Positions 1-64,000 of a stretch of 64,000 nt of DNA are shown piece by piece (the first letter of the stretch is position 1; each line of letters opens with the position of its first letter). This DNA is from an uncultured bacterium (GTDB lineage Bacteria; Krumholzibacteriota; Krumholzibacteriia; LZORAL124-64-63), in contig CAVSGO010000008.1 of NCBI GenBank assembly GCA_963727525.1, forward strand, positions 192,001 to 256,000, read 5' to 3'. Below the pieces are notes generated by a model. That model saw only the letters and a program-made list of their open reading frames with translations. It was not told the DNA's origin and did not search any database. The position numbers and the translations under genes were made by a program.

Positions 1-600
1 CGCAGCGGGGCGATGACCGACGAGCAGAAATGGAAACGGTCCCTCTTTGAACAAAACTATGGCCGGCCGGACCCCAGGTCGTTGATGCGGGCGCTGCTCG
101 AGGTGCTCTCGGTCTCGCTCGACGGCGCCACCGAGGCCCACATCTGGAGCGACAAGCACAAGACCTATCCCTACGCGATCGCGAAGCTACGGTATTGCAA
201 GGTGATCCACGAGACGATCGACTCCCGTGAGCCGCGGACGAGTCGCAACCCGTTGTTCGAGGTCAACTTGCTGGACATGTTGCTGCGGCATTGTCTGAAA
301 GACCACACGCGGGAGACGATCGCGTTCGGGAAGCGACGCCAGCATTCGATCTACCGGCTGGCGATCTTCCTGGTGTGGCGCAACACGATCAAGTTGCGTC
401 GGGAGAAGCGGTGCTGGAGCACGCCGGCGATGCAGATCGGGATCGCCACGAAGCCCTTGACCGAGGAGGAGGTGTTGTCGCGGCGGCTGTTCGTGTCGCA
501 TATCGAGTTGCCGCCGTTGTGGGATGACTACTACTGGCGACGGGTCGAGACGCGGCCATTGAAGGTGAACCGGAGGCACAAGCTGACGTACGCCGCGTAG
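1..600 (+). CDS. IS1-family-like transposase, C-terminal part (truncated by window edge)
   Basis: Same protein as the C-terminal half of 14741-15850 (WSDKHKTY, ETIAFGKR, TPAMQIG). Confidence 0.8.
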   Translation, partial: RSGAMTDEQKWKRSLFEQNYGRPDPRSLMRALLEVLSVSLDGATEAHIWSDKHKTYPYAIAKLRYCKVIHETIDSREPRTSRNPLFEVNLLDMLLRHCLKDHTRETIAFGKRRQHSIYRLAIFLVWRNTIKLRREKRCWSTPAMQIGIATKPLTEEEVLSRRLFVSHIELPPLWDDYYWRRVETRPLKVNRRHKLTYAA

Positions 601-664
601 TGAGAAAGTCGGGCCTGGCGGGCGAGATCCCGGTGCGAAGCCTCGTCAACATTCTTCTTGGCAC
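1..664 (+). mobile_element. IS1-like insertion element, copy 1 (5' part outside window)
   Basis: Positions 1-600 match 15251-15850 except at 130 and 339. Right terminal repeat CGTCAACATTCTTCTTGGCAC at 644-664 is a 20/21 reverse-complement match to the left end of copy 2 (14692-14712). Confidence 0.85.
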
Positions 665-727
665 AACCCGAAGAATGTGTGCGATCATGGATCCTGGATG
701 CCGTTCCTCGAGCCGAAAGGAAGCCGC

Positions 728-1726
728 ATGTCCGCGACCCGATTTCGCGCTCTCATCGTCGAGGAAGTAGCCGAGAACCAGTTCACTCGGTCGCTCCGGG
801 AGCGTACAATCAGCGATCTGCCCGAGGGCGACGTGCTCATCGCCGTCGCCTACTCGTCGCTAAACTACAAGGACGCGCTGTCGGCCACGGGGCATAAGGG
901 CGTGACGCATCACTACCCGCACACGCCGGGGATCGACGCTGCGGGCACCGTCGCCGAGAGCCGCGATCCGCGGTTCGCACCGGGCGACGAGGTCATCGTC
1001 ACCGGCCATGACCTCGGCATGGATACGGACGGGGGATTCGGGCAGTACATCCGCGTGCCGGGCGACTGGATCGTGCGCCGTCCCGAGGATCTCACGCTTC
1101 AGGAAAGCATGGTGCTGGGCACGGCCGGATTCACGGCCGGGCTCGCGGTGCATCGTCTCACGGCCGACGTCGCGCCCGACCAGGGGGAGATCCTCGTCAA
1201 CGGTGCCACCGGTGGTGTGGGCTGCCTCAGCGTGGCGCTGCTCTCACGCCTGGGCTACAAGGTGGTGGCCGCCACGGGCAAGGCGAACGCGGCGGCGTTC
1301 CTGGCGCCGCTGGGCGGCCCTGCGCTCCTCTCGCGCGAGGAGGCGGTGGCCGGCGCACGGCGGCCTATTCTGCGGCCGCGCTGGGCCGGCGTCATCGACA
1401 CCGTGGGCGGCGAGCCCCTCGTGGCCGCGGTCAAGGCGACGCAGACTCATGGCCTCGTGGTGGCGTGCGGCAATGCGGCCGGCAACGACATTTTGCTGAA
1501 CGTCTTCCCCTTCATCCTGCGCGGCATCACGCTCGCGGGCATCGATTCCGCTACCTGCGTCAAGCCGTTGCGCCAGAAGATCTGGCAAAAGCTCGCCACC
1601 GACTGGAAACTCCCTACCCTCGACCACCTCCACCACGTGATCGGTCTCGACGGCCTCGAGGAGGCCATCGCCACCATCCTGCGCGGTGCGATGGAGGGGC
1701 GGGCGGTGGTGGATCTGAGCGCGTGA
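728..1726 (+). CDS. YhdH/AcuI-family NADPH quinone oxidoreductase (MDR superfamily)
   Basis: Motifs YSSLNYKDAL, TPGIDAAG, GTAGFTA, GATGGVG, VFPFILRG and GIDS. ATG at 728 follows GAAAGGAAG. Confidence 0.92.
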   Translation: MSATRFRALIVEEVAENQFTRSLRERTISDLPEGDVLIAVAYSSLNYKDALSATGHKGVTHHYPHTPGIDAAGTVAESRDPRFAPGDEVIVTGHDLGMDTDGGFGQYIRVPGDWIVRRPEDLTLQESMVLGTAGFTAGLAVHRLTADVAPDQGEILVNGATGGVGCLSVALLSRLGYKVVAATGKANAAAFLAPLGGPALLSREEAVAGARRPILRPRWAGVIDTVGGEPLVAAVKATQTHGLVVACGNAAGNDILLNVFPFILRGITLAGIDSATCVKPLRQKIWQKLATDWKLPTLDHLHHVIGLDGLEEAIATILRGAMEGRAVVDLSA

Positions 1727-2286
1727 CTGACGAGATCCGCTGGTTCGACACCCACTGGAGCCGCGTCGGCGCGGTCCTCGCGTGCGTGATGGTGGCGACG
1801 TTGCCCCTGGTGTTGCTGCACTGGGGGTCTGCGGCTGGGTCGATCCATATCGTCCTCATCGGCTACCTGCTGCACCAGGTCGAGGAACATACCGGCGACC
1901 GTTTCCGTCGCTTCGCCAACACCTTCGTGGGCCACGGCCGCGAGGTACTCACCCTGCGTGCCACGATGCTCATCAATGTCGTCGGGGTATGGGGCGGCTA
2001 TCTCGCCCTGATCCTGCTCACCCGGTACGTCGATCCCGGTTTCGGTCTCATCGGCGCCTACGCTGCGATCGTGAACGGTCTGGCGCACATCGCCGTGACC
2101 GCAGTGCGCCGCGTGTACAACCCGGGTTTCTGGACGTCGCTCGTCTTTCTCGTCCCCGCGGGCGCGTGGGCCTGGGTGGCGTGCAGCCGGGCGAACGGCC
2201 TTGGCCTCGCGGCCCACGCGATCGGCCTGGGCGTTGCGGTCCTGATCCACGTTGCCATCATCGGCTGGGTTCGCCACGCGCGATAG
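1723..2286 (+). CDS. HXXEE domain membrane protein
   Basis: HQVEE motif, NGLAH and YNPG, several hydrophobic helices. The GTG start overlaps the upstream TGA. Confidence 0.85.
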   Translation: MTDEIRWFDTHWSRVGAVLACVMVATLPLVLLHWGSAAGSIHIVLIGYLLHQVEEHTGDRFRRFANTFVGHGREVLTLRATMLINVVGVWGGYLALILLTRYVDPGFGLIGAYAAIVNGLAHIAVTAVRRVYNPGFWTSLVFLVPAGAWAWVACSRANGLGLAAHAIGLGVAVLIHVAIIGWVRHAR

Positions 2287-2313
2287 GTCGCACGGCGCCG
2301 TGGCCGAGACCTT

Positions 2314-4062
2314 TCATCGCACCACGATCACGCGGCCCGATACCGCAGTGCCTCCGGCGACGGCCCGTACGAGATACACACCGGCCGGTACGTCGCGGCC
2401 GGCGCCGTCGCGGCGATCCCAGGTGACGACGATGGTGCCGGCACCACGCGCCGCGCCGTGGAGGAGGGTGCGCACGTGGCGGCCGCGGACATCGAAGATC
2501 GCGAGGTCGAGAGCGTCGCCGTGCGGCACGGACAGGGACAGACGCGCGCGCGCCGCGTCCGGACCACCCAGTACCGTCAACGCGAGGTCGTGCGGAGACG
2601 ACACGCCATCCACCGCCGTCGCATCGCCGTCGCGCACGCGGTCGCAGTACACGTCAGGTTCGTAGAGGGAGTCGCGGTCGTCGGGCCAGGTCACGATGAT
2701 GCCGTCGGCGCCTCGGACGAGGTCGGGACGCTGCTGGTTGCCGGGTGCGACGCACACGGCCACACCATCGTCGGCCCATTGCGGCCGGCCGGCGTCGTCG
2801 ACGTGCTGGGCGTAGATGTCCTCGAGGCCTGTGCCGCTGCGGTTATCCTCCCAGGCCAGGAATGCGCCGCCGCTGCCGTCGGCCACGAGATCGACGTCGC
2901 GCTGGGCATCGAGGGCGGCACACACGGCGACACCGTTTAGCGCCCACGCCGGTGCGCCGGCGGCGGTGATCCGCTGGGCGTAGATGTTCAGGTTCCAGGG
3001 TGGGCCGCTGGCGTCGCGGTAGTCGAACCAGGCAACGACGGCACCACTCGCGCCGTCGGTATCCAGGGCGGGGCGATACTGCGACTCGGCGGCGGTACAC
3101 ACGGTGCTGCCGCCGGCCGTCCACCGTGGGGCGCCGTTCGCGGCGGCGAGCTTCTGGCCGTAGATGTCGGGCGAGCCACTGCGCCGGTCGACCCAGGCGA
3201 GGAGCACGTCGCCGTCCTCGGCCCGGCGTGCGGTGATGGCATCCTGACCGCCGCTGCCGGTCGCCACCGGTATGCCGTTCGCCGTCCACAGGGCCGTGCC
3301 CGCCGTGTCGAGGCGCTGAGCGTAGACGTCACCGACGTCGTCGCGCGCATCGCTCCAGGCCACGAACGCGCCGCCCTGGCCGTCGGCGCACACGGTGGGG
3401 CCGTCCTGGTCCCATGCGAAGGCGACGACCGGCAGGGACTGACCGCCGTTCCACAGCGGCTGGCCTCCGCCGTCGATGCGTTGCGCGTGGATGTCGTAGA
3501 ACACGGGATCGTCGTTCTTGTCCTGCCACACCACGATGAGTCCGTCGGCTCCGTCACGGCATGCGGTGGGCTGGTCTTCCATACCGGTGCGCGCCGCGAC
3601 CGCCACGCCATTCGTGGTCAGCAGCGCGTGGCCTCCGGCGTCGAGGTGCTGCACGTACACGTCGCGCGCCCGCGCGGCGAACGCGCGCTCGTCCTGCCAG
3701 ACGATCCAGGCGCCGCCGGTGCCGTCGGACACCAGCGGCGTGAAGCCGGTGGTACTCGTGGATGAGTGGTAGAGGGCCTGATCGCCCGCGGCCGTGCACA
3801 CCGGCACGCCGTCGGCCGTCCACAGCACCGTGCCGTTGGCGGCCACACGCTGGGCGTAGAGGTCGCGGTCGTCCGTGCGCTGGTCCTCCCAGGCCACGAT
3901 CGCCCCGCCGGCGCCGTCGGTGACGACGAACACGTCGCTCTTGGCGCCCTGTGCCAGGCTCACGGGTACGTTGACGGTGGGGTCGTCGGGCCAGGCAGCC
4001 AGGGCGGGCGCCACCAGGGCGAACACGAACAGCGCAAGGTTGGAGCGACGAGCGATGGACAT
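2314..4062 (-). CDS. Secreted repeat (probable beta-propeller) protein with C-terminal FlgD-Ig-like domain
   Basis: Signal peptide; about 8 repeats of DGxGGAxVAWxDxR...D(I/V)YAQR; C-terminus contains IFDVRGRHVRTL...WDRRDGAGRDVPAGVYLVR. Confidence 0.8.
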   Translation of the reverse strand: MSIARRSNLALFVFALVAPALAAWPDDPTVNVPVSLAQGAKSDVFVVTDGAGGAIVAWEDQRTDDRDLYAQRVAANGTVLWTADGVPVCTAAGDQALYHSSTSTTGFTPLVSDGTGGAWIVWQDERAFAARARDVYVQHLDAGGHALLTTNGVAVAARTGMEDQPTACRDGADGLIVVWQDKNDDPVFYDIHAQRIDGGGQPLWNGGQSLPVVAFAWDQDGPTVCADGQGGAFVAWSDARDDVGDVYAQRLDTAGTALWTANGIPVATGSGGQDAITARRAEDGDVLLAWVDRRSGSPDIYGQKLAAANGAPRWTAGGSTVCTAAESQYRPALDTDGASGAVVAWFDYRDASGPPWNLNIYAQRITAAGAPAWALNGVAVCAALDAQRDVDLVADGSGGAFLAWEDNRSGTGLEDIYAQHVDDAGRPQWADDGVAVCVAPGNQQRPDLVRGADGIIVTWPDDRDSLYEPDVYCDRVRDGDATAVDGVSSPHDLALTVLGGPDAARARLSLSVPHGDALDLAIFDVRGRHVRTLLHGAARGAGTIVVTWDRRDGAGRDVPAGVYLVRAVAGGTAVSGRVIVVR

Positions 4063-4179
4063 GGTGATCGACCTCGGGATCGCGGGACATCGAGCACGAA
4101 TGTCCATTGTACCACATCAGTGCCGGTCGTCGCGGTTCCGCCTACCGTGTCAGGCATCACCGCGAACGAGGAGATGGCC

Positions 4180-5544
4180 ATGGGCGTGATGATGCAAGCC
4201 TTTTACTGGGACTGCCACGTGTCCGAGAACCGGCGCGAGAAGTGGTGGCCGCACGTGACGAACCAGGTGCCGGCCCTCGCCCGGGCGGGATTCACCGGGC
4301 TGTGGTTGCCGCCCGCCAGCAAGGGCGACGCGCGGCTGGGCATGGGCTACGATCCGTTCGACTACTTCGATCTCGGCGAGTTCGATCAGCGCGGCGACGT
4401 GCCCACGGGCTTCGGCACCCGCACCGACCTCGAGGCGCTCATCGGCGAGGCCCACGCCCGCAATCTGCAGGTGTACGCAGACGTCGTGTACAATCATTGC
4501 AGCGGCGGGGCGCTCGAGCCCAATCCGGATATCGGCGGCGAGTACTGGACGCGCTTCGACCCGGCCAGCGACCGGTTTCCGCGCAACTACGCGTGCTTCC
4601 ATCCGAGCCGTTACGAGGCCCACGACCATCATCGGCGCTACGGCGGTTTTCCCGACCTCTGCCACCGCAATCCCGACGTCTACGGCTGGCTCCTGGAGCA
4701 CGCACGGTTCCTGGTGGAGGACGTGGGTTTCGACGGGTTCCGCTTCGACCTCGTCAACGGGTACGGCGCCTGGATCGTCGCGGCCGTGCTGGAGTACCTG
4801 TACCGTCCGCAGGACGGGCGACGCAACGCGAGCGTCGATGGCCGCGAGTACTTCCGGCCCTTCGGCTGCGGCGAATCGTGGTCGATGGCGGGCGACATCA
4901 CGCACTGGCTCGATACGGTGGATCCCCGCGGCGACACGCCCACGGCCGCCTTCGATTTCCCCATGCGCTATCGCCTGAAGGACCTCTGCGACCGCCCCGG
5001 CTATTCGCTCCGCGATCTCTCCGCACCGGGCGCCCTGTGCATCGACCGGCCGGAGCAAGCCGTCACCTTCGTCGACAACCACGATCTGCGCGGCGAGCCC
5101 AACCCGCCCATCATCAACGACAAGATGCTGGCCTACGCCGTCATTCTCACCCATCCCGGCTACCCGTGCGTGTTCTGGCAGGACTACTTCACCTACGATC
5201 TGGCCCTGCCCGGCGAACCCAGCGGCATCGACGCACTGGTCGCCGCGCACGAGCGCCACGCCGGCGGCGGCATGATCGTGCGCCACGCCGCCGACGATCT
5301 CTACCTCATGGAGCGCACCGGCTGGGGCGACCAGTCGGGCCTCGTCTTCGTGCTCAACAACCGCGGCGACAGCTGGCATGGCACCTGGATCCCCACGCAG
5401 CGCGCGGGGACGTACTGGGAACCGGTGGCCTGGCGCGGGCGCGCCGACCTGAATGCGCCCCAGGGCACGTGGAGCGGCGGTGAGGGGTGGGCACAGTTCT
5501 GGGCACCGCCCCGCGGATATGCCGTGTATGCACCGCGGACGTGA
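4180..5544 (+). CDS. Alpha-amylase (GH13)
   Basis: VMMQAFYWD, GYDPFDYFDLGE, DVVYNH, DGFRFD, GESW and FVDNHD catalytic regions. GAGGAG RBS upstream. Confidence 0.9.
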   Translation: MGVMMQAFYWDCHVSENRREKWWPHVTNQVPALARAGFTGLWLPPASKGDARLGMGYDPFDYFDLGEFDQRGDVPTGFGTRTDLEALIGEAHARNLQVYADVVYNHCSGGALEPNPDIGGEYWTRFDPASDRFPRNYACFHPSRYEAHDHHRRYGGFPDLCHRNPDVYGWLLEHARFLVEDVGFDGFRFDLVNGYGAWIVAAVLEYLYRPQDGRRNASVDGREYFRPFGCGESWSMAGDITHWLDTVDPRGDTPTAAFDFPMRYRLKDLCDRPGYSLRDLSAPGALCIDRPEQAVTFVDNHDLRGEPNPPIINDKMLAYAVILTHPGYPCVFWQDYFTYDLALPGEPSGIDALVAAHERHAGGGMIVRHAADDLYLMERTGWGDQSGLVFVLNNRGDSWHGTWIPTQRAGTYWEPVAWRGRADLNAPQGTWSGGEGWAQFWAPPRGYAVYAPRT

Positions 5545-5601
5545 CAGAGCGGCGGGTCGTCGTCTAGTATGCGCGGCAACCGTCAGCTCCGGAGGACCTC
5601 G

Positions 5602-7317
5602 ATGCCGCGCAATATCCGCCGTAGGAGATCGCGCCGCCGCACCCCGCGCCAGTGGCTCTCCGAGCTGGCTGCCCTGAAGACGGACTTCGGTCCCGAGGCC
5701 TCGGTACGCAAGCGCGCCCTGCTCGCCGAAGCTGCGAGGACGACCCTCTCCAGCGCCGACGACGTGCTGCGGCTCCACGAGATCCTCTGTTTCTGGCGAG
5801 CCTATCCCGACGACCGCGAACTCCTCGTCCTGGTCGAGGGGCTGCTCGCTGATTTCGAGCAGCGCCGCGACCTGAAACGCCACCGCGACGAACTCGCCGA
5901 CACCGGCGTTGCCGGTACCGCCATCCACTACCCGTTCTTCATGCAGATGGCGCAATGGGTGGCCACGCGGTGGCCGGATCGGCTGCATGTCGACTGGTCC
6001 GAGGTGGAGGAGCCCGACAAGCTCGAAAAGGTGCTGAGTCTGCTGGCCCTGTACAGCGAGACGCCTGCGCTCGACGAGTACGCGTTTGCCGTGCCGCAGT
6101 GGCTGGAGCGCCTGAAGGGGCCTGACGAGACCGACGGCACGTTCCTGGCCCGGCGCATCGCCGATCTCGGGCTCGACACGTTCATGCACGAGTACTTCTA
6201 CGAGCACCTGCACCTGCCCATGCGTATCGCGCCGGGCGCCGGCGGGCCGTCGCGCACCCGGGCCAGACTGGCGGGTTTCCCCTTCGTGCCGCAGCGCGGG
6301 CCGCTCGAGGCCACGCGTCCTGACCTACCGGCGGCGCTCGGTCGCCAGCCCCGGCGGGTCGCCGCCGTCTCGCGGCAGCGCGGGCAGGCGATCATCGATC
6401 TCGCACGCGAGGCCATGGTCACGCGCAGCCGCGATCTCGATTGCTTCGCCTTCGGCGATCCGCGCGACGTGCGCCTGATCGACTGCGGCGACGGCCTCGT
6501 GTTCGCCGCCATCGGTCTGCTGCCCGAACGACGCCTGCTCTTCGAGTCCGTGTACGGTTTCCTCACCTTCAAGAACGGCGTGCCCATCGGCTACGTGCTC
6601 AACAGCGCGCTCATGGGTTCGGTGGAGGTGGCATACAATGTCTTCGAGACCTATCGCGGCGGCGAGGCGGCGCGTGTCTACGGCTGGCTGCTCGCGAGCC
6701 TGCGCCACCTGTTCCGTGCCGACACGTTCACCATCTACCCGTACCAGCTCGGCGGCGAGGGGAATGACGAGGGACTGCAGTCGGGCGCCTGGTGGTTCTA
6801 CCAGAAGCTCGGCTTCCGCGCGCGAGATCCGCAGGTCCTTGCGCTGATGGAGCGCGAGCTGACACGCATGCGGCGCGATCCGCGTCATCGCTCGAGCATC
6901 GCCACCCTGGAGAAGCTGGCGGCGCAGAATGTGTACTACCACCTCGGGCCGGAGCGTGACGACGTGATCGGCGTGCTCTCGCTGGCCGGCGTCGGGCTGC
7001 GCATCTCGGCTTACCTCGCGCAGCGCTTTGGTTCCGACCGCCGCCGGGGCGCGGCGGTTTGCGCCCGGGAAGCTGCCGCTGCTCTTGGCGTACGGCAAGG
7101 CTCCCGGTTCACCGCCGGCGAGCGCCTGGCCTGGACTCGCTGGGCGCCGCTGGTGCTCATCCTGCCGGGGCTGGCCCGCTGGTCGGATGCGGACAGGGCC
7201 GCGCTCGTGGAGGTGATCCGTGCCAAGGGTGGTCGGCGCGAGTCCGACTTCGTGGCGCGTTTCGACCGCCACACCCGACTGCGCGCTGCCGTGTGTCGCC
7301 TCGCCGTGGAGGAATGA
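5602..7317 (+). CDS. Conserved hypothetical protein, possible GNAT-like region in the C-terminal half
   Basis: Long ORF with host-like codon usage and a GGAGG RBS. Contains NDEGLQSGAWWFYQKLGF. Confidence 0.75.
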   Translation: MPRNIRRRRSRRRTPRQWLSELAALKTDFGPEASVRKRALLAEAARTTLSSADDVLRLHEILCFWRAYPDDRELLVLVEGLLADFEQRRDLKRHRDELADTGVAGTAIHYPFFMQMAQWVATRWPDRLHVDWSEVEEPDKLEKVLSLLALYSETPALDEYAFAVPQWLERLKGPDETDGTFLARRIADLGLDTFMHEYFYEHLHLPMRIAPGAGGPSRTRARLAGFPFVPQRGPLEATRPDLPAALGRQPRRVAAVSRQRGQAIIDLAREAMVTRSRDLDCFAFGDPRDVRLIDCGDGLVFAAIGLLPERRLLFESVYGFLTFKNGVPIGYVLNSALMGSVEVAYNVFETYRGGEAARVYGWLLASLRHLFRADTFTIYPYQLGGEGNDEGLQSGAWWFYQKLGFRARDPQVLALMERELTRMRRDPRHRSSIATLEKLAAQNVYYHLGPERDDVIGVLSLAGVGLRISAYLAQRFGSDRRRGAAVCAREAAAALGVRQGSRFTAGERLAWTRWAPLVLILPGLARWSDADRAALVEVIRAKGGRRESDFVARFDRHTRLRAAVCRLAVEE

Positions 7318-7376
7318 CGGTGGCGGGGGTGCGGGCCCTGGGCTAGAATGCGCCGGGCCCTGCCGAGGATGGAACC

Positions 7377-8888
7377 GTGGTCGACGTTTTGCCGATGACC
7401 GCCGCCGATCCCGCCACGCTGTCGTCGTGGCGGCCGGAGCTGCTGCTCATCGCCACGTTCCTCGCCACCATGCCCCTGTCGCTCGTCGCGCGCGGACGGC
7501 TCCCCGGACTCACACGATTCGTCGCCATCGTCGGACTGGTGGCAGCCGCGTCCGCGGCGATCATTGGGCTCGGCAATGGTCCGACCGGCGTGCTCGGTCC
7601 GGTGCTCGTGGTCGATCCCCTGGCGGCTCTCGTGCGCGCCTTGCTCGTGGTCGCGGCGCTGGCGGCGGTGGTGCTGGGATCGCGCCAGTGGCGGGGGCGG
7701 CCCGCGGTGCACGATCTGGGTGTCGCCGTCATTCCCTTCCTCATGCTGCACACCCTGGCCGCCTGCGTCGTGGTGGAGGCGCGCGGCATCGTGGGCATCG
7801 TCGTGGGCGTGATGGGTCTGGGCGTCATGGGCACGCTCGTGGCCGGCCTCGCAGCCCGGACGCCGCAGGCTCGCGCGGCGGCCCTGCGCTTCGGTGTGGG
7901 CATCGCGGCGGGAGCGGCCGTGGTCACTTACGGGGTCTCCCTTCTGTACCCCATGGTCGGGACCGACGACCTCGCCGCCATGGGCACCGCGCTCCTGGCC
8001 GGGCTGCCCACGCGCGGCGCGATGATCGTGATCGTCGTCCTGCTGGTGCTCGGGCTCACGGGTCTCGCGGTCACCACACCTCTCACCTGGCGACGGGCTG
8101 GGGCGCGCTCTGCCGACGACCTCCCGCCCATGATCATCGGCTATCTTTCCACCGTGCCGCCGCTGGCCATCCTTGTCCTGCTGTGGCGGCTGGCGCGCGC
8201 ACTCGCCGGGTCGATCGGCGACCCGAGCGCGGCGGCCCTGCAGCGTCTGTTGCCGTGGCCCGGTCTGCTCACGGGGCTCGCCGTGGCGGCCATGACGCTC
8301 GGGGCCGTGCTGGCATTGCGCCAGCAGCGCGTCACGGTGCTCCTGGCCTGGCTGGCCGTGGCGCAGGCGGGCTATGGCCTGCTGGCGCTGATCGCTGCGC
8401 CGGAGGTGCTCCTGGCGCCCACCCTGCTGCACCTGGGGTTCTTCGCGCTCGCCAACCTGGGCGCCTTCGGACTGGCTCAAGTGGTGGTTGCGGCCCGGGG
8501 TGACGACGCGCGGGCGGCCTTCGTGGGCTGGGGACGCCGGCAGTTCCTGCCGGCGGCGATGCTCGCCGTCTTCCTGATGTCGCTGGCCGGCATGCCGCCG
8601 ACAGTCGGTTTCGTGGCGCGGGTGCGGTTGCTGGCCGCCCTGGTGGAGACCGATCGCCTCGGTCTGGCCGTCACGGTGGCGGGCCTCGGCCTGCTGGCCG
8701 CGTTCGGGTATCTGCGCGTGGTGATCGACATGTTTCGCCCGGTGAGACCCGAGAGCGAGGTGACGACGGTGGACCTGGGTCCGCTGGCCATGCTGTCGCT
8801 TCTGGCCCTGCTGGCCCCGGTCCTGGCCGGCGGACTCGTCTGGCATTTGTTGACGGCCGTGGCGATCCGGGCGGCGACCGGGCTGTGA
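7377..8888 (+). CDS. Divergent NuoN-like (proton-conducting membrane transporter family) protein
   Basis: Many TM helices; PELLL at the N-terminus, YGVSLLY, QAGYGLL, NLGAF, MSLAGMPPTVGF and YLRVVIDMF. Start codon uncertain. Confidence 0.8.
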   Translation: MVDVLPMTAADPATLSSWRPELLLIATFLATMPLSLVARGRLPGLTRFVAIVGLVAAASAAIIGLGNGPTGVLGPVLVVDPLAALVRALLVVAALAAVVLGSRQWRGRPAVHDLGVAVIPFLMLHTLAACVVVEARGIVGIVVGVMGLGVMGTLVAGLAARTPQARAAALRFGVGIAAGAAVVTYGVSLLYPMVGTDDLAAMGTALLAGLPTRGAMIVIVVLLVLGLTGLAVTTPLTWRRAGARSADDLPPMIIGYLSTVPPLAILVLLWRLARALAGSIGDPSAAALQRLLPWPGLLTGLAVAAMTLGAVLALRQQRVTVLLAWLAVAQAGYGLLALIAAPEVLLAPTLLHLGFFALANLGAFGLAQVVVAARGDDARAAFVGWGRRQFLPAAMLAVFLMSLAGMPPTVGFVARVRLLAALVETDRLGLAVTVAGLGLLAAFGYLRVVIDMFRPVRPESEVTTVDLGPLAMLSLLALLAPVLAGGLVWHLLTAVAIRAATGL

Positions 8889-8936
8889 CGTTATCCTGAA
8901 GCCCCTGCCGAGAGAATCTGACGAACGGGAGCGGCC

Positions 8937-9548
8937 ATGACCTTTCCGCAATCCTTCTATCGCTGGCGTCCGCATCCCTGGCACGGACTCGAGGTGGGGC
9001 CGCAGCCGCCCGAAGTCGTCACCGCGTACATCGAGATCACGCCCTACGATCTGGTGAAGTACGAGGTGGACAAGAGGACCGGGTACCTGCGTGTGGACCG
9101 GCCGCAGCGGACCTCGTCGCAGCCACCGGCGCTCTACGGTTTCATCCCACGCACGTTCTGCGGCCGGCGCGTGGGCGCGCTCTCGCCCGCGGCGGCACGC
9201 GGCGACGGCGACCCGCTCGACGTCTGCGTAATCAGCGAGCGCCCGATCAACCGCTCCGAGGTCATCCTCAGCGCCCGCGTGGTGGGCGGCCTGCGGGTGA
9301 TCGACCACGACGAGGCCGATGACAAGATCGTGGCCGTGCTCAACAACGACAACGTCTGGAGCCACGTGCGCGAGATCGCCGAGCTGCCGACCGCGCTGGT
9401 CGACCGACTGCGTCACTACTTCGCGACATACAAGCAGCTCCTGGGGGAACCCGCGCACCTGCTCGTGCAGGAGACGTACGCGGCGGCCGACGCCTTCAAG
9501 GTGATCGCCGCGGCCATGGCCGACTACGACGACGAGTACGGCGCCTAG
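8937..9548 (+). CDS. ppa: Inorganic pyrophosphatase (family I)
   Basis: HPWH, KYEVDK, RVDR, YGFIPRT, DGDPLD and DDKIVAV. Confidence 0.95.
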
Positions 9549-9572
9549 GTCCAGCGGTCCGGACGTCGCGGT

Positions 9573-11099
9573 TCACGGCGACGCGCTCGCGTGATCCACC
9601 TCGCGCCGGCGCAGACAGAGCTTCACGTCGCCCACCTGGGCCACCAGCTCGTAGTGGGCGGTGAAGACGTCGAGCACCGAGGCCGTCTGCTTGTCGTCGA
9701 GCGCGTTGTTCACCTCGTACATCCAGGTGCCCAGCACCACGAGACTCGGCGTCTCGCTGGCAAAGGCGTTCACCAGCTCGGCCCGCCCCGCCACGTGGTA
9801 CCGGTGACGCTGCTCCGTGGTCAGGCGCTCGGCCACGCCCAGGGCGAAGTGGTTCTCCAGTCCCGGCAGCGGGCGCTGACCGGTCTCGAACACGTATCCC
9901 GGCCAGAACGCCAGCACCGTGTCGCCAGGGCGCGTGAGCTGTGTGATGTTGCGGCACACCGACCGGAAGTGGTCCCACTTCCAGTCGGGAGCGGCCGGCA
10001 CGCCCGTTCGCGGCCGCGCGAGCGTCACGCCCGACATGGCCAGCAGCAGGGCGAGCACCACCGGCGGCGCGGCACGTCGGGTACCCGTCGGCCAGCGCGC
10101 CAGGCCACCGGCCACCAGCGGGAGCACCAGCGGAGCCAGTGTGGCCGTCATGTACTGCTCCTGCACCGGATCGGGCAGGAGGCTCACGCCCAGATGGGTG
10201 AGCGCGCCGATCGCCACGATCTGCTCGAACCGCCGCGCGCCGTCGGCCGCCGGCGCCCGTCGCCACGACCACGCACCCCACACGGCGAGCGCCAGGACGA
10301 TGGTCAGGAACGGATCGCCGGCCAGCGTATGGCCGAGCACCGCGAGGGCGCGTCCGGCAAGGCCGAACGCGCCGAGCCCCTCGTTCTCGCTGAACTTGAG
10401 CTGGTGATAGCGCAGGTTGTTGAACCAGAACCGATCGGGATCGCGAGCGAGGGCGATCACGAGCGGCAATCCGCCCAGCGCCACGCCGGCGAGCCAGGCG
10501 ACCGCCTGCCTCAGACGAGCGCGTCCCTCGCCCACCACGAGAACGAGCGCTGGCACCACGGCCAGCGGCGCGTACAGCAGCCGGACCGATGCGGCGAGCC
10601 CCAGCGCCACGCCACCGCCGATCCACCAGCGCAGGCCGCGTCCCTGCGTGAGCCCCCGGTGCAAGGCGATCAATCCGAGTACGGACGCGAGGCTCGCCAG
10701 GGCGTAGGTCTTGACGGTGACGTTCCAGTCCAGCACCCCCGGGCTCGCGGCCACCCCCACCAGAGCGACGAGCGCCTGCCACGGACGCAGACCGCGCCCG
10801 CGCAGCCACAACCCCCATGCGAGCACCAGCAAGCCGTCGCCGACGACGGACAGGAACCGTAGCGCGAGCAGGCGTGGGCCGAACAGGGCCACCACCGGGG
10901 CGTAGACGTACGGCAGCAGCGGTGCCTGGGGATAGAAGAAGTCGAGGTAGGGTGTCCGACCCTCCGCCACGAGGCGCGTCGCCATGGCGTAGTAGCCCTC
11001 ATCGCCGTCGATGGGCCGTTGGACCGCGAGATACGCGGCCGCGCCCAGGTGCAGGACCACGATGGCGAGGATCACGGCGGTGGTGACGCGGCTGGACAT
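9573..11099 (-). CDS. ArnT/PMT-like (GT-C) membrane glycosyltransferase
   Basis: DEGYY after TM1, PYLDFFYPQAPL, multiple TM helices and a C-terminal periplasmic domain. Confidence 0.8.
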   Translation of the reverse strand: MSSRVTTAVILAIVVLHLGAAAYLAVQRPIDGDEGYYAMATRLVAEGRTPYLDFFYPQAPLLPYVYAPVVALFGPRLLALRFLSVVGDGLLVLAWGLWLRGRGLRPWQALVALVGVAASPGVLDWNVTVKTYALASLASVLGLIALHRGLTQGRGLRWWIGGGVALGLAASVRLLYAPLAVVPALVLVVGEGRARLRQAVAWLAGVALGGLPLVIALARDPDRFWFNNLRYHQLKFSENEGLGAFGLAGRALAVLGHTLAGDPFLTIVLALAVWGAWSWRRAPAADGARRFEQIVAIGALTHLGVSLLPDPVQEQYMTATLAPLVLPLVAGGLARWPTGTRRAAPPVVLALLLAMSGVTLARPRTGVPAAPDWKWDHFRSVCRNITQLTRPGDTVLAFWPGYVFETGQRPLPGLENHFALGVAERLTTEQRHRYHVAGRAELVNAFASETPSLVVLGTWMYEVNNALDDKQTASVLDVFTAHYELVAQVGDVKLCLRRREVDHASASP

Positions 11100-11263
11100 G
11101 AACGACTTCCGATCCGGCTCTGGTGTTGCGGACCATGATCGGCGAGGCCGACCTCCCTGACAAGCGGATCCCCGCGCTTTCGCGCTGGCCGCTGCGCCGG
11201 CGAGCGATCACCTTGTGGTTGTTCGCCACGCTCTTCCGCTGCCACGTTTCGCCGAGGTCGTCC

Positions 11264-12046
11264 ATGCACGCCGCGAGCAAGACAACGCTGATTCTCGTCC
11301 TGGGCATGATCGCCGGCTGCTCCGTCCACGTGCATGCGCCTCCGGCCTCTGAAGCCCTCGTCGCGGCCCTGGATCGCGGGTCCGTGGTGGCTTTCGCGGG
11401 AGTGACGACAGACCCCGCGGTGGGTGTCTTCACGCCGCCGGATGCGATCGCAGCCGACGACGCGGCGCTCGGGGGTATCGCCAGCGCGTATCCCACGCTC
11501 ACCGTGTGGGCGACGCCTGCGGTGGCCGACGTGCTCGGCGACCCGCAACTTGCCGCCCTGCGCGACGAGTACGGCCGCCTGGGCGGCCTCGCGATCGCAC
11601 GAGTGCGGGCCCTGGCCGCCGGGCTGCCCGGTGCGTCGCTGCTCGCGCTGGCGCGCCTCGAAGCGGACGACGTGCACACCGACACCGTGGTACAGGACCA
11701 GGCCAATCCCGAAGCCCGCGTCTCGGGACAGCCCGAGCACTCGACGCCGTGGGCCATGACCATGTCCACGGAGCGCAAGATCCGGGTCGCTATGGAGATA
11801 TTCGACCTGCAGACCGGCGCCTCGCTGTGGCGTGGCCAGGCCGACGTGCGCGACCGCATCCGGTACGAGTACAAACCGCCCTCCATCGACCCGCAGGCCA
11901 TCGCGCGACGCTCCGCTGCAGCTTCCGACAGCGCCATCGTGCGCACGGGCGAGTTCCTCAAGCGGCCCGACATCGTGCCCATGATCGGCAACGCCTGCCA
12001 CGACCTCACCACGCGTCTGCCCGGGGTGCCGAAGGACGCGTCGTGA
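11264..12046 (+). CDS. Hypothetical lipoprotein
   Basis: Lipobox MIAGC after a hydrophobic stretch; IFDLQTGASLWRG strand motif. Confidence 0.7.
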   Translation: MHAASKTTLILVLGMIAGCSVHVHAPPASEALVAALDRGSVVAFAGVTTDPAVGVFTPPDAIAADDAALGGIASAYPTLTVWATPAVADVLGDPQLAALRDEYGRLGGLAIARVRALAAGLPGASLLALARLEADDVHTDTVVQDQANPEARVSGQPEHSTPWAMTMSTERKIRVAMEIFDLQTGASLWRGQADVRDRIRYEYKPPSIDPQAIARRSAAASDSAIVRTGEFLKRPDIVPMIGNACHDLTTRLPGVPKDAS

Positions 12047-13233
12047 TCACCCTGGCGATGCTGGCGATGCTGGCCCTGCTCGCCACGCCGCTGCCTGCCA
12101 CCGCACCGGTCGAATCCACCGCGATGATCGCCTGGCTCGACGATCCGGCCTGGCCCGCACTCGTCGCTGCGGCGGGGCCCGATCAGCAGATCATCGTGGA
12201 GTTCACGGCGTCCTGGTGCGGGCCGTGCAAGCTGTTGCAGTCGGAGGTGCTCGACGACCCCGCCGTGATCGCGGAGCTGGCGCCGCTGGTGTGCGCCCGC
12301 CTCGATATCGATCGCCCGGGCAACGCCGCCGTCGCCGACCGCTTCGCCATCACCACCCTGCCCACCGTCGTGCTCTGCACACGCGACGGTACGGAGATCG
12401 ACCGCATCCGCGGTTTCCAGGGGCGCGACGCCTTTCTCGAGAAGCTGCGCACCTTCAAGAGCGGACGCGGCTCGCTGCCGGACCTGCAATCCCGCCTCGC
12501 GCGCAATCCGGACGTGCCCACGCTCCAGGTGGAGACCGGCCTGCGCTACGCCGAGCGTCTCGACCTTGTCGCGGCCGCGGAACTGCTGGAACGCGGCCTC
12601 GCCACCTGGACGGCTCCCGACTCGGCCGCTGCCGCCCTTGCCTGGCGCACCCTCGCCGATGTCCACCACCGGCTCGGCGACGACGCCGGCGCCGTGCGCG
12701 ATCTGCGCACCCTGCAGCGCACGTGGCCCGATCACGAGTATCCCGTGGTCACGTGGCGCAATCTCGCGGACTATCAGCTTGCGGCGGGCGACACGACGGC
12801 CTCGCTCGCCGCCCTCGACTCCCTGCTGGCCATCCGGCCCGACGACGGGCCGTCCCTCACCGTTTTCGCCACGACCGCCGCCCGTACCGGGGTGCGGCTG
12901 GACGAGGCCACCGAACGGGCCCGTCACGCGGTCGCCGTCAGCGCCCTGCCCTACCGGGCCATGGACGCGCTAGCCACGGTGCTCCTGCGCCGCGGCGCCT
13001 ATCCCGAGGCCCTGCTCTGGAATCGCCGCGCCGCCACTGACGACCCTCACGCCGACGACCGCGCCACGCTCCGCGCGGCGGTACGGGAAAGCGCAATCAT
13101 GGGCGACTGGCGGCTCGCTTCTCCCACCATCGGCACCATCGCTCCGATTCCCAAAACCGTCGTCACGGAGGTTCCGGCGACGGTACACGGCGACCCGTGG
13201 CAGGTCTCCCGCCCGCCCATCGAACCATGGTAG
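12043..13233 (+). CDS. Exported thioredoxin-domain protein with TPR-like repeats
   Basis: Signal peptide, FTASWCGPC, LPTVV and a helical repeat C-terminus. The GTG start overlaps the upstream stop. Confidence 0.85.
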   Translation: MITLAMLAMLALLATPLPATAPVESTAMIAWLDDPAWPALVAAAGPDQQIIVEFTASWCGPCKLLQSEVLDDPAVIAELAPLVCARLDIDRPGNAAVADRFAITTLPTVVLCTRDGTEIDRIRGFQGRDAFLEKLRTFKSGRGSLPDLQSRLARNPDVPTLQVETGLRYAERLDLVAAAELLERGLATWTAPDSAAAALAWRTLADVHHRLGDDAGAVRDLRTLQRTWPDHEYPVVTWRNLADYQLAAGDTTASLAALDSLLAIRPDDGPSLTVFATTAARTGVRLDEATERARHAVAVSALPYRAMDALATVLLRRGAYPEALLWNRRAATDDPHADDRATLRAAVRESAIMGDWRLASPTIGTIAPIPKTVVTEVPATVHGDPWQVSRPPIEPW

Positions 13234-13249
13234 CCGGTATCTTCCAGGG

Positions 13250-13786
13250 TCAGCGGTCCGCGAGCGCGCCGTGGAACTCGTAGCGGTGCTGACCGTCTTC
13301 GATGATGATCTCGAGCTCGCCGGACAGCCCTGCGAGCTCGTCGGTGCCCGAATCGGGCACGACCTTAGCGATCAGGCGCTCGGTTTCGCCCCGCGCCATC
13401 GTGGCGCCATGCTGCAGCACGAAGCTCCCTTGGCGGCCGGCGAGCGTGCCGGTCACCTGCTCCATCGCCACGTATCCGGCGGAACCCTCCACGCTCGACC
13501 GGTAGCCCAGCATCTGGCCGCTACTGGTGGCCTCGATGTCGCCGTGGTATGTCTTGGTGAGCAAGAGGCGCCCGATCGGGCCGGCGGCCTCGCTGTCCGG
13601 ATCCTGCGGGGTCATCGCGACGTCGAAGGTGCCGCGCAGCGTCATCTTGAACTCCTCGGGGGACCGGGTGGATGTGGTATCACTGTTCGCGGTCGCTGGA
13701 AACACCGAGATCGCAAAGGTGATGATGGCAAGGGTGATTGTGGCAGAGGTGATGATGGCACGGGTGCCGATGAATCGAGAACGCAT
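13250..13786 (-). CDS. DUF3224 family protein (alternative internal start at 13645)
   Basis: KTYHGDIEATSSGQML, SAGYVAMEQVTGTLAGRQGSFVLQH and VVPDSGTDELAGLSG. Confidence 0.85.
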   Translation of the reverse strand: MRSRFIGTRAIITSATITLAIITFAISVFPATANSDTTSTRSPEEFKMTLRGTFDVAMTPQDPDSEAAGPIGRLLLTKTYHGDIEATSSGQMLGYRSSVEGSAGYVAMEQVTGTLAGRQGSFVLQHGATMARGETERLIAKVVPDSGTDELAGLSGELEIIIEDGQHRYEFHGALADR

Positions 13787-13862
13787 ACGACCTCCTGATC
13801 ATTGCTTGTCCCTGCAAGTTAATCGCCCCTGACCGGAGCGTCTTGAAGAAACGCGACAGACG

Positions 13863-14690
13863 ATGCTACACCGCAAGACCGAGCGCCCACGGGGCGTCCT
13901 GAAGCTCGCCGAGACCGAAACCACCGGACTCGTGCACGAGCGTTTCCTGCCGTCCGACGACCTCGCTCCCTACGTGGAGCATTACTGGCGCGTCGCCTGG
14001 GATCGCTGCGATCTGGGGCCGATGCCCGTGGCCACCTTGCCTCACCCGAGCGTGCACATGACCTTCTCCGCCCCTGACGGGGGAATCATCGGTGGTCCGG
14101 CACGCGCCCGCTTCACGCGCGAACTGAACGACGTGGGCGAGGTCTTCGCCGTGAAATTCCGCCCCGGCGGTTTCCACCCCTTCGCCGCTGGGCCCGTCTC
14201 GCGTTTCACCGATATCACGGTGCCCGTAGCCACGGTCTTCGGGCCGGACGGCGCTGCGCTGGCGCATGCCGTGGTCTCGGCCGGTGAGACCGCAGGGCGG
14301 GTCGCGCTCACGGAGGCCTTCCTGCGTGCGCAGCAGCCTATTCCGGATGCCTGCGTGGCGCGCGCGGCCGAACTCGTGCTCCTGGTGATGCGAGAACCGG
14401 GGATCGTGAAGGTCGCCGATCTGGTCGCGCGCGCGGGTGTCGGCATGCGCACGCTGCAGCGCCTTTTCGCGGAGTACGTGGGCGTGGGTCCCAAATGGGT
14501 GATCCAGCGCTACCGTCTCCACGAAGCCGCCGAGCGTTTGGCAGCCGGCCCAGTGGACCATTCTGCTCTCGCCCTGGAGGTGGGCTACAGCGACCAGGCG
14601 CATTTCATCCGCGACTTCAAGGCCATCGTGGGCGTCACGCCGGCGGCCTACGCGCGGCGGGCGTGTCCAGAAACCTCACATCCCGACTAA
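13863..14690 (+). CDS. AraC family transcriptional regulator
   Basis: C-terminal RTLQRLF...VGVGPKW and GYSDQAHFIRDFK. Divergent from the DUF3224 gene. Confidence 0.92.
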   Translation: MLHRKTERPRGVLKLAETETTGLVHERFLPSDDLAPYVEHYWRVAWDRCDLGPMPVATLPHPSVHMTFSAPDGGIIGGPARARFTRELNDVGEVFAVKFRPGGFHPFAAGPVSRFTDITVPVATVFGPDGAALAHAVVSAGETAGRVALTEAFLRAQQPIPDACVARAAELVLLVMREPGIVKVADLVARAGVGMRTLQRLFAEYVGVGPKWVIQRYRLHEAAERLAAGPVDHSALALEVGYSDQAHFIRDFKAIVGVTPAAYARRACPETSHPD

Positions 14691-14691
14691 C

Positions 14692-15914
14692 GTGCCACGA
14701 AGAATGTTGACGGGTCCAGCGCTTGCCTGGGCCCGTCTTCATGAACACCAAAACCCTCACTTCATGCCCCTCGCTTCCTCCCCACTGCTCCAACCCTAAC
14801 TGCAAATACCACAAGCCTCAGCCGCAACCCTGGCCCTTCGCGCTCTTCGGCACCTTCTCCCGAAAATCCCCACCCTACACCGTCCAACGCTACCTCTGCC
14901 TGGCCTGCGGCAGGACCTGCTCAGACCAGACCTTCCGCACCACATACTGGCTCAAACGCGCCGATCTCCTGCCCAAGGTCCATAAGCACGCCGTCTCTGG
15001 CGCCGCCAACCGCCAGATCGCCAGGCTCCTCGACACCTCGCCGACGACCGTCGACAACCTCCTCGCCCGCCTCGGCCGACACTGCATCCTCTTCCATCGA
15101 CACCTGGTGTCCCAGGCGTCACCCTTCGTGGACATCGCCATCGACGGGCTCGTCACCTTCGAGCACTCCCAGTACTTCCCCTACGAGATCGTCACGGCCG
15201 TCGATCGCCCCTCCAGCTTCATCATCCACTTCGCCGAAGCCGAGCGGCGACGCAGCGGGGCGATGACCGACGAGCAGAAATGGAAACGGTCCCTCTTTGA
15301 ACAAAACTATGGCCGGCCGGACCCCAGGTCGTTGATGCGGGCGCTGCTCGAGGTGCTCTCGGTCTCGCTCGACGGCGCCGCCGAGGCCCACATCTGGAGC
15401 GACAAGCACAAGACCTATCCCTACGCGATCGCGAAGCTACGGTATTGCAAGGTGATCCACGAGACGATCGACTCCCGTGAGCCGCGGACGAGTCGCAACC
15501 CGTTGTTCGAGGTCAACTTGCTGGACATGTTGCTGCGGCATTGTCTGAAAGACCACACGCGGGAGACGATCGCGTTCGGGAAGCGACGGCAGCATTCGAT
15601 CTACCGGCTGGCGATCTTCCTGGTGTGGCGCAACACGATCAAGTTGCGTCGGGAGAAGCGGTGCTGGAGCACGCCGGCGATGCAGATCGGGATCGCCACG
15701 AAGCCCTTGACCGAGGAGGAGGTGTTGTCGCGGCGGCTGTTCGTGTCGCATATCGAGTTGCCGCCGTTGTGGGATGACTACTACTGGCGACGGGTCGAGA
15801 CGCGGCCATTGAAGGTGAACCGGAGGCACAAGCTGACGTACGCCGCGTAGCGGGTCTGTCGGGCGTGGCCGGGAGTACCGGGGCTCAAGGCGCCAACAAC
15901 ATTCTTCTTGGCAC
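14692..15914 (+). mobile_element. IS1-like insertion element, copy 2 (complete, 1223 bp)
   Basis: Left end GTGCCACGAAGAATGTTG (14692-14709) and right end CAACATTCTTCTTGGCAC (15897-15914) form a 17/18 inverted repeat. Flanked by AAC at 14689-14691 and 15915-15917. Single transposase ORF. Confidence 0.85.
14741..15850 (+). CDS. IS1-family-like transposase (Zn finger + HTH + DDE-like domain in one ORF)
   Basis: CSNPNC...CLAC zinc finger; HTH NRQIARLLDTSPTTV; acidic motifs IAIDG and WSDK; TPAM motif near the C-terminus. The third catalytic residue was not confidently identified. Confidence 0.8.
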   Translation: MNTKTLTSCPSLPPHCSNPNCKYHKPQPQPWPFALFGTFSRKSPPYTVQRYLCLACGRTCSDQTFRTTYWLKRADLLPKVHKHAVSGAANRQIARLLDTSPTTVDNLLARLGRHCILFHRHLVSQASPFVDIAIDGLVTFEHSQYFPYEIVTAVDRPSSFIIHFAEAERRRSGAMTDEQKWKRSLFEQNYGRPDPRSLMRALLEVLSVSLDGAAEAHIWSDKHKTYPYAIAKLRYCKVIHETIDSREPRTSRNPLFEVNLLDMLLRHCLKDHTRETIAFGKRRQHSIYRLAIFLVWRNTIKLRREKRCWSTPAMQIGIATKPLTEEEVLSRRLFVSHIELPPLWDDYYWRRVETRPLKVNRRHKLTYAA

Positions 15915-16033
15915 AACCTGGGGGGCGCCGACCCGTTCTCGGGTAGGACAACCCACGCGCATGGGGTATGATCTGACCAGGCGGGTGCGGCCGGAACCGA
16001 TGGGCGGGCCGGTGACGCAACCGTGGAAGGCGC

Positions 16034-17020
16034 ATGAAGTTGACACAACGGCCTGAAGATCGTGGGGATGCAGCGACCGCCGTCATGGTGACGGGCGGAG
16101 GCGGTTTCGTGGGGACCACGCTGGTGCCCGACCTGCTCGCCGACGGCCACCGCGTGGTGGTGTACGACGATTTTTCCGTGGGCCGGCGCCCAGCGCCTGC
16201 GGAAGGGCTGCAGGTGGTTACGGGCGATATCCGCGACGAGGCCCATCTGCGCACCGTCCTGCGGGAGCACGCCGTGGCGAGCGTCATCCATCTGGCGGCC
16301 CTGCACTATATCCCCCACTGCAACGCGCATCCGGTCGACACGCTGCACGTCAACGTGGTGGGGACGCAGGCGCTGCTGGAGGCATGCCGCGAGGCCGGTG
16401 TCGCGCGCCTGGTGTTCGCCTCTTCGGCGGCCGTGTACGGCCCCTCGGAGTCGGCGCATCGCGAGGACGAGGCCCATGCCCCGGTCGATATCTACGGCCT
16501 CAGCAAGAGCATCGGGGAGCAGCAGCTGGCCGCTTTCCACCGACGCACCGGAATCCCGTGCACGGCGGCGCGCCTGTTCAACGTGTTCGGGCAAGGCGAG
16601 ACCAACCCGCACCTCATCCCCGAGATCCTGCGCCAGCTCGCCGAGCACGGAGACACGTTGAGCCTGGGCGCGCTCACGCCGCGGCGGGATTACGTGCACG
16701 TGACCGACGTGTCGCGAGCCCTGCGCGTATTCCTGGGCGCCACGGATCCGGGATTCTCGGTCTACAACGTGGGTACGGGCCACGCCGCCTCGGTGCGCGA
16801 CATCATCGCGTCCCTCGAGGACATTCTGCGGCGACCGCTGGTGGTGGAGCAGGACCCGGCCCGGCTACGCCCGGTCGATATGCCACACCTTCAGGCCGAC
16901 ATCGCGCGCCTGCAGGGCGACCTGGGCTGGTCGCCGGCGACCACGCTCACCGCGGGGCTGCGCGATCTCGTGCAGGCCAGCCTGCCTGGTGCGGGCGACG
17001 CAGGACGTCCGGTACCATGA
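16034..17020 (+). CDS. NAD-dependent epimerase/dehydratase (GalE-like extended SDR)
   Basis: TGGGGFVG, HLAA, SSAAVYG, YGLSK, RLFNVFG and RDYVHV. Confidence 0.92.
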   Translation: MKLTQRPEDRGDAATAVMVTGGGGFVGTTLVPDLLADGHRVVVYDDFSVGRRPAPAEGLQVVTGDIRDEAHLRTVLREHAVASVIHLAALHYIPHCNAHPVDTLHVNVVGTQALLEACREAGVARLVFASSAAVYGPSESAHREDEAHAPVDIYGLSKSIGEQQLAAFHRRTGIPCTAARLFNVFGQGETNPHLIPEILRQLAEHGDTLSLGALTPRRDYVHVTDVSRALRVFLGATDPGFSVYNVGTGHAASVRDIIASLEDILRRPLVVEQDPARLRPVDMPHLQADIARLQGDLGWSPATTLTAGLRDLVQASLPGAGDAGRPVP

Positions 17021-18210
17021 AGGTCATGATGGTCGGGCCGTATCCCGTGCATGGCATCGCGACGGGGGGAGTCGCCGCGGTCGCGTCCGCGCTCGTCGGT
17101 GCGCTTGCGCGACGTGACGAAATCGACCTCCATGTCGTGACCACGGCGCCGCCGGGTACGCTGGCCCGCAGCGACGGGCAGATCACCATGCATCTGGTGC
17201 CCGATTCGGGACGCTGGCGGCGGCTGACGTTCTACCGGTCCGAGCGCGACGCCATCACCCGTATCCTGCGCGAGGCCAGGCCCGAAATCGTGCACGTCCA
17301 GGGCCAGAACTTCTTCGCCGCCGGGGCGCTCACGGCGGGATTGCCGACGGTGGTCACGCTGCACGGCATGCTCGGCCGCGAGAAGGGGATCGTCGATCGT
17401 CGCAGCCGTGTGTCGGAGCGTGTTTCCAAGCTCGTGCGCGGTCACTTCAACGCCCGCTTCGAGACCGCGGTGTTGCTCGACGCCAGCGACCTGATCATCA
17501 TCAACCCCTACGTGGCGCGCACAATCGGCGACCGCACGCAGGCGCGGTTCCATGCGATCGACAACCCGGTCGACGACGCGTTCTTCGACGTGCGCGATGC
17601 CGCCGAGCCCGACCGCCTCTTCTTCGCCGGCGCTCTCGAGCCACGCAAGGCGCTGCACCAGCTCATCGAGGCCGTCGGCCTGCTCTGCGACCGGGGCGTC
17701 GACGTGCGCCTGCGGATCGCGGGCATGGATGCCGATCCCGGCTACGCGGCCGCCCTGCGCGCCGCTGCGGCCCAGCGCGTCCCGCCCGGCGCGGTGGCGT
17801 TCCTGGGCGTCGTCAGCCAGGCCGACCTGCTGGAGGAATATGCGCGGGCGGCGCTCGTCGTCATGTCGTCCGTGGAGGAGACGTCGCCCATGCTGCTGCA
17901 ACAGGCCATGGCGGCCGGCAAGCCCGTCGTCGCGCCGCGCGTCGGCGGGATCCCCGACCTGGTCGACGATCGGCAGACGGGCCGGCTCGTACCCGGGGCC
18001 GACCCGGCCGCGCTCGCGGACGCCATCGCCGAGCTCCTTGGCTCGGCCCCGGCCCGCAGCGCCCTGGGCGCTCGGGGGCGCGAGCGCGCGGAGGCGCGTT
18101 TCCGGTCCTCGGCCGTGGCGGCGCGCACCTGTGAGGTCTACGCGGCGATCCTGGCGGCCGGCCGCCTGCCGCGGGCCACCGCTGGCGAGACACGCCAAAA
18201 ATCCGACTAG
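17017..18210 (+). CDS. Glycosyltransferase family 4
   Basis: MKVMMVGP...GGV, VTLHG, RKAL and EETSPMLLQQAMAAGKPVVAPRVGGIPD. Coupled to the epimerase by an ATGA overlap. Confidence 0.9.
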   Translation: MKVMMVGPYPVHGIATGGVAAVASALVGALARRDEIDLHVVTTAPPGTLARSDGQITMHLVPDSGRWRRLTFYRSERDAITRILREARPEIVHVQGQNFFAAGALTAGLPTVVTLHGMLGREKGIVDRRSRVSERVSKLVRGHFNARFETAVLLDASDLIIINPYVARTIGDRTQARFHAIDNPVDDAFFDVRDAAEPDRLFFAGALEPRKALHQLIEAVGLLCDRGVDVRLRIAGMDADPGYAAALRAAAAQRVPPGAVAFLGVVSQADLLEEYARAALVVMSSVEETSPMLLQQAMAAGKPVVAPRVGGIPDLVDDRQTGRLVPGADPAALADAIAELLGSAPARSALGARGRERAEARFRSSAVAARTCEVYAAILAAGRLPRATAGETRQKSD

Positions 18211-18241
18211 GCAATTGGTCGGCATTAGGATATAATTGCTT

Positions 18242-18260
18242 CCGAATAAGACTTATTCGG
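18242..18260. promoter_or_regulatory. Perfect 9-1-9 palindrome upstream of glnA (candidate operator)
   Basis: CCGAATAAG-A-CTTATTCGG lies in an AT-rich island at 18211-18327. Confidence 0.5.
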
Positions 18261-18327
18261 CACATGTTAAATATAAATAACGTGTCGATAAGACTAAATC
18301 TACGTACAATAAGAGGAGAGTTCGGCC

Positions 18328-19758
18328 ATGTCCACCCCCCTGCGGGACTTCCTGGAGATTCCCTACGATCAGCTCGAAGAGATGAACCTCGCGGCCAAGA
18401 TGGACCGCCTCGCCCGGAAGGACCCGGGCAAGATCCGGGAAGCCCGGCTGAAGTACCTGACGGACGAGAAGCGGATCAAGGCCATCACGGTGTGCTTCAC
18501 GGACCTCGAGGGTCGGCTCCACATGCTCGACTACGACAAGAAGTTCCTCCTCAGGTCGGAGGACAACCTCACCTTCGACGGCTCCTCGATCCGTGGCTTC
18601 TCGCGCCAGGCCGAGTCGGACCTGCGCCTGGCCATCGACTGGCCCGCGTTCTACTGGCTGCCGGCCGATGTCTTCGGACCGGGCAAGGTCCTCGTCTTCG
18701 GCATCGTCAAGGGTCAGGACGGCACCGACTACGTCGCCGATCTGCGCGCGCAGCTCAAAGCGTACGCGGGCGTACTCGCCAAGAAAGGCATCACCGCCAA
18801 CGCCGCCAACGAGATCGAGGGCTTTCTCTTCAGCGGCCGCGATGCTGAGCGCCGCTACCGCGAAACCGGTGTCTTCGATTTCATCTCCACCGGCGGCTAC
18901 TACCACTCGCTGCCCGGCGACTCGCTGCGCCGCTTCATCGACAGCTCCGCCGAGGTGCAACGCGCCCTCGGCTTCCAGAACGAGAAGGACCACCCCGAGG
19001 TGGCACCGTCGCAGTTCGAGATGAACTACAGCTACACCGAGGCCACGGTGGCGGCCGATCAGGTGCAGCTCTACAAGCTCATCGCTCGGCAGGTCGCGGC
19101 GCAGATGGACACGACGGCGAGCTTCCTGCCCAAGCCGGTCGCCGGCGTCAACGGCAACGGCATGCACACCAATCTCTCGCTCACCAAGGGCGGCAAGAAC
19201 ATCTTCCACGCGGCTCGGGGCCAGGACGGGCTGTCGGCGCAGGCCTGGAGTTTCATCAACCGGATCCTCGCCAACGCCAACGACATCTGCCTCGTGCTCA
19301 ACTCGAGCGTCAACTCATACCGGCGTCTGGATCCGCACTTCGAGGCCCCGAATCAGATCAAGGTGTCCGCGAGCGATCGTGGCTCCATGATCCGCCTCCC
19401 CATCGGCAACGAGAAGTCGGCGCGCATCGAGGTGCGGTCGATCGCCCCCGACGCGAATCCCTACCTCGCCATCTACACGCTACTGCGCACCGGCCTGGAA
19501 GGGCCGATGTCCGAGGAGGAGGAGGGCAAACGCTCGCGCACCCGCTTCTTGCCGGACAACATCTACGACGCCATCCGCCTCTTCAAGTCAAGCAAGTGGA
19601 GCCAGGAACTTCTGGGCTCGCAGGTGCACGAGAAGTACGCCGAGCTGAAGTCGGCGCAGGCCGATCGCTGCCCCAAAGCCCTCGGCTCGCGCATCAAGCG
19701 CGCCGAGATCCAGTTCCACCACGAGGTGACGAACCAGCAGCTCTGGGCACGGTTCTAG
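18328..19758 (+). CDS. glnA: Glutamine synthetase (type I-like)
   Basis: FDGSSIRGF, EIEGF, HPEVAPSQFE, PKPVAGVNGNGMHTN, NSYRRL, EAP and RIEVR. Confidence 0.93.
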   Translation: MSTPLRDFLEIPYDQLEEMNLAAKMDRLARKDPGKIREARLKYLTDEKRIKAITVCFTDLEGRLHMLDYDKKFLLRSEDNLTFDGSSIRGFSRQAESDLRLAIDWPAFYWLPADVFGPGKVLVFGIVKGQDGTDYVADLRAQLKAYAGVLAKKGITANAANEIEGFLFSGRDAERRYRETGVFDFISTGGYYHSLPGDSLRRFIDSSAEVQRALGFQNEKDHPEVAPSQFEMNYSYTEATVAADQVQLYKLIARQVAAQMDTTASFLPKPVAGVNGNGMHTNLSLTKGGKNIFHAARGQDGLSAQAWSFINRILANANDICLVLNSSVNSYRRLDPHFEAPNQIKVSASDRGSMIRLPIGNEKSARIEVRSIAPDANPYLAIYTLLRTGLEGPMSEEEEGKRSRTRFLPDNIYDAIRLFKSSKWSQELLGSQVHEKYAELKSAQADRCPKALGSRIKRAEIQFHHEVTNQQLWARF

Positions 19759-19882
19759 AACGACACCAGATGACGCTGCTCGCAGGGCAGGCCGCCCAGT
19801 CGCCGTGCTACGGAGTCGGCGAGGTCTCTTGATGAGTCATCAAGCCGCCGCCGGTCTCGGACACGATCGCGACGGCACACCC

Positions 19883-19917
19883 AAAAGTAACCGGCCCGGG
19901 CTTGCGCTCGGGCCGGT
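19883..19917 (-). terminator. Intrinsic terminator
   Basis: Minus strand reads ACCGGCCCGAGC-GCAA-GCCCGGGCCGGT followed by TACTTTT. Confidence 0.65.
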
Positions 19918-19988
19918 CGGCGGCTTGCCGGTGGGGGATTGGAGGGAGAAACCGACAAACCGCGCAGCTTAAAGATGCCGCTTAATCT
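19883..19988 (-). ncRNA. Candidate small RNA with CU-rich (anti-SD-like) loop
   Basis: Possible -35 TTGCGG (20023-20018) and -10 TATATT (19999-19994). A 12-bp stem (19921-19932/19951-19962) encloses the loop UUCUCCCUCCAAUCCCCC, followed by the terminator. No plausible coding ORF here. Confidence 0.45.
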
Positions 19989-20050
19989 GGGCGAATATAT
20001 CGCATCGACCATGACATCCGCAACCAGAAAATTGCCCTCGGTGTTGATTC

Positions 20051-20081
20051 GCGGTGCCAATTATTGACGAATTGGCACCGC
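20051..20081. terminator. Perfect 12-bp hairpin just after the RND permease stop
   Basis: GCGGTGCCAATT-ATTGACG-AATTGGCACCGC, with no clear U-tract. Confidence 0.45.
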
Positions 20082-20086
20082 ATCCA

Positions 20087-23000
20087 TCAGGCAACCCGGT
20101 TCCGAGCATACAGATAATAGGCGAGCGGGATGACCACGATCGTCAGGGCCGTGGACATCAGGCCGCCCATCATGAGCGAGATGGCCAGCCCCTGGAAGAT
20201 GGGGTCGAAGACCATCACGAAGCTGCCGGCGATCACCGCGCCGGCCGTGAGGGCGATCGGTAGGAAGCGCACCGCACCCGCCTCGATCACGGCCTCCTCG
20301 AGGGGGAGGCCTTGCTTGATGCGCGCCAGCATGAAGTCGATCAGCAGCACGCTGTTGCGCACCATGATGCCGGCGAGGGCGATCACGCCGATCATGCTCG
20401 TCGCCGTGAAGAAGGCCCCGAAGATGAGATGGCCGGGGATGATGCCCACCAGCGTGAGCGGGATCGGGATCATCTGCAGCAGGGGCACCCAGAAGTCCTG
20501 GAACATGGCCACGATCAGCAGATAGATGATGACGATCACCACCGCGAAGGCGAAGCCGAGATCGCGGAACACCTCGTACGTGATATGCCACTCGCCGTCC
20601 CACTTGAGGGAGTACTGGTCGGTCAGCTCGGGCTGGGACTTGAAGTACTGCTCCATCGTGGTGCCGTCGGGCAGAGTGATCTCGGCGATGGCCTTCTTCA
20701 TGTCGAGGATCGCATAGATCGGCGACTCGAGGGCGCCGGCCACGTCGCCGGTGACGTAGACCAGGGGCTTCAGGTTGCGGCGGTGCCGGCTCTTGGGTAG
20801 AGGCGACGCTTCCACCTTCACGAGATCGGCCAGCGGCACCAGGCCGCCGGACTTGCTCCCGACGAAGAGCCCCTGCAGCGACCGCGTGTCGCTGCGGTCC
20901 TCGATCGGCAGGCGAACGGTGATGGGCACCGGCTCGGTGACGTCGTTCAGGTGCACGAGACCCGCGTCCATGCCACCGAGGGCCACGGCGAGGGTCTGCG
21001 TCACCTGGTCCGAGGCCACGCCGGCCATCGCGGCGCGCTCCTTGTCGACGATGAAGCGATAACGCGTCTGATCGGCTTCGACCCACCAGTCGACATCGAC
21101 CACGCCGTCCGTGCTGTCGAAGATCTCCTTCACCTTCTGCGCCACCTGGATGCGGCCGGCCGCGTCGGGTCCGTAGATCTCGGCCACGAGCGTTGCCAGC
21201 ACTGGCGGGCCAGGTGGGACCTCGACCACCTTCACCGCGGCATCATGGCGCGCGGCGATCTCCTGGATCGGCCCGCGCACGCGCTCGGCGATGGCGTGGC
21301 TTTGATCCGACCGCTGCGATTTCTCCACCAGATTCACCTGAAGTTCGGCCACGTTGGCGCCGCGCCGCAGGAAGTAGTGCCTGACCAGGCCACTGAAGTT
21401 CACCGGGCCCGAGGTGCCGGAGTACACCTGGTAATCGGTGACCTCAGGCACGGTGGTGAGGTACTGACCGATCTCGCGTGCGACCTGGGTGGTCGATTCG
21501 AGGGTGGTGCCCTCGGGCATGTCGATGACCACCTGGAACTCGCTCTTGTTGTCGAAGGGCAGCATCTTCACCTGCACGGCGCGGGTGAAGAACAGGAACG
21601 TGCTGGCTGCCGTGAGCACCGCCGTGGCCAGGAGCGTGAGCACGGCCTTCCGCGGGCTACGCACCAGTGGACGCATGATCGCGTTGTAGGTGCGGTAAAT
21701 GCGCGTGTCGTGCAGGTCGTGGCCGGCGTGGTTCTCGCTGGCCTTGCGGTGCGGCTTGATGAGGCGCAGGGCCAGGTACGGCGAGATGACGAAGGCCACG
21801 AAGAGCGAGAACGCCATGGCCAGCGAGGCGCCGATGGGCATCGGACGCATGTAGGGCCCCATGAGGCCGCGCACGAAGGCCATGGGGAAGAGCGACGCGA
21901 TCACCGTGAGGGTGGCGAGGATGGTCGGGTTGCCTATCTCCTCGATCGCCTGGAGGGAGATCTTCACCGACTGCTTGCCCTTCGCCATGACGTGGCGGTG
22001 GATGTTCTCCACCACGATGATCGTATCGTCGACCACCAGACCCGTCACCAGGATGAGGGCGAACAGCGTCACGCGATTCAGCGTATAGCCGAAGATGTAA
22101 TAGATGAACAGCGTGAGCGCGAAGGTCGTGGGAATGGACACGAAGATGATCGTCGCCCCGCGCCAACCCATCGCCAGAAATACCACGAGCATGGCCAGCA
22201 GGATGGCGTGGCCGAGGCTTTCGATCAGGTGCCAGCCCTTCTCGTTGGCGGTCTTGCCGTAGTCGCGGGTGACGGTCACGTTCACGTCGCCCGGGATGAG
22301 GCGGCCCTTCAGTTCGTCGACCTTCTTGAGCACCGCCCGCGAGATCCGCGTGGCATCGGTGCCCTTCTTCTTGGCCACCGAGATGGTGACGGCCGGCGCT
22401 TCGTGCCCCGGCTCGTACTCGTCGCCCAGGCCGACCTCGTCAGCCCGCGGCCCGGTGCCGAAGAAGACGTAGCTGTCGATCTCGGCAGGACCGTCGCTCA
22501 CCGTGGCCACATCGCTCAGGTGCACCGGCTGGCCGCCGTGCACGCCCACGACGAGGTCGGCCACGTCCTGCGCGCTGCGCACGAAGGCGCCGGTCTCCAC
22601 CGAGAACTCCTGGTTCGCCGTCGCGAACGAGCCGGCGGGCAGGTCCTGGTTCTGCATCTGCAGCGCCGGGATCACGGAGAGCGTGGTCACGCCCATGGCG
22701 GCCAGGCGCTGCGGGTCGAGTTGCACGCGCACGGCGCGGCGGCGGCCACCGTGCGTCTCGACCACCGACACGTTCTCGACCGAGGCGATCTCGGCCTTCA
22801 GCTCGTCGGAGATCTGACGCAGGCCGTACGCATCGTAATGGTCGCTCCATAGCGTCAGCGCCAGGATGGGCACGTCGTCGATCGCGCGCACCTTGATCAG
22901 AGGTTGCATGGCTCCGGGCGGCGCCTCGTCCATGTTGCCCAGAATCTTGTTCCAGATGCGCGTGACGGCCTCGTCCATGTCGGTGCCCACGTAGTAGCGG

Positions 23001-23359
23001 GCCGTGACCATGGCGAAGCCCGGGTAGCTGGCGCTATAGACGTACTCGACGCCCTCGATCTCCCACACCTTCTGCTCGAGAGGCCTGGTCACGAGATTCT
23101 CGACCTCGGCCGGATCGGCACCGGGGAAGGGCACCATGACGTCGATCATCGGCACGACGATCTGGGGCTCCTCCTCCCGCGGCGTCAGCATCACGGCGAA
23201 GCCGCCGATGAGCAGCATGGCCACGACCATGAGCGGCGTCAGCTTGGAGTCGATGAACGTGTGGGCCAGCCGGGTCATCAGTCCGGCGTGCGGCGGCATC
23301 ACGTTCTCGGAGTGCAACGAACCGTCGTCCGGCAGATTGCGCGGGTTCTCGTGGCTCAT
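20087..23359 (-). CDS. RND efflux permease subunit (AcrB/CusA family)
   Basis: 1090 aa; PREEEPQI, GLVVDDTIIVVENI, GIMVRNSVLLIDF and RFLPIALT. Confidence 0.95.
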   Translation of the reverse strand: MSHENPRNLPDDGSLHSENVMPPHAGLMTRLAHTFIDSKLTPLMVVAMLLIGGFAVMLTPREEEPQIVVPMIDVMVPFPGADPAEVENLVTRPLEQKVWEIEGVEYVYSASYPGFAMVTARYYVGTDMDEAVTRIWNKILGNMDEAPPGAMQPLIKVRAIDDVPILALTLWSDHYDAYGLRQISDELKAEIASVENVSVVETHGGRRRAVRVQLDPQRLAAMGVTTLSVIPALQMQNQDLPAGSFATANQEFSVETGAFVRSAQDVADLVVGVHGGQPVHLSDVATVSDGPAEIDSYVFFGTGPRADEVGLGDEYEPGHEAPAVTISVAKKKGTDATRISRAVLKKVDELKGRLIPGDVNVTVTRDYGKTANEKGWHLIESLGHAILLAMLVVFLAMGWRGATIIFVSIPTTFALTLFIYYIFGYTLNRVTLFALILVTGLVVDDTIIVVENIHRHVMAKGKQSVKISLQAIEEIGNPTILATLTVIASLFPMAFVRGLMGPYMRPMPIGASLAMAFSLFVAFVISPYLALRLIKPHRKASENHAGHDLHDTRIYRTYNAIMRPLVRSPRKAVLTLLATAVLTAASTFLFFTRAVQVKMLPFDNKSEFQVVIDMPEGTTLESTTQVAREIGQYLTTVPEVTDYQVYSGTSGPVNFSGLVRHYFLRRGANVAELQVNLVEKSQRSDQSHAIAERVRGPIQEIAARHDAAVKVVEVPPGPPVLATLVAEIYGPDAAGRIQVAQKVKEIFDSTDGVVDVDWWVEADQTRYRFIVDKERAAMAGVASDQVTQTLAVALGGMDAGLVHLNDVTEPVPITVRLPIEDRSDTRSLQGLFVGSKSGGLVPLADLVKVEASPLPKSRHRRNLKPLVYVTGDVAGALESPIYAILDMKKAIAEITLPDGTTMEQYFKSQPELTDQYSLKWDGEWHITYEVFRDLGFAFAVVIVIIYLLIVAMFQDFWVPLLQMIPIPLTLVGIIPGHLIFGAFFTATSMIGVIALAGIMVRNSVLLIDFMLARIKQGLPLEEAVIEAGAVRFLPIALTAGAVIAGSFVMVFDPIFQGLAISLMMGGLMSTALTIVVIPLAYYLYARNRVA

Positions 23360-23360
23360 C

Positions 23361-24440
23361 CTACCTCACCACCCTGTCGCCCTCGGTGAGGGGCTGCTCG
23401 GAAGTGAGCACCACGGTCTCGCTGCCGGTCAAGCCGGAGATCACCTCGACCCTGTCGTCGAAGGTGCGGCCCGTGCGGATCCAGTGGAGGTGCGCGATGC
23501 CGTCGTTGTCCACTGTCCACACGCCGGTGAGCTGGCCGCGCGTCATGATCGCGGCTTTCGGCACGAGCACCGCCGCGCGCGTGCCCACGGGCACGAGCAC
23601 CCGCGCGAACATGCCACTCTTGAGCTGACCATCGGTGTTGGGCAGGTAGGCCTGGAGGTCGTAGGTGTGGCTCATGGTGTTGGCCGCCGGCACGACGCGC
23701 GCCACCGGCACCGTGAACGGGGCGATCGGCAGGGAGGGGATCTCCACGGTCACGCGCTCACCGCCCTTGACGAGATCGACATCGCGCTCGCTGAGGCCGG
23801 CCGTCACCTTCATCGTGCCCACCTGCTCCAGCGTCAGCAGCGGTTGGCCCGGGTTGGCCATATCCCCCGGATCCACCATGCGCCGCACCACCGTGCCATC
23901 GACCGGCGCCTTGATCGCGAGGTAGCTGAGCTGCATGTCGATCTCGGCCAGCGCGGCCCTGGCCTGCGCGAGGCCCGCGGCCGCCTGGTCGCGGCCGGTG
24001 TGCACGTCGTCGAGGCGCGCCTTGGAAACCGACTTCTGCTCGTACAGCTTCTCGAAACGCGCGACGTTGGTGCCGGCATTCTCGAGCACCGCCTTCGCCG
24101 CGTCGATCCCGGTCTCGGCCTGCTTGCGCCGTGCCTGCAGGTCGGTGTCGCCGATCTGGACGAGCAGTTCGCCCTTGCGTACGACCGTGCCCTCACGTAC
24201 CGGGACGGCCGTGATCCAGCCCATCAGGCGCGTGCTCACCTGTACGGTGTTCTCGCCCGCGAGGCTGCCGGAGGCCGAGACGTACTGGGGCACGTCGGTC
24301 TTCTGCGCCACGGCGACCGTGGCCTTCACGTCCCTGGATTCTCGCTTCGCGACCTCGTGACCGCCACCGCAGCCGGCGACGACGACCAGGAGAGTGGTGG
24401 CGACGGCGACGGCGAAACGTCGCGACATCTGGGTGGTCAT
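23361..24440 (-). CDS. RND periplasmic adaptor (membrane fusion) lipoprotein
   Basis: Lipobox VAGC, VREGTVVRKGELL, IKAPVDGTV and LKSGMFARV. Confidence 0.93.
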   Translation of the reverse strand: MTTQMSRRFAVAVATTLLVVVAGCGGGHEVAKRESRDVKATVAVAQKTDVPQYVSASGSLAGENTVQVSTRLMGWITAVPVREGTVVRKGELLVQIGDTDLQARRKQAETGIDAAKAVLENAGTNVARFEKLYEQKSVSKARLDDVHTGRDQAAAGLAQARAALAEIDMQLSYLAIKAPVDGTVVRRMVDPGDMANPGQPLLTLEQVGTMKVTAGLSERDVDLVKGGERVTVEIPSLPIAPFTVPVARVVPAANTMSHTYDLQAYLPNTDGQLKSGMFARVLVPVGTRAAVLVPKAAIMTRGQLTGVWTVDNDGIAHLHWIRTGRTFDDRVEVISGLTGSETVVLTSEQPLTEGDRVVR

Positions 24441-25836
24441 CACTTCCGTCCTCCTTCTCGAGCGGGGCTGCCGGCGGCGAACGTCAGGCGCGCCAGGCTG
24501 AGATTGTAGTCGTGCTGCGCCTGCACCAGACCGCCCTCGGCCTGGATGTCGGCGGCCTGGACATCGAGCAGGTCGACCATGGAGGTGAGACCCTCGGTAT
24601 ACTGATTGGTGATGATGCGCAGGCTCTCGCGCGCGGCCGCCACCGCGTCGTGCGCCACGTCGAGCTTTGCGGCGGCGGCTTTACGTCGCGCCAGGCCTGG
24701 ATCGCCTCGAATCGCGCCTGCCGCGCCATGAAGTCGTACTGGTATTCGACCGCGCGCTTCTGGGCCTTGGCCTTGCGCACGGCCGAGACGTTTTGCAGGC
24801 CCTTGAAGAGATCCCACGTGCCGTAGACACCCAGCGACCAGCTCCGGGCATCGCCACCGAACATGGTGTTCTGACTGATATAGTCGCGCTGCAGTCCGAG
24901 GTTCACATGCGGCACCATGGCGCCCGTCGCCACGTGGACCATGCGCCGCGCGGCGCGCACCTGCTCGGACACGGCCAGCAGATCGGAGCGGCTTTCCACG
25001 CCGGCCAGCTCGGGCGGGGCGGGCATGGCGGCCGCCGCAACCTGCGGCGCGGCCGCGATGGGCAGCGGGATGGTGGTGGCGGTGAGCATCTGCACGGCGT
25101 CGCCGGCCGCGGCCAGCTGATTGCGCACGGTGATCTGCTGCTGCTGCAACGCAGCCAGGAATACCCGCGCCTGCAAGAGATCGGCCTCGGTGGCCATCTC
25201 GGCCTCGACCATGCTGCGCGCCTGCTGCGCGTGCGCCTCGGCGCTGCGCAGCGCGGATGCGATCACCTCGTCGTACGCCCGCGCCAGGGTGAGCCCTTCG
25301 TAGACCTCGTTGGCCTGGAGCCGGACGGTCTCGGCGGCCCGCCGGTGCTGGTACTCGGCGGCGCGGCTCATGGCGTTGGCGGCTTGCTTGCCGAACGTGG
25401 CCATGCCCCCGTTGAAGATCGGCTGCATGAGCTGCAGGCGGGTGAGCCACATGTTGATCTCACCCGGATGGTTCAGGACGTCCGGCGCGAAGTCGGAGGG
25501 CTGCGCGTTGCGGGCGGTGAGCTTGTAGCCAAACGCGCTGAGTGCGTCGTCCGAACGCATGAAGAACTCGTTCACCGACACGCGCGGCAGGAAGCCCGAC
25601 CAGGCCCCGGCAGCGTCGGCGGCGGCAGCGTCGGCCATGGCGCCGGCCGATGCGAGCATCTCGTTGTGTGTGAGAGACGCGTCGATCAACCGGTCGAGTT
25701 CGACGAACAACGTGTCGCCGCGGACCTGGCCCAGGCTGGACCAGTCGGCCGTGGCGGGCGTGTCATCGGCGAACGCCAGGGTGGCGCCCACCAGGAACGC
25801 CGCGCCGAGCAGCGGCGTCATCCAGATTCGCTTCAT
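24440..25836 (-). pseudogene. TolC family outer membrane efflux protein with a 1-nt frameshift near 24680
   Basis: The 25836 frame gives a signal peptide and TolC-like sequence up to AWRDVK. The TolC C-terminus (AARESLRIITNQYTEGLTSMVDLLD...) continues in another frame that ends at 24440. Confidence 0.8.
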
Positions 25837-25848
25837 GGTGGACCTCGT

Positions 25849-26058
25849 TCAGCTCGATTTGGCCGGCACCGTGGCCGGCACGCCCATCTTCTTGAGGATC
25901 GTGATGAGGGGGCACCAGTTGGTGAAGGCGCTCTGTAGGAGGTTTAGCCCGACGAACGCGGTGAAGTACAGCCAATTCGGGCTCACGAACCTGGCGAGGA
26001 CGAGGCTCAGGAGCACGAGGGTGCCCGCCACGGCTCGGACGACGCGGTCTATGGTCAT
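25849..26058 (-). CDS. DUF2892 (YgaP-like) small membrane protein
   Basis: RVVRAVAG...[19 protein letters not shown]. First gene of the efflux operon. Confidence 0.9.
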
Positions 26059-26098
26059 GACGATTCCCTTTCCGGTTCGACGTGAATCTGGCAAAGAT

Positions 26099-26124
26099 CG
26101 TAGTTTCGAAAATTCTAAACTGCG
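26099..26124. promoter_or_regulatory. 12-2-12 imperfect inverted repeat (ArsR/SmtB-type operator candidate)
   Basis: CGTAGTTTCGAA-AA-TTCTAAACTGCG, 10/12 symmetric, about 40 nt upstream of the DUF2892 start. Confidence 0.55.
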
Positions 26125-26168
26125 CCATAATCTAGATTGTTGTCGGACGGAAAGCAAGGGACCACGAG

Positions 26169-26201
26169 AAAAAAATCGTCGCCCCGGGGCGGGGGCGACG
26201 A
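26169..26201 (-). terminator. Intrinsic terminator-like hairpin on the minus strand
   Basis: Minus strand TCGTCGCCCC...GGGGCGACGA followed by a T7 tract. Confidence 0.55.
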
Positions 26202-26276
26202 ACAACTTGTCGCAACATGATTTCGGGGTTTTCTTGCCCGCATCCCGTCGGACCCGGATCCAGAGGAGACCCTCGC

Positions 26277-27236
26277 ATGAGCGACCAGATACAGCGCGAA
26301 GTCCTGATCGCGGCCCCCCGCGGCTTCTGCGCCGGGGTGGAGAGGGCCATCGAGGTGGTGGACCGATTGCTCGCGATACATGGCACCCCAGTCTATGTCC
26401 GCAAGGAGATCGTCCATAACAAAGCGGTCGTGGACGGGTTTCGCAAACGCGGTGTCATCTTCATCGACGACCTCGACGAGGCGCCGGATGGGGCGACGGT
26501 CGTGTTCAGCGCCCATGGCATCGCACCTCAGGTTCGCGAGGACGCGCAGCGGCGCGGCCTGCGCACGATCGACGCCACCTGCCCCCTCGTGACGCGCGTC
26601 CATCGCTCGGTGCTGAAGCAAGCCGGCCAGGGGCGCACGATCGTGCTCATCGGTCACGCTGGTCACGACGAGGTGATCGGCACGATGGGCGAGGCGCCGG
26701 GCCGGGTGCGGCTCGTGGAATCCGTGGGTGACGTCGCCGCCCTCGACGTCGCCGATGACGAGGAGTTGGCCTACGTCACCCAGACGACTCTGAGCGTCGA
26801 TGAGACCGAGGCCATAGTCGCGGCCCTGAAGGCGCGCTTTCCCCACCTCGTTGTGCCGCTCCGCAGCGACATCTGTTACGCCACCCAGAACCGTCAGGAC
26901 GCGGTGAAGCAGCTGCTCGACGAGGGCGTTAGCCACCTGCTCGTGGTGGGCTCGCGCAACAGCAGCAACAGCGTGCGTCTTTGCGAGGTGGCGCAGCGGC
27001 GCGACTGCGAGGCGACGCTCGTGGACGGGCCCGATCAGGTCGACGTGGCGGCCCTGCGCCACCACCGGACCCTCGGCTTGTCGGCAGGCGCCTCGGCACC
27101 GGAGCATCTCGTGCAAGCGGTGGTGGACAAGCTGGCGGCAGCCGGATGGTCGCCGCGCGAAGTGGCTGTCATGAATGAAGATGTGAAATTCTCGGCGCCC
27201 AGGGAGCTTCTCGCGTTCGAACGGGAAACCCCGTAG
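26277..27236 (+). CDS. ispH: 4-hydroxy-3-methylbut-2-enyl diphosphate reductase
   Basis: [42 protein letters not shown] and AGASAPE. Confidence 0.97.
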
Positions 27237-27377
27237 CTATGAAGATATGAATTAAAATAGCTTTGACATCCTGAAGTGATATGATTTTCGTGAGGGGGCG
27301 ATCCTGAGGGGTCACCTTCAGGTCTCTTGTGCGACGAGCATTCCTCCGTGGCAATCCTTCAGCGACGAGGCGCGACG

Positions 27378-27698
27378 ATGGACCGCAAGATCTATGAACT
27401 GCAGGCCGAGCTCTGCAAGACGCTCTCCAACCCCAAGCGGCTCGAAATCCTCGATATTCTCAAGCACGAGGGTGAGATCACCGTGAACGCCCTGGCCGAG
27501 CAGCTGGAGATCCCCAAGGCCAATACGAGCCAGCATCTCGCGGTGCTGCGGCAGGCCGGCGTGGTGTACACCCGACGCGACGGGATCAACGTGTACTACA
27601 GTCTGCGCTCGGAACGCATCAGCGAGGCCTGTTCCGTGACGCGGCAGATCCTGCTCGAGCGCCTCGAGGAACAGATGTCGCTCATGAAGGACGAATGA
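27378..27698 (+). CDS. ArsR/SmtB family transcriptional regulator
   Basis: KTLSNPKRLEIL, SQHLAVLRQAGVV and RRDG.NVYYSL. Confidence 0.92.
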   Translation: MDRKIYELQAELCKTLSNPKRLEILDILKHEGEITVNALAEQLEIPKANTSQHLAVLRQAGVVYTRRDGINVYYSLRSERISEACSVTRQILLERLEEQMSLMKDE

Positions 27699-27704
27699 TC
27701 CCGG

Positions 27705-30700
27705 CTAGAAGCTCGCCGCGCGCGAATCGGGAGTTTCCGTCGCGCGCCACCAGGCGGTCACCAGGCCGTCGATCTCTCCCGGCGCGAGATGACCCGCGCC
27801 AATCGCATCCCGCATTGCCGCCGCCACCCTCGCCAGCACCTCATCGCGCGTCAGGCGCGGGCGATCGTCCAGTTCGCCGCGCTCCCGCAGCGTGGTCTCG
27901 AGCTCATCGATGAGCGAACGCCGCAGGTTGGACACGCGACCGTCGCGCAGGGCGGCGACGAGTGTGGCCGCGTCGCCACCGACGTCGTCGATGAGCGCCT
28001 CGATCTCCGCCAACTTGGTGCTGCGCGCCACGGCGCCGCAGGCGGCGAGCGACGCCCGGGTGACGGCCCGGCCGCGGCCCTCCGCCCGCGCGGCCAGGAA
28101 CGCCGCCAGCGCGTCGGCCCTGACCGTCAGACGTCGCATCTGCATCCCGCCCGGCCCCGTGGCCCCGTCGCCGGCCGCGTCGGCGAGCGCCGCGAACGCG
28201 CCCCACGTGCGGGCGCCGCTCCGCAGGGCGACGTGCAACGCCGCGAGGTCGTCGCTCAGCAGGTAGTAGAGGTGGGCCCGGGTGACGGGCGCATGGACAT
28301 CGAGGCTCTCCACGCGCAGGCGCCGGGCGTACTGCGGCGGGTCGAGCCCGTCGGGCGCCGGGATCTCCGGGGGGACGGCCGCGGCGAGCGCCGCCAGCGG
28401 CGGAAGCTGCGCCTCGGCGCGGATCACCCCGAGGTCGGTGACCGGCGCGGGTGGCAGGTCCGCGGCGGCGAGCGCCCGCTGCCAGGTGGCGATGGTCTCG
28501 GGATGCGCCGTGAGCACGACGAGCTGGCGACCGTCGCGCTTGACCATGTCGATCAGGCTGGCCGCCACCGCGGCGGCGCGCCGGGGATCGCTCGCCGATA
28601 GCGCCTCGTCCAGCAGCAGCGGCAACGGTTCGCCGCGCTCGATGTCCACGACGAAGGCCAGGCGCGCCGCGAGCAGGAGCTGGGCGCGCGTACCGTCGGA
28701 CAGCTCCCGCAAACGCAGCGGCCGCTGCGTCTCCCGATCGCGTGCGCGGAATCCGTCGTCGTGCACCGCGAGCGCGTAGCGACCCGCAGTGAAGAGAGTG
28801 AACAGGGTGCTGGCTTCCGCGAGCACGGCGGGCAGGCTACGGCGTTCGTGTTCCTGGGCCACGGTGTCCAGGAGGAGATGCGCCAGAGCGTTGTCCTCGT
28901 GTGTGCGTACCACGCGGGCCAGGTTCGACACGGCGGCCGCGACGGCGGCAGTCGCGTTCTGCAGGCGCGACTGGCGGCGCGCCTGGGCGATGGCGCCGTC
29001 GATCTCCCCGTACCGTTTCTGGAGCGCCGCGGACTGGTCGGCCTGGGCGGCCAGCGCGGCGCGCTGCGTGGCGCGCGTGACGTCGTCGCTCGCGGCGGCT
29101 GCGAGAGCGTCGTCGCGGTACGGGCCGAGAGCATCGATCTCGTCTTCGGCGAGGGATACCGCGGCCGTGGCGGCCCGGTGGTCGGCGGCGGTGGCGAGGT
29201 AGGTGTCGCGCTGGGCGAGCAGGCGATCGAGGTCCGCGACGGCGCCCGGCGCTAGGTCCAGATTCGCGAAGAGCGCGGCGATCGACGCGTGGATGTCGTT
29301 GAGACGCGCGCGGGCCGCATCGGCGAGGGCCGACTGCGACGCGAGGTCGCGCGTCGCGTCGCGATGCTGCTGGGCACGCTGCGCGAGGTCAGCCAGGGCG
29401 GCGTTGGTGGCAAGAGCGTCGGTGGCAAGAGCGTTGGTGGGTTGCGCAACGCCGTGCCGGGCGAGGAATTGCGCCAGCTCCGCCAGGATCGCGTCGCGCT
29501 CGGCCCGGGCGGTGACCACGCGGGCGGCCGCGGCAGCTTCCTCGTGACGGGCCTCGTGGACGGCGGCGATGCGCGGCAGCAGCTCCGCCAGCTCGAGACC
29601 GCCCGTCTCGGGCTCGAGGCCGTGCTGTAGCGCCAGTGCGCGCCGCGCGGCACGCTGCGCCCGGCGCTGTTCGTCGACCCGCGTGCGCTCCGCCTGCAGG
29701 CCAGCGCGCCAATTGCGCCGAAGTTCGCGCTCGGCGGCGTCCGCCAGCTCGGCGTTCAGCGCGAGTAGGCGGCGCACCACGTCGTCGCGCCGCCACGACG
29801 TCGGCTCGGGCAGTCCGGTCTCCCGGTAGGCTTGCTGCGCGACGCGTCGCTGCGCGCGTGCGGCTGTCCGCGGCCACAGGGCGGCGACGATCGCGACCGT
29901 ACCGCCGGCCAGCACCAGCCATCCCCGCGGTCCGGTATGCCAAAGCCGCGCCATCATGCCGGCGGCGACCACGGCCACGCCACTCAGGACCACGATGCCC
30001 CGGCGCCAGTCGCGCGCCGTGGCGTCGGGCGCGGCCAGCCAGCGCGTGAGGGCTCCGCTGGCATCGCGTAACCGCGCCTCCTCGCCATCCTCGCCGTCGG
30101 GACCGTCGCCGACGAGATCGGGGCGGGCGAGCAGCGTCGCCAGGGCTTCGCCGCGCGCACCCAGCTCCGCATCCTGGCGCAGTTCGCGCCTCGCCTCGTC
30201 GATGGCCTCGATGGACACCGGCGCGTGTGGCGCCTCGTGCCAGGGTGGGCCGAGCTGGCGACCGCGCTCGGCGGCAGCCGCCACGGCCGCGTCATGCTCG
30301 CGCTCCAGGCGTGCGACGTCGGCCGCGGACGTCTGCAATGCCTGGCCGCGTTGCTGGGCGACGCGCAGATCCGCTTCGGGCGGCGGCGCGGCGGCGAAAC
30401 CGGCGGTGCCCATCGCCTGGCGCGCATGCTCGCCCGCCGCCAGCGCGGTCGTGAGGCGCTCGTTGTTCTGATCGCGCTCGCGCGCCAGATCCTCCCAGCG
30501 TGCGTGTTCCTGGCCGTGGAGGCGCTCCAGCACGGCGGGCATGGCGTCAAGGCGCCGCCGGGCCTCGGCTGCACGCGTGCGGGCGGCGGCGAGGCGATCG
30601 GCGGCGTCGAGAACCCGCAACCGCGCGGCGGCGTTGTCGGCCGCCCGGATCTGCGCGTCGAGGTCGGCAAGCGCATCCTCGTCGGCGGCGAGGCTGCGCA

Positions 30701-31214
30701 GGTCGTCCTGGACGACGTGCAGCTCGCTGCGGGTCTGGCCGAGAACAACAGTCTCGTGCAGACGCCGCGCCGAGACGCGCATCCCATCGGACTCGCGCAG
30801 GGTCGCCAGATCGTAGCCGCCGGCCATGCGGCTGCGGATCTCGCGGACCAGCGCCTCGTCGTCGGCATCGGGCCCGCTCTTGTGCAGATCGAGCAGGCCG
30901 AGGTGATAGGCTGCGCGCAGCGGGCTCGCGGGCAGCACGGGCGGCGCTCCCCCGTCGGTCGCGCTCCAGCTGGTGGTGGCCGTACCCTCGCGCGCGGCAT
31001 GCCAGGTGCGCGTGCCCGCCTGGAACGTGGCTGTGACCTCGCGACGGGGATCGGGGCGACCGTCCGGGAAGAGCAGGGCGAGGACCGCGCGGCAGGTGGA
31101 ACTCTTGCCGCTGCCGTTGGCGCCCTGGATCAGATTCACGCCCGCCGCGAGGGTGAGGTCGAATGCCGTGTCGATGCCCGGCAGACGCCGGATGGAGAGC
31201 TTACGCAGATCCAT
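27705..31214 (-). CDS. YhaN/SbcC-like AAA ATPase with long coiled coil
   Basis: Walker A GANGSGKS, signature LSDGTRAQL, Walker B LLLDE, and LTAH. A hydrophobic segment lies in the middle. Confidence 0.88.
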   Translation of the reverse strand: MDLRKLSIRRLPGIDTAFDLTLAAGVNLIQGANGSGKSSTCRAVLALLFPDGRPDPRREVTATFQAGTRTWHAAREGTATTSWSATDGGAPPVLPASPLRAAYHLGLLDLHKSGPDADDEALVREIRSRMAGGYDLATLRESDGMRVSARRLHETVVLGQTRSELHVVQDDLRSLAADEDALADLDAQIRAADNAAARLRVLDAADRLAAARTRAAEARRRLDAMPAVLERLHGQEHARWEDLARERDQNNERLTTALAAGEHARQAMGTAGFAAAPPPEADLRVAQQRGQALQTSAADVARLEREHDAAVAAAAERGRQLGPPWHEAPHAPVSIEAIDEARRELRQDAELGARGEALATLLARPDLVGDGPDGEDGEEARLRDASGALTRWLAAPDATARDWRRGIVVLSGVAVVAAGMMARLWHTGPRGWLVLAGGTVAIVAALWPRTAARAQRRVAQQAYRETGLPEPTSWRRDDVVRRLLALNAELADAAERELRRNWRAGLQAERTRVDEQRRAQRAARRALALQHGLEPETGGLELAELLPRIAAVHEARHEEAAAAARVVTARAERDAILAELAQFLARHGVAQPTNALATDALATNAALADLAQRAQQHRDATRDLASQSALADAARARLNDIHASIAALFANLDLAPGAVADLDRLLAQRDTYLATAADHRAATAAVSLAEDEIDALGPYRDDALAAAASDDVTRATQRAALAAQADQSAALQKRYGEIDGAIAQARRQSRLQNATAAVAAAVSNLARVVRTHEDNALAHLLLDTVAQEHERRSLPAVLAEASTLFTLFTAGRYALAVHDDGFRARDRETQRPLRLRELSDGTRAQLLLAARLAFVVDIERGEPLPLLLDEALSASDPRRAAAVAASLIDMVKRDGRQLVVLTAHPETIATWQRALAAADLPPAPVTDLGVIRAEAQLPPLAALAAAVPPEIPAPDGLDPPQYARRLRVESLDVHAPVTRAHLYYLLSDDLAALHVALRSGARTWGAFAALADAAGDGATGPGGMQMRRLTVRADALAAFLAARAEGRGRAVTRASLAACGAVARSTKLAEIEALIDDVGGDAATLVAALRDGRVSNLRRSLIDELETTLRERGELDDRPRLTRDEVLARVAAAMRDAIGAGHLAPGEIDGLVTAWWRATETPDSRAASF
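29401..29440. repeat. 15-nt tandem repeat (about 2.7 copies) inside the ATPase gene
   Basis: GCGTTGGTGGCAAGA GCGTCGGTGGCAAGA GCGTTGGTGG encodes TNALATDALATNA. Confidence 0.7.
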
Positions 31215-32475
31215 CGTCCGCTCCCCGTTGCTGCGCGAGCAGCGCATCGAGCAGGCGGTAGCCGGCCTGCAGCAGGCGCGTGCGGGTCTCGTCGTCCGTG
31301 TGCGCCGCCGGGTCGGCGCCGAGCCGCCGGTCGAGGCTCGCGAGCGTGCGGCCTGCCTCCGCCAGGAGGGCCGACTGCTCCCCGGCTTGTAGCGCAAGAA
31401 GCTTGCGCGCGAGCACGCCCGGCGGCGTGTCGCTACGTGCGAGCGCCTCGAGGTCATGGGCGGGCGTGACGGCGAGCGCGACGTCGTCGATGAAGGCCAC
31501 CCGTTCGGCGGCCGTGGTGGTCTGGCCGACGAGTGTGGGCGACGTGGCCAGCTCCGTCAGCGCATCCGCGTGGTGCGTGCGGCCGTACAGGCGCAGGCGC
31601 ACGCCCACCACCCGCGCCTCACCCCACGTCTCGTCGTCAGCGGTGAGATGATCTCGGAGCCTGGCGAGCACGCGATCGGTGAGTTCGAGGCGAGGATCGT
31701 GCAGTGCGCTCACGTCGATCGGCAGCATCGACCAGCGCAGCGGCGCCAGCGCGAGCTGGCGCACCGTCACCCGACCTTCCGCGGCTTCGAGGAGCCACGG
31801 GCCGTGTACGCCGGTCTCGGTGGGATCGAGCCCGACGAGCGATCCGAGATAGCCGGGCGCCAGGGTCGCGGGATCGAGGGTCGGTGCGTGCTGATGGCCG
31901 AGCAGCCAGGCGTCGTAGCCGGCCGCGCGCAGCGACGACGACGGTGTGGGGGCGTGTACGCTCGCGCGATGATCCAGGTCGCAGTGCAGCAGGCCCACCG
32001 TGGGCGCGCTCAAAGCGCGCTCCGGGAGCCCGCCGGCGGTGGGATCGCCCGGATAGCGCTCACCGGGAAACGACCAGCCGACCACGCGCACGGGCCCACC
32101 AGGCCCGGTCACGTCGGCCGTCTGCCAGCGGCCGTCGCGGCCGATCAGCTCGAAGCGCGGCACCAGGTCGGCCAGCCGCGGCAAGGCCACGCCATCGTGA
32201 TTGCCTGCCACCGCGAGGACGCGGATCCCGGCATCCAGCAGCGCGGCCACGCCGTCGTGCAGGGCGCCGAAGGCCTCGAACCGGTCGTCAAGCGAGTCGA
32301 CCACGTCGCCGGCCAGCACGAGCGCCTGGACGCCGTGCTCGCGTGCGGCCACCACGGCCCGTGCCCACGCGGCACGTGGCGTGAGCGCCCCCGGATCGGG
32401 CACGCCGGCGGGGATGCGACCGCTCGCGCGGCCGAGATGCATGTCGCCCAGGCAGAGGAGACGGGTGACGGACAC
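31201..32475 (-). CDS. YhaO/SbcD-like metallophosphoesterase (DNA repair exonuclease)
   Basis: GDMHLG, AGDVVD, AGNHD, LLHC, LGHQH and YLGSLVGLDPTETG. Confidence 0.9.
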   Translation of the reverse strand: MSVTRLLCLGDMHLGRASGRIPAGVPDPGALTPRAAWARAVVAAREHGVQALVLAGDVVDSLDDRFEAFGALHDGVAALLDAGIRVLAVAGNHDGVALPRLADLVPRFELIGRDGRWQTADVTGPGGPVRVVGWSFPGERYPGDPTAGGLPERALSAPTVGLLHCDLDHRASVHAPTPSSSLRAAGYDAWLLGHQHAPTLDPATLAPGYLGSLVGLDPTETGVHGPWLLEAAEGRVTVRQLALAPLRWSMLPIDVSALHDPRLELTDRVLARLRDHLTADDETWGEARVVGVRLRLYGRTHHADALTELATSPTLVGQTTTAAERVAFIDDVALAVTPAHDLEALARSDTPPGVLARKLLALQAGEQSALLAEAGRTLASLDRRLGADPAAHTDDETRTRLLQAGYRLLDALLAQQRGADDGSA

Positions 32476-32547
32476 GGCGGATCCCTTCCGGCCCCGAAGG
32501 GGCCGCAGGGAGTATGGCGTCCATGCGTGGCGGCGTAAAGTCCGGCG

Positions 32548-33441
32548 TCAGTCGAGGAGGTTGAGGATTTCCGCCGACTTCTCGATCTCTCCCTCACCCT
32601 TCGCGAGGACCTGGCTCAGGTAGTCCTTGGACAACCCGAGCAGCTTGATGGCCTCGGGCGCGAATTCGGTCACCGGCTCGGCGCCCGGACTCGGGTGCCC
32701 AGCGTGGAAGGCCAGCACGTCGGAAACATGGGCGATCGCAGCCAGCTCAGCATGCCGGCTCGCGCGTTGCGGCGCGTGGTGGCAGGCCGTGGCCTCGATG
32801 ATTGGATCGGGGAAGTTCCAGGCGCGGAACACGGCGCGCGCGATGGCGGCGTGATTCGTGGGGAACAGCGCGTCCTCGCAGGCGGCCCAGGTGAGGCGGT
32901 TCTCGGTGGCGCCTTCCGTGAGCGAGTCGACGTCGGCGGGAAAGTAGCGGAGCATGACAAGCTTGCCCATGTCGTGCAGCAGTCCGGCCACGTAGGCATC
33001 GTCGGCGTTGACTCGCCGCTGAGACTCCGAGAGACAGCGCGCAAGGCACGCGGCGGCGACACTGTGGTGCCAGAAGCCGACGAGGGAGAACTCGCCGTCG
33101 TGCTCGAGTCCCTTGAAATGCTCGAACACGCTCATCGACATGGCGGCGCTGCGCACGGCCTGGAAGCCCAGGATGATGACGGCGCGGCTGATCGTGCCCA
33201 CCTGGGCGGACTGCCCGTAATATGACGAGTTGACGACGCGCAGGATCTTCGTGGTCAGCGCCTGGTCGCGGGAGATGTACTCGGCGACGTCGGAGACCTT
33301 GACGTCGGAATCGCGCATCATCGCAAAGAGCTGCTGGTAGACGGTCGGCAAGGTCGGCAGATCGCGTACGAGCTGCTTGAGCTCGCGCGGATGCATGTCC
33401 ATCAGCGATCGTTGCTGGCAGGCGGTGGACTTGGCAGTCAA
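32548..33441 (-). CDS. HDOD domain protein (start may be 33402)
   Basis: LPTLP, DQALTTKILRVVNS, FWHHS, AGLLHDMGK and HH. Confidence 0.9.
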   Translation of the reverse strand: MTAKSTACQQRSLMDMHPRELKQLVRDLPTLPTVYQQLFAMMRDSDVKVSDVAEYISRDQALTTKILRVVNSSYYGQSAQVGTISRAVIILGFQAVRSAAMSMSVFEHFKGLEHDGEFSLVGFWHHSVAAACLARCLSESQRRVNADDAYVAGLLHDMGKLVMLRYFPADVDSLTEGATENRLTWAACEDALFPTNHAAIARAVFRAWNFPDPIIEATACHHAPQRASRHAELAAIAHVSDVLAFHAGHPSPGAEPVTEFAPEAIKLLGLSKDYLSQVLAKGEGEIEKSAEILNLLD

Positions 33442-33518
33442 CGCGATCTCCCGGATGGTGGGCGTGGGCGCCTACATCCGCGATATCGACCCTATTCGCT
33501 GGGGCTTGAGGATACGAG

Positions 33519-34571
33519 TCAGCGGAACTCCACGCGGGGACGCGCCGGGTCGCCCGGCTCCACCTCGCCGATCACCACGGCGCAGAGGGCGCCATCGGCC
33601 ATGACCGCGTCGCAGAGGGCGTCGCAGCGCTCCAGGGGCGCGGCGATCAGCAGGCCGCCACTGGTCTGGGGATCGTGCAGCAGACCCACCACGCCGCCGT
33701 CGACGCTGTCGGCGATGCGCAGCGACGCGCGCGTGAAACTGGCATTCGATTTCGTGCCGCCGCACGTGAAACCTGCGGCGCACAGCTCGGCGGCGCGCGG
33801 GAGCTGGGGGACGGCGTGGGCGTCGAATACGAGGCGCACGCCGCTGCCGCTGGCCATCTCCAGGGCGTGGCCGCTCAGGCCGAAACCCGTGACGTCGGTG
33901 GCGGCGTGAGCGCCCAGATCCCACAGGCGCGCGCCGGGTCGGTTGAGCGTGGTCATGCAGGTGACGAGGGCGTCGTACTCCGACCCGGCGAGGGCGCCGG
34001 CCTTCTGCGCGGCGATCAGTGCGCCGGTTCCCAGCGGCTTGGTGAGCACGAGGCGGTCGCCCGGTCGCGCGGTACTGTTGCGCAGGATGCGGTCGGGATG
34101 CACGGTGCCGGTGACGGAGAGGCCGAATTTCACCTCGCTGTCGCGTACCGTATGGCCGCCCGCGACGGCGCACCCGGCCTCGGTGCACACGGAGGCGGCC
34201 CCGGCCAGGATGGCGCTGATGACCCAGCCCGGCACGTCATTCTGCGGATAGCCCAGGAGATTGATGGCCGTGAGCGGCCGGCCGCCCATGGCGTACACGT
34301 CGCTGAGCGAGTTGGCGGCCGCTACGCGGCCGAAGGTGTGGGGGTCGTCCACCACCGGGGTGATGAAGTCGGCCGTGACGACCAGGGCCTGCTCCGCGTC
34401 GAGGCGGTAGACGCCGGCGTCGTCCGCGGTCTCGAACCCCACGAGGAGGTTCGGATCGCGGACCGATGCGAGCGGAGCTAGGATCCCGTCCAGGTCCCCT
34501 GGCGCCAGCTTGGCCGCTCAGCCGGCGCTCTTGGCGAACCGGGTGAGCTGGAACATCTCGGCAGACGACAT
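33519..34571 (-). CDS. selD: Selenide, water dikinase; selenoprotein form with in-frame UGA (Sec) at 34518-34520
   Basis: LTRFAKSAG-U-AAKL continues in frame into DDAGVY, TADFITPVVDDP, ANSLSDVYAMGG, GGHT, TKPLGTG, TDVTGFGL and DPQTSGGLL. Confidence 0.93.
34490..34502 (-). promoter_or_regulatory. Candidate bacterial SECIS hairpin of selD
   Basis: CCAGG-GGA-CCTGG starts 15 nt after the UGA and has G in the apical loop. Confidence 0.55.
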
Positions 34572-34740
34572 CTCGGGCCTCTGTGAAAGGAGGTGAAAAC
34601 GCAGTCCTGGCAACAATCTCGACCCGCGGCCGAAGGGTGTCAACGGCCGGGTTCGACCAGAACGGCCTCGTTCTTGCATTTTCGCAGGGTTCCGCCGAAT
34701 CTTGGGGCCCAATGCACCGTGCCGCCTCTGGGAGGATTCC

Positions 34741-35199
34741 GTGCGCAGCCCCGATCCGGACACCGACGACGTGCGGCACGGCAGTGACCGCCGCGACCAG
34801 CCCACGCCCTGGCTCTCGCGCTACACGCTCTGGGGCCGGCGCCTGCGCATCCGCCGCGAGAACGATCTCGAGCGCGGGCGCTACGTCGACCGCGCGCAGG
34901 GGCCGTACCTGGGCGCCGTGATCCTGCTCGTCGTTCTGGTACTGGTGGACGCCGTCTCCACCCTGTTCATCCTCGCCCACGGAGGGACCGAGGAGAACCC
35001 GCTCATGCAGTCGATCCTGGAGCGTGGCCGCGGCTGGTTCCTGGCCGTCAAACTGCTGCCGCTGCCACTGGCCTACCTGCTGCTCTCAGTGGCGCGGTAC
35101 GTCGGCTGGGTGCGCTGGGGCATGCGCATCCTGCTGGCCGTCTATGGCGCGCTCGCCGCCTACCACCTGGTGCTGCTCTCGCGCATCCTGCTGCAGTAG
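34741..35199 (+). CDS. DUF5658-like membrane protein
   Basis: DAVSTLFILAHGGTEENPLM...FLAVK. GGAGG RBS before the GTG. Confidence 0.7.
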   Translation: MRSPDPDTDDVRHGSDRRDQPTPWLSRYTLWGRRLRIRRENDLERGRYVDRAQGPYLGAVILLVVLVLVDAVSTLFILAHGGTEENPLMQSILERGRGWFLAVKLLPLPLAYLLLSVARYVGWVRWGMRILLAVYGALAAYHLVLLSRILLQ

Positions 35200-35205
35200 C
35201 GCGTG

Positions 35206-36915
<1,710 letters not shown>

Positions 36916-37331
36916 GTTGGGTCCTCGCAGCGCTGGAGATCGGGTCGCTAGACGTGGCGCAAAGGCTAATCGCATTGGGGGCGGGAGTCAAAGGCGGGGG
37001 TGATTGACCCCGTTCATCCCGAACGGTATCGTCACGCCAAATCGGGGGGACCTGGCACCGCCGGGGCGTCCGGTCTGACCGCGCGGAACTTCGCGTGGTG
37101 GCACGGGCAGCTCGTGGTGGCGGGACAGCCGGATCGCGACGCCTGCCGTAATCGTACCCGACACGACGGCCGCGGACGACGGGATCGATCCGATTCTCGA
37201 CGCGGGCCTGCGCATCCTGCGGGAGCGGATCGCCGCGCAGGCACGCTGATCGCACCATTGGTGCCGGCACCATGACTGGTTCTGTCTTGATCTAGCCCGT
37301 ATTCGAGTCACGCAGGTCCGGGAACATTCAC

Positions 37332-37509
37332 CCCACCTTATTCATGCTATCGCGTAGCGAGGCGAGTGGAACGGTCTCTGTGAGCGGGATCTCGCAGGGT
37401 TTGTGAGGGAGCCGTACCCGCTGGGGTACGGTGACCGAAGCAAACCCGAGAAAGCCCGCTCACAGAGACCGTGACGCCGCCGCAGTAGCGATAGCACGAA
37501 TAAGGTGGG
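37332..37509. repeat. Long nested palindromic element (structured ncRNA or MITE/REP-like)
   Basis: Paired arms 37332-37353/37488-37509 (21/22), 37371-37388/37455-37472 (18/18), 37397-37403/37441-37447 and 37412-37419/37424-37431. Confidence 0.75.
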
Positions 37510-37629
37510 TTCACCCGGGACCGCCGGGATTTCCCGCCCTGCCGATTCGTGGTACAATCCCCCCTTCCGACCCACCCCGATGTATGCCGATTATGTGCCG
37601 GGACCACCCATACCTGTGGACGCGGTGGC

Positions 37630-37839
37630 ATGAAGATCATGCTCACGCTCGTGCTCGCGCTGGGTCTCGCCGCCGCGGCCTTCGCTCTCGATACCGGCAA
37701 CCGGGCGCCCGTCAAGGCCGAGCCCGTTCTACCAGTTCGGCGTGGAGTATTCCAACGGCACCTGAACCTACGACGCGAGCGGCGGCAGTTCACGACCCGG
37801 GCGACCACCTGGTCCACGTTGAAAGCGATCTACGAATGA
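37630..37839 (+). CDS. Small secreted protein (signal peptide + C-terminal TWSTLKAIY motif); possibly an internally deleted gene
   Basis: MKIMLTLVLALGLAAAAFA signal; ends ATTWSTLKAIYE. TACAAT -10-like box at 37553-37558. Confidence 0.55.
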   Translation: MKIMLTLVLALGLAAAAFALDTGNRAPVKAEPVLPVRRGVFQRHLNLRRERRQFTTRATTWSTLKAIYE

Positions 37840-38096
37840 ATGATGAACTCACGGTCATTCCCGGCGTGGGGCCGAGCATCGCGTGCGATCTGCGCGATCT
37901 CGGCTACGCATCGGTGGCACAATTACGGGACGAGGATCCCGAGATCATGTACGAGGCGATCAACAAGCTGCGCGGCGTGCGACAGGACCGTTGCGTGCTC
38001 TACGTGTTCCGCTGCGCAGTATATTACGCTTCGCATGCGGAACACGAACCCGAACTGCTGAAGTGGTGGAACTGGAAGGACGGCGCGCAGAGCTGA
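37836..38096 (+). CDS. Helix-hairpin-helix protein (Cdd1/pathogenicity-locus-like)
   Basis: LTVIPGVGPSIA.DL, DPEIMY, DRCVLYVFRCAVYYA and KWWNWKD. Confidence 0.85.
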   Translation: MNDELTVIPGVGPSIACDLRDLGYASVAQLRDEDPEIMYEAINKLRGVRQDRCVLYVFRCAVYYASHAEHEPELLKWWNWKDGAQS

Positions 38097-38362
38097 TCAC
38101 CCGCGAGGTCCGCCGATCACCACGCACACGAGGACGATGCCCAGCAGCATGACGATGGTCAGCGAGTAGGCCCAGACCGAGGGACTCGCGTCGGGGGAGG
38201 TTCGGCATGCGAACTCTCCAGTGGGTGACAGTCTTCCGGTAGAAACACGAAGTCCCTCCACGACTTCGCCGCAGAAAAATCGCCGCTGGTCAAGGTGTTG
38301 CCATCGCTGGGGCGCTATTCACCGTGCTCGACGTATAGCTCCCGTTCGCGCCGCCGCCATCG

Positions 38363-38765
38363 TCATTCCGGCGGCGTGAACAGGAACGGCACCCGGAACG
38401 TCGTGGCGCCGCCGTCGATGGCGGGGAACCGCCAGGCGCGGATCTGGGCCAGGGCGCAGTCGGCCACGGCCGGGTTACCGAGGCGATCCTCGACCACCGC
38501 GGCGTCGGTCACCCGTCCGTCGGCGGCGACGGTGAGGCTCACCACCAGCTTGCCGCGCAGACCGGGGTCGTTCTTCAACTCGCTTTCGTAGCAATACTGG
38601 ATGGCCGGTGCGTAGCGGCGCACGACGGCGAGCAGGGCCTCGTTGCTACGCAATTCCGATGCGCTGCCGGCGCGAACTCCCGGTACCGGCGTCGTCGCAT
38701 CGGCGCCTGGCTCATCGCTCGCCGGCGCACCCGCGTCGATGGTGATGGCGTCGGTGACGATGGCC
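38363..38765 (-). pseudogene. TonB/AgmX-PglI-like C-terminal domain fragment
   Basis: IQYCYESELKNDPGLRGKLVV...VADC...WRFP...VPFLF. No N-terminal membrane anchor or credible start. Confidence 0.65.
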
Positions 38766-39009
38766 GAGCCACCTCGCTGGTCGAGGTCCAGTTGGTCAAG
38801 AGGGAGTCGGTGTCGTGCAGGCTGACGAGGGCGGTGTAGGCCAGGTCGGACACCGCGGCCGAGTCAGCAGTGACCAGGGTGAGGGTGGCCCAGGTGCCCA
38901 TGGTCTGCGTACGGAAATGCACGGCGCGCGGCGCGGCGGCCGCGGCCGCCGCGGCCAGCGCGACGGTCCCCAGGAGGATCGCCAACCCCGTCCGGCGGAG
39001 TGTTGCCAT
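38766..39009 (-). pseudogene. apbE: ApbE (FAD:protein FMN transferase) N-terminal fragment
   Basis: Signal peptide, then QTMGT...DSLLTNWTSTSEVAR. Similarity stops abruptly after about 80 aa. Confidence 0.7.
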
Positions 39010-39067
39010 GGGATTGGGGCCAAACATGGGGCGACGATACAGATATCGCGGAGGCGGCGTCAATAGT

Positions 39068-39082
39068 GGATAAGTATTATCC
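39068..39082. promoter_or_regulatory. Fur-box-like 7-1-7 palindrome
   Basis: GGATAAGTATTATCC matches TGATAATNATTATCA at 11/14 positions; AT-rich patch upstream of the apbE fragment. Confidence 0.4.
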
Positions 39083-39108
39083 TGATAACTCGCTTGCGAG
39101 CAACATCA

Positions 39109-39846
39109 TCAGGCGCCCGGCTCGTGCCCCTGCGGCGGCGGCGCGACCGTGTCCGCCGCCTGAAACGGCGAGGCCGCGAGCGCCCGGGCGACGCGTCGAT
39201 TCGACAGACGCCACATCAGCGGCACCAGCACCACGAGTCCGAGCGCGCCGGGCAAGATGCCGATGAGGAGCGCATTGAAGGCGCCGTGCAGCAACATGGC
39301 CAGGCCCAGCCCGCCGCTCACGATGCGCCGGCGCCGTGCCGGATCCTGGAAACGCGCCCAGCCCAGTGCGTAGCCCCACATCGACGACCAGACCGCATGC
39401 CCCGGCACCGAGAGCAGCGCGCGCAGCCAGAACACGGCCGCTGCGGCCGTGAGCGGGCCCGTATGCGGCGAAAACCGCGACGGATCGCTGTAGGCGCCCA
39501 CGACATACAGGGCGTTCTCCGCCGATGCAAAGCCGAGCGCCGCGGCCACCGCGTACACGATACCGTCCATCGGCTCGTCGAACTCGGGGTTGCGGAAGAC
39601 GAAGAACCAGACCACGGCGAACTTGCACAGCTCCTCGACGATCGGCGCCACCACGGTTGCGACCACGGCGTGTCCGTGGAATGGGGCCTCGAGGAGGGCG
39701 GCGGGCACCACGAAGACCATGCCCAGCACGAAGGTGCGCAGCACCAGCCGGCGTGGTTCCGGCTCGAAACGATCGCGACGGTAGAAGAAGAGCAGCCAGA
39801 ACAGGCCCGGGGCGAAGGCGACGGCGGCGAGGGCGGTGGCGGTCAT
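39109..39846 (-). CDS. PrsW family intramembrane metalloprotease
   Basis: DRFEPEP, APIVEELCK, DGIVY, GFASAEN, PGHA and LHGAFN. Confidence 0.92.
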   Translation of the reverse strand: MTATALAAVAFAPGLFWLLFFYRRDRFEPEPRRLVLRTFVLGMVFVVPAALLEAPFHGHAVVATVVAPIVEELCKFAVVWFFVFRNPEFDEPMDGIVYAVAAALGFASAENALYVVGAYSDPSRFSPHTGPLTAAAAVFWLRALLSVPGHAVWSSMWGYALGWARFQDPARRRRIVSGGLGLAMLLHGAFNALLIGILPGALGLVVLVPLMWRLSNRRVARALAASPFQAADTVAPPPQGHEPGA

Positions 39847-39927
39847 GGCCGGTTTCCTTGGGGATCGCGGTTTGACACCGCGGCGCGACGTCGTCTAGTG
39901 TCGCACCATAACCCGAGGGAGGGTGCC

Positions 39928-40341
39928 ATGTCATTCGAGAACGCGCCTCGCAGGATCGGATCCGCCCTGCTCGCCACCACGCTGATGCTCGCCCTGCTCG
40001 CCGGTTGCGGCGGCAAGACCGCCACGCCCACCGCGGACATGTACACGGTTCGCGGCGTCGTGGAAAAGCTGCCGCAGAGCGACGGGCCGGACAGGAGTCT
40101 GTACATCCATCACGAGCCGATTCCCGGGTATCGCGACGAGAACGGTGCCACGGTCGGCATGATGGCCATGACCATGCCCTTCCCGGTCGCGCCGGGCGTG
40201 TCGCTCGACGGTATCGCGCCCGGTGACCCTGTGGAGTTCACCTTCGCCGTCACCTGGAAACCGAAGTCGGGCTACGAGATCACGGCGATTCACGAGCTGC
40301 CGCCCGACACCGTGATCGACTTCGACGGCGGGCAACAATAG
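39928..40341 (+). CDS. CusF-like copper-binding lipoprotein
   Basis: Lipobox LAGC; IHHEPIP...MMAMTMPF and GDPVEFTF. Confidence 0.8.
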   Translation: MSFENAPRRIGSALLATTLMLALLAGCGGKTATPTADMYTVRGVVEKLPQSDGPDRSLYIHHEPIPGYRDENGATVGMMAMTMPFPVAPGVSLDGIAPGDPVEFTFAVTWKPKSGYEITAIHELPPDTVIDFDGGQQ

Positions 40342-40347
40342 GTCCGG

Positions 40348-41037
40348 TCAGGCCAGCAGGATCGCCAGCAACCCCGACACGACGATGCCGTCGAAGGTGC
40401 CGGCGCCACCGATGCTCATGAGGCCCGTGGAGATGCGGCCGATGTCGCGCAGGTGCAGGAGATCGGCGCCCACGAGGGGGCCGAGCACGCCGGCGCAGAA
40501 GGCCATGGGTGCGCGCAGCTCAGGTCGCGCGACACCGAAAGCCACCAGGGCGGCCACCGCCGCCGGCACGAGCGCCGGCAGCGCGATGCCGACGTTGGCC
40601 ACCGGCCGCGCCAGACGCCAGCACACCAGCACGTTGATGGCCACGGCCACGACCAGTGGGACCAGTGCCGCCGTGCCGCCGACCGCGGTGATCCGCGCGA
40701 TCTCGTGCAGCACCAGCAGTGCCGGGATCACGCAGCCGCCCACGTTGACGGCGATGACCGTGTGTTGCTGCGACATCCGGGGCGCGCGCGTCCAGCGACC
40801 GCTGCCGAACATGTCATGGAAGCGATACGGTGGCGAGTCGAGCGGCTCGTCGCGCTCGTACCGGCTCACCGGGATGTTCACGAGGCTGCCGAGGAAGATG
40901 CCGAACGTGGCCAGCATGGCCGTGGCCGGCGAGAGGCCGAGCCGTGCCAGCGCGCTGACGATGATGTCCGTGATCAGGTACGGCAGCACGAAGACCACGA
41001 ACAAGAACACGACGATGGAAGCACAACCGCGCGGCAT
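40348..41037 (-). CDS. DUF1614 membrane protein
   Basis: GSLVNIP, IAVNVGGCVIP, LVGADLLHL and SIGGAGTFDGI. Confidence 0.9.
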   Translation of the reverse strand: MPRGCASIVVFLFVVFVLPYLITDIIVSALARLGLSPATAMLATFGIFLGSLVNIPVSRYERDEPLDSPPYRFHDMFGSGRWTRAPRMSQQHTVIAVNVGGCVIPALLVLHEIARITAVGGTAALVPLVVAVAINVLVCWRLARPVANVGIALPALVPAAVAALVAFGVARPELRAPMAFCAGVLGPLVGADLLHLRDIGRISTGLMSIGGAGTFDGIVVSGLLAILLA

Positions 41038-41056
41038 GGGCAGCTCCTTCGGGGGC

Positions 41057-42316
41057 CTACGTCGGGAGCATGCGGCGCAGGAATCGATGGATGGTCGCGC
41101 CCTGCACGAGGATCGAGAATAGCACGACCACGTACGTGCAGGTGAGGATCAGCGACTTCTCTGCGATGGGTGGCAACGACAGCGCCAGGGCCACCGAGAT
41201 CCCGCCGCGCAACCCGGCCCAGGTGAGAATGCGCACCACGCCGGGCGAGAACGCCACGCGCCAGCGCATGACGGTGATGGGCAGGGCCACACTCACGAAG
41301 CGCGCCGCCAGCACAACCAGCACGGTGACCAGGCCGGCGATCACGCGCGTCGTGGCGAAGCCCACCATCAACACCTCGATCCCGATCAGCAGGAAGAGGA
41401 TGGCGTTGAGGATCTCGTCGATCAGCTCCCAGAACTTCTCGAGGTAGTCGGCCACCGTCTCGCTCATCGCGAAGCGCCGACCGCGGTTGCCGATCAGCAG
41501 CCCGGCCGTGACCATGGCGATGGGGCCGGACACCTGCAGCCGCCAGGCCAGGCTGTACGCCCCCATCACCAGGGCGAGTGTGATCATGACCTCCACCTTG
41601 TAGTCGTCGATCGCCAGCATCAGACGGTACGCGATATACCCGGCCACCATGCCCAGCAGGGCGCCGCCACCCGCCTCGCGCAGGAACATCCAGGCCACGG
41701 CGGTCGGCCCCATCTCCCCGGCGTGCGCACCATGGCCGGCTCCGGGCAGGAGCGACACCAGCGCCGTGAACACGACCACCGCCACGCCGTCGTTGAAGAG
41801 CGACTCGCCGGCGATCTTCGCCTCCAGCGACGGTGGCGCACGCAGGGTCTTGAGCGCCCCCATCACCGCGATGGGATCCGTGGGGGAGATCAGCGCCCCG
41901 AAAATGAGGCAGGCGAGGAACGTGGCCTGCAGATGCAGGGCCTGGAATAGCCCGTAGCTGAGGCCGGCCACCACGGCGGTGGAGATCAGCAGGCCCACGG
42001 TGGCCAGCAGCGTGATCGTCCAGCGCCGTCGCAGCACCACCTCGAGGTCGGCGTGCAGCGCCCCGGCGAAGAGCAGGAAGGCCAGCATGCCGTGCATGAG
42101 GGCCTCGTTGAAGTTGATGTTGGCCACGAAGCCGCGCACCTGCGGCACGATGCCGGCGTGGGGGAACGTCACGTGCACCAGCAGCAGCGTGAGCGACACC
42201 GCCAGGCTGATCGCCAGCAAGCCCACCGAGGGCGCCAGGCGGAGGTAGCGCACGTTCACGAAGCCGAAGACGGCGGCCAGCACGATCAGGACGGACGTGA
42301 TGTCGAACAGAGACAT
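41057..42316 (-). CDS. Na+/H+ antiporter (CPA1/NhaP family)
   Basis: [25 protein letters not shown] and [10 protein letters not shown]. Confidence 0.93.
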
Positions 42317-42333
42317 GGAGGCCCTTCCGCGGT

Positions 42334-43119
42334 TCAGGGGCGGATCGCGATGAGCGCCGCGAAGCGTCCGGCTGCGACACCCTCGCGTCGCCAGCTCCAG
42401 AAGCGCTCGCCCTGGCAGAGCGTACATACGCCGCTGCCCACGATCTGGTCCGACGGCACGCCCACGGCGCGGAGCTGGGCGACGTTGGCGGTCCAGAGGT
42501 CGAAGTGCCAGCGGTCGCCGCGTGGCGTGAAGTACCTGGCCGCGATGTCCCCCAGCGCCGCAAGGGCCTGTGCGCGCACCTCGGGGCCCACCTCGTAGCA
42601 GCACGGTCCGGCCGAGGGGCCGATCGCGGCGACGATGGTGTCGGGTTCCACGGCGAAATCGGCGACGAGGCGCGCCACCGTCGACTCTGCGATACCCGCC
42701 ACCGTGCTGCGCCACGACGCATGCGCGAATCCCACGGCCGGGCGTCCCGCGCGGTCGCGCCCGGCCACGAGAACCAGGGGGCAATCGGCGCTGCGGCCGA
42801 GCACGGCCAGCCCGGGCGTGGCCGTCACGAGCGCGTCGGCCGGACCGGCGAGGCCGCCATGCGACGCGGCCAGCACCGCCCCGCCATGGACCTGCTTGAC
42901 CCAGGCCACATCGCCGGCGCCGACGGCCGCGGCCGCGTGCCGCGCGCCCGCGGCGCAGCGGGGATCATCGCTGGAGTCGCCGAAGGCCGGCCCGTCGCGC
43001 GTGGTCACGCCGTGCGTCACGTCGGGCCACGCGGCGAGGAGGGCGAAGGTCCCGACAGGGAGGGGCCCGCTCTCGCCGATGGCGAAGGGCGGGCCGGGGA
43101 GCTGGCTCGGTGCGGCCAT
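42334..43119 (-). CDS. pgeF: YfiH/PgeF polyphenol-oxidase-like family protein
   Basis: [25 protein letters not shown] and CTLC...FWSWR. Confidence 0.9.
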
Positions 43120-44405
43120 CAGAAGTTGAACTGATCCATGAACTGGAACGTCCAGGCGTGCACGCGCTCCTTCGCCGCCTCGAACCGGAGCTGCCAGGTC
43201 GCGACGTTCAGGTGCACGCCCGCGCCGAAGCTCTGCAGCGCGCGACCGGGATCCTCGTGCTCGCCCCAGGCGTCGCCCGCGTCCGCGAAGGCGTGCAGCC
43301 CGAAGCCCACGTTCTCGCCCGTCGTGGAGATGGGCATGAGGACGAGCGGGTAGCGGATCTCCACCGAGAGCAGGTAGCCCTCGTCGCCCTCGCGCTGGGC
43401 ATAGGGTGCGCCGCGCACGGTCTCGGGGCCACCATAGAACAGGCGGCGCTCGATGGCGGCCGGTGCGTCGGCGAGCCGGCCGTAGGCGTGCAGCGCGAGG
43501 ATGGCCGCCGTGGGCACGTCCACGAAGATCCGCGTGTCGCTGCTGACGAGCGTGAGGTCGGGGAAGCCGTTGTCGAGCCGGCGTTCCACCGCGAACTCCT
43601 GCATGATCCCCTGCCGCGGGTAGTAGGGATTGTCACGCGTATCCACGCCCACCACGCCGCGCAGGAGCCAGTCCTCACGCGTACGGGCGGGCCGCAGGCT
43701 CGACGGGCCGGAATCGCCGGGAACCGTTTCCTCGTAGGGGTCGCGCTGGTCGAAGCTCTCGAACGCGCTGCCCATCTCGGCGTAGAACGGGCCGGCGAAC
43801 CGCTGCCGCAGCGCGAGGCCCGCATGCCAGGTGCGATCATCGAATGGTCGGAACACGAAGCCGCCCTGTTCCCACGCGCTCTCGAGGCGCAGGCTCAGGC
43901 CGTCGCGGCCGCCCAGCCAGGGCTTGGTCCATGCCGCGCTGAGTCTCTGGATCCGGTACGCGAGCACCTGCAACTCGAGCACTTCGCCGCGGCCGCGCAG
44001 GTTGCCGTCGCGCAGCCAGCCGCCCAGCAGATACTTGTGGCGACGGCTGAAACGCGCGTATGGTCCATAGTGCAGCGTCTTCTCCTCTTCCACCGACACC
44101 AGCAACGTCACCTCGCCGTCCTCGTCCTCGCGATCGAGATCGACGAAGGCGAAGAACCCACTATCCTCGAGACGATCCCACACCGTGTCGAAGAGCCTGT
44201 CGGGAAAGGGCTGCCCGATGGTCACGCCCATCACCCGCAGCACGATGTCGCGGCCGGTGTGCGTGTTGCCCTCCACGACGACATCGCGCAGGACGGGCGC
44301 CGGCACGTCGGCCGCGGTTGCGGCGGTGGCGACGAGGAGCAGGCAGGCGGCGAACATACGGGCAGGCCACGGCGTCCACGCCGCAGCGATCCGGAACGTA
44401 GGCAT
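43119..44405 (-). CDS. Omp85 (BamA/TamA-like) outer membrane protein with one POTRA domain
   Basis: Signal, VVVEGNTHT POTRA, DGNLRGRG, DTRDNPYYP, GGPETVRG and terminal F. Confidence 0.85.
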   Translation of the reverse strand: MPTFRIAAAWTPWPARMFAACLLLVATAATAADVPAPVLRDVVVEGNTHTGRDIVLRVMGVTIGQPFPDRLFDTVWDRLEDSGFFAFVDLDREDEDGEVTLLVSVEEEKTLHYGPYARFSRRHKYLLGGWLRDGNLRGRGEVLELQVLAYRIQRLSAAWTKPWLGGRDGLSLRLESAWEQGGFVFRPFDDRTWHAGLALRQRFAGPFYAEMGSAFESFDQRDPYEETVPGDSGPSSLRPARTREDWLLRGVVGVDTRDNPYYPRQGIMQEFAVERRLDNGFPDLTLVSSDTRIFVDVPTAAILALHAYGRLADAPAAIERRLFYGGPETVRGAPYAQREGDEGYLLSVEIRYPLVLMPISTTGENVGFGLHAFADAGDAWGEHEDPGRALQSFGAGVHLNVATWQLRFEAAKERVHAWTFQFMDQFNF

Positions 44406-44443
44406 GATCCTCCCTCGACCGTGGGGGGACAGTCAGCAGCGGG

Positions 44444-45175
44444 TCAGCGGTTATTATCGTCAGGACCGACGAATTGTCCAGTGGCCTCCGAGACCTGCTC
44501 GGTCACGGGCGGTTGCCGCGTGTACGTCGCGAGATTCGTGCACACCAGGCCGAAATCCTCGAGATCGTCAGTCAGGCAGTCCGCGCGCAGGTCGGCCAGC
44601 AGGGTCTGCACCGTCACGGGATCTACGGCGCGATCGGCGGCGAGCTGCGTGAGATGGGCCTCCAGTCGCGAACGCACGAGCGTGTCGAGCACCTGCCGCA
44701 GGAATGGCGGCTCGAACGACGGCACGCCGCGCAGGAACGACTCCCAGAAGGCGACGGGGCCGGTCACGGTGAGCGAGCATGCGCCGATGAACGGGATGGG
44801 GCAGCGCACGCAGCCGGGACCGTCGATCCAGAGGGTGGCGTCGTCGCGCCACCGCCAGCTGATGGGCTCGTCCATGTGGACGAAGGTGAGGCGTCCGGGC
44901 GCGGTCTCGCGGGGGCCATCACCCACCTGCAGATGGTGCGTGCCGGCGAGGAAGACGCCCTTCAGGTCGCCGTCACGCTCGAGCAAGCCTACCTGGTGCT
45001 CGGCGAGGTGCAGGACGAGGCGATGACCGGCAAAGAAGGCGAGGTCGAGGGGGCCCTGGAGCACGCCCTGAGACGGATCGACTGTCCACTCGCGCACTTG
45101 ATCGGCGTCGTCGTGCGCCTCCCAGGTCCGTTCGCGAGCCAGAGCTTTGGGTACGTGATGATCGGTCCGCGCCAT
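44444..45175 (-). CDS. Hypothetical protein, weak SPFH/Band-7-like appearance
   Basis: LVLHLAEHQVGLLERDG...VFLAGTHHL; ends with DFGLVC. Follows the upstream gene with a 3-nt gap. Confidence 0.6.
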   Translation of the reverse strand: MARTDHHVPKALARERTWEAHDDADQVREWTVDPSQGVLQGPLDLAFFAGHRLVLHLAEHQVGLLERDGDLKGVFLAGTHHLQVGDGPRETAPGRLTFVHMDEPISWRWRDDATLWIDGPGCVRCPIPFIGACSLTVTGPVAFWESFLRGVPSFEPPFLRQVLDTLVRSRLEAHLTQLAADRAVDPVTVQTLLADLRADCLTDDLEDFGLVCTNLATYTRQPPVTEQVSEATGQFVGPDDNNR

Positions 45176-45178
45176 GAT

Positions 45179-45706
45179 TCAATTCCTCCTCGGCCAGCTG
45201 AATTCCGATTCCCAGCCCAGACCGAGCAGGAAATTGCGTTGCTCGGTCGTCTGACTGAAATCCGCGAGATCGTGCAACAAGTGCGGCGCCTCGCGCAGGA
45301 ACCACGCGGCCTCCGGCAGGTTGTCGGCCAGCTTGCGTGTCAGGCGCAGGGCCTGCTCCACGAGCAGGATCAGTCGCACGTCGAGTTCCTCGAGCTCGGC
45401 GATCGTGGCCTCGCGTTCGCCGACGAGATACACCTGCCCCTCGCGGTCGAGACGCCGGAAGATCGAGCCGATGACGTCGATCAGGCCATCGATCATGCCC
45501 TCCTGCTCATCGCTCAGCAGGTGCGCGTGATTCTCGGCGATACCCAGCAGGTGGTCCCCGCAATCCTTCAGCAGGCGTCCCAGCGCGTGGCGAAAGCTCT
45601 GTTCGCCGAGCACCGCGTCCCGGCGGGAGCGGTAGCGTCCGTACTCGGGCATGTGTTCGATCAGGGAGGTCAGCTCGAAGGGGCTCATCCGCGCGGCCGA
45701 CGTCAT
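45179..45706 (-). CDS. Hypothetical alpha-helical protein
   Basis: AGGAGAG RBS and host-like codon usage. Confidence 0.7.
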   Translation of the reverse strand: MTSAARMSPFELTSLIEHMPEYGRYRSRRDAVLGEQSFRHALGRLLKDCGDHLLGIAENHAHLLSDEQEGMIDGLIDVIGSIFRRLDREGQVYLVGEREATIAELEELDVRLILLVEQALRLTRKLADNLPEAAWFLREAPHLLHDLADFSQTTEQRNFLLGLGWESEFSWPRRN

Positions 45707-45980
45707 GATGTCTCTCCTGCAGAGGCTGCGACCGTGGGCAGGGGCAACCGTGTTGCGGTCTGCCCGGATGCCGATGCGTTGCTCCCGGAATGGCAAGGAA
45801 CGTTCCGGCGCAGCGAGACGGGCCGCGCCTTCGTCGGATGGCCTGGGAAACCTTGGTGAATACGGGAGTTGCGCGAATGCGCCCGGGCAGGAACAGTCGT
45901 GGCACCGCCACGGTGGCCCCCCGCACCATGGCAGATCGCCTCCGCGCGGGGCTATCGGGTCCGATCCTGCAAACCTGCGG

Positions 45981-46877
45981 CTACCAGCGCCCGACGGGGT
46001 TGACGAGGCGTCCGATACCCTCGATGGCCACCTCGATCGTGTCGCCCGGCTTCAGGAAGACCGGCGGGTCGCGGAATACGCCCACGCCGCCGGGCGTGCC
46101 CGTGGCGATGATGTCGCCCGGCAGCAGCGTCATGGACCGGCTGATGTAGGCGATCAGGGCGAACGGGCCGAAGATGAGCTGCTCCGTGTTGCTGTCCTGC
46201 ATCACGGTGTCGTTCCAGCGGCCGGTGATGCGCAGGCCGCGCGCCTGTGCGGGCAACTCGTCGGGCGTGACGATCCAGGGCCCGCAGGGGCCCCCGGTGT
46301 CGATGCTCTTGCCGCGGAACCACTGCTTGTCGGCGTACTGGGCCTGACGGTTGGATACGTCGTTGAAACACGTGTAGCCGGCGATATGGTCGGCGGCGTC
46401 GCGCTCGCTGATCGCGCGACCCGGCTTGCCGACGATCACGCCCAGTTCGGCCTCGGCGTCGACCTGCGTGAGGTCATCCGTGAGTTTGATCGGCAAACCC
46501 GGTGCCTGCAGGCAGCTCGGCGCCTTCGAGAAGAGGAGGGGCGCCTCGGGTAGCGGCTTGTTCTGCTCCAGCGCGTGGTCGCGGTAATTCAACCCCACGC
46601 ACACGATCTTCGACGGCAACAGCACCGGGGCCAGCAATTGCACGCGCGGCAGCGCCACGAACGGTAGCGTCACGTCGTCGGCCGCTGTGCTGCCCAGTTC
46701 GGCGGCGCGCGCCGCATACTTGTCGTGGATGCGCCGCACCGTGTCCATGTCCTGGAAGAGCACGTGCCAGTTGCCGGGCAGGGTCGGGTCGGCAGCCAGC
46801 AGATCGAGGCCGAGGGTCTCGCTGTAGGCGAGGCCGGGCCGCGTCTGGGTGCCTTGCGTGAACGTGATGAGCCTCAT
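45981..46877 (-). CDS. Fumarylacetoacetate hydrolase family protein
   Basis: KIVCVGLNYRDH, DAEAELG, NDVS, WFRGKS and GDIIATGTPGGVG. Confidence 0.93.
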   Translation of the reverse strand: MRLITFTQGTQTRPGLAYSETLGLDLLAADPTLPGNWHVLFQDMDTVRRIHDKYAARAAELGSTAADDVTLPFVALPRVQLLAPVLLPSKIVCVGLNYRDHALEQNKPLPEAPLLFSKAPSCLQAPGLPIKLTDDLTQVDAEAELGVIVGKPGRAISERDAADHIAGYTCFNDVSNRQAQYADKQWFRGKSIDTGGPCGPWIVTPDELPAQARGLRITGRWNDTVMQDSNTEQLIFGPFALIAYISRSMTLLPGDIIATGTPGGVGVFRDPPVFLKPGDTIEVAIEGIGRLVNPVGRW

Positions 46878-46912
46878 GGCGGCATTATGGTGGGGAACGT
46901 GCGGGATGTCTG

Positions 46913-46950
46913 CAATAAATTCGCCGAGCCCGCAGGGGCGGGCCCGGCGA
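46913..46950 (-). terminator. Intrinsic terminator of hsp20
   Basis: Minus strand TCGCCGGGCCCGC-CCCT-GCGGGCTCGGCGA followed by ATTTATT. Confidence 0.6.
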
Positions 46951-46972
46951 TCGTGGGTTACCGGGGTCGCGG

Positions 46973-47368
46973 CTACCTGACCTCGATCTTTCGCGGCAGG
47001 CTCCTGGTGCTCTTGGGCAGCGTGATCGACAGCACGCCGTCCTGCATTTCGGCCTGGATGTTGTCGGTCTCCACCGCGGTGCCGAGGGAGAAACTGCGGC
47101 GGAAGACGACCTTGTCGACCATCTCGCGTCGGCGGACCTTGTAGCCCTCGGGCAGGCTGAAAGTGCGCTCGGCCTTGACGTTCAGCATGTCGTCCTCGAC
47201 GTTGATCTCCAGATCCTCGTTGCGAACGCCCGTGAGATCCATCACGATCCGGAAGTCCTTCTCGCCCTCGAGGATGTCGGCGCGCGGCGTGCGCTCGTTC
47301 GAAACGGCGGGCCAGAGGTTGGCGTCACTGTTCTCGAGCGCTTGGAAGAGAGTGGTCAGCGGGTACAT
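46973..47368 (-). CDS. Hsp20/alpha-crystallin small heat shock protein
   Basis: PRADILE, FRRSFSL and DGVLSITLPK. AGGAGG RBS. Confidence 0.92.
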   Translation of the reverse strand: MYPLTTLFQALENSDANLWPAVSNERTPRADILEGEKDFRIVMDLTGVRNEDLEINVEDDMLNVKAERTFSLPEGYKVRRREMVDKVVFRRSFSLGTAVETDNIQAEMQDGVLSITLPKSTRSLPRKIEVR

Positions 47369-47455
47369 GGTCGATCCTCCTGGTTTCTGTCCTGTGTCGT
47401 CCTGCTTATTGCGGCGGGGCTGTCGCCCCACGTTGACTCGCTTGCCCCAGGCCAA

Positions 47456-47472
47456 TACAACCGGCGTGCCGA
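47456..47472 (-). promoter_or_regulatory. Sigma-54-like promoter candidate for hsp20
   Basis: TCGGCACGCCGGTTGTA versus TGGCACG-N4-TTGC; the -12 element reads GT rather than GC. Confidence 0.3.
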
Positions 47473-47576
47473 ACGCCAGGATCCAGGTAAAAATTGTATA
47501 ACTCGCTGCCATTGAATGGTTTGAAATACTCCTCCGTCCGCCGGTCGACGCTCTGGTCTGACACCGGGCCGCAGCC

Positions 47577-49316
47577 GTGACAGTCCGCTCATGTCACACT
47601 GGCAGTTTGCGATGGCGATCTGTCAGCGTCTTGTTCCTCCTCGCCGCGATCGCCGTCGCCTCCACCGTCGGCGCCGCGACGGTCGCGACCACGGTACCCC
47701 TGCGGATCGGGACCATTCGTATCGAGCGCGACGATATCTTCTCCACAGAAGAGATCGCCGCGGCCCACGGCCTGAATCGCCTGGTGCGGCGTACGATGAA
47801 CGCTCTGCACGTCAGCACCCGCCCGTGGGTGATCCGCAAGGAGCTGCTCTTCGCCGCCGGGGACACCCTCGATACGGCCCGGCTCGAGGAGACGGCGCGC
47901 AACCTGCGTAGCCTGGGCATCCTGGCCGGCGTGACGGTGACCCCTGTGGACACCACGGCCGATGGAAGGGTGACGGTGGCGGTGCGCTACCGGGAGTCGT
48001 GGACACTCACCTCGGGTGTCAGTTTCGCGCTCGCGTCGGACGGCAGTGCGCGCTGGCGCGCCGATGCCACCGAGCAGAATTTCCTGGGACAGGGCGTAGC
48101 CCTGCGCGCCACCGTCGGACAAGACGCCGATGCGTCCTACGGCAGCCTCGCCTTTCGCCAGGACCGCTTCCTCAAGTCGCCCTTCTCCCTCGAGCTGAAC
48201 TACGACGACCGCTCCGACGGCTATTACCGCTGGGCCCGCGCGATGCTGCCCTTCCGCAGCGACGACCAGGCGTGGATGGCGCTCGCGCACGGATGGCAGG
48301 ACAACCGGGAGGTTCGCTGGTACCTCAGCCACACCGATCACGGCGTCGCCGCGGACGACGAAGCGAGCCTCTATGCCCTGCTGCCGCGTCGCTATGACGG
48401 TTTCGAGCTGCTGGGCGGACGGCACGTCGGCCCCACCCGGCGCGGGCGAGTATGGCGGATCGGTGCCGGCGTGCATGTCGAGCATCTGCGCTACGATTTG
48501 CGTCACGGTCTGTTCGAGCTGTCCGACGATCGCGTGGTCGATCTCTCCGACCTCGGCGAGGCGGGCAGTCCGCTCGCTCGGGTCACCGGCACCGCCGTAT
48601 GGCCGCTGGTGTGGCTGCAGACACAGGGGCGCACCTGGACCACGGCGCACTACGTGATGCGCTACGGCGACCAGGAAGACCTGCCTCTCGATCCCGTACT
48701 CGAATTGCGGGTAGGGCCGCAAGGGCCCGCCGTCGGCTCGACGACCCCCGGTGCAGCGAGCTGGCGGGTGAAGGCCAACGCGGACGACTGGTCGCGACTG
48801 GGACCCAGCTTCGTCTATGTCCACCTCGAGACGGACGCCGTCCTGGCCGAGCGGGAGACGCGCCACGGTTACGGTGAAGCGCTCGTCAGCCTGTTCTGGC
48901 ACCATACCGACGGCGCGCGGCCACCCATCACCCGCGTCACGGCCGAGGCGGTGCGCGCCTGGAACCAGCGCGGCGAGCTGCTACCGGTTCTCGGCCTCGA
49001 TCGCGGGCTGCGCACGCTCGCGCTCGACGGCATGGCCGGCGACCGTCTCGTGCGCTGGAACGTGGAGCACGGACAGCCGCTGCCTCTCGTGCTCCTCGGG
49101 ATGTTCCAGATGGGCTGGGCGGCGTTCTACGATGGTGGGGTGGCCCGGTTCGGGGACGAACCGCGGGGCGTCGCCGACGCGCGCCAGGAGCTGGGCGTAG
49201 GCTTGCGCCTGGGTGCCACGCGCTCGGGCGCGGCCGATGTCGCCCGCATCGATCTCTCGTGGTCGCTCGACGGAGGCGGCCCGGTGATCACCAGTGTTGC
49301 TCGCGGGTTTTTCTGA
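47577..49316 (+). CDS. Omp85-like outer membrane beta-barrel protein with POTRA-like N-terminus
   Basis: TRPWVIRKELLF..GD, LEETARNLR, EQNFLGQG, GLDRGLR and terminal GFF. Confidence 0.8.
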   Translation: MTVRSCHTGSLRWRSVSVLFLLAAIAVASTVGAATVATTVPLRIGTIRIERDDIFSTEEIAAAHGLNRLVRRTMNALHVSTRPWVIRKELLFAAGDTLDTARLEETARNLRSLGILAGVTVTPVDTTADGRVTVAVRYRESWTLTSGVSFALASDGSARWRADATEQNFLGQGVALRATVGQDADASYGSLAFRQDRFLKSPFSLELNYDDRSDGYYRWARAMLPFRSDDQAWMALAHGWQDNREVRWYLSHTDHGVAADDEASLYALLPRRYDGFELLGGRHVGPTRRGRVWRIGAGVHVEHLRYDLRHGLFELSDDRVVDLSDLGEAGSPLARVTGTAVWPLVWLQTQGRTWTTAHYVMRYGDQEDLPLDPVLELRVGPQGPAVGSTTPGAASWRVKANADDWSRLGPSFVYVHLETDAVLAERETRHGYGEALVSLFWHHTDGARPPITRVTAEAVRAWNQRGELLPVLGLDRGLRTLALDGMAGDRLVRWNVEHGQPLPLVLLGMFQMGWAAFYDGGVARFGDEPRGVADARQELGVGLRLGATRSGAADVARIDLSWSLDGGGPVITSVARGFF

Positions 49317-49372
49317 GTTAATCTGATCGCGCCCGCGTCCGCGGCAGTGGATGGTACGGGGGAGGAACTCGC

Positions 49373-50896
49373 GTGTCGGCCACGGCTTCTCGCAGCGTCG
49401 CGAAGAACACCGTCCTGCTCACCCTCGGGGTGATGTCGGGGCGCATCCTCGCGCTCTTCATCCAGAAGAAGATGACGCCGATCCTCGGCCCGGACGGGAT
49501 GGGCATCTTCGCACTGGCCACCGACCTCACGTCGATCTTCCTGGTGATCACGAATTTCGGTCTCGGCACGCTGATGACGCGCGAGGTCACCAGGAACCGC
49601 GGGAACTCGGGCGCCGTGCTCTGGGGCGCCATGCAGGTCCGGCTGGCGCTCGGCGTTCTGGGCTATCTCGGCATGATCGCTTACATCGCCATCAGTCGCG
49701 AGGCGCCGCTGACCCGCGCCGCCGTGCTCGTCACCGGGCTCACGCTCTTCGTCGAGTCGGGCGCGATGGCCTGCGATGCGGTGCTGCAGGGCCACGACAA
49801 GGTGATTCACCAGACGACGAGCCAGTTCGTATCGGCCGCCGTGTACTTCGTGCTTGGACTCTGGTTCCTCGATCTCGGCTGGGGCGTGATGGGCGTGATC
49901 TGGGCGAATCTGGCCAGTCGCGTGGCGCGCCTGCTCGTGATTGCACCGTTGATGTTCCGCAACTGCGGCCCCTGGCGCTGGCGGACGGCGAGCGGCGAGG
50001 GATCGAGCGTGATGTGGATGCTCAAGCTCGGCCTGCCGATGTTCCTGGCCACCACCTTCGGCATCATCTCCTACAAGGTCGACACCGTCATGCTCAGCGC
50101 CATGGTCGGCAAGGCGGCCACGGGTATCTACTTCCTCGGCCATCGTGCCCTCGACGTGCTGCTCATCGCCCCGAACATCTTCGCCACAGCCTTCTTTCCG
50201 GCGCTGGCCCGCTACGCGACGCAGTCGGATTCCGACACCGTGCGCATGGGCGAGCGGGCGCTGCGCTTCATGGTGATCCTCGCCCTGCCCCTCTCGCTCT
50301 TCTTCACCTTCGTGTCCGGACCGATCATCGACTGGTTCGCCCGCGGCACCGACGACGCCAGCCCCGTCACCTTCGCGGCCTCGGTGCACGTGATGCGGAT
50401 CGTGGTCTGGGGCTTGCCGTTCGTGGCCATCAACCACGTCTTCAACCGGCTGCTCATCACCGCGGGGCGCGAGCGGGCGTTCACGATCATCGGGCTCGTG
50501 GCCATGCTCGTGAACGTGACACTGAACACGTTGCTGATCCCCCGCTACACCTACTACGGGGCGGGTGTGGCCACCGTGATCAGCCTGGGGGTGAGTTGCA
50601 TCATGCACGCCGCGTATCTGCGGCGCACGGCTCACCGGCCACCAATGCGACGCTCGCTGATCGGCGGGACGCTGGCGCTTGCGGTGGGCTGGTTCGCGAC
50701 GGCGGCCCTGCTGCGCCTCCTGCATCCGGCCTGGTTCGCCGGCTGGTTCGCACTGCCCACCGATCGCGGGCTCCCGGCCTTCCTGGTGGCGTGCCTCCTG
50801 GCGGGCGTGTGCTATGTCGGCGCCATCTTCGGCCTGCGCGTCCTGAGGCGCGACGATCTGCAGCTCCTGGGGTCCCTGGTGACGCGTCGGGGTTGA
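49373..50896 (+). CDS. Polysaccharide flippase (Wzx/MOP family)
   Basis: VAKNT, ILGPDGMG, NFGLGTLMTRE, KVDTVML, LNTLLIPRY and many TM helices. Confidence 0.9.
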   Translation: MSATASRSVAKNTVLLTLGVMSGRILALFIQKKMTPILGPDGMGIFALATDLTSIFLVITNFGLGTLMTREVTRNRGNSGAVLWGAMQVRLALGVLGYLGMIAYIAISREAPLTRAAVLVTGLTLFVESGAMACDAVLQGHDKVIHQTTSQFVSAAVYFVLGLWFLDLGWGVMGVIWANLASRVARLLVIAPLMFRNCGPWRWRTASGEGSSVMWMLKLGLPMFLATTFGIISYKVDTVMLSAMVGKAATGIYFLGHRALDVLLIAPNIFATAFFPALARYATQSDSDTVRMGERALRFMVILALPLSLFFTFVSGPIIDWFARGTDDASPVTFAASVHVMRIVVWGLPFVAINHVFNRLLITAGRERAFTIIGLVAMLVNVTLNTLLIPRYTYYGAGVATVISLGVSCIMHAAYLRRTAHRPPMRRSLIGGTLALAVGWFATAALLRLLHPAWFAGWFALPTDRGLPAFLVACLLAGVCYVGAIFGLRVLRRDDLQLLGSLVTRRG

Positions 50897-50984
50897 CCGG
50901 GCGGCGCGATTCCGCTAAACGGTGGAGGTCGTCATTCCGGCGTCGGCCCGGCCGGCGCGAGCCCGCACCCGCCGAGGTCCACCC

Positions 50985-52655
50985 ATGATGGAAGCGCTCC
51001 GCCAGCTCTCCGTGAACCTGTCCGGCGCCGTCTGGGGCTGGCCCGACGCCGTCCCGTTCATGGTGGGCGCCCTGCTGCTGACGGGCCTGTTCACCACGGC
51101 ATCGCTGCGGTTCATCCAGCTACGCAAACTCAAGCACAGCCTCGACGTCATCCGCGGTCGCTACGACGACCCGAGCGACGAGGGCGACCTGTCCCACTTC
51201 CAGGCGCTGACCACGGCGCTGTCGGCGACCGTGGGCATCGGCAACATCGCCGGCGTGGCCACGGCGATCCACTACGGCGGCCCGGGCGCCCTCTTCTGGA
51301 TGTGGGTGACGGCGGTGTTCGGCATGGCGCTGAAGTATGCCGAGTGCACGCTCTCCATGCGCTACCGGGTGATCCTCGCCGACGGTTCCGCCAGCGGCGG
51401 CCCGATGTACTACATCGAGCGCGGTCTGGGTCATCGCTGGAAACCCCTGGCCGTGGCCTTCGCCCTCTGCGCCGTGATCTGCAGCTTCGGCACCGGGAAC
51501 GCCATCCAGGCCTTCACCGTGGCCGACCAGATCCGGGTCGACCTCGGGGTGCCGACCTGGATCACCGGCATCGTGTCGGCGTCGCTCGTGGCGGCCGTGA
51601 TCCTGGGCGGGATCAAGCGCATCGGCGCGGTGACCAGCCGGCTCGTGCCATACATGGCGATCATCTATGCAGCCGGGGCCGTCCTGGTGCTCCTGCTGAA
51701 CCTGCCGCGGATCCCGGCGATGATGGTCGAGATCGTCCGCTCGGCCTTCCAGCCGGCGGCCGGGCTGGGGGGATTCGCGGGCGGCACCTTCGTCTTCATG
51801 CTCACCTGGGGTGTGAAGCGCGGCCTCTTCAGCAACGAGTCGGGCCAGGGTTCGGCGCCCATCGCCCATGCCGCGGCCAAGACCGACGAACCGGTGCGCG
51901 AGGGCGTGGTGGCGATGATGGGTCCCCTCATCGACACCCTCATCATCTGCACGATGACCGGGCTCGTGATCCTCAGCACGGGTGTCTGGCACGAGCGGCG
52001 CGACATCGAGGTGCCGGTCAATGCCCAGTCGGCGATCACAGTGGTGGCGAGCGGTACCCAGGTCCTGCCCAATGGCCGGGTGCCCGAGAGGGAGCTGTTC
52101 ACCGGCGCGTTGACGGTGACCGACGGCGCCCCGGCCGGCGCGGCCATCGTGGTGAATCACAGCGTCGTCGCGGCGCCCCGGCTGCGGCTGAACGGCCAGG
52201 CCTGGTCGGGCTCGCTGCCGGTCGACGGCGGCGCCATCGACCTGCCCACGGCCTCGGGCCTCACCCTTGCCGGCGGCATGGCGCTGAACGGGTCCCCCCT
52301 GACGGCCTGGGCGTTCGAACGCGGCCTGGCCAACGTGCTGGGGCGCTGGGGCTTCCTGATCGTGACCGTTGGCGTGGTCCTCTTCGGCATCTCCACGGCC
52401 ATCAGCTGGAGCTACTACGGCGACCGGGCCATCTGCTACCTGGTAGGCCCGGGGTACGTGCGGCCCTACAAGATCTTGTACTGCATCATGAACTTCCTGG
52501 GGGCCATCTTCTCCCTGGAGATCGTCTGGAACTTCGGCGACGCCGCCCTGGGTCTGATGGCGCTGCCGAACCTCCTGGCGCTCATCCTCCTGAACGGGAA
52601 ATTGCGGGCGATGACCCAGGAATACTTCAGCCGCGAGCACGTCCCGGACCGGTGA
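50985..52655 (+). CDS. Sodium:alanine/glycine symporter (AGCS family)
   Basis: LSATVGIGNIAGVA, GGPGALFWMW, GGPMYY, RGLFSNESGQGS, DTLIICTMT and MALPNL. Confidence 0.95.
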   Translation: MMEALRQLSVNLSGAVWGWPDAVPFMVGALLLTGLFTTASLRFIQLRKLKHSLDVIRGRYDDPSDEGDLSHFQALTTALSATVGIGNIAGVATAIHYGGPGALFWMWVTAVFGMALKYAECTLSMRYRVILADGSASGGPMYYIERGLGHRWKPLAVAFALCAVICSFGTGNAIQAFTVADQIRVDLGVPTWITGIVSASLVAAVILGGIKRIGAVTSRLVPYMAIIYAAGAVLVLLLNLPRIPAMMVEIVRSAFQPAAGLGGFAGGTFVFMLTWGVKRGLFSNESGQGSAPIAHAAAKTDEPVREGVVAMMGPLIDTLIICTMTGLVILSTGVWHERRDIEVPVNAQSAITVVASGTQVLPNGRVPERELFTGALTVTDGAPAGAAIVVNHSVVAAPRLRLNGQAWSGSLPVDGGAIDLPTASGLTLAGGMALNGSPLTAWAFERGLANVLGRWGFLIVTVGVVLFGISTAISWSYYGDRAICYLVGPGYVRPYKILYCIMNFLGAIFSLEIVWNFGDAALGLMALPNLLALILLNGKLRAMTQEYFSREHVPDR

Positions 52656-52756
52656 CGGGGGTCGCAGAATCCCCCTTGTGCATGGGCCGGGATTGCCACT
52701 AGATTTCCGGCGGGATGGAGGATGGACACGGACATCAGGATGGAGGGTAACCGGGC

Positions 52757-53023
52757 ATGAGCCAGGCGTTTTGCTCCCATTGCGGCGGCGAGATCGAGGG
52801 CGTGGGCATCCGGCATCGGGGCCATCTCTTCTGCGGCGACGAGTGCTGCGATTCCTTCGAGGCGGAGTTCGTCTCCCGCGGTGTACCCGGGGCGGACGAA
52901 CTCGCAGACGACGACTTCGAGGACGACGAGGAATTCGAACTCGAGGATGAGGATTTCGAGGATGATGATGACCTGGATGACGATGCTCTCGGATCCGACG
53001 GCGACGACGACCGCGACTACTAG
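52757..53023 (+). CDS. Small Cys-rich (TRASH/zinc-finger-like) protein with highly acidic tail
   Basis: CSHCG...FCGDECC followed by a D/E-rich tail. GGAGGG RBS. Confidence 0.75.
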   Translation: MSQAFCSHCGGEIEGVGIRHRGHLFCGDECCDSFEAEFVSRGVPGADELADDDFEDDEEFELEDEDFEDDDDLDDDALGSDGDDDRDY

Positions 53024-53043
53024 CCACGAATAGCGATTGCTTG

Positions 53044-53091
53044 AAACGAAAGGCCGGGCGCCGCGGTGCGGTGCCCGGCCCGTTCGGTTTC
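53044..53091. terminator. Hairpin between convergent genes (likely bidirectional terminator)
   Basis: GGCCGGGCGCCGC-GGT-GCGGTGCCCGGCC, flanked by an A-rich and a T-rich segment. Confidence 0.6.
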
Positions 53092-53099
53092 GCGTCGCG

Positions 53100-53447
53100 T
53101 CAGCCGCAGCTCGAGCAGCCGCCGCCGCAGCTGTCGCCGCCGCCCTGCTGGTTCAGTCGCAGCATGTAGCCGCGCTGGTGCTTCTCGTCGACGAAGTCGA
53201 TCGTCAGCCCACCGCTCTGCTGCACGACGTCCGAGGTCTGAGGATCGACCAGGAGCTTGTATTCGCCCTGGTCCACGATCATGTCGTCCTGATGCGGCTC
53301 ATCCAGAGCCATGCCAAGGGCCGGGCCGCTTCAGCCAAACCCCTGGACGAAGACCCGCACACCCTTGCCGTCGTGCTCCGCGAAATCGAAGGCGCCGAAG
53401 GCAGTATTGGCGGCGTCGGTCACCTGGATCAATGTGCTCTCGCTCAC
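53100..53447 (-). CDS. HesB/IscA-like selenoprotein (in-frame UGA at 53331-53333)
   Basis: IQVTDAA...VRVFVQGFG-U-SGPALGMALDE...LLVD...TIDF...SCGGGCSSCG. The two ORF-track pieces are in one frame, separated only by the UGA. Confidence 0.88.
53296..53310 (-). promoter_or_regulatory. Candidate SECIS hairpin of the HesB-like gene
   Basis: GGCTC-TGGAT-GAGCC starts 20 nt after the UGA, with G at loop position 2. Confidence 0.5.
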
Positions 53448-53717
53448 GCGCACCGTCCTGTTTGCTGAACCCGGGCGCCGGCCGCGGCGTTGCGTCGGCG
53501 ACCCTGTCTCAATCGAGAGAAACCTAGTCGGCGGACGACGTTTTCGCAAGCGCCGTGCCAGTTGGTGAGAGCGGTTGCAAACTGCCAATTCCAGGTTGAA
53601 TGCGAGTTTACTTTCACCTGTTAGCGCCTTAACTTCGGGGTTCGCGACCCCTCGATCGCGGTCCTGCGCCGCTGTGAGGTCACCTGCGGGCTCCATTTCT
53701 ACCGAAGAGGGACGAGC

Positions 53718-54938
53718 ATGAGCATCAGCCTGATCGCAAGGGAGCTCAGAGAATCGGCCACCCTGAAGATGAACGAGCGGGTGGCGATCATGCGCGCCAA
53801 GGGCGACCCCGTCATCCACCTCGGCGGCGGCGAACCCAAGAGTCGAGCCCCGATCGACGCCCTCGTGGCCGCGGCCGGCATGCTCAATTCCGGTGAAGTC
53901 CGCTACACCCCGGCTTATGGCACGCCGGAGATGAAGGCCGCGATCATCCGCTACACTGCAGATCACTACGGATACCGGCCGACCCCGGAGATGGTCATGG
54001 CGTCGGGGGGAGCCAAGCAGGCGATCATGTGCGCGCTACAAGCGATCCTCAACCCGCAGGACGAGGTCGTGTTTCCGGCGCCGTACTGGGTGAGCTATCC
54101 CGAGATGGTGAAGATGTGCGGTGCCATCCCGGTGCCGGCCGCGCCGGTCGACGGTGGCTACGTGCCGCGCATCGAGGACATCAAGATGCGGCTGTCGTCG
54201 AATACCCGCTGCATCATGATCAACAGCCCGAACAATCCGTCGGGCGCCATCTATCCCGAGTCGTTCATCAAGGACGTGGTCGCTCTCTGTGAAAAGGAGG
54301 GCTACTACCTGATCATGGACGACATCTACAACCGCCTCGTCTTCGGCGGCAAGCGCGTGCCCAATCCCATCGCGCTGGCCAGCGATTTCGGCAGCGAGCG
54401 CTGCAAGATGATCGTCATCAACGGTGTGTCGAAGGTCTACGCCATGACCGGTTTCCGCATCGGGTGGGCCGTGGCGAGCAAGCCGATCATTGAGACCATG
54501 GCGATCATCCAGTCGCACCAGACCAGCGGTCCCTCGGCTCTGCTGCAGAAGGCGGCCGTGGCGGCGATCAACGGTACGCAGAACTGCGTGGACAACCTGG
54601 TGATGACCCTCGAGAACAACGCCAAGGTCATGGTCGAGCGCCTGCACGCGTTCTCGGGCATCAAGGTGCTCCCGCCGGAGGGTACGTTCTACTGCTTCGC
54701 CGATTTCTCCGCCTACGAGAAGAACAGCACCAAGCTCGCCGAGTTCTTGCTCGACAAGGTGATGGTGTGCACCGTGCCAGGCATCGAGTTCGGCATGGAG
54801 GGGCACCTGCGCCTGAGTACCTGCGGGTCGTCGAAGGAGATCATCCAGGGCATCGAGCGCATCAAGTGGGCGCTCGACCTCGACTCGCCGAACGAGCTGT
54901 ACATCGGTGGCCGCAAACTCGTGAGGGACTGGACATGA
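53718..54938 (+). CDS. PLP-dependent class I aminotransferase (aspartate aminotransferase-like)
   Basis: GEP, GAKQA, PYWVSY, NSPNNPSG, DDIY and SKVYAMTGFRIG. Confidence 0.93.
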   Translation: MSISLIARELRESATLKMNERVAIMRAKGDPVIHLGGGEPKSRAPIDALVAAAGMLNSGEVRYTPAYGTPEMKAAIIRYTADHYGYRPTPEMVMASGGAKQAIMCALQAILNPQDEVVFPAPYWVSYPEMVKMCGAIPVPAAPVDGGYVPRIEDIKMRLSSNTRCIMINSPNNPSGAIYPESFIKDVVALCEKEGYYLIMDDIYNRLVFGGKRVPNPIALASDFGSERCKMIVINGVSKVYAMTGFRIGWAVASKPIIETMAIIQSHQTSGPSALLQKAAVAAINGTQNCVDNLVMTLENNAKVMVERLHAFSGIKVLPPEGTFYCFADFSAYEKNSTKLAEFLLDKVMVCTVPGIEFGMEGHLRLSTCGSSKEIIQGIERIKWALDLDSPNELYIGGRKLVRDWT

Positions 54939-56605
54939 CGAAGTACCTGAAGATCGCCTCGCCGGCCCAGTCGCACGCCAAGGATCTCGCCAGCGACTTC
55001 GGTCTGGACAACCACGGTCTCATGGAGCTGAAGCGCTCGTACTGGAATCTCAGCGAGGAGGCTCTCTACGAGGAGTTCGTCTTCCGGGGCGAGGGCCATA
55101 TCGTCAACGGCGGGCCGATGCTGGTGTCCACGGGACAGTGGACCGCGCGTGCGGCCCAGGACAAGTACGTGGTGCGCGAACACGGGACGGAGGATCGCGT
55201 CTGGTGGGGCGAGTACAACCGCCCTCTCGCGCCCGACAAGTTCACCAACCTCTTCGCCCGCGTGCAGAGCTATCTGCAGGGCGAGGAGGTCTTCGTCCAG
55301 GACGTGTACTGCGGCCAGGATACCGAGCACCGGCTCGCCGTGCGCATCATCACGCAGGACGCCTGGCAGAGCCTCTTCGCGCGCAACATGTTCGTGAAGC
55401 CGGTGGCGCGGCAAGAGTACAAGGATTTCGTGCCCGACTTCACGCTGATCGCGGTGCCCCACTTCAAGTGCGATCCGCGCATCGACGGCACGCGCACGGC
55501 CACCGCCATGGTCATCAACTTCGCCGAGCGCAAGGCGCTGGTGGCGGGATCATTCTACGCGGGTGAGATCAAGAAGACCATCTTCACGGTGATGAACTTC
55601 CTCAAGCCTCTCGACGGCGTGCTGGCCATGCACTGCTCGGCCAACGTCGATTTCGACCTGAAGGAGCCGGCGCTGTTCTTCGGACTGTCGGGGACGGGCA
55701 AGACGACGCTGTCGGCCGATCCCACGCGCGCCCTCATCGGCGACGACGAGCACGGCTGGTCGGAAAGCGGCATCTTCAACTTCGAGGGCGGCTGTTACGC
55801 GAAGGTGATCCGGCTTTCGTCCGAACACGAGCCGCAGATCCACGCCTGCACGCACCGCTTCGGCACCATCCTCGAGAACGTGGTGTTCGACCCGTCGACC
55901 CGCAAGCTCGACCTCGCCGACGACAAGCTCACCGAGAATACGCGCGCCAGCTATCCGCTCAGCTTCATCGAGGGCGTGCTCGAGGCCGGCAAGGTGGACG
56001 CGCAACCGCGCAACATCATCCTGCTCACCTGCGATGCTCAGGGCGTGATGCCCCCCATCGCGCGCCTGTCGGCGGAGCAGGTGATCTACTACTTCATCAG
56101 CGGCTACACGGCGAAGATCGCGGGCACCGAGATCGGCCTGGGCATCGAGCCGGAGATCACCTTCAGCGCCTGCTTCGGGGCGCCGTTCATGGTGCACCAC
56201 CCGTTCGTCTATGCCGACATGCTGCGCGCGAAGATGGAGGCGGCTGGCGCCCAGTGCTGGCTCGTCAACACCGGCTGGACCGGCGGGCCCTTCGGTGTGG
56301 GGAAGCGCATCTCCATCCGCCACACCCGCGGCATGCTCAACGCGGCGCTCGAGGGCAAGCTCACCAAGGTGAAGTACCGGGAGGATCCGCTCTTCGGGTT
56401 CCACGTGCCGGCCACCTGCCCGGACGTGCCGGCCGACGTGCTCGAGCCGTCCAACAGCTGGGGCGACAAGAAGGAGTACTGGCACCGTTACGATGCCCTG
56501 GCCGCCCGCTTCCGCGAGAACTTCAAGCTCTTCACGGACGGCGTGCCGGCCGAGATCATCGCGGCCGGCCCCAAGCGCCTGCGGGACGTGAAGATCGAGA
56601 TGTAG
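54935..56605 (+). CDS. pckA: Phosphoenolpyruvate carboxykinase (ATP)
   Basis: YAGEIKK, MHCSAN, FGLSGTGKTTLSAD, IGDDEHGW, NFEGGCYAK, ENTRASYP and LVNTGW. Confidence 0.97.
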   Translation: MTKYLKIASPAQSHAKDLASDFGLDNHGLMELKRSYWNLSEEALYEEFVFRGEGHIVNGGPMLVSTGQWTARAAQDKYVVREHGTEDRVWWGEYNRPLAPDKFTNLFARVQSYLQGEEVFVQDVYCGQDTEHRLAVRIITQDAWQSLFARNMFVKPVARQEYKDFVPDFTLIAVPHFKCDPRIDGTRTATAMVINFAERKALVAGSFYAGEIKKTIFTVMNFLKPLDGVLAMHCSANVDFDLKEPALFFGLSGTGKTTLSADPTRALIGDDEHGWSESGIFNFEGGCYAKVIRLSSEHEPQIHACTHRFGTILENVVFDPSTRKLDLADDKLTENTRASYPLSFIEGVLEAGKVDAQPRNIILLTCDAQGVMPPIARLSAEQVIYYFISGYTAKIAGTEIGLGIEPEITFSACFGAPFMVHHPFVYADMLRAKMEAAGAQCWLVNTGWTGGPFGVGKRISIRHTRGMLNAALEGKLTKVKYREDPLFGFHVPATCPDVPADVLEPSNSWGDKKEYWHRYDALAARFRENFKLFTDGVPAEIIAAGPKRLRDVKIEM

Positions 56606-56753
56606 TCGGCGCCAGGATCAGGCCCATGACCACGGCCGCGGCTTCCCTGGACGCTGCGGCCGTCTGCATTGGCGGCGCTGGCGCGGCCGCATGCCGGGTC
56701 AAGAGCTGAAGACTTTCGATTTGCGGCCGATGCTGACGGTGGGAGGTACCACC

Positions 56754-58226
56754 ATGACATCGGCCGATGTCTTTGCCCAGATCGAGACCATGGGCGGGTT
56801 GCCCAGCCTGCCTCGCACCTTGCTTTCCATCCAGCACGTGGCCAGCGACGAGCGGTCGAGCGCCGGGGACCTCGCGGCCTGCATCCGCGAGGACCATGCG
56901 CTCACCATGCGGGTGCTGAAGATGGTCAACAGCGTCATGTACCGGCGACGCGACGTGGAGCCGGTGCGCACGGTGCATCGCGCGGTCATCGTCATGGGTT
57001 TCGAGACGGTGCGCAAGCTCGCGCTGGGTCTCTCGGTGTTCGACATGATGAGCAAGTATTCCCGCTCGCCGCTGCTGGCCGATATCGCGCGGCACTCGCT
57101 GGTGACGGCCGGGCTCGCGCAGATCCTGGCCGAGGCGTCTCGACGCTTGCCGCCGGAGGAGGCCTTCGTGGCCGGCCTCGTGCACGACATCGGCAAGGTT
57201 GTGCTCATCGAGTGTTCGCCGGTCGCGATGGACGCCGTGCAAACCGACATCCGCTCGGGCATGTCACCGCTCACCGCCGAGCGCCGCCACTTCGGGATCA
57301 CGCACGATCGTGCCGGCCGCCGGCTCGCCGCGCAGTGGCAGCTCCCGCAGGATCTGCAAAACCTCATCGGTGACCACCACGACGTCGATCCCGAGGCGCC
57401 GCCGCGCCGGCTGGACGGCGTGCTCGCCATCACGGCCTATGCCAACGCGATCGCCCACTTCGACGACCCGCGCACCTCGCCGCCGCGCAACACTGCAATC
57501 CTGCGTCAGGCCATGCGGGTGCTCGGGATCCCGGCAGGGCGGCAGGAGGAGCTCTACCGCGCCATGGCGGCCGAGGTGCAGGACCTGTCGAGCCGGATCG
57601 GTGTGGAGGCGGGCGACCTCGCGGCTTATCACGAGGTGGTCAACGCCGACGGGAGCGCATCCGTGGCGCCACCGCGCCTCTCCGAGCCGGAGCTGGCACG
57701 GCGTACGGCCGACCAGCTCGCGCTCTACCGGCGCGTGGGCCAGGGAATGGCCAACGGCGACGACGCGGAGGTACTGGTGCCTCTGGTGCTGACGGGCGTC
57801 GTCGATATCCTCGGTTTCGAGCGCGCCGTGCTGCTGCGCACCGACCGCGGCCAGCACCGGCTCGCGCCCGTGGCGGCGGCCGGTCCCGGCGGCGACGATC
57901 TCGCGCCGCATCTGGCGTTGCCGTTGCGGGGCGACACGGGGGCACTCGCCCTCGCGGTGTTCGAGCGTCGCGCGTTACACGTGCCCGATGCCCGTAGCAG
58001 TGCCTACGGGAATCTGGTGGGTGACGCCCTGCTCACTGCGGCCGGATGTCGCGGCTTCGCCGTGGCGCCCATTTTCGCTTCCGGGCATGTGATCGCCGTG
58101 CTCTACGGCGACGGCGGTCGCGACGGCGCAGACATCAGCGCCGAACAGGCCGCCGAGCTCGACGGCCTGGCCGGGCAGCTCGGTCTGATCCTGGGACTGG
58201 GCGCTGTACCTGTGGAACGCTGCTAG
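56754..58226 (+). CDS. HDOD + GAF domain protein
   Basis: LPSLP, RVLKMVNS, HSL, AGLVHDIGK and HH; C-terminal GFERAVLL...FAVAPI...LYGD. Confidence 0.85.
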   Translation: MTSADVFAQIETMGGLPSLPRTLLSIQHVASDERSSAGDLAACIREDHALTMRVLKMVNSVMYRRRDVEPVRTVHRAVIVMGFETVRKLALGLSVFDMMSKYSRSPLLADIARHSLVTAGLAQILAEASRRLPPEEAFVAGLVHDIGKVVLIECSPVAMDAVQTDIRSGMSPLTAERRHFGITHDRAGRRLAAQWQLPQDLQNLIGDHHDVDPEAPPRRLDGVLAITAYANAIAHFDDPRTSPPRNTAILRQAMRVLGIPAGRQEELYRAMAAEVQDLSSRIGVEAGDLAAYHEVVNADGSASVAPPRLSEPELARRTADQLALYRRVGQGMANGDDAEVLVPLVLTGVVDILGFERAVLLRTDRGQHRLAPVAAAGPGGDDLAPHLALPLRGDTGALALAVFERRALHVPDARSSAYGNLVGDALLTAAGCRGFAVAPIFASGHVIAVLYGDGGRDGADISAEQAAELDGLAGQLGLILGLGAVPVERC

Positions 58227-58807
58227 CCGCTGAGGTCGTCGGCAAGCTCCTGGCGGGTCGCCTCGCCGAGCACGGCCTGGGCCTGGTAGCCGGGATGGTC
58301 GATCACGACGCGCACCACGGCTCCCTGCTGCCGCACGAGGTCTTGTCGGACCTCGTCGAGGGTCCAGCGCACGTATTGCACCGCCGACACGCGCGTGTGC
58401 GTGACCTGCGCCCCGTCGAAGACGGCACGCAGGGGCGGCGTGTCGCCGACCTGCAACCAGAGATGCGCGTCGATGCCCACGAGCTCCCGGAGGGAGTGGT
58501 CACGCTCCGCAGGCGTCTCGTACTCGAGCATGAGCGTTGCCGTCAGTTCGCCGTCGGCCGGCACGAGTGGATTGTAGGCTTCCAGTTCGTCCGCGATGGC
58601 GCCGGCGCGTTCCCAGCTGCCTTCCGCCCGCAACATCTCGTGGATCTGGTAGATCATCGTATCGCGCGTCTCGAAGTGCAGGGTCGCGTGATCGCCGAGG
58701 GCCACGCGCCGCCTGTTCTTCATCACCATGATGTGTCTGCGGGTGGTGTCGCGATCGCGCTGGTACGCGTCGCGATCCAGGATGTCGTCGCGGGTGATGC
58801 GCTTCAT
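58223..58807 (-). CDS. DUF3501 family protein
   Basis: [32 protein letters not shown] and SAVQY; located in the rubrerythrin cluster. Confidence 0.9.
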
Positions 58808-60168
58808 GTCTCTCCTTCCAGGATCCGGTGCGCGAACCCATCGGGGCGGTACGCCCGGGCGAGGATCTCGATGGGGTGCAGAACCTTGCGGCCACAGGCC
58901 TGCTCGAACTGGATCGCGGCCAGCGGACAGTCGGTGGTCCAGATCTCGGCATCCACCTCGCGCATGCCGTCGAAGGCCTTCTGTCCGTTACGCATGGCCA
59001 GGTGGAAGTACTCCTTCTTCATGGCCCAGGTGCCGTCGTGGCCGCAGCATTCGGAGACCGCGCGCGGCTTCACGCCGGGGATGCGACGCATGAGATCGCG
59101 CCCGCGAAAGCCGACGTTCTGCATGCGCAGGTGGCAAGGGGCGTGGTAGGCCACCGGACCCTGGGGCGAGCTCCGGAAGTCTTCCTTGAAGTGGCCGTCC
59201 TGGCGTAGCTCGTGCAGGTACTCGCTGATATCTCGCGTGGCGGCCGCCACGGCGCGCGCGGCGACGGCCAGATCGGGATCGGCGGGATCGTCGAGCAGCT
59301 CCGGATACTCCTGGCGCATCATCAGACTGCACGTGGGATTGATGACGGCGATCTTGTAGCCACGCGCCACGTACAGTTGCAGGGCGCGCACGTTGTGCTC
59401 GGCCTTGCGCCGCGCGAGCTTCAGGTCGCCGCTGTCGAGTGCGGGCATCCCGCAGCACTGCACCGAGGGGCACGCGATCTTGCAGTCGTTGTGCTGCAGA
59501 ACAGCGAACGCCGCCTCTCCGACCGCCGGATTGTTGTAGGTGACGAAGCAGGTGGCGAAGAGCACCACCGGGTGCCGCCCGGTGGCCGTCTCCTCGCGTC
59601 CTCCCGTCTGCTTGCGGAACCACTGGTCGAAGGTGGTGCTCGCGAAGCGGGGCAGCAGCTTGTCGCGATGGATGCCGCCGGCCTTCTCCATCACGATGCG
59701 GTGCGGCCGCAACCTGTGCGCCCAGTTGGCCAGGCCCGCGGTGCGTGAGGCGAGGTGGCCCACCCGGTCGGGATCGGCGAGCAAGCGCTCACGCAAGGGG
59801 ATTCCCTCCTGCTCGCGGCGCTGCGCCCTGGCGCGAAGCATGAGGCGCGGGAAGTCGAGCTTGAACTCGTGACCCTCGGCCTCGGTATAGGGGCACTGCG
59901 TGTAGCATAGCTTGCATTGGAAACACTCGTTGACCACGCGGTTCTTCGTGGCCGTCGGCAGTGCGCGCACGCTGCCGTGGGTGTCCACGGCGTCGAAGAG
60001 CGTGGGAAACGACTGGCAGTACTTGAAGCACATGCGGCAGCTGTGGCACAGCTCGAAGCTGCGCTCCAACTCCCCGGCGAGGGCCGACTCATCCCAGTAC
60101 AGCGGATCGTTCGGATTGTACGTGAGTCCGTCGGTGGGATGGAAACGGATGTCGTCACGATCTGCCAT
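58804..60168 (-). CDS. Fe-S oxidoreductase (GlpC/HdrD-like, CCG domains)
   Basis: [38 protein letters not shown] and DCP. Confidence 0.92.
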
Positions 60169-60236
60169 CAAGGTCCCCCCCGGCCGCGAGCGTCGGCGGC
60201 GGCCCGTGACGAGCCGCCGCCTCGACGCGGTGGTGT

Positions 60237-60653
<417 letters not shown>

Positions 60654-60740
60654 GGTTCTCTCCCCTTCCGTTGCAACCGGTTACAGTCCAAAATTTAGAC
60701 GTATTCTGATGGTGGAGTCCTCGCTGTCAATACTCGATTT

Positions 60741-62117
<1,377 letters not shown>

Positions 62118-62239
62118 GGCAACTCCCAGCGTCGGGGAACGGGTCGGGGGCGAGACGACAAGGCGCACAGGCTAGCCACGGGGCGCGTGGGGGGCAAGGT
62201 GCCGGCCCGCGGGGGGCGCGGGCCGGCATACCCGGTGGT

Positions 62240-63421
62240 TCAGCGGATGTAGAGCACCTCGAGCTGGGGCCGCATATCGGCGCTCGGCGCGCTGGCCGTG
62301 CGGTAGTACGACGTCCGGTAGCCCGGCGAGTCGAGCCGAAGGCTCAGAACCTGGTCGGATCCGAGCTGATTCGCCACGAGGTCCATGAGTTCGGTGGTCT
62401 GGATCGTGCCCGTATGGTCCACCGGCGTACCATTGTACCAGAGCCACCAGTGCCCCACGTTGCTGGGCGACGCCGATGGCTGGTTGTTCCAGGTGATCGC
62501 GTCGCCACTCCAGGCATCGTCGGACACGTAGCGAGCGTAGACATTGCCGTCGCCGCCAAAGGCGAAGCCATTGCCGGCCGTGGCCCGCAGCACGGCGTAC
62601 TGGAGCTGCGCGTCCTGCGGCAGGGGGGACAGGTCGAACTTCAGGAACGTGTCCTTGGAGTCGCTGGTCGAGTAGTGGGGCGCGACCTCGAGCCAGTCCG
62701 TGCCGGCCGTGTTCGTACTCGGGTTCGCGGCATCGGTCCAGCCTGCGTCACTCGGGTCCAGGACGATGCGCGTGCCCATCACGGTCGTCAGCTCCAGGCC
62801 CGGGCGGACGGCGACATCACCGGCCTCATCGGAGTAGAAGACGGCGCTGCCTGATCCGGACTGCGACAGCCGGAGCGTGAGCTTGCGGTTGCCGCGCAGC
62901 CAGTCGTCGTTCGCTTTCGTGGCGGCGCCCGCGCTCGCGAACGTGACGTCGCGGTTGCCCGACGTGAGGTCGCCCACGTCGAACGTGCCCAGGCTCTCGG
63001 CGCCGGAGTCGCTGGGGAGATTGTCGCCGGCGATGTCGGCCTCCGACCAGCCGTCGTCGGAGATCCAGGCGACGGTCACGCGGGTGCCGCTCGTGGCGCC
63101 CAGGCTCGAGGTCTGGGTGAGGTGCAGGGTCGTGCCCGTGACCACGGCGTCGGTGGCCAGGCCACTGAGATCGAATTGCAGGTATGTCGTCGTGGTGTTG
63201 CCCACCTGGAGCGTGCCCTCCTGGCCGTAGGTGCCGGCGGGGGTGCTCGTGCTGACATAGGCATCGTGGCTGGCACGGATACCGTTGCCGCCGTTGTCGT
63301 TGCTGTCGCCGGGCGCCGTGGGGTCGTTGGTGCTGCTGCAACCCGCCATGGCGAGGGTGAGGGCCGCTAGCAGACTCAGCGTGAGCGTGGTGGCGCGTCG
63401 AGACTTCACAGTCGCGGTCAT
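62240..63421 (-). CDS. Lipoprotein with two DNRLRE/CBM96-like domains
   Basis: Lipobox MAGC; two repeats of D(AY/GW)...(YLQ/FLK)FDLS...DDxWS...RPxL(E). Confidence 0.75.
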   Translation of the reverse strand: MTATVKSRRATTLTLSLLAALTLAMAGCSSTNDPTAPGDSNDNGGNGIRASHDAYVSTSTPAGTYGQEGTLQVGNTTTTYLQFDLSGLATDAVVTGTTLHLTQTSSLGATSGTRVTVAWISDDGWSEADIAGDNLPSDSGAESLGTFDVGDLTSGNRDVTFASAGAATKANDDWLRGNRKLTLRLSQSGSGSAVFYSDEAGDVAVRPGLELTTVMGTRIVLDPSDAGWTDAANPSTNTAGTDWLEVAPHYSTSDSKDTFLKFDLSPLPQDAQLQYAVLRATAGNGFAFGGDGNVYARYVSDDAWSGDAITWNNQPSASPSNVGHWWLWYNGTPVDHTGTIQTTELMDLVANQLGSDQVLSLRLDSPGYRTSYYRTASAPSADMRPQLEVLYIR

Positions 63422-63556
63422 CTTCGGGTTCTCCTCGGGATTGCGTGTGTTCAGGGTCGTTGTTGCCCCCTGACGCACGAAACCGGAGGAAAACCGATCA
63501 ATGAAAATCACGCGACGCCACGCGCGCCGGGCCGCCGGTTTGCGACCTCTCCCACC

Positions 63557-64000
63557 TCATCGTGGCTGGCTATCGAGCAGGGAACTCTGGATAGCGAGGG
63601 CCCGGTTATCGGGGTCGAGCTCGCGCGCGCGTGCCAGAGCCCGCCGAGCCGGCTCGATGTGGTTCCTATCCAGGCAGATGGCCACGACCAACGCCCACAA
63701 TTCGGCGTCGGGCCGCGGGTCCGGCTCGCCGTCGAGTTCGCCGACGATGTCGAGCGCACGGGTGGCCACACCGAGGGTATGATCGGCCCGCAGCAACAAG
63801 ATCGTCGCAGCGTCATCGAGGGCGGGCCACGCTGGCGCGAGCAGCCGTTGCACGCGCTCCGGCCGCTCGGCCTGAAGACACGCCAGGCATAGAAGAAGGC
63901 GCCGAGCCTCGGTGGGGGCCTCGCGATAGTCCGCAGCAAGGCTGTCGGCGACCACCGCGTGGTCGCCATCGATCCAGTTCGGCAAGAGAGCGAGGACCGC
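63557..64000 (-). CDS. TPR-like protein, C-terminal part (start outside window)
   Basis: Frame is open to the window edge; ends ARRALARARELDPDN. Confidence 0.55.
   Translation of the reverse strand, partial: AVLALLPNWIDGDHAVVADSLAADYREAPTEARRLLLCLACLQAERPERVQRLLAPAWPALDDAATILLLRADHTLGVATRALDIVGELDGEPDPRPDAELWALVVAICLDRNHIEPARRALARARELDPDNRALAIQSSLLDSQPR

Follow-up and report, generated by a model that had tools for sequence, protein, structure and literature searches.

The insertion sequence in the window

The analysed stretch of DNA, here called the window, is 64,000 nt long and contains two copies of an insertion sequence (IS), whose features are collected in Table 1. Copy 2 occupies 14688-15918 (1,231 bp) and consists of a single open reading frame between terminal inverted repeats of at least 22 nt. 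Copy 1 reaches into the window from its left border; its full extent is G000:C8:191441-192668, and a 1-nt insertion near its 5' end breaks the reading frame. The host genome (8 contigs, 4.66 Mb) carries 23 full copies of the element at 96-98% identity, and the transposase frame is intact in 22 of these, the exception being copy 1 of the window. The same genome also has two partial copies, along with a relative of 65% identity that is itself present several times.

Table 1. Features of the two IS copies in the window (positions in nt from the start of the window)
Feature	Position	Strand	Remarks
Transposase gene end, IS copy 1	1-600	+	Last 600 nt, cut by window start; stop codon TAG at 598-600
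Stop-to-repeat spacer, allele A, copy 1	601-646	+	Majority type, A throughout in 18 of 23 copies
Right terminal inverted repeat (IRR), copy 1	647-668	+	Tip AACC; 22/22 identical to 15897-15918
Left end, IS copy 2	14688-14712	+	4-nt tip TAAC unlike right tip, then left inverted repeat (IRL)
5' stem-loop inside IRL, copy 2	14709-14743	+	3' arm enters the ATG at 14741-14743
Transposase gene, copy 2	14741-15850	+	369 aa; stop codon at 15848-15850
Stop-to-repeat spacer, allele B, copy 2	15851-15896	+	Minority type: 2 pure copies, parts in 3 mosaics
Right terminal inverted repeat (IRR), copy 2	15897-15918	+	Directly after spacer

The two copies align at an offset of 15250. Their coding ends are identical at 598 of 600 positions (1-600 and 15251-15850), with differences at 130 and 339; the segment that follows the stop codon is identical at only 24 of 46 positions (601-646 and 15851-15896), and the repeat after it at all 22 (647-668 and 15897-15918). 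These values, which we recomputed, confirm that the drop in identity after the stop codon is real, as reported in the original prediction, and alignment of both spacers also bore out the short core that was said to be common to them. Base composition alone would give 14 identities in 46 positions; the 24 observed exceed this expectation (binomial P = 0.0017), so that the two spacers, referred to below as alleles A and B, are still homologous, if strongly diverged.

The segment had been described as a hypervariable cassette of fixed length, differing between copies without indels, and each part of this description holds in part. The ungapped lengths of A and B are equal, but their gapped alignment is best with four gaps that cancel out, and the absence of indels is thus not proven. 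The length is 46 nt in 22 of the 23 genomic copies, but 47 nt in the remaining one. Fifteen distinct spacers occur over the 23 copies, but they represent only two haplotypes plus three mosaics.

At its other end the element carries a stem-loop with a predicted free energy of -24.6 kcal/mol (z -5.51), which none of 200 shuffled sequences equalled in stability. It is found at the same place in all 23 copies, and a G-to-A change present in seven of them turns a U-G pair into a U-A pair. It resembles the classical arrangement by which the start codon is masked in read-in transcripts. A terminator scan of 14600-16050 gave no intrinsic terminator-like site, and a promoter scan gave one promoter-like site, which lies outside the element. 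A search of sequencing runs for the element listed no RNA run. The sole match of the element to Rfam is a weak one, under the gathering score, to BjrC68 at the left end (E 0.21), and the spacer has no Rfam match.

The transposase and its family

Alignment with homologues reveals four invariant cysteines near the N-terminus of the transposase (C16, C21, C53 and C56), followed by a helix-turn-helix (HTH) motif at residues 87-110 (HTH_38, E 2.4e-5). Among the acidic residues, D135 and D221 are invariant and E275 is nearly so, and the three are likely to form the catalytic triad. The AlphaFold model of the protein (pLDDT 84.4, pTM 0.85) arranges its strands and helices in the order of an RNase-H-like core, and Foldseek matches it to retroviral integrase cores and to the DDE transposase of ISCth4 (best E 3.8e-6). 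By this predicted structure the transposase is a DDE enzyme, and not one of the IS110 type.

Pfam identifies no transposase domain in the query; in a set of 37 homologues, its sole transposase match is a weak one to DDE_Tnp_IS240 (E 0.0089) in a single protein. At E <= 1e-5, 2,300 proteins match the transposase. The best 120 of these are mostly unnamed or called "transposase-like protein", and the matches in genomes with an organism name come mostly from Candidatus Eisenbacteria. The element thus belongs to a large transposase family that is abundant, poorly annotated and without a Pfam match for its catalytic domain.

We refer to the element as IS1-like. In common with the IS1 family it has a zinc-binding motif and an HTH motif N-terminal to the DDE core. 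The inverted repeats of IS1 begin with GGT and its target duplications measure about 9 bp, to which the GGT tip common in the family of the present element and the 9-bp duplication visible in some copies may correspond. All 23 copies also match the NCBIfam IS1 model NF033558 weakly (21-24 bits against a cut-off of 100, over model positions 19-136 of 199), and the element is not filed in the IS1 family itself. It differs from IS1 in its organization, with one ORF of 369 aa in 1.23 kb and no frameshift, and in its 4-nt left tip, which does not mirror the right tip. The longer, single-ORF members of ISfinder's "ISMhu11-type" are what we take to be the closest comparison within IS1. Read on the outward strand, the right tip of the present element and both tips of its relatives are GGTTGT, from which the left tip here deviates.

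Spacer alleles and their diversity

The 23 spacers fall into a simple structure. Eighteen are allele A throughout, two are allele B (window copy 2 and the copy at C7:1990946-1992188), and three are A/B mosaics. One mosaic starts as A and is B-like in the remainder; another switches from A to B between positions 19 and 20; and the third has the first four bases of B, followed by A-like sequence with an extra base. A and B differ at 22 of 46 ungapped positions, whereas 21 of 176 fourfold-degenerate sites of the gene segregate among 22 copies.

Diversity in the gene and the spacer was calculated over the 22 copies other than window copy 1. It is 0.0146 for the whole gene, 0.035 at fourfold-degenerate sites and 0.187 for the spacer when all copies are taken together. 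In the 18 copies with an A-type 3' half, spacer diversity is 0.057, close to the neutral yardstick of the fourfold sites, which indicates that the high overall figure stems from the B block. The right inverted repeat, in all 23 copies, has a diversity of 0.004. Within type A, three alleles occur at a single position of the spacer. Two other multi-copy elements of the family have a similarly modest excess: one with five copies in the same genome, at a spacer diversity of 0.106 against 0.041 at fourfold sites, and one from an Eisenbacteria genome, with 0.130 against 0.090 in the two copies used of the four that were fetched, the other two being left out.

Neither allele folds better than its shuffled versions, whether read in sense (z +0.63 for A, -0.49 for B) or in antisense (z -0.12 for A, -1.21 for B). 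A weak mirror image of the left non-coding end can be made out in allele A (z 2.3, a score reached by 9 of 500 shuffles) but not in allele B (z -0.69). In allele A the inverted repeat is extended by three bases (CGT), as it is in the relatives L058, L060 and L122, and the GAGAAAGTC start of allele A is found in L122 as well. The mirroring of the left end, the CGT extension and the likeness to L122 point to A as the native and B as the odd allele.

A donor for allele B was sought at three levels. Outside the element, none was found elsewhere in this genome; 207 other genomes of the phylum yielded only chance-level or repeat-only matches; and among the spacers of 84 relatives there was none, no alignment being better than those of shuffles. 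The idea that B is a simple inversion of A was also considered and rejected, a by-eye comparison with the reverse complement giving nothing beyond 6-7 bases.

Recombination among copies and selection on the variants

The original prediction offered, as one of its options, that old insertions had diverged while their coding sequence was homogenised by gene conversion, and this option comes nearest to what we find. Its recombination part is well borne out. All four gametes are present in 1140 of 2211 pairs of informative sites, the Hudson-Kaplan minimum number of recombination events (Rm) is 23, and in the haplotype matrix the variants assort nearly freely, each copy having its own mosaic haplotype at 63 gene sites. 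None of the gene variants shows linkage to B, and A and B copies have the same sequence over the final 160 nt of the gene. The other part, old insertions that diverged in place, is excluded by the near-invariance of the repeat that directly adjoins the spacer (0.004, as given above). The 22 intact genes segregate 41 synonymous and 23 non-synonymous changes, which indicates that the variation has been filtered by selection for a working transposase and does not reflect decay in place. The divergence is a property of allele lineages, not of individual insertion sites.

The variants were also checked against independent assemblies, by aligning contigs of four other metagenome runs (Logan) to copy 2. 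Of 28 alternative letters in these contigs, 20 are alleles present among the 23 copies, some of them in a single copy. This argues against a collapse of the coding sequence and for an old, widely shared polymorphism. Two runs have a contig whose end is precisely the stop codon, which is what a branch in the sequence graph would lead one to expect. A contig of run X4 has a B-like spacer and shares a variant with one of the mosaic copies. Should short reads have been used to polish the assembly, the mosaic copies themselves could be errors of that step. A search for the same element by an exact-anchor pattern returned 0 metagenome contigs, and it did not turn up above 90% identity in the public collections scanned, its relatives reaching at most 63% amino-acid identity in genomes and 71% in metagenomes. 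Close relatives being lacking, variation within the element was studied in this genome and in the Logan contigs only.

Concerted evolution of IS copies by gene conversion is raised in a report on ISWpi1 of Wolbachia (PMC2515875). The two cases are alike in that the copies within one genome are kept similar and do not evolve independently, which in the present element is visible as mosaic haplotypes. They differ in that homogenisation is incomplete here, one short non-coding block having kept two very different alleles.

Insertion sites and tests for a guide

Reports on the IS110 and IS1111 guide systems describe a bridge RNA or seekRNA with loops that pair with the target and the donor (PMC13396178, PMC13604230, PMC13626964). 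The present element has a likeness to these systems in that a non-coding segment inside the element adjoins the transposase gene and differs between elements. In IS1111 the non-coding guide segment also lies 3' of the gene. The likeness does not extend to the enzyme, however: those systems use a DEDD (RuvC-like) recombinase with an IS110-type C-terminal domain, whereas the fold predicted here is that of a DDE integrase. The present element has inverted repeats and a 9-bp duplication, where those systems lack terminal inverted repeats and long target duplications, and its spacer has neither complementarity to the target nor a significant fold. Moreover, the same guide leads to the same target in IS110 and IS1111, whereas identical spacers are found at unlike sites here.

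The points on complementarity and on identical spacers rest on direct comparisons of spacers and insertion sites. Complementarity of the spacer to the site of insertion had been proposed as a check on a programmable module. With 30-nt flanks searched on either strand, the longest exact match of a spacer averages 6.09 nt to its own flanks and 6.21 nt to those of other copies, and 4067 of 5000 permutations reach the observed sum; own flanks are thus matched no better than permuted ones. Four copies share one identical spacer and three share another, and both sets lie at unlike insertion sites. The preferred target is palindromic around the 9-bp duplication, roughly G-CAW-NNN-TTG-C, and is common to A and B copies. 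This consensus explains the choice of target.

The element also lacks both marks of a diversity-generating retroelement as far as this spacer is concerned. The differences between A and B are not adenine-specific, 6 of the 22 falling on A in allele A and 4 in allele B, and neither spacer recurs in the genome outside the element, where it could act as a template repeat. With no match between spacer and target, no significant fold, no Rfam match, no template and a transposase of predicted DDE type, the proposal of a programmable or diversifying module is not supported, nor is a role of the spacer as a programmable guide.

Target duplications are visible in a minority of copies. The 9-bp flanks (14679-14687 and 15919-15927 for window copy 2) match at 7 or more of 9 positions in 5 of 23 copies, compared with 10 of 506 cross-pairs that the consensus alone provides. 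Three duplications stand out from the target consensus, two matching at 7/9 and one, at C5:362158-363398, being perfect. Other copies have unlike flanks that still fit the palindromic consensus, which suggests many crossovers between IS copies or changes at the borders. Duplications swapped between copies were considered as proof of such crossovers and discarded, because the target consensus explains the cross-matches of 7/9 or better.

Two pairs of copies share short flanks. The copies at G000 C8:191441 and C3:168781 have 15 nt of left flank in common, with one mismatch, and those at C7:1736943 and C4:82033 have 17 nt of right flank in common; beyond this the sequences are unrelated in both pairs. 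Such sharing could mean that flanking sequence was carried along, that the target is a repeat, or that there was bleed-through from polishing.

Spacers in related elements

We collected 53 distinct spacers from relatives with 41-66% amino-acid identity in the transposase, 31 further matches being left out because they had no recognisable tip or were too short. Thirty-four of the 53 are 42-46 nt long, without sequence in common. Folding at z < -2 is seen for 19 of 53 in sense and 17 of 53 in antisense, as against 1 of 53 length-matched pieces of the genes (Wilcoxon P = 4e-5). These counts indicate that many, though not all, members of the family have a GC-rich hairpin immediately inward of the right repeat, and that the length of the spacer is maintained. 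In the 65% relative of the same genome, our by-eye reading is that variants keep the sense stem, a G-C pair becoming G-U and a U-G pair U-A. The hairpin of the present element appears to be a decayed one.

IS10 and IS50 have terminator-like 3' hairpins, and at the 5' end they have hairpins by which the start codon is hidden in read-through transcripts. The elements studied here resemble them in the stable spacer hairpin of the 19 relatives and in the strong 5' hairpin over the start codon, and differ from them in that neither spacer allele of the present element beats its shuffles and no canonical terminator is found.

The closest relative by protein (L057, 71%) ends its contig, after the stop codon, in a perfect 62-nt palindrome, which is probably a fold-back of the assembly and not biology.

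Origin and maintenance of the two spacer alleles

The explanation that we favour, with a probability of roughly 60%, is that the segment is a nearly neutral 3' spacer of constrained length, in which an old or imported allele lies on an element body homogenised by recombination between copies. The 46 nt are the non-coding 3' stretch that separates the transposase gene of an IS1-like DDE element from its right repeat; the sequence of this stretch is close to neutral, and only its length and a short core are apparently kept. The 23 copies act as a recombining population, in which gene conversion or crossing-over goes on reshuffling a common pool of variants, and in which gene and inverted repeats stay almost uniform through selection on the active lineage. 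Of the two old alleles, A would be native, and B would have been imported from a diverged relative or kept for long as a variant. Recombination would then have placed B on the gene body of A and begun to break B up, giving rise to the three mosaics. By analogy with IS10 and IS50, read-in transcripts may have their start codon masked by the 5' hairpin. The 3' spacer may act as a linker of fixed length between gene and repeat, with a terminator-like hairpin that many relatives possess and that would have decayed here.

The main weakness of this explanation lies in the number of differences. Twenty-two differences in 46 nt exceed what admixture would lead one to expect from 21 segregating sites among 176 fourfold sites. 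If two lineages were admixed, then either the spacer evolves several times faster than synonymous sites, or the B allele came from a far more distant relative, of whose gene no trace is left. The edges of the divergent block are exactly the stop codon and the repeat, and a mechanism that acts on the spacer itself would also fit.

Local hypermutation would be such a mechanism. A quasi-palindromic spacer near the end of the element would gain clustered changes, for example by template switching in replicative transposition or repair, and changes in the gene and the repeats would be purged by selection. We regard this as unlikely, even though several observations agree with it. Spacer diversity exceeds fourfold diversity in three multi-copy elements, by 1.4-2.6 times, and by 5.4 times when B is included. 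The position with three alleles within A adjoins a 10-nt palindrome, hairpins occupy the same place in 19 of 53 relatives, and three target duplications, one perfect and two at 7/9, are recognisable. However, there is no gradient of change towards the spacer, the last 160 nt of the gene having few variants, mostly in single copies; the excess within A is small (0.057 against 0.035); neither allele makes a good hairpin; and the 22 differences of B are inherited as a recombining block, not as scattered recurrent changes. Still further from our expectation is functional diversification, in which the spacer would be a cis-acting RNA or DNA module with alleles kept by selection, for example for end recognition that separates co-resident lineages, for translational control through pairing with the 5' leader, or for guidance to a target. 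Its appeal is that a length of 42-46 nt is retained in 34 of 53 distinct spacers despite the loss of sequence similarity, that A and B have a short core in common, that the 5' part of allele A can pair, on a by-eye reading, with the leader around the start codon, and that divergence sets in and stops abruptly at the stop codon and the repeat. It is nevertheless improbable, given that spacers match their own flanks no better than others (6.09 against 6.21 nt, with 4067 of 5000 permutations reaching the sum), that one identical spacer occurs at four unlike sites in four copies, that a palindromic consensus common to A and B copies explains target choice, and that there is no significant fold or Rfam family. 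A DDE enzyme with inverted repeats, besides, needs no guide. We give equally little credence to a functional spacer that is constrained in length and free in sequence, with alleles selected because they determine the ends on which a transposase or its mRNA acts, be it by discrimination in cis or between lineages or by a 3'-5' pairing that controls translation; if it were true, two functionally distinct lineages could share one gene body in a single genome.

The possibility that the pattern is an artefact of assembly, also raised originally as a collapse of the coding sequence, seems very improbable. Diverged genes would have been collapsed or cross-polished, and their true divergence would be visible in the spacer only. 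The two pairs of copies with 15 and 17 nt of common flank could reflect bleed-through from polishing, and no sequencing run was found that contains half or more of the query words. Yet the 8 contigs of the genome place the 23 copies separately, and every copy has its own mosaic haplotype at the 63 gene sites; the 20 of 28 variant letters that recur in contigs of four other runs include some present in a single copy; and the 41 synonymous and 23 non-synonymous changes are not what a collapse would produce.

A nearly neutral spacer on a recombining element body, our preferred explanation, makes the phenomenon most likely an ordinary one. An RNA-guided or self-diversifying DDE element would have mattered greatly, and the tests speak against it. 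What the locus offers instead is a clean case of IS copies evolving as a population that recombines, in which two deep alleles persist in a non-coding block. It also points to an abundant transposase family without a Pfam match for its catalytic domain, with a spacer of 42-46 nt that often contains a hairpin. Finally, it advises caution, since a sharp drop of identity beside the end of an IS need not mean a programmable module.

Ends, junctions and possible derivatives of the element

The outermost 4 nt of the left end (14688-14691 in window copy 2) are TAAC in 15 of 23 copies and variable in the others. They do not mirror the right tip (15915-15918), whereas in relatives the two tips mirror each other. 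Directly past the right end of copy 1, the 10 nt at 669-678 are identical to the inner left repeat at 14698-14707, and may be the remnant of a second copy that was abutted or in tandem. When the ends of copy 2 are abutted (15905-15918 joined to 14688-14705), a -35-like TTGGCA from the right repeat and a -10-like AAGAAT from the left repeat come to lie 17 nt apart. From their sequence and spacing, these make a possible candidate for a junction promoter of a circular intermediate.

Partial forms of the element are seen as well. In the host genome, a lone, diverged left end with repeat, 5' hairpin and ATG lies at G000 C7:2182712-2182769 and is followed by unrelated sequence. In two genomes of the same bacterial family, repeat-like sequences occur in pairs of opposite orientation, about 110-500 nt apart (G161:C13:64992-65128 and C2:158857-158994; G131:C28:16974-17478). 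These pairs may be miniature non-autonomous derivatives of this IS family.
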